From Thermoproteaceae archaeon (GTDB taxonomy: Archaea > Thermoproteota > Thermoprotei > Thermoproteales > Thermoproteaceae), in contig JAJHRB010000029.1 of assembly GCA_020833025.1 (NCBI GenBank), positions 1 to 17,902 on the forward strand: a stretch of DNA of 17,902 bases. The letters run 5' to 3'. The position numbers and the translations under genes are program-made. This document shows, piece by piece, positions 1-17,902 of the stretch. The notes under the pieces are model-generated. The model had not been told where the DNA came from. It did no database searches and worked only from the letters and a program-made list of their open reading frames with translations. Numbering within the stretch: the stretch's first letter is position 1; every line of letters starts with the position of its first letter.

Positions 1-94
1 CCCTGAAGAATCGCCGGCGGTACGGCTTATAGCCTCGTGGCGCCGCCCCGCGCGTGAGCGCCGCGGTCAAAGCAGCCTCGACTTGAGGACGTGA

Positions 95-445
95 ATGAGC
101 CTTGACTCTGACAGCCACCTTTCAAGCGGCACCTTCAGGACCCGCCCGGCTGCGGTATTTATTACCGCGGCTCTCAACGCAAAGATTATAGGCTACCAGC
201 AGCTCGTGGAGATGCTCCTCTACACGCTCAGGAGCACCACCATGTTTGTGCCGGCAGCGGTGTACGGCGTGAGCGTGCCCGACACATCGCTGTACGCCCA
301 CTCGCTGCTCTCGGCCGCGCTGGCGTCCACGGGCGGGGAGTTCGTGCTCGTCGCGCTGGACGTCGGCAAGATACAGGACTACATGCCGCGCTGCAAGAGC
401 GAGAGAATAGAGCCGCCGAAGTTCTATATAGAGCGCGCGACTTAA
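95..445 (+). CDS. hypothetical protein (116 aa)
   Basis: ATG directly follows an in-frame TGA (92-94), and the codons are G/C-ending as in neighbouring genes. It ends 26 nt before the GH57 gene. No family motif recognised. Confidence 0.55.
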   Translation: MSLDSDSHLSSGTFRTRPAAVFITAALNAKIIGYQQLVEMLLYTLRSTTMFVPAAVYGVSVPDTSLYAHSLLSAALASTGGEFVLVALDVGKIQDYMPRCKSERIEPPKFYIERAT

Positions 446-471
446 AGGCCCCGTCCTGGCGCCAGAGCGCC

Positions 472-1881
472 GTGATAGCCTTCCACCTGCACCTCTACCA
501 GCCTGACAGGGCAGATCCGTGGCTCGAACTGCTACTGCCCGAGCCGTCAGCGTCGCCGTACAGACACTGGAACGAGAGAGTTTCGCACGAGAGCTACGAG
601 CCAAACGCCGAGCTTGGAAATTACGAGTGGGTCAACTTCGACGTGGGCCCAACGCTGCTCACATGGCTTAAAAATTACAGGCCGTGGGTATATGTCGCGC
701 TCCTGGAGGCTGACAGAGCCGGGCTGGAGAGGTGGGGGCACGGAAATGCACTAGCGCACCCTTACTACCACGTCATCCTGCCGCTAGTGCCTAGGCGCGA
801 CAGGGAGGTGCTGATACACTGGGGCGTGGAGTTCTTCAAGAGACACTTCAAGAGGGGCCCGGAGGGCATATGGCTTCCGGAGATGGCAGTCGACGTGGAG
901 ACCCTTGAAGTGCTCGCGGATTACGGCATCGGCTTCACGATACTCACGCAGAGTCAGGTCAGAGGGGGGAGGGCCGGGGGCCCTTTCAAGGCCGTCCTTC
1001 CGAGCGGCAGGAACATTGCCGTTTTTGTTAGGGACGAGGGGCTCTCAAACGCTCTGGCATTCGGCGGCTTTGAGAGATTCCTCGAGGCGCTGAGGGGAGC
1101 CTCTGGCGACGTTATAGTGGCGCTGGACGGCGAGACTTTCGGGCATCACATAAGGGGCGCAGAGAGAGAGCTCGCGAGGTTCATAGGCTCGCACAAAAAC
1201 GAGCTCGCGAATTTAGGAAAGCTGTACGAGCGTGGTTACGTGGGCGAGGTTGAGATAATTGAGCGGACCTCGTGGAGCTGCCCCCACGGGCTCGGCAGGT
1301 GGAGCCGGGATTGTGGATGCGACGGGCCGGCCCCGTGGAGGGAGGGGCTCAGGGAGCTCATAGACTGGCTCGGCAGGACTGTTGACGCGGCACTCGAGCA
1401 GAGATACGGGAGCGCGGGGTGGCGCATGCTGATGGAATACATAGGCGTAATCCTAGGCGGTGACAGCTCGAAATACACGCCGGAGCAGCTGAGACTTCTC
1501 GAGGCCCAGAGGGCAAAGCTTGCCGCCAATACTAGCGACGCATGGTTTTTCTCAAGACTGGGGATAGAGTTCGGCATTGCCGTGAGGTGGGCGCTCAGAG
1601 CGCTGGAGCTGCTCGGTGACCTAAGCCTCATCAGCGAGTTCATGGACAGGCTCTCCAGAATAGTACCCGAGGACGTCTTGATGCTCTACACCCCGGGAAT
1701 TAGAGGCCCCCTGATGGCTGCAATGATGTACATAACGCTCTCGGTGCACGGCATTGCTAGCGACAGAATAGGCCCCTACATCGTGAGGCCCGTGGACGAC
1801 GAGCTCGAGATTTTCGACACGCGCACGCGGGAGAGATACAGGTTTAGGTACGACCTGCTGTGGAGCGCCTTTGTGGGATGA
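472..1881 (+). CDS. glycoside hydrolase family 57 protein (DUF3536-type amylase/glucanase)
   Basis: GH57 motifs HLHLYQP, HPYYHVILPL, GIWLPE (nucleophile Glu) and ALDGETFGHH (acid/base region), plus DUF3536-like SWSCPHGLGRWSRDCGC. TATA-like CTTAAA at 441-446. Confidence 0.88.
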   Translation: MIAFHLHLYQPDRADPWLELLLPEPSASPYRHWNERVSHESYEPNAELGNYEWVNFDVGPTLLTWLKNYRPWVYVALLEADRAGLERWGHGNALAHPYYHVILPLVPRRDREVLIHWGVEFFKRHFKRGPEGIWLPEMAVDVETLEVLADYGIGFTILTQSQVRGGRAGGPFKAVLPSGRNIAVFVRDEGLSNALAFGGFERFLEALRGASGDVIVALDGETFGHHIRGAERELARFIGSHKNELANLGKLYERGYVGEVEIIERTSWSCPHGLGRWSRDCGCDGPAPWREGLRELIDWLGRTVDAALEQRYGSAGWRMLMEYIGVILGGDSSKYTPEQLRLLEAQRAKLAANTSDAWFFSRLGIEFGIAVRWALRALELLGDLSLISEFMDRLSRIVPEDVLMLYTPGIRGPLMAAMMYITLSVHGIASDRIGPYIVRPVDDELEIFDTRTRERYRFRYDLLWSAFVG

Positions 1882-3071
1882 GCCGGGCGCGGGAGCTCGC
1901 GGGGCTGTTGCTGCCCTACACTCCCATTCTTGTAGCGAGAGTAGGCTCGGGCGCGAGCGCGTTTCTCGTCGTCAAGCTCGCCAGCGGCGGGCATCTTGAG
2001 GCAGGCGCTGTGGCAGCCGCGTACCCCTTCTTGGAGGCAGCTGGCGCGTTTATCGCGGGGCGGTGGTCAGATTTGCTGGGGCGGAAGAGGACGCTAGTGG
2101 CGGGATACGCGGCCAGGTCAGTTGCAATGCTCTTGTTGTCCCTTGCGTTCTTCGCGCGACACGGGCCGTGGCTGGAGGCTGTGCTGAACGGCATTATAGG
2201 CTTCACAACGGCTTTCATCGTGACGGCATCTCTCACAATGGTGACAGACCTCACGAACGTCAGAAATCGCGGGATTGGCATGGGGGGTTTCGAGTTGGTC
2301 AATCTTGTGAGCTACGGCGCTGGCTACCTCTTGGGCTGCGCGCTTTACGACGCACTGCGCGGCCCCGCGGCGTACCTAGCTGTGGCCCTCGCGACCGCAC
2401 TCTCGATACCGCTGTTCGCGGCCCTTCTGCCGGAGACCGCCCCGGCGGCAGCTAGAGGGGGGAGATTTCTTTACGCGGTGCTGCCGCACTCCGCGCTGGC
2501 ACTCATGCCAATCTGGTTCGCGCTGACTGCGATAATCGGGCTGGCAATCTTCGCGCCCAGAGCGATGGTTGCAGTGCCGAAGCTCGGCAGTAGCATCCAA
2601 ATCGGCGCGCTCTATGCCGCGGCGCTAGCAGCCCTGGGACTCGGGGCCGTCTTCTTCGGCCGCCTGGCGGATGCGTGGGGACGCCTCAGGGTGTTCAGGC
2701 TGGGTCTCGTGAGCGGGTTGTTGGCGATATCGGCCCTCAACGTCCTGCTACGTCTCGGCTTCGATATCGCCCTCGCGATTATCGCGCTCTCGCCCCTCCT
2801 TTTCTTGACCTCGGCAATAGGGCCGAGCATTCTGGCGCTTGTAGGCGACGAGGCTGACATCAAGTATCGGGGCACTACAATGGGCATTTACAGCGTGATG
2901 CTAGGTCTTGGAATTGGCACGGGGAGCATAATCGGCGGCGTTGTCGCTTCGCTCTCCGGCGAGCGGGCCATTGCCGGAATTGCGTGCGCCGCGCTGCTGG
3001 TCTACGCCTCAATGTTCGCGCTCCACGTGACCCTGGTCGCGCGCTGGAGGGGCCGGGCGCTACAATATTAA
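1878..3071 (+). CDS. major facilitator superfamily (MFS) transporter
   Basis: About 12 hydrophobic segments with MFS motif A twice (GRWSDLLGRK, GRLADAWGR) and RGIGMG/RGTTMG motifs. Start moved from 1860 to ATG 1878, which forms an ATGA overlap with the GH57 stop. Confidence 0.9.
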   Translation: MSRARELAGLLLPYTPILVARVGSGASAFLVVKLASGGHLEAGAVAAAYPFLEAAGAFIAGRWSDLLGRKRTLVAGYAARSVAMLLLSLAFFARHGPWLEAVLNGIIGFTTAFIVTASLTMVTDLTNVRNRGIGMGGFELVNLVSYGAGYLLGCALYDALRGPAAYLAVALATALSIPLFAALLPETAPAAARGGRFLYAVLPHSALALMPIWFALTAIIGLAIFAPRAMVAVPKLGSSIQIGALYAAALAALGLGAVFFGRLADAWGRLRVFRLGLVSGLLAISALNVLLRLGFDIALAIIALSPLLFLTSAIGPSILALVGDEADIKYRGTTMGIYSVMLGLGIGTGSIIGGVVASLSGERAIAGIACAALLVYASMFALHVTLVARWRGRALQY

Positions 3072-3102
3072 GACCCCCGCGGTCCAGGGCCTTCATGCTG
3101 GG

Positions 3103-4137
3103 GTGTGCATTGACTACTACCGCGAGTTCGTGAGGAGCGGCAGATACAGGGTCAGGTCAGAGACAGAGTCCAGCTGTTTCTCCGCGCTCGCAGACAGAGA
3201 GGTGAAGTCAGGCGAGGAGGTGTCCACCTCTGACATAATCCCAAGACCGAGCCTCCGCAGAGTGTACACGAGCCCCGCCGAGCTGCTGACCGGGGAGTGG
3301 CCAACGCCCATGCTCAAGATCTCCGAGGGCCCGAGGGAGGCCTACGCCAAGCTCGACTTCTTCAATCCGTTTAGCAACAGCATCAAGGACAGGACTGCAT
3401 ATTACCTGCTCAAGTCAGTTGGCGGCAGTAAAGTGGTCGAGGTGTCGAGCGGCAACTTTGCTCTGGCGCTGGGCGCGCTCGGGAATATAATGGGGAGGGG
3501 CATCAAGGTCTACCTGCCGGCGTCAAGCGATTACATCGCGCCGTTTCTTGAGTACCTCGGCGTGGAGTACCATATTGTTGACGTGACGTCTACAATAGAG
3601 GCGCTGGAGCTCCTAGAGAAGGATCTAAGAGAGGGCATGGTGCACCCGAATCAGTTCGAGAACGACATGAACTTTATTGCACACTTGAGAACCGCGGCGG
3701 AGATAGACTGGCAGCTGTCGGAGATTGGCAGGAGACCAGGTTACATAATCGCCGCGGTTGGCACCTCTGGCCACGCCTCCGCTCTCGGCTTTTACTTCGG
3801 GACTAAGTACGGCGCCAGGCTCATCGCGGTGCAGCCGCGGGACTGGATACCCGGCATGAGGCGCGTTGAGACCGGCATGAAGTGGATCGGCATGGCCGGT
3901 CCCGAGATCGTCGAGGTGTCGCTCGAGGAGGCGCTGGACGGCGTGAGGTCCTTTGCGAGGAGGTTCGGGCTGCTCATCGGCCCGAGCGCCGGTGCCGTCT
4001 ATGCCGCTTTCCTGAGGCGCGCTGAGAGCGGCGTGTACGTGCTGATCTTTCCCGACGGACTCTTCAAGTACGCGCTGCTGCTCAAGCGCATGCCCCACGC
4101 TGCCCGGCCCCGTGCGAGCGGCCAGCAGCAGGGTTAA
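3103..4137 (+). CDS. PLP-dependent cysteine synthase, O-phosphoserine sulfhydrylase (Aeropyrum CysO-like) type
   Basis: NPFSNSIKDR with the PLP lysine (3385-3387), SSGNF, HPNQFEN, GTSGH phosphate-binding loop (3760-3774), IPGMRRVETG, GPSAGA, PDGLFKY. Confidence 0.88.
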   Translation: MCIDYYREFVRSGRYRVRSETESSCFSALADREVKSGEEVSTSDIIPRPSLRRVYTSPAELLTGEWPTPMLKISEGPREAYAKLDFFNPFSNSIKDRTAYYLLKSVGGSKVVEVSSGNFALALGALGNIMGRGIKVYLPASSDYIAPFLEYLGVEYHIVDVTSTIEALELLEKDLREGMVHPNQFENDMNFIAHLRTAAEIDWQLSEIGRRPGYIIAAVGTSGHASALGFYFGTKYGARLIAVQPRDWIPGMRRVETGMKWIGMAGPEIVEVSLEEALDGVRSFARRFGLLIGPSAGAVYAAFLRRAESGVYVLIFPDGLFKYALLLKRMPHAARPRASGQQQG

Positions 4138-4151
4138 AACACTGCAGGCGC

Positions 4152-4766
4152 TCACAGGGCACGGAACGGCCAGGATATTGATTCCAAGACCCTCGGCACT
4201 TTCCGCGCGGCCCTCTCGCGCACCTCCTCGAGGTAATTGCTGCCCGTTGAATCGATGACCACAGTCAGCGGCCCGAAGCTCTCAACATCGAGAACCCACA
4301 TAGCGTCAGCAATGCCGAGGTCAAGCCAGTGGACGGAGACAACGCGCCTCACAGCCGCAGCGGCGAGCACGCCGGCGCCGCCCGTGAAGACGGCATAGGC
4401 CGCGCCGCACTCCCTCAACGCCTTAGCGGTTCTCCTGCCCATGCCGCCCTTGCCGACGACAAGCTTGACGCCGAGCTTCCTGATCACCTCTGCCTCAAAG
4501 GGCTCCATCCTGGCTGACGTGGTGGGGCCGGCGCTCACCACCTCCCAGCCGTCCCCCGCCCTCCTCACGACGGGGCCCGCGTGGTATACGACGCCGCCGT
4601 TGAGATCGACGGGCGGCCTCTCCCCGCGCCTCAAGTACTCGACGAGCCGCTTGTGCGCGAGATCCCGCGCGGTCACGACGAGCCCGCTCACGTAAACCAC
4701 GTCGCCAATGCGGAGCCTGGCGGCGTCCTCTGCAGCTATTGGAGTTCTGAGCGTGTAGACGGCCAC
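4152..4766 (-). CDS. Fe-S hydro-lyase beta subunit (class I fumarate hydratase / L-tartrate dehydratase beta)
   Basis: LRIGDVVYVSG, ARDLAHKRL, YHAGP, GPTTSARM, GKGGMG, GPLTVVIDSTG: typical of the FumA C-terminal/TtdB family. Confidence 0.92.
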   Translation of the reverse strand: MAVYTLRTPIAAEDAARLRIGDVVYVSGLVVTARDLAHKRLVEYLRRGERPPVDLNGGVVYHAGPVVRRAGDGWEVVSAGPTTSARMEPFEAEVIRKLGVKLVVGKGGMGRRTAKALRECGAAYAVFTGGAGVLAAAAVRRVVSVHWLDLGIADAMWVLDVESFGPLTVVIDSTGSNYLEEVRERAARKVPRVLESISWPFRAL

Positions 4767-4785
4767 GGGCGTGATAAGTCGGACG

Positions 4786-4827
4786 TTAAAAAGCGTACCT
4801 GACTTTGCTATACTTCACGTATTAAAA
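4786..4827. promoter_or_regulatory. back-to-back TATA boxes of a bidirectional promoter (probably leaderless transcripts)
   Basis: TTTTTAA on the minus strand (4792-4786) lies 20-26 nt upstream of GTG 4766. TATTAAAA on the plus strand (4820-4827) lies 21-28 nt upstream of GTG 4848. Confidence 0.6.
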
Positions 4828-4847
4828 CGCGGCAGCGTCTGAGTGCG

Positions 4848-5735
4848 GTGCTCGAGACTGCGCTCCTCAGGGCAGCCAAGGAGGCTATTGCACGCGCCAC
4901 AGTAGGCCTGCCTTCCGACATCGTGGCGGCACTGGAAAGGGCAGTTGAAAGCGAGAGGAGCGAAATGGCGAGGTACCACTTAAAGGCAGCCCTCGAGAAT
5001 GTGCGCCTGGCAGTACGCCGCAGGGCCGCCGCGTGTCAGGACACAGGATTTCCCAGCTTTTATGTGAAACTCGGCGACGGCTTTCCCCTGAGGAGCAGAG
5101 CGCTTGAAATACTTGCGCAGGCCGTGCGCGAAGTCTCGCACGAGCTCCCGCTCAGGCCCAATGTTGTGCACCCCATCACCGGCAGGGTCTTCGAGGACAA
5201 CGTAAGCGCCGGCGCGCCGTGGTTCGACGTCGAGCTAGCCGCCGGCGACTACATTGAGTTCTTTTACGTGCCGAGAGGCGGCGGCTCCGAGCTTCCGAGC
5301 GTGGCCTTCACGCTCCCTCCGGGCATTGCGCTGCGAGAGCTCCCGCGCGTGGTCTTGAGGGCTGTAGTGAGGGCGGGGCCTGTGCCGTGCCCTCCCGTAA
5401 TCGTGGGAATCGGGGTGGGCCCGTCGGTTGATATAGCAGCGAGACTCGCGAAACGAGCAGCGGTGCTGAGGCCCGTGGGCTCCAGGCACCCCGAGCCCGA
5501 GATAGCGCGCGTGGAGGAGGAGCTGCTAAGGGCCATCAACATGCTGGGAATTGGCGCGCAGGGAGTGGGCGGCGCGATAACGGCGCTTGACGTGCACGTA
5601 GAGTACGCGTGCAGGCACCCGGCCGCCTTTTCTGTCGGAATAGCCTTTTCCTGCTGGGCTACTAGGAGGGCCGGCGCCAGAGTCTATCCCGACGGCAGTT
5701 ACGAGCCACTAGACGCGCCGCCAAGACTTAAATAA
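4848..5735 (+). CDS. Fe-S hydro-lyase alpha subunit (class I fumarate hydratase / L-tartrate dehydratase alpha)
   Basis: Three [4Fe-4S] ligand motifs CQDTG, CPP and CW, plus LRPNVVHP, GGGSE, RPVGSRHP, LGIGAQGVGG and RHP. Confidence 0.92.
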   Translation: MLETALLRAAKEAIARATVGLPSDIVAALERAVESERSEMARYHLKAALENVRLAVRRRAAACQDTGFPSFYVKLGDGFPLRSRALEILAQAVREVSHELPLRPNVVHPITGRVFEDNVSAGAPWFDVELAAGDYIEFFYVPRGGGSELPSVAFTLPPGIALRELPRVVLRAVVRAGPVPCPPVIVGIGVGPSVDIAARLAKRAAVLRPVGSRHPEPEIARVEEELLRAINMLGIGAQGVGGAITALDVHVEYACRHPAAFSVGIAFSCWATRRAGARVYPDGSYEPLDAPPRLK

Positions 5736-5737
5736 AT
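5728..5737 (+). promoter_or_regulatory. TATA box for the tRNA-Asn 3' fragment
   Basis: TTAAATAAAT overlaps the upstream stop codon. It would start transcription at about 5755-5762, giving a 20-25 nt leader before the exon at 5782. Confidence 0.55.
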
Positions 5738-5781
5738 GTCTGCAGAGAGAGGCAGTCTCGGGACCCGTCGCGCTCGCCGAT

Positions 5782-5845
5782 GCTGTTAACCCGTAGGCCG
5801 GTCCGCGGGCGGAAGTCCCGGGTTCGAATCCCGGCGGCGGCGCCA
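5782..5845 (+). tRNA. 3' fragment (position 31 to CCA) of tRNA-Asn(GUU); putative split tRNA with a 45/46 intron
   Basis: G31, loop CT-GTT-AA (anticodon 5785-5787), stem CCCGT, AG, [intron 5797-5814], GTC, T-arm CCGGG-TTCGAAT-CCCGG, acceptor strand CGGCGGC, discriminator G, CCA. There is no GCCGCCG/D-arm 5' half nearby on either strand. Confidence 0.85.
5797..5814 (+). other. 18-nt archaeal tRNA intron at position 45/46 (BHB-like)
   Basis: Central helix CCGT (5791-5794) pairs with GCGG (5809-5812), bulges are AG^G and AA^G, and the intron hairpin is CCG-GTCCG-CGG. Removal restores the AGGTC variable loop. Confidence 0.85.
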
Positions 5846-6020
5846 CTGCCCTCTTCTCCGCGCCACCGCCGCGATTTCTCTCCGTCACGGCGCGCTGTTT
5901 CCAGCCTCTCGGGGGCCGGCGGTCTTGCTTCTTGGAGCTGGGGTCAGATGCTTGGCTGCAGCAAGTGCGACTAGTAAGCAGTCTGCGAAACTCTTTTATT
6001 TAAACAGAAAATGATGCGCT

Positions 6021-6404
6021 ATGAAAGTTCGCGAACTAATTTCCAAGCGCGTCGTCTCGTGCCGCGATGACGAGCCAATTGAGTGCGCCGTGATCAAAAT
6101 GCACGCGGAAAATGTGGGAAGTGTCCTCGTGGTGGACAGCACCGAATCTCTCGTCGGGATAATCACTGAGAGAGATGTCATTAGGCTCGTCGCGCAGGGA
6201 GTCGATCTTAAGATGCCGCTTAAAAGCGTCATGACTCGCAGGGTAATTACAGCAGAGCCCGACGAGGCAGTGTCATCTGCAGCTGTCAAGATGGTGGAGA
6301 ATAACATAAGGCACCTGCCAGTAGTAGAGGGCGGCAGGGTGGTGGGCGTGGTAAGCATAAGGGATGTCATGAGGGCACTCCTCGCCTCGGCGGCATTCCC
6401 GTAG
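6021..6404 (+). CDS. CBS domain (tandem pair) protein
   Basis: Two CBS repeats (VGSVLVVD...VGIITERDV; IRHLPVVE..RVVGVVSIRDV). TATA-like TTTATTTAAA at about 5995-6004. Confidence 0.92.
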   Translation: MKVRELISKRVVSCRDDEPIECAVIKMHAENVGSVLVVDSTESLVGIITERDVIRLVAQGVDLKMPLKSVMTRRVITAEPDEAVSSAAVKMVENNIRHLPVVEGGRVVGVVSIRDVMRALLASAAFP

Positions 6405-6426
6405 GAAATCCGGCTCGCGCGGGCGA

Positions 6427-7098
6427 ATGCTAAAGACCGCTCTTGCGAGAGAGGCTGCCAGGCTCATTAAGAGCGGTATGATTGTCGGGCTGGGGTCCGG
6501 CACCACGATCCGCGAGTTCGTGAGAGTGCTTGCAGAGCTCGACCCTCCCGACGTCCTGCTAGTACCCACATCCATCGACACTGAGATGGCAGCGATCGAG
6601 GCAGGGCTGGGCGACGCGCTGAGGCCGCTGTGGGCTGTTGACAGAATAGACATTGCAGTGGACGGGGCTGACGAGGTCACGCAAGAAAAGGTTCTGCTTA
6701 AGGGCAGGGGGGGCGCCATGCTCCGGGAGAAAGTTGTGGATTATGCTGCCGGCACGCTCGTGATACTTGTGGAGGGGCGCAAGCTCGTGAAGCACATACC
6801 CGAGCGCAATCCGGTGCCTATAGAGGTTGTGCCGTGGGCGTGGCGCCACGTAGCCAGGGCCGTGGAGGTGAAGTACGGCGGCACCGCGAGACTGAGACGG
6901 GACTCGGCGAAGCTCGGCCCCGTGATCACGGACAACGGCAATTTCATACTCGACTGGCACCCGGCATCTCCGGTCAACGCCGCGTTAGAGGACGAGCTCA
7001 AGCTAATACCCGGCGTGGTTGAGAGCGGCATATTCTCAAAGAGGAGGGACGCCACGATCCTAGTGGCGGGCGAGGACGGCAGGGTTTATGCACTATAG
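6427..7098 (+). CDS. rpiA: ribose-5-phosphate isomerase A
   Basis: GLGSGTT, DIAVDGADEV, KGRGGAMLREKVV, PIEVVP, ITDNGNFILD, PGVVESGIF. Confidence 0.96.
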   Translation: MLKTALAREAARLIKSGMIVGLGSGTTIREFVRVLAELDPPDVLLVPTSIDTEMAAIEAGLGDALRPLWAVDRIDIAVDGADEVTQEKVLLKGRGGAMLREKVVDYAAGTLVILVEGRKLVKHIPERNPVPIEVVPWAWRHVARAVEVKYGGTARLRRDSAKLGPVITDNGNFILDWHPASPVNAALEDELKLIPGVVESGIFSKRRDATILVAGEDGRVYAL

Positions 7099-7974
7099 CG
7101 GCGCAGGGAAGCTGCCTGTGCCGCTGAAGTAGTCCCATCCGCGCCACCTCAGCGTTCCCTCACGCCACCAGACCGCGCCGCTCCCGCTCACCACCTCTGC
7201 GAACGCGATATATGGCTCTGTTACATCGCAGTCGCGCCTCACAGCGAACACAGGCAGGAGCTCCTCCCCGCCGTTAAACACGAGCTCATCCACGTCAAGA
7301 CCCCTCTCTCGCGCGAACTCCACTAGCTCGTCAGAGGTGGGGAGTCGAGTCACTATTACGTCAACCCCCCGTGCCATAGTCCACAGCACGTCGGCAAGAC
7401 CGTCTGAGGAGTCCATGCTTGCCGTGACGCAGTGAGCCGGCGGCAGCGGCCACGTGGGCTTGGGCCGGCGCAGCATCTCAACGCCGCGCCTGACGACAGC
7501 GCTCCTGCCGCTCTCGCGCCAAAATCTGTAGGCTATGCTGGTATAGCCGAACTCCGGTATTGTGATGAGTATGTCGCCGGGTCTCGGGATCCGGCCTACC
7601 CGCCTCTCGGCTCTCCCCACCATCACAATGTCTACCACGACGTCGCCACCCCGGTTTAAGTCGCCGCCAATATATTTAACCCCGAAGCACGATGCAGCTT
7701 CGAGGATGCCCTCGATGACCTCAGAGGCCTCCGAGAGGCTCGGCGCCGTGACAGATGCGAGCATGTGCGTCGGGGTCGCGTACTTGACCCTCATGTCGCT
7801 GTAAGCCGCGGCAACTCCCCTCCAGCCGAAGTCCTGCCAGCTCTGGAACGCGAGTCTTGACGCCGACGCCGAGATGCCGTCAATTTTAACGGCAATGCCG
7901 TCAATGTAGGTCACATCGTTGTCCTCGGCGCCGAGTGAAGACAGGAGGTCTCGCAGGAAGGCCTTCTCTCCCAC
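7093..7974 (-). CDS. thiL: thiamine-monophosphate kinase
   Basis: N-terminal GEKAFL, DND, G.RGVAAAYSD, IGGDL, SMDSSDGLADVL, GGEE. Convergent with rpiA, with a 6-nt overlap of the 3' ends. Confidence 0.85.
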   Translation of the reverse strand: MGEKAFLRDLLSSLGAEDNDVTYIDGIAVKIDGISASASRLAFQSWQDFGWRGVAAAYSDMRVKYATPTHMLASVTAPSLSEASEVIEGILEAASCFGVKYIGGDLNRGGDVVVDIVMVGRAERRVGRIPRPGDILITIPEFGYTSIAYRFWRESGRSAVVRRGVEMLRRPKPTWPLPPAHCVTASMDSSDGLADVLWTMARGVDVIVTRLPTSDELVEFARERGLDVDELVFNGGEELLPVFAVRRDCDVTEPYIAFAEVVSGSGAVWWREGTLRWRGWDYFSGTGSFPAPL

Positions 7975-8026
7975 GCGTCAACTCGAACCCCCATTATTCT
8001 TTCTCCACGCGGCGGCGTCAAGCCGC

Positions 8027-8398
8027 TCACTCTGCCGTCACCTCCTCGAGCAGCTTGAGCGTCTCGCCGCCTCCCAGCTTGATTCTCTGCCACAGCAGCG
8101 AGTTCTTACAGAGCACATATCTCACGCGCGCTCTCGTGTCGTCCCGCTGCAGCATGCCCACGCCAACGAGCCTCTCCAGCACGTATCTCACAAGCGTCAG
8201 CACGACAGGCTTTGTCGTATCAACGCCCCCGGACATGAGAACCCTTCTCGGCGTGAACGAGACGCACGACCCCCTCGCCTCGCTCACCATCTTCTGCATG
8301 CCTTGGTACACCACCTTCAGCACGGACTTGAAGTCGGACAAGTCAAAGCGAGGGTTCATGCTACCGTCATGCGCGCGCAATTTAACCTCAGCGAGCAC
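8027..8398 (-). CDS. hypothetical protein, possibly winged-helix-like
   Basis: Fills the gap between yjbQ and thiL on the same strand. The helix-turn-helix-plus-wing pattern (TPRRVL...LTLVRYVLERLVGVGML...RVRYVL) is my inference. Start codon uncertain. Confidence 0.6.
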   Translation of the reverse strand: MLAEVKLRAHDGSMNPRFDLSDFKSVLKVVYQGMQKMVSEARGSCVSFTPRRVLMSGGVDTTKPVVLTLVRYVLERLVGVGMLQRDDTRARVRYVLCKNSLLWQRIKLGGGETLKLLEEVTAE

Positions 8399-8463
8399 GC
8401 AATTACATATGCAGGAAAAATGCGCCTGTATGGCGTCTTAATGGGGGCGGCAGGCGCGCCCTG

Positions 8464-8874
8464 CTACTCGCCCACCACGACGACAATGACCCTGCGCGCG
8501 CGCGGCCCGTCCATTTCAATCATCATTACGTCTTGCCACGTGCCGCGGGCTGCCCTGCCGTTGATCACCGGCACTACTAGGTGCGGGCCCAGAAACACAT
8601 TCGCCAGGTGGGCATTCGCGTTGTCGTCAATCTCGTCGTGCCGGTAGCCGGCATTGCGCGGGAATAGCTGGCGGAGCTTGCTAAGGATGTCCTCCTTCAG
8701 GCGCGGCTCGTTCTCGTTGACCGCCAGCATTGCCGTGGCGTGCGGCACGTAAATCAGCGCAATTCCGCGCTTGATGCCACTCCTCTCGATGGCGCTCTCA
8801 ATCCCGCCGGTTATGATGACTATGTCCTCTCTGGACCTGGTCTGAACCTGCAGTTCCTCGACGTGGACCCTCAC
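8464..8874 (-). CDS. yjbQ: YjbQ/UPF0047 family protein (secondary thiamine-phosphate synthase activity described in homologues)
   Basis: PHATA..VNENEP.L..D, Y.HD..D.NA.AHL, GTWQ....E.DGPR.R.V. Confidence 0.92.
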   Translation of the reverse strand: MRVHVEELQVQTRSREDIVIITGGIESAIERSGIKRGIALIYVPHATAMLAVNENEPRLKEDILSKLRQLFPRNAGYRHDEIDDNANAHLANVFLGPHLVVPVINGRAARGTWQDVMMIEMDGPRARRVIVVVVGE

Positions 8875-8907
8875 GCCGCGACGCGGGCCAGTGCTATAAA
8901 TGCGCAG

Positions 8908-9645
8908 CTATACAGCGGCCGAGAGCGCGCCCGCGGCCAGCCCCGACAGCAAGTTCACCGACTCATTCGTGAGCGCCCCGCGCCTGACGCAAGAGGCCGC
9001 CGTGCCGCTTGCGAGCTCGCCGTTGCAGATGCGCCCAGTCTGCAGCGCCGCTCCAAGCAGGCTGTCCGCGAGCTCGCCGACATATCCGAACAGCGCGACC
9101 TTCCATGCCGGCGCGTCGACGCCCATTGCATGTGCCAGGAGCGCAATTGTTAGGGCTCCCGCGGCGGACGCCGCACTGCCGACTAAAGTCACACCGCCTG
9201 AGACTCCGGGTCTCACGCGCCTCCCCGGCGCGAGGATAAACCTTGGAGTGCCTCCGTAGGCGATGCCAACCTCGCTGGCCCACGTGTCTGCAGTCACTGC
9301 AGCCACTGCCGTCACCGCTGCGCAGAGGAGCCTAGAATCGCCCGTGAGCGCATGAAACGCGGCAAATGCCAGTGCGGGAGCCCCCGCGCAGACTACCTGC
9401 ACGGCGCCCCTTCCCGCCACGTCGCGGAGTCCGAGACTCCTCTTCAGCTCAGCGCGCAGCCTAGTGAGCAATGATGACGTGATGAAGAAAACGAGCAGCA
9501 ACGTGAAGAGCGCCGCGTTCATGACAGCTATCGTCACGCCAATTGCAGCCGCGGCGGCGGCGCCTCCAGCCGTGAGGAACTGCCGCCGCACGGCAAGCGC
9601 GGCAAGAGCAGGCACGGCAAGCGCGAGCATCAGTGACGTCTCCAT
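8908..9645 (-). CDS. DUF92 (TMEM19/VTE6-like) integral membrane protein
   Basis: Multiple TM segments and DUF92 motifs FFITSSLLTR, R...QV, ADTWASEVG, SGGVTLVGS, DSLLGAALQ, NESVNLL. ATG 9645 is preferred over GTG 9666 because an AT-rich box (9667-9677) lies 22-32 nt upstream of it. Confidence 0.85.
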   Translation of the reverse strand: METSLMLALAVPALAALAVRRQFLTAGGAAAAAAIGVTIAVMNAALFTLLLVFFITSSLLTRLRAELKRSLGLRDVAGRGAVQVVCAGAPALAFAAFHALTGDSRLLCAAVTAVAAVTADTWASEVGIAYGGTPRFILAPGRRVRPGVSGGVTLVGSAASAAGALTIALLAHAMGVDAPAWKVALFGYVGELADSLLGAALQTGRICNGELASGTAASCVRRGALTNESVNLLSGLAAGALSAAV

Positions 9646-9726
9646 AACGTGCGCAAGCTGCAGCACTTTTAATATTTCGGCAACGGCGCGGCGGGATTAG
9701 TTAAGAGCCCGTGCCGCGAAATTGCC

Positions 9727-10731
9727 ATGGACGTGCTAACGAGACTCCACCGGAAGTACGGCGGAGCCCTTGAGAGGGCCCTCGAGTACTACCTGACAAT
9801 TGACGTCGAGCCGGAGTTCAGGGACGGGGTGCTTTATCAGGTCAGGACGGGGGGCAAGCGCCTGAGGCCGCTGATAACTCTGGCTGCCGCAGAGGCTGTC
9901 TCGGGGCGCTGGGAGCCCGCAATTCCCGCCGCTGCAATTGTCGAGCTGATACACAACTACTCGCTCATTTACGACGACGTAATTGACAGGGGGGAGGTGC
10001 GGCGGGGCGTGCCAACGGTGAGGAAGAAGTACGGCGACAGCGCGGCAATACTCATAGGCGTGTGGTACAGGGAGGCAATAGAGGAGGCGGTGCTAGACAC
10101 GCCCAAGCCGCTGCTGTTCGCCAGAGAGGTCGCAAAGGTGATAAAGGCAATAGACGAGGGGGAGAGGCTCGACGTGCTGCTTGAGTGCGGCGGGCGCCAG
10201 GACCCCTACTTTGTCACCGCGCGCAAGGCGGACGTGTCGCTCGACGACTACATACGCATGGTCTCGCTGAAGACGGGGACTCTAATTGCTGCTGCGGCCA
10301 AGTGGGGCGTGCTTTCTGTCACTGACGATGCAGAACTCGCAGAGGCGGCGTGGAGCTTTGGGATGGGCGCCGGCATAGCGTTCCAGATTATAGACGACGT
10401 GCTCGATATATACGGAGACCCCGAGAAGTTCGGCAAGGAGATCGGAAAGGACATCAAGGAGCGCAAGAGGGGCAACGCCGTGGTGGTTATAGCCTTGGCG
10501 AAACTCCCGCCGCGGGACAGAGAGGAGCTGCTCTCCATACTAGCCAAGGAGAGGGTTGGCGAGGAAGACGTTAAGAGGGCCGTGGCGCTGCTGGACTCCG
10601 TGGGCGTCAGAAGCGAGGCCGTGAGACTGGCTGACAAATACCGCCGCGAGGCGGAGCGCCACCTGGCAAGAATACCAAACAGCGAGGCGCTGAGGGAGCT
10701 GCTGGACTTCATACTAAAGAGGGAGTACTGA
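9727..10731 (+). CDS. idsA: geranylgeranyl diphosphate synthase (short-chain trans-prenyltransferase)
   Basis: GGKRLRP, first Asp-rich motif [14 protein letters not shown] with an aromatic residue at -5 (archaeal C20-type signature), KTG, second motif [16 protein letters not shown]. Confidence 0.93.
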
Positions 10732-10850
10732 CTCGCGTGCTGATGTGAGCGAGGGCGCCTGCGTCCCGGCGCTGTTTAGAGGCGATGTCTCCAGCGCGGG
10801 CATCAAGTGGCCAAAAGAACAAAATAAAGCCTCAAGAGCCGGGCACGCAA

Positions 10851-11606
10851 GTGGCGGAGTCCCGAGAGAAGGGCCGGGAAATATACATCGTAAAGTTCGG
10901 CGGCTCCGCCATTACCGATAAGGCAAGGCCGTACACCTTCCTCCGGGGGCTGATAGCGCCAGCCGCCTCGGCGCTCCGCGGGAGGCGGGCCATTCTCATT
11001 CACGGCGCTGGCTCCTACGCTCATCCCCACGTGAGCGCATTCGGGCTCACTCCCCTCGGCACGGCGCTCATTAAGGCATCTCTCAAGCGCCTCACGGCGC
11101 GCGTAATTGAGGAGCTGGCCGAGGCGGGGGTTTACGCAGTCCCGATAGAGCCCAGCGACGTGTTCTGGGGCAGGGCGCTTATTAGGCGGGAGGTTATTGT
11201 GCACGCGCTAGAGCGCGGCATGTACCCCCTCCTTCACGGCGACGTTGTTCCCTCCGATGAGGGGTACGTCGTGCTGAGCGGCGACGACATTGCCGCCGAG
11301 CTAGCCAGGGAGTTCAGCCCCAGGGCGGTGATCTTCCTCATGGGTGCCGACGGCATCTACACCGCGCCGCCGGGAGTGCCGGGCGCCGCGAAAATTAAGA
11401 GGCTCGCGCTCGAAGCCAGCATTGCCGGTGCCTCAGGTATAGACGTGACCGGCGGAGTCCGGAAGAAAGTAGAGGTGGGCATGGCAATTGCCGCCGCGGG
11501 AATACCAGTTTACTTCTGTTCCGTGCTTGATATTGAGTCAATTAAGTCGATACTGCACGGCAGCGGTGCCCACAACTGCACATATGCAGGGCCGGAGGCA
11601 GGCTAG
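10851..11606 (+). CDS. ipk: isopentenyl phosphate kinase (amino-acid-kinase family)
   Basis: IVKFGGSAITDK, IHGAGSYAH, HGDVV, SGDD, DGIY, DVTGG..K. GTG 10851 is preferred over ATG 10785 because AAATAAAG (10822-10829) is 22-29 nt upstream. Directly follows the GGPP synthase. Confidence 0.9.
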   Translation: MAESREKGREIYIVKFGGSAITDKARPYTFLRGLIAPAASALRGRRAILIHGAGSYAHPHVSAFGLTPLGTALIKASLKRLTARVIEELAEAGVYAVPIEPSDVFWGRALIRREVIVHALERGMYPLLHGDVVPSDEGYVVLSGDDIAAELAREFSPRAVIFLMGADGIYTAPPGVPGAAKIKRLALEASIAGASGIDVTGGVRKKVEVGMAIAAAGIPVYFCSVLDIESIKSILHGSGAHNCTYAGPEAG

Positions 11607-11991
11607 CGCTACTCCTGCCGGCAGCGCGGCGCCAGTGCATCGGCTCATGAACGGCGCGCGGCGGGAACTCCCTCAACGTGCCGCGTTTGAGCGCATCCAG
11701 GACGTCTCTCAGCGCGTTTCCCACTGCAATGTAAATCTTTACTCCGCTTGACGTCAGCATTTCGTAAGCCCTCCTCCCGATCGCGCGCACCGCCACTGCA
11801 TCTGGCTTCAACTCGCTAACGAGATCCCACTTGCAGGAGCCCGGCCCCTCCCGCGCCGGATTGCGGACCGCGCTGACTTTGTGCGAGCCCTCGCTCAGCT
11901 CAAGCACAGCAAAATACGGCGCGTCCCCGAAGTGCGCAGATATGGGCGAGTCAAGCCCCCTGTCCTCGTCTACCGGCACCAGCACGCGCAC
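11542..11991 (-). CDS. NifB/NifX (MTH1175-like) dinitrogenase FeMo-cofactor biosynthesis family protein
   Basis: RVLVPV..D.G....IS.HFGDAPYF, DAV....IG.RAYE.L...GVK.Y. The C-terminal ~20 aa overlap the 3' end of ipk. Confidence 0.85.
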   Translation of the reverse strand: MRVLVPVDEDRGLDSPISAHFGDAPYFAVLELSEGSHKVSAVRNPAREGPGSCKWDLVSELKPDAVAVRAIGRRAYEMLTSSGVKIYIAVGNALRDVLDALKRGTLREFPPRAVHEPMHWRRAAGRSSASLPPALHMCSCGHRCRAVST

Positions 11992-12030
11992 GCTCCTGCC
12001 GCTTTCTAAAATTTAAGCCTTTCCTCATTA

Positions 12031-12056
12031 ACTATCACTATTGTTCGTGATAGTGA
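12031..12056. repeat. overlapping inverted repeats (candidate operator)
   Basis: ACTATCAC-N8-GTGATAGT (12031-12054) and TCACTAT-N8-ATAGTGA (12035-12056) in the AT-rich divergent intergenic region. Confidence 0.6.
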
Positions 12057-12094
12057 GTGTTGATAATCGCCTATCGCAGAACTCCACAGCACCG

Positions 12095-12104
12095 TGACAT
12101 GTCA
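12095..12104. promoter_or_regulatory. perfect palindrome TGACATGTCA upstream of the porG TATA region
   Basis: 10-bp palindrome about 10-20 nt upstream of the AT-rich box ATAAAAGTTAAT (12116-12127). A function is only inferred. Confidence 0.4.
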
Positions 12105-12149
12105 TACATAATTACATAAAAGTTAATAATCGCGCAGCGTGCTAGTGGC

Positions 12150-12677
12150 GTGTCGCTTTTGGAGTTCCGCTTCCACGGGCGCGGGGGTCAGGGCATGGTT
12201 ACGGCAGCGCAGCTGCTCGCAGTCGCTGCAGTGATGGAGGGCAAGCACGCCCAGGCGTTTCCTGAGTTCGGGCCGGAGCGCAGGGGCGCGCCCGTCAAGT
12301 CCTACTTGCGCGTCTCAGACCGGCCCATCTATGCGCGCGAGCCCGTGCTGCGCCCGGACGTTATAGTCGTCGCGGACCCCACTCTCTTTAAGTTTGAAGA
12401 CCCCCTGAGCGGCGCCAAGGAGAGCTCGATACTAGTAGTAAACGGCGCGTACAAGTCGCCGCTGAAAACATACTACATAGACGCGACCTCTCTGGCCGTG
12501 AGAGTGCTGGGCAGGCCCGTAGTCAACACCGCACTGGTGGGGGCGGTTATCAGGGCCACGGGAGTTGTCTCCCTGGACACAGCCCTCAGGGCCCTCGGTA
12601 AGTTCTTCAGCGGGAGGCTTTACGAGGCAAACGCAAAGCTCATAGAGCTCGCACACCAGGAAACAGCAGAATTATGA
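12150..12677 (+). CDS. porG: 2-oxoacid:ferredoxin oxidoreductase gamma subunit
   Basis: EFRFHGRGGQG.VTA..LLA, QAFPEFGPERRGAPV..Y.R.S, PD.IVV.D, P.VNT...GA. Confidence 0.93.
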   Translation: MSLLEFRFHGRGGQGMVTAAQLLAVAAVMEGKHAQAFPEFGPERRGAPVKSYLRVSDRPIYAREPVLRPDVIVVADPTLFKFEDPLSGAKESSILVVNGAYKSPLKTYYIDATSLAVRVLGRPVVNTALVGAVIRATGVVSLDTALRALGKFFSGRLYEANAKLIELAHQETAEL

Positions 12678-12985
12678 GCCTCCCGCGGGCCTCGGAGCTG
12701 CCAATAGGCGCCGTGATTACGGAGCCAGGCTCGAGCAGAAGGAACAAGACGGGGAGCTGGAGGGCTTTCAGGCCCGTGATCGATGACAGCAGGTGCATCA
12801 GGTGCCGGATATGCTGGCTTTACTGCCCCGACGGCGCCATAGTGGAGAGGCAGGGCGTGTTTAAAGTCGGCGAGAGAGTGTACGAGGTCAAGTACGAGAT
12901 AGATTACGACTACTGCAAGGGCTGCGGCATCTGCGCGCACGAGTGCCCCGTGAAGGCCATTGAGATAGTCCCGGAGACGCCCTAG
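12674..12985 (+). CDS. porD: 2-oxoacid:ferredoxin oxidoreductase delta subunit (2x[4Fe-4S] ferredoxin-like)
   Basis: KTGSWR.FRPV.D, CIRCRICWLYCP and DYDYCKGCGICAHECP. ATGA overlap with porG. Confidence 0.95.
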   Translation: MSLPRASELPIGAVITEPGSSRRNKTGSWRAFRPVIDDSRCIRCRICWLYCPDGAIVERQGVFKVGERVYEVKYEIDYDYCKGCGICAHECPVKAIEIVPETP

Positions 12986-13016
12986 ATTCTTTTTAAAGAC
13001 GTTTCGATAAGTGGTT

Positions 13017-13673
13017 ATGGCAGCAGAAATAAGAGGTCCGTACCTGGGGATGAAAATACCGGAGGACCTGTGCTTCAAGACCGACATGGGCGAGAAGTGC
13101 TTCCGCGACTACAAGGGGAAGTGGCTGTTGCTCTTCAGCCATCCCGGCGACTTCACGCCGGTGTGTACCACCGAGTTCGTGGCGTTCTCGAGGAAGTATG
13201 AGGAGTTTAAGAAGAGGGGCGTGGAGCTTCTGGGCCTCAGCGTAGATACCGTCTTTAGCCACATCGAGTGGAAGAAGCAAATCGAGCAGGCCTTCGGCAT
13301 CAAGGTTCCGTTCCCCATAATTGCAGATGTGGATATGAAAGTGGCATCGCTCTTCAACGCCATACCGCCTGGGCAGAGCTTGACGGTTAGAACAGTCGCG
13401 TTGATCGACCCAGACCTGAGGCTTGCCTGGTTCGCCGCGTATCCCTACACCAACGGCCGCAATGTCGACGAGATACTGCGCATAATCGACGCTGTACAGT
13501 TCAGCTACAAGTACGGCTACGCAACGCCGGCAGACTGGAAGCCAGGAGATCCCGTAATCGTGCCGCCGCCGGCCACAGTAGAGGCCGCCGAGAAGAGGCT
13601 AAAGGAGCCAGGCGTTGAATGCAAGTACTGGTGGTTCTGCACGAAGAAGTACGAGGAGGTGGTCAGGCGATAG
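13017..13673 (+). CDS. archaeal peroxiredoxin (Prx6-type, AhpC/TSA)
   Basis: FSHPGDFTPVCTTEF (peroxidatic Cys), SVD....H..W, PFPIIAD, GRN.DE..R, TPADW, C-terminal C..WWFC. ATG 13017 is preferred, with TTTTTAAA at about 12990-12997. Confidence 0.95.
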   Translation: MAAEIRGPYLGMKIPEDLCFKTDMGEKCFRDYKGKWLLLFSHPGDFTPVCTTEFVAFSRKYEEFKKRGVELLGLSVDTVFSHIEWKKQIEQAFGIKVPFPIIADVDMKVASLFNAIPPGQSLTVRTVALIDPDLRLAWFAAYPYTNGRNVDEILRIIDAVQFSYKYGYATPADWKPGDPVIVPPPATVEAAEKRLKEPGVECKYWWFCTKKYEEVVRR

Positions 13674-13707
13674 ACGGCGGCATCCGCGCGTACGAGCGCC
13701 CTAATCG

Positions 13708-14406
13708 CTACAGATCGGCGCACTCGCGCAGGTCGCCCCGGTAGAGCGCGTACCCCACTATAACGCCGTCGAACCCTGCCCTCAGCGCCTCCTCCACGTC
13801 CTTGCACGTCCTCACGCCGCCTGCGTAATACAGGCGCCGCGCCAGCTCCCTCATGCGGTTGGTGCTCACCGCGGGGGCCCGGAAGCCGGCGCCCGTGCCC
13901 TCCACGTCGATTGACGTCACGATCAGGGCGGCAAAAACGCCGTGGTCGCGCAGGCGGGTGAGAGCCTCGCCTAGTGGCGCCGCGGCCCTCCTCCACCCGT
14001 CTATCATCACGACATCGCGCCAGACGTCGATGGAGACTGCAAGCCGGCTCCCGTACTTGCCGGCAATCTCGGCGAAGAGCCGCGGCTCCGTGAAGGGCAG
14101 CGAGCCGACGACGGCGGTCTTGCAATTCTCGAGCGTCCACAGAATCGACGCCTCAGACCTCAAGCCGCCGCCGAGCTGGCACCTCCCCCCGAGGAGCCTC
14201 GACACAGCCTCCACCACCGCCACGTTGACCGGGCGCCCTGCCTCAGCGCCGTCCAGGTCGACCACGTGCACGAGCTCGGCGCGCGAGAACCTCCTGGCGA
14301 GCTCCAGCGGGTTCCCGACGAAGACGTACTCCCCCCGCCTTCCGCGCACCCTCTTCACCGCCCTCCCGCCCTCTATGTCTATTGACGGGATGACGGGCGA
14401 TGTCAT
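13708..14406 (-). CDS. hisA: ProFAR isomerase (phosphoribosylformimino-5-aminoimidazole carboxamide ribotide isomerase)
   Basis: VIPSIDI.GGRAV, HVVDLDGA..G...N, QLGGG.RS, VVGS, T.ID..GT..G, YAGGV. Adjacent to hisB. Confidence 0.9.
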   Translation of the reverse strand: MTSPVIPSIDIEGGRAVKRVRGRRGEYVFVGNPLELARRFSRAELVHVVDLDGAEAGRPVNVAVVEAVSRLLGGRCQLGGGLRSEASILWTLENCKTAVVGSLPFTEPRLFAEIAGKYGSRLAVSIDVWRDVVMIDGWRRAAAPLGEALTRLRDHGVFAALIVTSIDVEGTGAGFRAPAVSTNRMRELARRLYYAGGVRTCKDVEEALRAGFDGVIVGYALYRGDLRECADL

Positions 14407-14966
14407 AGCAGCACTCCTTTTGTTGTCGGCGTGCGCTCTGACGGCGCCATGGCCTGCCTGAATGCCAACCCCAGCGCCTTGTGCGCCGCCTCGAGCTTGT
14501 GGTGCGGGTCCCTGCCCCTCACGTACACGTGGACCGTCGCCCTTGCCTCAAGGGCGAGCACTCTGACCCAGTGCTTGAACATGTAGAGCGGGTAGCCGCC
14601 CACCGTCACGTTCGGGAGCCTCGCCCTGACGACCCAGTAGGCCCTGCCGCCAAGATCCACGGCCGCCAGCGCGAGAGAGTCGTCCATCGGTACTGCCGAC
14701 CAGCCGAACCTAGCAATGCCCTCTCTATTGCCGAGGAGCTGGCCTAACGCCCTGCCGAGCGCTATCGCGGCATCCTCTATTATGTGGTGCCCGTCGTCCA
14801 GCTTTCTTCTCTCCCTCGCCTCTACCACGCCGCCTATCCCGGCGTAGAGCAGAAATGTCTCGAGCATGTGGGTGAAGAGGGGCAGTGGCGTCTCGACACG
14901 CGGCTTCTCGCCGCGCCTCAGCGTGACGGAGACGTACGTCTCGTCCGTCTCTCTGACGGACGACAC
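14403..14966 (-). CDS. hisB: imidazoleglycerol-phosphate dehydratase
   Basis: RETDET, HMLE, DGHHIIED, RFG....PMDD, D.GGR, DPHH..EA..KALG.A. Confidence 0.95.
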   Translation of the reverse strand: MSSVRETDETYVSVTLRRGEKPRVETPLPLFTHMLETFLLYAGIGGVVEARERRKLDDGHHIIEDAAIALGRALGQLLGNREGIARFGWSAVPMDDSLALAAVDLGGRAYWVVRARLPNVTVGGYPLYMFKHWVRVLALEARATVHVYVRGRDPHHKLEAAHKALGLAFRQAMAPSERTPTTKGVLL

Positions 14967-15056
14967 CGCGTGATGCGCGCAGCGCGCTATTTATGGTTGA
15001 CAGCGCCTGGCCCGCTCAGGACCCCGGGCCCTCCGGGGCAGCCGGATTGGGGGCGG

Positions 15057-17429
15057 CTACTTGCCGCTCCCCCTCACCGTGCCGACGACGAACAGCGGGA
15101 CTTCAAACGAGCCCCCGTGGTAGTAATACAGCAGCACCTTGGCAATCTCCCGCAGAATTAGCATGAGGTCGCCGCGCTTGACTCCCGCGGCATCGGCTGC
15201 CTCCCTCCAGGGTCTTGCCTGCAGCACCTTGCTTAATAGTATCCTCTCGGCGGCGTCAGGAAGTCCCGGCCTCCTGTCCCTGGAGTTGTAGAAATAGCGC
15301 GCAGTCAGCATGTACATGGCGTCCATCACGTTCTCGTAGGTCATTGGGCCGAACGCGTAAGCGACAAGCCTCTCAAGCTGGTTCCTCGACAGCAGCGGCG
15401 GCCCGTCGACATCCCACCCCCAGTCGCTCAGCAAGTACTGGACCTCGGACGGCAGGAGGTCGCTGTACGGGCCCATTAGCGAGTGCACGAGCCTCCTCCG
15501 GAACTCGATGTTCGCGTACCTGACGAACTCCCTGGCCCTCTCGCTGAGGGGCTTCACTAGCAGCACGCTGTACTCGCCCGACGACGGATTCCTCTCCGGC
15601 GACAGGTGAATTGGAACGAAGCCGTTCCTGATCCAGAATCTCAACAGCCTGTCGTAAACGCCGAAGCCGACGCCGATCCAGTCCATTCCGAGCTCTCTCG
15701 CCTCCTCCTCGATTTTCCTAAGCATGAGCGTGCCGAGACCCATGCCCTGAAGCTCGGGGTGCGTGGCTATCCTCACAATCCTCCAGCCCCTCAACCTCGC
15801 GAACTCGGGGACCCTCCAGTACTTCAAGAACCTGTCGGGAATTATGTTCCCGGGCAGTTTCAGCCCCCTCAGCGCCTGGTCTATTGACACGTCGTCGAGA
15901 CCCCCCTCATACGCCAGCTCGACTGACACCACGATCTTCCCGCTGGGCAACGCGAGGGCCCTGGCCGTGTGGTGCGGCGCGTCGAGAAGCATGCCGAGGT
16001 CGTCCGGCTCATTGCGGTAGTGAGCCTGCACGTAAATGCCAAAGAACTGGCGCAGCCTCTCCTCGTCGCCTATTATGTCCCCCTCCTTAAGGTAAACCAC
16101 CTCTTGTCTCTTCACGCACTCTACGTCTGACTCCTCAACTCTCGCCGGCTCGGCATTTAAGAGGAATGCGTTGAAAAGCCACCGCTCGACGGGGTCGTCG
16201 GGGCCGTAGCGTATCGGCTCCCTCATCTCGTAGACGTGCACCTCCGTGTCCCCGGACTCGCGGAGGTACTTCAGAAACCTTATTGAGAACCCCCTGCCGG
16301 CGCCCTCGTAGCCGTGAATTGTCGTGGCGAAGACGAGTCTGTCGAACTTCTTGTGCACGGCGTAGAGTGCCGGCAGCGGAACTGACGCTGCCTCGTCTAT
16401 AGCGACGATATCGGCACTCTCACGCTTTAGGAGCATGTACGGCGTGACGACGTCAATGAATATGCCCTTGGCCCTCACGGACCGCACCTCCCCGCCCTCT
16501 TTCTCCACGCCGGGCTTGTACCCCAGCGCCCTAAGCCCCCTTATGGCAAACTCCAGTAGTGTCTCCAGGTTCGCGTACTCCATCGCGCTGACGACTGCCT
16601 GCACTCTTGCCTTTGCCTTCCTGAGCCTGTGGCCTATTCCCGCGAGCCCGAGCCCCAGCGCGGCGCTCTTGCCGCGCCCTCTATCCGCTATCACGACTAG
16701 CGCAATTTTCCTCTTGGGCCTCTGGTAGAGCAGCTCGAAGAGCTTTAACACCTCAACTTGGTCTTGCGTCGCGGCCATTCGGTAAATCCTCGGCGATATC
16801 ACAGCCTTTTCGGGAATCTCGGGCCTCTTAGGCTCGTAGCGCTTAATTTCGACCGCTCCCGGCGGCTTTAGCAGCTCGCCGCGATCTGCATCAAAGACCG
16901 CGACGCCCTCGTGCTCGTACAGACTGCGCCAGAACCTCTCCTTCAGCCGGTGTCTGACGTCGCTCGGCGTGAACTGCGGCACGAGCAGCGCGGTCTGAAA
17001 TTTCGTGAGATAGCTCTTCCAGACGTGCAGCGGGGGCACGAGGAGTATGTACACGCCGCCGCCGCGCACAACTCCCCCGAGGCGCCCCACGTCGTTCGGC
17101 TTGAGGTCGTTTATCAGGTCGAGAACGGCGAAGTCATAAGTCGTGCCCAGCACCCGCTGCGTGTCCTTGTAAGGCCTGAATTCTGTCTCGAGCGAGGACC
17201 CCTCCAGCAAGTCTCTCAGGTAGTTCATTCGCTTGTTGGCGTCGGCGTACTCCGGCTGAAACATGTAGAGCCCCCTGGCGCCGCCCCCTGCCGCCTCATA
17301 CGCCCTGAGGGCCTCTGCCGCGCACTCCGCGAGCCTCCTGTCGTCAGTGCCAACCAGCACGACTAGCCTCCTGTGTCTCGCCTCCCTCGCCCTCTCAACA
17401 TCCGGCTTGACAATTTCATATATTGTCAC
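15057..17429 (-). CDS. tmcA: tRNA(Met) cytidine acetyltransferase TmcA / NAT10 homologue (RNA ac4C writer)
   Basis: N-terminal DUF1726-like region (PND.GRL...VRGGG), Walker A ADRGRGKSAALG, IDEAA, TTIHGYEG.GRGF, HYRNEP.DL..LLDAPHH, GNAT motif RIVRIATHPELQGMGLG. Confidence 0.96.
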   Translation of the reverse strand: MTIYEIVKPDVERAREARHRRLVVLVGTDDRRLAECAAEALRAYEAAGGGARGLYMFQPEYADANKRMNYLRDLLEGSSLETEFRPYKDTQRVLGTTYDFAVLDLINDLKPNDVGRLGGVVRGGGVYILLVPPLHVWKSYLTKFQTALLVPQFTPSDVRHRLKERFWRSLYEHEGVAVFDADRGELLKPPGAVEIKRYEPKRPEIPEKAVISPRIYRMAATQDQVEVLKLFELLYQRPKRKIALVVIADRGRGKSAALGLGLAGIGHRLRKAKARVQAVVSAMEYANLETLLEFAIRGLRALGYKPGVEKEGGEVRSVRAKGIFIDVVTPYMLLKRESADIVAIDEAASVPLPALYAVHKKFDRLVFATTIHGYEGAGRGFSIRFLKYLRESGDTEVHVYEMREPIRYGPDDPVERWLFNAFLLNAEPARVEESDVECVKRQEVVYLKEGDIIGDEERLRQFFGIYVQAHYRNEPDDLGMLLDAPHHTARALALPSGKIVVSVELAYEGGLDDVSIDQALRGLKLPGNIIPDRFLKYWRVPEFARLRGWRIVRIATHPELQGMGLGTLMLRKIEEEARELGMDWIGVGFGVYDRLLRFWIRNGFVPIHLSPERNPSSGEYSVLLVKPLSERAREFVRYANIEFRRRLVHSLMGPYSDLLPSEVQYLLSDWGWDVDGPPLLSRNQLERLVAYAFGPMTYENVMDAMYMLTARYFYNSRDRRPGLPDAAERILLSKVLQARPWREAADAAGVKRGDLMLILREIAKVLLYYYHGGSFEVPLFVVGTVRGSGK

Positions 17430-17449
17430 CGGCTAGACGCGCTGCCGCC

Positions 17450-17498
17450 GTATATAAGCCAGCGTCTGCGGCCGAGGCGGCAGAGAAAAACATAAATA
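17450..17498. promoter_or_regulatory. divergent promoters for tmcA (minus) and the tRNA-Thr 5' piece (plus)
   Basis: CTTATATA on the minus strand (17457-17450) is 21-28 nt upstream of tmcA GTG. Purine-rich GAGAAAAA plus CATAAATA on the plus strand (17483-17498) is about 21-28 nt upstream of tRNA G1 at 17519. Confidence 0.6.
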
Positions 17499-17518
17499 GT
17501 GAGACCCAGAGGGGGCCG

Positions 17519-17549
17519 GCCCCGGTAGCTCAGCCCTGGTAGAGCGCCT
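17519..17549 (+). tRNA. 5' piece (positions 1-29) of tRNA-Thr(GGU); putative split tRNA
   Basis: GCCCCGG acceptor strand, TA, D-arm GCTC-AGCCCTGGTA-GAGC, G26, CCT, then a trailer A-GGGAGTTCCCTCGGGCTG (17550-17568) complementary to the leader of the 3' piece. Confidence 0.88.
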
Positions 17550-17689
17550 AGGGAGTTCCCTCGGGCTGCCGGCTCTCTCCAAGACAGGCAGCAGTAGCTC
17601 CGCCCCGCGCGGAGTGAGTGGCGCGGGGATGTCGCGTGAACTCGGACCTAACAGCGGCACTCGGGGGCGGCTTGAGGCGGCAGGGCCGT

Positions 17690-17701
17690 AAAAAATATAA
17701 A
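17690..17701 (+). promoter_or_regulatory. BRE/TATA for the tRNA-Thr 3' piece
   Basis: AAAAAATATAAA, about 20-28 nt upstream of the complementary leader starting at about 17721-17723. It is the only AT-rich island in this GC-rich stretch. Confidence 0.65.
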
Positions 17702-17753
17702 GGATTGACGCGGGGCTTAAACCAGCCCGAGGGGCTCCCGCGTAGGCTTGGTA

Positions 17754-17772
17754 AGGGGGCAACCTCCCAACG
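17754..17772 (+). other. 19-nt canonical 37/38 tRNA intron (BHB)
   Basis: Central helix TTGG/CCAA, bulges TA^A and CG^A, intron hairpin GGGG-GCAA-CCTC with a GNRA tetraloop. Confidence 0.88.
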
Positions 17773-17791
17773 AGCAGGAGGTCCCGGGTTC

Positions 17792-17809
17792 GGGGGAGAG
17801 CCCGCCCAG
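17792..17809 (+). other. 18-nt T-loop tRNA intron, position 56/57 (relaxed BHB)
   Basis: Central helix GGGT (17786-17789) pairs with GCCC (17804-17807), bulges TC^G and AG^A, intron stem GGG/CCC. Removal gives the TTCAAAT T-loop. Confidence 0.78.
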
Positions 17810-17902
17810 AAATCCCGGCCGGGGCTCCAGTCCGCATTTCTGGCTCCCGCCAGGCCCGGCCGGCATTTAGCTCAAAGCCGACCAAATCGGCGCCGAGGAC
17901 GC

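Follow-up and report, generated by a model that had tools for sequence, protein, structure and literature searches.

Where is the rest of a tRNA gene of which only the 3′ part is present, and can such a part still give rise to a tRNA? The window analysed here, a 17,902-nucleotide stretch of a Thermoproteaceae genome (contig JAJHRB010000029.1, here C74), raises this question because it encodes positions 31–76 of tRNA-Asn(GUU), including the CCA, at 5782–5845 on the forward strand, without the 5′ portion of the gene. Split tRNA genes are rare, and they are central to the debate over the origin of tRNAs, either by the union of two half-molecules or as whole molecules whose genes were later broken apart. 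Asn has a single anticodon, so tRNA-Asn should be essential. On the evidence of sequence comparison set out below, the element is very probably the 3′ half of a trans-spliced (split) tRNA-Asn(GUU) gene.

Organization of the tRNA-Asn 3′ half

All of the 3′-half features described in a first-pass annotation of this DNA are present where that annotation had placed them (Table 1). The TATA-like box starts 50–54 nt upstream of the exon in all four of the 3′ halves that we examined in the source genome, and 26–30 nt upstream of position 1 in its 5′ halves and intact tRNA genes. For the Asn 3′ half this spacing predicts a transcription start near 5755–5759. It also lengthens the leader from the approximately 20 nt first proposed to approximately 23–27 nt including GCCGAT, and the common spacing in the four 3′ halves indicates that a leader of 23–27 nt is common to these four. 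The exon is interrupted by a cis intron between positions 45 and 46, a type that recurs elsewhere in the source genome, in no fewer than six further tRNA genes or halves (the Lys(UUU), Arg(UCU) and Trp halves, and the Cys, Arg(UCG) and Arg(GCG) genes). A clear oligo-T terminator is not seen downstream of either Asn half.

Table 1 Features of the tRNA-Asn 3′-half locus in window coordinates
Feature	Position	Strand	Remarks
Fumarate hydratase alpha subunit gene (W)	4848–5735	+	Upstream neighbour
Proposed rearrangement junction J1	5700–5735	+	From alignment of fumarase alpha gene ends
TATA/BRE-like promoter of the 3′-half unit	5728–5737	+	Overlaps fumarase alpha stop codon (5733–5735)
Predicted 3′-half leader	5755–5781	+	GC-rich; pairs with 5′-half trailer
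Leader, 18-bp helix strand	5755–5772	+	18 bp with 5′-half trailer
Leader, 3-bp helix strand	5773–5775	+	3 bp with the same trailer
GCCG	5776–5779	+	Strand of the 4-bp central helix of the bulge-helix-bulge; pairs with positions 25–28
AT	5780–5781	+	With G31 forms the 3-nt bulge holding the predicted 3′ cut site
Exon, positions 31–45	5782–5796	+	G31 at 5782, anticodon loop, 3′ anticodon-stem strand, positions 44–45
Anticodon GUU	5785–5787	+	
Positions 39–45	end at 5796	+	
Cis intron at 45/46	5797–5814	+	18 nt; own bulge-helix-bulge
Exon, positions 46–76	5815–5845	+	End of variable loop, T-arm, acceptor 3′ strand, G73, encoded CCA
Positions 46–48	5815–5817	+	
T-arm	5818–5834	+	Perfect
Acceptor 3′ strand	5835–5841	+	
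G73	5842	+	
CCA	5843–5845	+	
CBS-domain protein gene (V)	6021–6404	+	Downstream neighbour

Neither ARAGORN nor Rfam at the gathering score finds a whole tRNA in the window, and the Asn 5′ acceptor/D-arm motif occurs nowhere in it, bearing out the earlier statement that positions 1–30 are missing from this DNA. A locally permuted gene, which the first-pass annotation had also ruled out, would need the 3′ half directly upstream of the 5′ half at a single locus; the window holds no 5′ half near the 3′ half. Other candidates returned by the programs were rejected. With long introns allowed, ARAGORN proposes a tRNA-Arg(ccg) at 4513–5845 with a 1258-nt intron, the 5′ part of which lies within the fumarase beta reading frame and the anticodon arm of which is misread. 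At permissive thresholds Rfam gives a mascRNA match (sub-threshold, at 24.5 versus 42.5 bits) and a tmRNA fragment match, both of which reflect only the T-arm and acceptor.

A matching 5′ half on a separate contig

The source assembly comprises 1.56 Mb in 126 contigs (62.6% GC) and is rated 93.9% complete and 0% contaminated. A simple 5′ acceptor-strand pattern is uninformative in this GC-rich genome, and BLAST searches with the leader alone are swamped by GC-rich chance matches; the partner was found by scanning the genome for acceptor and D-arm geometry. The first-pass annotation had predicted a free 5′ half with matching acceptor and D-arm, ending after position 30, and had proposed a genome search for it. 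The predicted motif occurs once in the source genome, on contig C20 (13302–13271, minus strand), as a single 5′ half with a complementary trailer that extends to about 13246. Its 32 nt correspond exactly to positions 1–30, with two extra D-loop residues, and form a perfect acceptor strand, D-arm and GCGG of the anticodon stem. A TATA box lies approximately 27 nt upstream; at the sequence level, each Asn half has its own TATA-like promoter.

The distal 12 nt of the trailer are the exact reverse complement of window 5755–5766, as had been forecast; the remainder of the trailer pairs through G-U pairs and one bulge. The resulting trailer–leader helix of 3+18 bp, which includes G-U wobbles and leaves one base bulged, lies beside the 30/31 bulge-helix-bulge. 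In this motif the GCCG that had been recognized in the window as part of a bulge-helix-bulge 3′ strand (GCCG-AT^G) pairs with positions 25–28 of the C20 half to form a 4-bp central helix between two 3-nt bulges. The bulges place the cuts after G30 and before G31, in register and with the geometry of cis introns at 30/31. On the exon side the outer helix has only two possible pairs and is weak, indicating that this is a relaxed form of the motif, and one pair of the D-stem is in competition with the central helix. Both the weak outer helix and the D-stem competition are also seen in the cis 30/31 introns of relatives.

When the two RNAs are drawn together, all 47 of the 47 pairs are canonical, both bulge-helix-bulges included; the structure contains a 7-bp acceptor stem, the T-arm, the trailer–leader helix and the second bulge-helix-bulge around the 45/46 insert. 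The minimum-energy cofold (−99.0 kcal/mol, versus −85.5 kcal/mol for the drawn structure) retains the intermolecular duplex and the acceptor stem and differs in details; the bulge-helix-bulge is absent from the unconstrained cofold of the two RNAs.

The pairing between the Asn trailer and the Asn leader is far beyond chance. The cognate duplex has an energy of −51.7 kcal/mol, as compared with −27.5 to −34.7 kcal/mol when the Asn leader is combined with trailers from four other 5′ halves in the source genome and −24 to −32 kcal/mol for the Asn trailer with four other leaders, and the five-by-five matrix of trailer and leader energies is diagonal. None of 20,000 random genomic 28-mers reaches the cognate value against the Asn leader (mean −18.7, SD 5.4, minimum −43.6 kcal/mol; z = −6.1 for the cognate duplex). 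Joined, the exons form a 78-nt tRNA-Asn(gtt) that ARAGORN reads as a perfect cloverleaf and that is identical at 75 of 76 positions to the intron-less gene of a relative (G005).

Copy number and processing machinery

BLAST with the 3′ half, T-arm and anticodon-loop searches and Rfam tRNA scans revealed no further GUU-anticodon element in the assembly, which is 93.9% complete and not closed. The observation that the first-pass annotation had named as speaking against a split gene, an intact or cis-intron tRNA-Asn gene with no free 5′ half, thus has no counterpart in the assembled sequence.

Splicing endonucleases of the heterotetrameric type cut non-canonical and relaxed bulge-helix-bulge motifs. 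The source genome encodes orthologues (E = 1.9e-94 and 2.4e-44) of both chains of PDB 2ZYZ, the heterotetrameric splicing endonuclease of Pyrobaculum aerophilum; the genes of its alpha and beta subunits are on contigs C61 and C29. The RtcB ligase is also encoded.

tRNA-Asn genes of related genomes

The source lineage is an early-branching, Pyrobaculum-like one: in a TmcA tree the source genome is sister to the other 16 Pyrobaculum genomes (support 94/88). Two relatives, G007 (chromosome 1,826,402 bp), which we take to be P. islandicum, and G016 (1,769,823 bp), presumably P. neutrophilum, each have a single tRNA-Asn gene with a 23-nt cis intron at 30/31 that has a 4-bp hairpin stem. This intron ends in GCCG-A-N, as does the leader in the source genome, and the 45/46 intron is present as well. 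A cis intron at 30/31 with this GCCG-A-N geometry is also found in the tRNA-Asn of one Thermoproteus-like (g3) genome, and a 30/31 intron is absent from the tRNA-Asn of nine other Pyrobaculum genomes.

The complete genome of Pyrobaculum sp. WP30 (G015; CP012158.1, 1,993,257 bp) has a tRNA-Asn that is itself split at 30/31. Here the 5′ half is followed by a T-run, and the 3′ half, preceded by a TATA box of its own, lies 3.85 kb away on the same strand, with a 1043-aa reading frame lacking a Pfam match between the halves. Splits of this type occur on nine hot-spring metagenome contigs, and in the five that contain both halves these are 0.77–1.05 kb apart. All loci returned by a metagenome scan for the leader–exon boundary were of the WP30 type, and none was a further instance of the source-genome type. 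In the TmcA tree WP30 is nested in the Pyrobaculum crown among species with intact genes, suggesting that the WP30 and source-genome splits probably arose independently, as far as this single-gene tree indicates. The WP30 tRNA-Asn is a proximal two-promoter split, and so is the tRNA-Thr(GGU) in our window.

Proposed dispersal of the two halves

At the nine loci examined in Pyrobaculum genomes, tRNA-Asn is flanked by a gene that we call Y and a HAD-hydrolase gene, X. The 5′ half of the source genome still adjoins this ancestral neighbour X, divergently, as in one relative, and has a gene that we call Z downstream of it on C20. Elsewhere, Z shares a strand with fumarase alpha (W) and follows it at a distance of 1.2–1.4 kb in five complete Pyrobaculum genomes and of 4.2 kb in three complete outgroup genomes. 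In the source genome the Asn 3′ half directly follows W, and W and Z flank the separated halves.

The window-side junction (J1; Table 1) was examined by aligning the fumarase alpha gene ends of G000, WP30, and P. islandicum-like and P. calidifontis-like relatives; the last of these, G017 (chromosome 2,009,313 bp), is presumably P. calidifontis itself. Similarity to the relatives' genes stops after about 5705, beyond which the source reading frame runs through nine more codons of foreign sequence to a stop inside the 3′-half TATA box. On the C20 side, the conserved Z promoter starts approximately 50 nt past the 5′-half exon. A tRNA or other RNA gene that might have served as a recombination partner was not found between W and Z in the relatives.

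A single inversion-type exchange involving the Asn locus and the fumarase–Z intergenic region explains both junctions and both orientations. The ancestral tRNA-Asn gene would have carried the cis 30/31 intron that persists in relatives; it would have become two units, and the exchange, breaking the chromosome once between the Asn halves and once between W and Z, would then have dispersed them. The 3′-half promoter lies on the tRNA side of the junction, suggesting that a proximal two-promoter split probably preceded the dispersal. The 3′ half is followed by V and not by Y as a single inversion predicts, so that one additional event or more, or a gene order specific to the lineage, must be assumed. 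In none of the relatives examined does V adjoin fumarase or tRNA-Asn.

Alternative explanations

The two halves could be decaying remnants of a rearrangement, with an intact tRNA-Asn gene residing in the approximately 6% of the genome that is unassembled. The assembly, in 126 contigs and 93.9% complete, leaves room for such a gene, and metagenome bins often miss tRNA genes. We nevertheless regard this as improbable. Both halves are free of defects, as the near-identity of their joined product to the gene of a relative illustrates, and each has a promoter at the spacing typical of its family. The trailer and leader pair over 21 bp, as against the 4-bp stem of the cis intron, and pairing of this extent is needed in trans and not by a remnant. 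Several other tRNAs of the source genome, moreover, share the architecture, each with its own cognate pairing.

Still less likely is that the split is an artefact of assembly or a very long cis intron, such that the halves are in fact contiguous or lie on one transcript. The contigs are metagenome-assembled, and the near-identical sequence common to the 5′ halves of several tRNAs could confuse assemblers. The Asn halves, however, lie 5.7 kb and 13.2 kb inside separate contigs, 3′ on C74 and 5′ on C20, and so are at least about 19 kb apart, and each has its own promoter. The junctions share no direct repeat; what they have in common is the leader and trailer, inverted (complementary) sequences that would not arise from an artefact, and an analogous split is present in the complete WP30 genome. 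We give almost no credence to the third possibility, that the 3′ half is an att-site scar, a duplicated tRNA 3′ part left by an integrating element, even though its tRNA similarity, like that of many att sites, begins close to the anticodon loop. True att-like duplicates do occur in the source genome, namely the 3′ parts of tRNA-Ser(GCU) and tRNA-Ser(CGA), but these sit beside intact twins and have no comparable TATA box and leader. No intact Asn gene is present in the assembly to have served as the copied original, and the Asn leader has its complement in the trailer that follows a free 5′ half. The flanking genes found (fumarase, the CBS-domain protein and ribose-5-phosphate isomerase) are housekeeping genes, as the first-pass annotation had argued, with no integrase or mobile-element gene among them.

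Predicted processing of the two transcripts

With the element read as the 3′ half of a split gene, the following pathway can be proposed. The C20 unit would be transcribed from the TATA box approximately 27 nt upstream into a leaderless RNA comprising positions 1–30 (32 nt) and a GC-rich trailer. Transcription of the window unit from its TATA box would yield an RNA with a 23–27-nt leader, positions 31–45, the 18-nt intron and positions 46–76 with CCA. Trailer and leader would anneal over 3+18 bp, the 7-bp acceptor stem and the anticodon stem would form, and annealing would build the relaxed bulge-helix-bulge at 30/31. The (αβ)2 heterotetrameric endonuclease would cut both 30/31 bulges as well as those of the 45/46 intron, and RtcB would join G30 to G31 and G45 to G46. 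We infer this sequence of transcription, annealing, cutting and joining from the DNA; its product would be a normal 78-nt tRNA-Asn, probably the only one in the cell.

Probable split tRNA genes in the source genome and their proposed evolution

Four trans pairs in the source genome, Asn, Lys(UUU), Arg(UCU) and Trp, are backed by cognate-specific pairing. Approximately nine further split candidates are present: three or four Leu, two Gln, Thr, Lys(CUU) and others. There is a somewhat better than even chance, in our judgement, that this early-branching Pyrobaculum lineage holds the most fragmented tRNA gene set known. On that reading, the stages present are a cis intron, tandem and divergent proximal halves, and dispersed halves. 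In genomes of this kind, the usual tRNA-finding programs miss a tRNA that should be essential.

Close relatives offer an evolutionary series for tRNA-Asn that runs from no intron through a cis 30/31 intron and a proximal split to a dispersed split. Together with both rearrangement junctions, this series makes the model of a late split through an intron directly testable. If our reading is right, tRNA-Asn would be the first split tRNA gene in which both junctions of the dispersing rearrangement are readable from synteny, and it would lend concrete support to the 'introns first, splits late' view of tRNA gene evolution.

Comparison with known split tRNAs

Split tRNAs are already known as a kind; the Asn isoacceptor and the genus Pyrobaculum appear to be new. 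A 2014 review counts 29 split tRNA genes with 12 anticodons in seven genomes and does not mention Asn (PMC4033280), and a 2011 paper reports no split tRNA in any of the five Pyrobaculum genomes sequenced by that time (PMC3218864); the present case adds an isoacceptor and a genus said at that time to have none. The first-pass annotation had known of no described split tRNA-Asn, and neither the review nor later papers outside subscription journals describe one. Our literature search likewise returned no paper describing the WP30 split tRNA-Asn. Provisionally, then, neither a split tRNA-Asn nor any Pyrobaculum split tRNA is described in the literature that we searched, which lies outside subscription journals.

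The tRNA-Lys(CUU) of Nanoarchaeum equitans and of Staphylothermus marinus and S. hellenicus is trans-spliced and joined at 30/31 (Chan et al. 2011, PMC3218864). Like the source tRNA-Asn, these systems have separate 5′ and 3′ genes with their own promoters, a GC-rich complementary trailer and leader, and a 30/31 bulge-helix-bulge that is processed by the intron endonuclease (a step predicted for the source genome). The source tRNA-Asn differs in its isoacceptor, in its occurrence in Pyrobaculum (Thermoproteales) and in the cis 45/46 intron within its 3′ half. The Staphylothermus halves are proximal, whereas the source Asn halves lie on different contigs. Caldivirga maquilingensis, which has split and tri-split tRNAs, belongs to the same order as the source organism, and its leaders match intron sequences of related species (Fujishima et al. 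2009, in PMC4033280). It is also free-living and has a heterotetrameric endonuclease, and Asn is not among the split isoacceptors named for it in the sources consulted (PMC4033280).

Further parallels are found within Pyrobaculum. WP30 and the nine metagenome contigs share with the source genome the same tRNA, the 30/31 site, the leader ending and the promoter of the 3′ half. Their 5′-half trailers are followed by a T-run, and their halves, unlike those of the source genome, remain at the ancestral locus on the same strand, 0.77–3.85 kb apart. Leader and trailer sequences of the WP30 type are unrelated to those of the source, and a T-loop intron replaces the 45/46 intron. The cis-intron genes of G007 and G016 match the source tRNA-Asn in their exons, in the 30/31 and 45/46 positions at which they are interrupted and in the GCCG-A-N ending at 30/31, and adjoin the same HAD-hydrolase gene as the source 5′ half. 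In these relatives, tRNA-Asn is one gene and one transcript with a 23-nt intron and a 4-bp stem, whereas in the source genome two RNAs and a 21-bp duplex would take their place.

Split tRNA-Asn genes and att-like copies in relatives

Pyrobaculum sp. WP30 and nine metagenome contigs carry a tRNA-Asn that is split at position 30/31 with its halves on the same strand, an arrangement for which we found no published description in the literature. The WP30 halves lie on either side of a 1043-aa reading frame that has no Pfam match, and the gap is 0.77–1.05 kb in the 5 metagenome contigs that contain both halves. In the complete Pyrobaculum relative G008, the 3' end of tRNA-Asn is present twice, once in the intact gene and again 4.3 kb farther downstream, and this pair resembles att sites flanking an integrated element. 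Genuine att-like duplicates are found in the genome under study (G000), where tRNA-Ser(GCU) and tRNA-Ser(CGA) each have a duplicated 3' part next to the intact gene. On contig C12 the copies of Ser(GCU) are separated by 10.8 kb, a spacing suggestive of an integrated element.

Sequence context of the split genes in G000

Fumarase alpha, the gene upstream of the Asn 3' half, has a C-terminal extension of 9 codons that relatives lack; this extension arose through the rearrangement junction and terminates inside the TATA box belonging to that half. At the site that tRNA-Asn occupies in relatives, directly after gene Y, G000 has a single copy of its 24-nt CRISPR repeat with a leader. One array contains 63 copies of this repeat, which is also found singly, approximately 13 times, with around 10 of the single copies preceded by a conserved leader-like sequence (approximately 75 nt) containing a TATA box. 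The single repeats may be either genuine solitary units or breaks in the assembly. Within a single 961-aa open frame, RtcB aligns to its family as two segments approximately 1.4 kb apart, which suggests an intein or other insertion.

Further split and fragmented tRNAs in G000

Cognate-specific pairing between the trailer of the 5' half and the leader of the 3' half is present in three additional tRNAs split at 30/31, namely Lys(UUU), Arg(UCU) and Trp(CCA). The Lys(UUU) halves share one contig as apparently divergent transcription units with a putative palindromic double promoter; the halves of the other two are on different contigs. In Lys(CUU), on contig C31, 279 nt separate the halves.

The window contains a second fragmented tRNA, tRNA-Thr(GGU), which we interpret as a proximal tandem split. 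Its 5' piece has its own TATA box. The remainder of the tRNA, which is interrupted by further introns, follows another TATA box situated approximately 200 nt downstream.

Positions of the features described
Feature	Location	Position
Split tRNA-Asn, WP30	L039, CP012158.1	~862.9-866.7 kb
Split tRNA-Asn, metagenome contigs (n=9)	L058-L066
tRNA-Asn 3' ends, G008	chromosome	~566123 and 570464
Att-like Ser duplicates	C12	552 and 11372
	C17	10521 and 96
	C78	4350
Fumarase alpha extension	window	5706-5735
CRISPR array	C47	from 26217
Leader + single CRISPR repeat	C10 and ~10 other contigs	4955-5019 (C10)
RtcB	C60	4614-7331
tRNA-Lys(UUU) halves	C81	~440-700
tRNA-Arg(UCU) 5' half	C89	~28993
tRNA-Arg(UCU) 3' half	C13	~7320-7390
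tRNA-Trp(CCA) 5' half	C46	~7391
tRNA-Trp(CCA) 3' half	C28	~19260-19330
tRNA-Thr(GGU)	window	17519-17829 (5' piece from 17519)
Orphan tRNA pieces	C89	44350, 48541, 53522, 55050, 466
	C102	3207
	C34	22761
	C19	711, 16032

Orphan 3' pieces of tRNA-Leu (three or four), tRNA-Gln (two) and tRNA-Glu(UUC) (one) are also present, none of them adjoined by a 5' acceptor strand, together with two free tRNA-Leu 5' pieces that both stop within the D-arm. The split tRNAs of G000 may outnumber those of any described genome.

Follow-up and report, generated by a model that had tools for sequence, protein, structure and literature searches.

The tRNA-Thr(GGU) analyzed here is encoded in four exons, the first two of which lie 196 nt apart, and the question raised by this locus is whether its pieces are transcribed as a single precursor with a long intron or as two transcripts that are joined in trans. 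Split tRNA genes are the subject of a long-running argument, in which they are regarded either as remnants of an ancient tRNA made in two pieces or as recent derivatives of intron-containing genes. The genome examined (labeled G000) is a metagenome-assembled genome of a hot-spring archaeon of the Thermoproteaceae, comprising 1.56 Mb in 126 contigs with 62.6% G+C and an estimated completeness of 94%. The stretch of DNA that was analyzed, referred to below as the window, is the entire 17.9-kb contig C74, and the tRNA-Thr(GGU) sits at its end.

With respect to gene structure, exons 17519-17549, 17746-17753, 17773-17791 and 17810-17829 yield 78 nt when joined, and ARAGORN identifies this spliced sequence as tRNA-Thr(ggt) with a 7-bp acceptor stem and D, anticodon and T arms. 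The cloverleaf is perfect, the invariant bases are all correct and the CCA is encoded, so that one cloverleaf is built from two pieces, as is looked for in a split tRNA. An earlier note on this DNA had proposed these four exons with their coordinates, the complete cloverleaf and the 196-nt gap between exons 1 and 2, and our analysis bears it out on each count. The gene is interrupted by 196 nt at 29/30, 19 nt at 37/38 and 18 nt at 56/57. It had also been anticipated that scanners would overlook the gene, and the unspliced window indeed returns no tRNA in ARAGORN and no family in Rfam. The features of the locus are as follows.

17485..17498, + strand: promoter of the 5' half (BRE/TATA-like), 12.9 bits, ending 20 nt before the mature 5' end
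17519..17549, + strand: exon 1, positions 1-29 (acceptor 5' strand, D arm and 3 nt of the anticodon stem)
17550..17568, + strand: trailer, consisting of the final base of the 5' bulge (CT^A) and the 5' strand of the 17-bp helix
17573..17580, + strand: pyrimidine tract CTCTCTCC, candidate terminator of the 5' half (putative function)
17581..17687, + strand: spacer, with a GC hairpin (17603-17610 / 17621-17628)
17688..17701, + strand: predicted internal promoter for the 3' half (BRE/TATA-like), 11.4 bits
17723..17745, + strand: leader, consisting of the helix 3' strand (17723-17739), GCGT (17740-17743) and the AG of the 3' bulge AG^G
17746..17753, + strand: exon 2, positions 30-37, including the anticodon GGT
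17754..17772, + strand: canonical 37/38 cis intron, 19 nt, full bulge-helix-bulge (BHB) with UUGG/CCAA central helix and bulges UA^A and CG^A (from sequence and fold)
17773..17791, + strand: exon 3, positions 38-56
17792..17809, + strand: 56/57 cis intron, 18 nt, relaxed BHB with GGGU/GCCC central helix (from the fold)
17810..17829, + strand: exon 4, positions 57-73 and the encoded CCA

The 37/38 intron is also present in congeners (L009), position 56/57 also holds an intron in the tRNA-Thr(GGU) of one congener and in the tRNA-Cys of congeners, and the BHB motifs at both sites fit the cis-spliced multi-intron tRNA genes of the Thermoproteales, in which a single upstream promoter drives one transcript. 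The 29/30 interruption likewise has a BHB, along with a second box of promoter grade. As for the intact tRNA-Thr(GGU) that the earlier note considered might exist elsewhere, neither a second Thr(GGU) nor an intact Thr anticodon arm in a tRNA context was found in the 94%-complete genome. ACC and ACT together account for 37% of Thr codons in the genome codon count. The gene in the window is almost certainly the working tRNA-Thr(GGU) of this organism.

The surroundings of the gene were also inspected. The gene diverging from the tRNA (window 15057-17429, - strand) encodes a 790-aa TmcA/Nat10-type RNA cytidine acetyltransferase with helicase and GNAT domains. Its counterpart in ten relatives has no adjacent tRNA, and the genes flanking it in relatives have no orthologs in the genome under study. 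No integrase or transposase was detected in the 4 kb downstream or in the adjacent upstream genes. Window positions 17777-17881, which cover exon 3, the 56/57 intron, exon 4 and a 52-nt 3' flank, share 92% identity with the tRNA-Cys(GCA) locus at G000:C89:52440-52543 (- strand), which suggests that the two genes have recently recombined or that a duplication took place between them; this 52-nt flank is absent from the tRNA-Cys of congeners. The spacer (17581-17687) has no other copy in the genome, and a search for an embedded small RNA gave only noise in Rfam up to E = 10 and no C or D box by reading. A direct repeat (17518-17536 / 17587-17605) with 15 of 19 matches may be due to chance.

In terms of the 29/30 junction, the trailer (17551-17568) and the leader (17723-17739) pair over 17 bp with one G-U pair (T17556-G17734) and one bulged U (U17557), as the earlier note had drawn them. 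The central helix of 4 bp, GCGC (17544-17547) with GCGT (17740-17743), and the 3-nt bulges CT^A and AG^G that had been described for this site are likewise present in our pair list. The trailer-leader duplex has an energy of -43.4 kcal/mol, compared with -26.2 +/- 4.0 kcal/mol in 1000 shuffles, none of which was as stable. GC-rich pairing of trailer and leader over about 12 bp or more at the junction is one hallmark of split tRNAs, and the 17 bp found here exceed that length. Another is a pair of 3-nt bulges with a 4-bp helix at the exon boundaries, which this junction presents in relaxed form. Specifically, the BHB conformer is less stable than an alternative pairing by 2.2 kcal/mol and lacks a clear outer helix, and it is this weak outer helix that places the motif in the relaxed class. 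The same BHB geometry is seen in a 29/30 cis intron that occurs throughout the family. The complete 311-nt stretch also folds in cis with an identical helix; folding of the whole precursor gave no signal against background (z = -0.55), and the informative part is the local helix alone.

A split tRNA is further expected to have a promoter of its own before the 3' piece, followed by a leader of about 20-25 nt. Promoters were scored with a 14-column matrix derived from 16 ordinary tRNA promoters of the genome (consensus AGAAAGTTTAAAAA), whose leave-one-out scores span 11.2-20.6 bits; in ordinary tRNA genes, 20-29 nt separate the end of the box from the mature 5' end. The box upstream of exon 1 falls within both ranges (12.9 bits, 20 nt). 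The TATA box that had been reported ahead of the leader is present as an A/T box at 17688-17701, with a score of 11.4 bits that is at the low end of those for tRNA promoters and is the weakest among five Thr-related promoters (the others span 12.9-19.0 bits). Sites scoring at least as high number 661 genome-wide on both strands, which corresponds to an expectation of 0.04 per 196 nt and of 0.004 within the 20-nt window that would place the start at the leader. Between the end of the internal box and exon 2 lie 44 nt, and the corresponding distances in the unlinked Thr 3' halves of this genome are 41 and 43 nt. A start 22-24 nt past the box is predicted at 17723-17725, which are the first bases of the leader helix, and would give a leader of about 21-23 nt. 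On sequence grounds, the 3' piece thus has both the promoter and the leader length expected, with promoter activity being a prediction. An exact 10-mer, GAGGCGGCAG, occurs just upstream of both promoter boxes and hints at a promoter duplication; MAFFT yielded no alignment of the two promoter regions that bear it.

With regard to termination, the pyrimidine tract CTCTCTCC that the earlier note had pointed to at 17573-17580 is present. Pyrimidine runs are enriched 3' of tRNAs in this genome (10 of 19, versus a fraction of 0.20 for random 30-mers), and downstream of both Thr 5' halves there is a run of at least 8 nt with at least 3 T, which 5% of random 30-mers contain. No oligo-T terminator lies between the halves of Thr(GGU), so termination at this point is at most suggested and some read-through is likely.

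Important context is provided by the other threonine tRNAs of this organism, as no intact tRNA-Thr gene of any isoacceptor was found in the genome. A lone tRNA-Thr 5' half, covering positions 1-29, is located at G000:C34:9003-9033 (+ strand), where it is preceded by a 19-bit promoter and followed by a GC-rich trailer. Lone Thr 3' halves are located at C91:16936-17014 (+ strand, anticodon CGT) and C88:12883-12962 (+ strand, anticodon TGT), and each is equipped with a promoter of its own and a leader able to pair with the C34 trailer; each also has the GCGC central helix and contains two additional small introns. All three pieces are internal to their contigs, far from the ends, and they join at 29/30. 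As there is no 5' half near either the C91 or the C88 3' half, these must be independently transcribed. Moreover, the complementarity of the C34 trailer to both leaders, together with the contig-internal position of the pieces, makes it appear that one 5' half serves two anticodons in trans. Judging from these complementary halves and their GCGC helix, the organism appears to rely on trans-splicing at exactly the 29/30 junction. The predicted cross-duplex between the Thr(GGU) trailer and the Thr(CGU) leader, which is irregular, nearly equals the cognate duplex in stability (-42.3 kcal/mol), and energy alone consequently does not account for the choice of partner.

Split genes in this genome extend beyond threonine. 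The tRNA-Asn(GUU) is split between a 3' half in the window (5782-5845, + strand, within the locus 5724-5845) and a 5' half at G000:C20:13302 (- strand); the 3' half comes with an A/T box, a leader and a small intron in the variable region, and its leader matches the trailer GGGTCCCGAGAC of the 5' half perfectly over 12 bp. A similar lone Asn(GUU) 3' half is found in the complete genome of a congener, G015. An orphan fragment resembling a tRNA 5' part (GCCCCGGTAGCACAGCCCGG...) lies behind a weak A-rich box at G000:C89:50115 (- strand), and no 3' partner for it was found. In terms of the processing enzymes that split tRNAs call for, namely a two-subunit splicing endonuclease of broad specificity and an RNA ligase, the genome encodes both an endonuclease and a ligase. 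Two matches to PF01974 represent EndA paralogs, one on C61 (100 bits) and a weak, beta-like one on C29 (19 bits), with putative subunit roles, and RtcB is encoded on C60. The RtcB family match (G000:C60:4614-7331, + strand) falls in two pieces about 1.3 kb apart within one 961-aa open frame, with the intervening part probably being an intein.

Comparison with relatives places the 29/30 junction in a family setting. A cis intron sits exactly at 29/30 in the tRNA-Thr(CGU) and tRNA-Thr(UGU) genes of 27 out of 29 genomes of the family; it takes the form of 17 distinct versions of 20-21 nt with a 5-bp inner stem, one of them with a compensatory GGAGC/GCUCC stem, and of a few versions of 36-56 nt. 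The short intron of the Thermoproteaceae resembles the window junction in its insertion point, in its GCGC helix with a GCGU-like strand, in its bulges (CC^A or CT^A, and AG^G-like) and in its ends (AGGG... and ...CCCGCGTAG). It differs in having a 5-bp stem and a 3-nt loop, where the window has a 17-bp stem around 154 nt that include the promoter-like box. Based on the shared ends, central helix and bulges, the window junction is the homologue of an established splice site in which the stem has been lengthened and 154 nt now occupy the loop. Of 17 genomes of the genus, 14 show no interruption at 29/30 in the GGU isoacceptor itself, which indicates that the interruption in the window is derived.

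The complete congener genome G015 offers a second adjacent arrangement. Its tRNA-Thr(GGU) (G015:C1:1603021-1602199, - strand; L221) has its split at 30/31, and about 740 nt separate the two halves; the 5' exon runs into a trailer of 14-16 bp and then a T-run, and a strong promoter and complementary leader precede the 3' part. This demonstrates that split Thr(GGU) genes with adjacent halves exist in the genus. The assembled anticodon loop of this tRNA would read CCGGTAA, in which a C takes the place of the otherwise invariant U33. Its leader and trailer are unrelated to those of the window, so the G015 split was probably an independent event. G015 also contains a promoter-bearing repeat of about 150 nt in five copies (C1:1602264, 1561423, 862982, 1555364 and 1526297, all on the - strand), and the three copies that were read lie directly before lone 3' halves (Thr GGU, Asn GUU and Lys CUU). 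This repeat, which is absent from G000, G004, G010 and G014, looks like a mobile promoter cassette tied to tRNA splitting. In two further genomes of the family (L048, G004:C31; L062, G018:C57), a tRNA-Thr 5' half with a normal promoter runs into non-tRNA sequence, and these are possible further cases of split or disrupted Thr genes. A search for the same-junction pattern across 120 genomes of the class gave only chance matches in coding sequence outside the genome under study. In metagenomes, a 16-nt leader/exon-2 pattern gave only chance hits among the matches listed, with a tRNA in none of 80 loci.

Taken together, these observations make it probable that tRNA-Thr(GGU) is expressed from two adjacent same-strand transcription units joined by trans-splicing, perhaps with some cis-spliced read-through. 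This reading draws on the score of the internal box and its 44-nt spacing, the trans-split sister genes and the split congener, the 17-bp helix, the 196-nt length and the pyrimidine tracts, as well as on the finding of only one Thr(GGU), the invariance of box and leader across metagenomes (described below) and the presence of EndA paralogs and RtcB. In the mechanism that we propose, unit 1 would start from the promoter at 17485 and contain positions 1-29 and the GC-rich trailer, probably ending at or past the pyrimidine tract. Unit 2 would be driven by the promoter at 17688, start near 17723 and comprise a 23-nt leader and positions 30-76 with the 37/38 and 56/57 introns. Trailer and leader would anneal over their 17 bp, with the acceptor stem contributing 7 bp, and would thereby present the BHB at 29/30. 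A two-subunit splicing endonuclease of the crenarchaeal type would cleave this motif and RtcB would join the exons, and the same enzymes would excise the 37/38 and 56/57 introns in cis. Read-through from unit 1 into unit 2 would generate a precursor that could be spliced in cis via the same helix, and the locus may consequently use both routes.

The alternative that survives best is a single transcription unit with a 196-nt cis intron at 29/30, in which the A/T box is inactive or irrelevant and the helix just closes the loop for the endonuclease. We consider this possible but rather unlikely. It accords with the homology of the junction to the short cis intron of tRNA-Thr(CGU/UGU) in the family, with the ability of the 311-nt stretch to form the same helix in cis, with the lack of a T-run terminator between the exons and with the position of the internal box as the weakest of the promoters compared. 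A cis route by itself would yield an identical product. Moreover, a read-through precursor is detectable by RT-PCR in Aeropyrum pernix, as described in the split-tRNA sections of PMC3218864. According to the same sections, however, archaeal tRNA introns range from 11 to 129 nt with a median of 15, and the 29/30 interruption lies outside this range and holds no embedded small RNA, whereas the other two interruptions, at 19 and 18 nt, lie within it. The earlier note's judgment that a cis intron of 196 nt would be unusual is in keeping with these figures. A single unit also does not account for a box of promoter grade on the correct strand where 0.04 are expected, a spacing that agrees with that of the unlinked 3' halves and a helix that begins at the predicted start. 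Finally, judging by the sister genes, the organism appears to run this very junction in trans.

Additional evidence on the locus comes from four hot-spring metagenome runs belonging to two studies. Independent contigs from all four runs span 17300-17795, and those of one run extend to 17829, which demonstrates that the arrangement is not an assembly artefact. Across these four metagenomes, eight variant sites are located in the spacer and two more between box and leader, and none is located in the internal box, the leader or exons 2 and 3. Exon 1 has a single variant (C>T at 17536 in the D loop), as does the 37/38 intron (17761, in the hairpin loop), and the sole helix variant, T>C at 17556, converts the G-U pair to G-C. 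The contrast between functional parts (3 of 135 sites) and spacer (10 of 138) is not significant (p = 0.085), and it accordingly serves as supporting color only.

These data also bear on whether the locus could be a non-functional relic, that is, tRNA pieces that were united by recombination or a mobile element and are not spliced. Mobile-element tRNA fragments are known, as at the Caldiarchaeum tRNA-Thr(GGU) locus (PMC3293823), relatives hold no tRNA at the corresponding site, and the 92% identity of the 3' part and its 52-nt flank to the tRNA-Cys locus is a sign of recent recombination. Nonetheless, a relic would not be expected to form a perfect cloverleaf with all invariant bases and three intact splice motifs, or to be kept in four metagenomes with changes that are exclusively neutral or pair-preserving. 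It would also have to be the only Thr(GGU) found in a genome in which ACC and ACT codons are common, and no integrase or other mobile-element gene is nearby. We therefore regard a relic as very improbable. Least credible of all is an assembly chimera in which exon 1 and exons 2-4 came from different places or strains and were fused at a repeat, as the location of the tRNA at the end of C74, the opening of contig C75 with the same 127 bases and the high copy number of the T-arm region in metagenomes might suggest, since the metagenome contigs run unbroken from 17300 to 17795, and to 17829 in one case, and the 17549-17746 junction lies in unique sequence of even depth, with the repeat affecting only sequence past 17776.

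If the gene does consist of two adjacent units, its origin may be sought in the short 29/30 intron of tRNA-Thr found across the family, whose hairpin would have been lengthened and whose loop would have gained promoter-bearing DNA. We tentatively suggest, with slightly more doubt than confidence, that the locus is an intermediate caught in the act, in which acquisition of a promoter in the hairpin loop of a cis intron produced a two-transcript gene that can be spliced either way, as part of a change affecting all three Thr isoacceptors. The halves of GGU would then still be neighbors, while the 3' halves of CGU and UGU would have become dispersed with one shared 5' half. Such a history would constitute direct comparative evidence that split tRNA genes arise from intron-containing ones, and this in a group of genus rank for which complete genomes exist. 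A graded series can be laid out at one site in one family, from uninterrupted 29/30 through a short cis intron, an enlarged intron and adjacent halves with their own promoter to fully dispersed halves sharing a 5' piece. This series favors recent derivation, with promoter gain inside an intron as the key step. There is also a practical consequence for genome annotation: because standard scanners miss the split gene, metagenome-assembled genomes of this group will appear to be without tRNA-Thr.

Among known systems, the tRNA-Thr(GGU) of Caldiarchaeum subterraneum involves the same isoacceptor. There, intron gain within a population and scattering of a 5' fragment have been described as a snapshot of tRNA gene disruption (Sugahara et al. 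2012, PMC3293823). That fragment arose as a side product of a 1.8-kb element with a recombinase, and the working gene, its introns aside, is whole (PMC3293823), whereas the window locus has no mobile-element gene near it and the only Thr(GGU) found requires both pieces.

The classical split tRNAs, as presented in the split-tRNA sections of PMC4033280, include the shared halves of Nanoarchaeum equitans (tRNA-Glu) and the split and tri-split tRNAs of Caldivirga maquilingensis; the review counts 29 split genes with 12 anticodons in seven genomes. In these organisms, separate loci with complementary leader and trailer and a relaxed BHB are comparable to what is seen here, and the use of one piece for several anticodons has a likely parallel in the C34 Thr 5' half, which appears to serve CGU and UGU. 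The halves in N. equitans and C. maquilingensis are dispersed (PMC4033280), whereas those of Thr(GGU) in the window are neighbors. Trailer-leader helices of known split tRNAs measure 13-14 bp in the corresponding sections of PMC3218864, and the GC-rich helix of 17 bp at the present locus is of that order.

In agreement with the earlier note, which knew of no split tRNA-Thr, the split-tRNA sections of PMC3218864 and PMC4033280 make no mention of threonine, and a term search in the text of the latter did not turn up tRNA-Thr either. The same sections of PMC3218864 (Chan and colleagues 2011) give no split tRNA for five Pyrobaculum species, and a full-text literature search found no later reports of split tRNAs in the Thermoproteaceae. 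Going by the literature searched, including the split-tRNA sections of these two papers, an adjacent-halves arrangement has not been found reported for threonine tRNAs or for the Thermoproteaceae, and the present locus would extend split tRNAs to both.

[quoted passage not shown] This gene was first annotated with a 121-nt intron that contains a strong internal promoter resembling the upstream one, and RT-PCR and northern blotting subsequently revealed two adjacent transcripts and a faint read-through product. As in the window, the halves lie on one strand, the promoter inside the 'intron' is similar to the upstream promoter and puts the predicted start 20-25 nt ahead of the 3' exon, and a GC-rich stem accompanies the BHB (14 bp in A. 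pernix, 17 bp here). The window locus differs in belonging to Thr(GGU), in having its junction at 29/30 rather than 37/38 and a spacer of 196 rather than 121 nt, in carrying two extra cis introns in the 3' half and in coming from the Thermoproteales rather than the Desulfurococcales. The A. pernix case has been verified by RT-PCR and northern blot, whereas the organization of the window locus is a prediction from sequence. The authors of PMC3218864 take the A. pernix gene as an intermediate between cis- and trans-splicing, and by analogy a mix of the two routes is plausible for the tRNA-Thr(GGU) described here.
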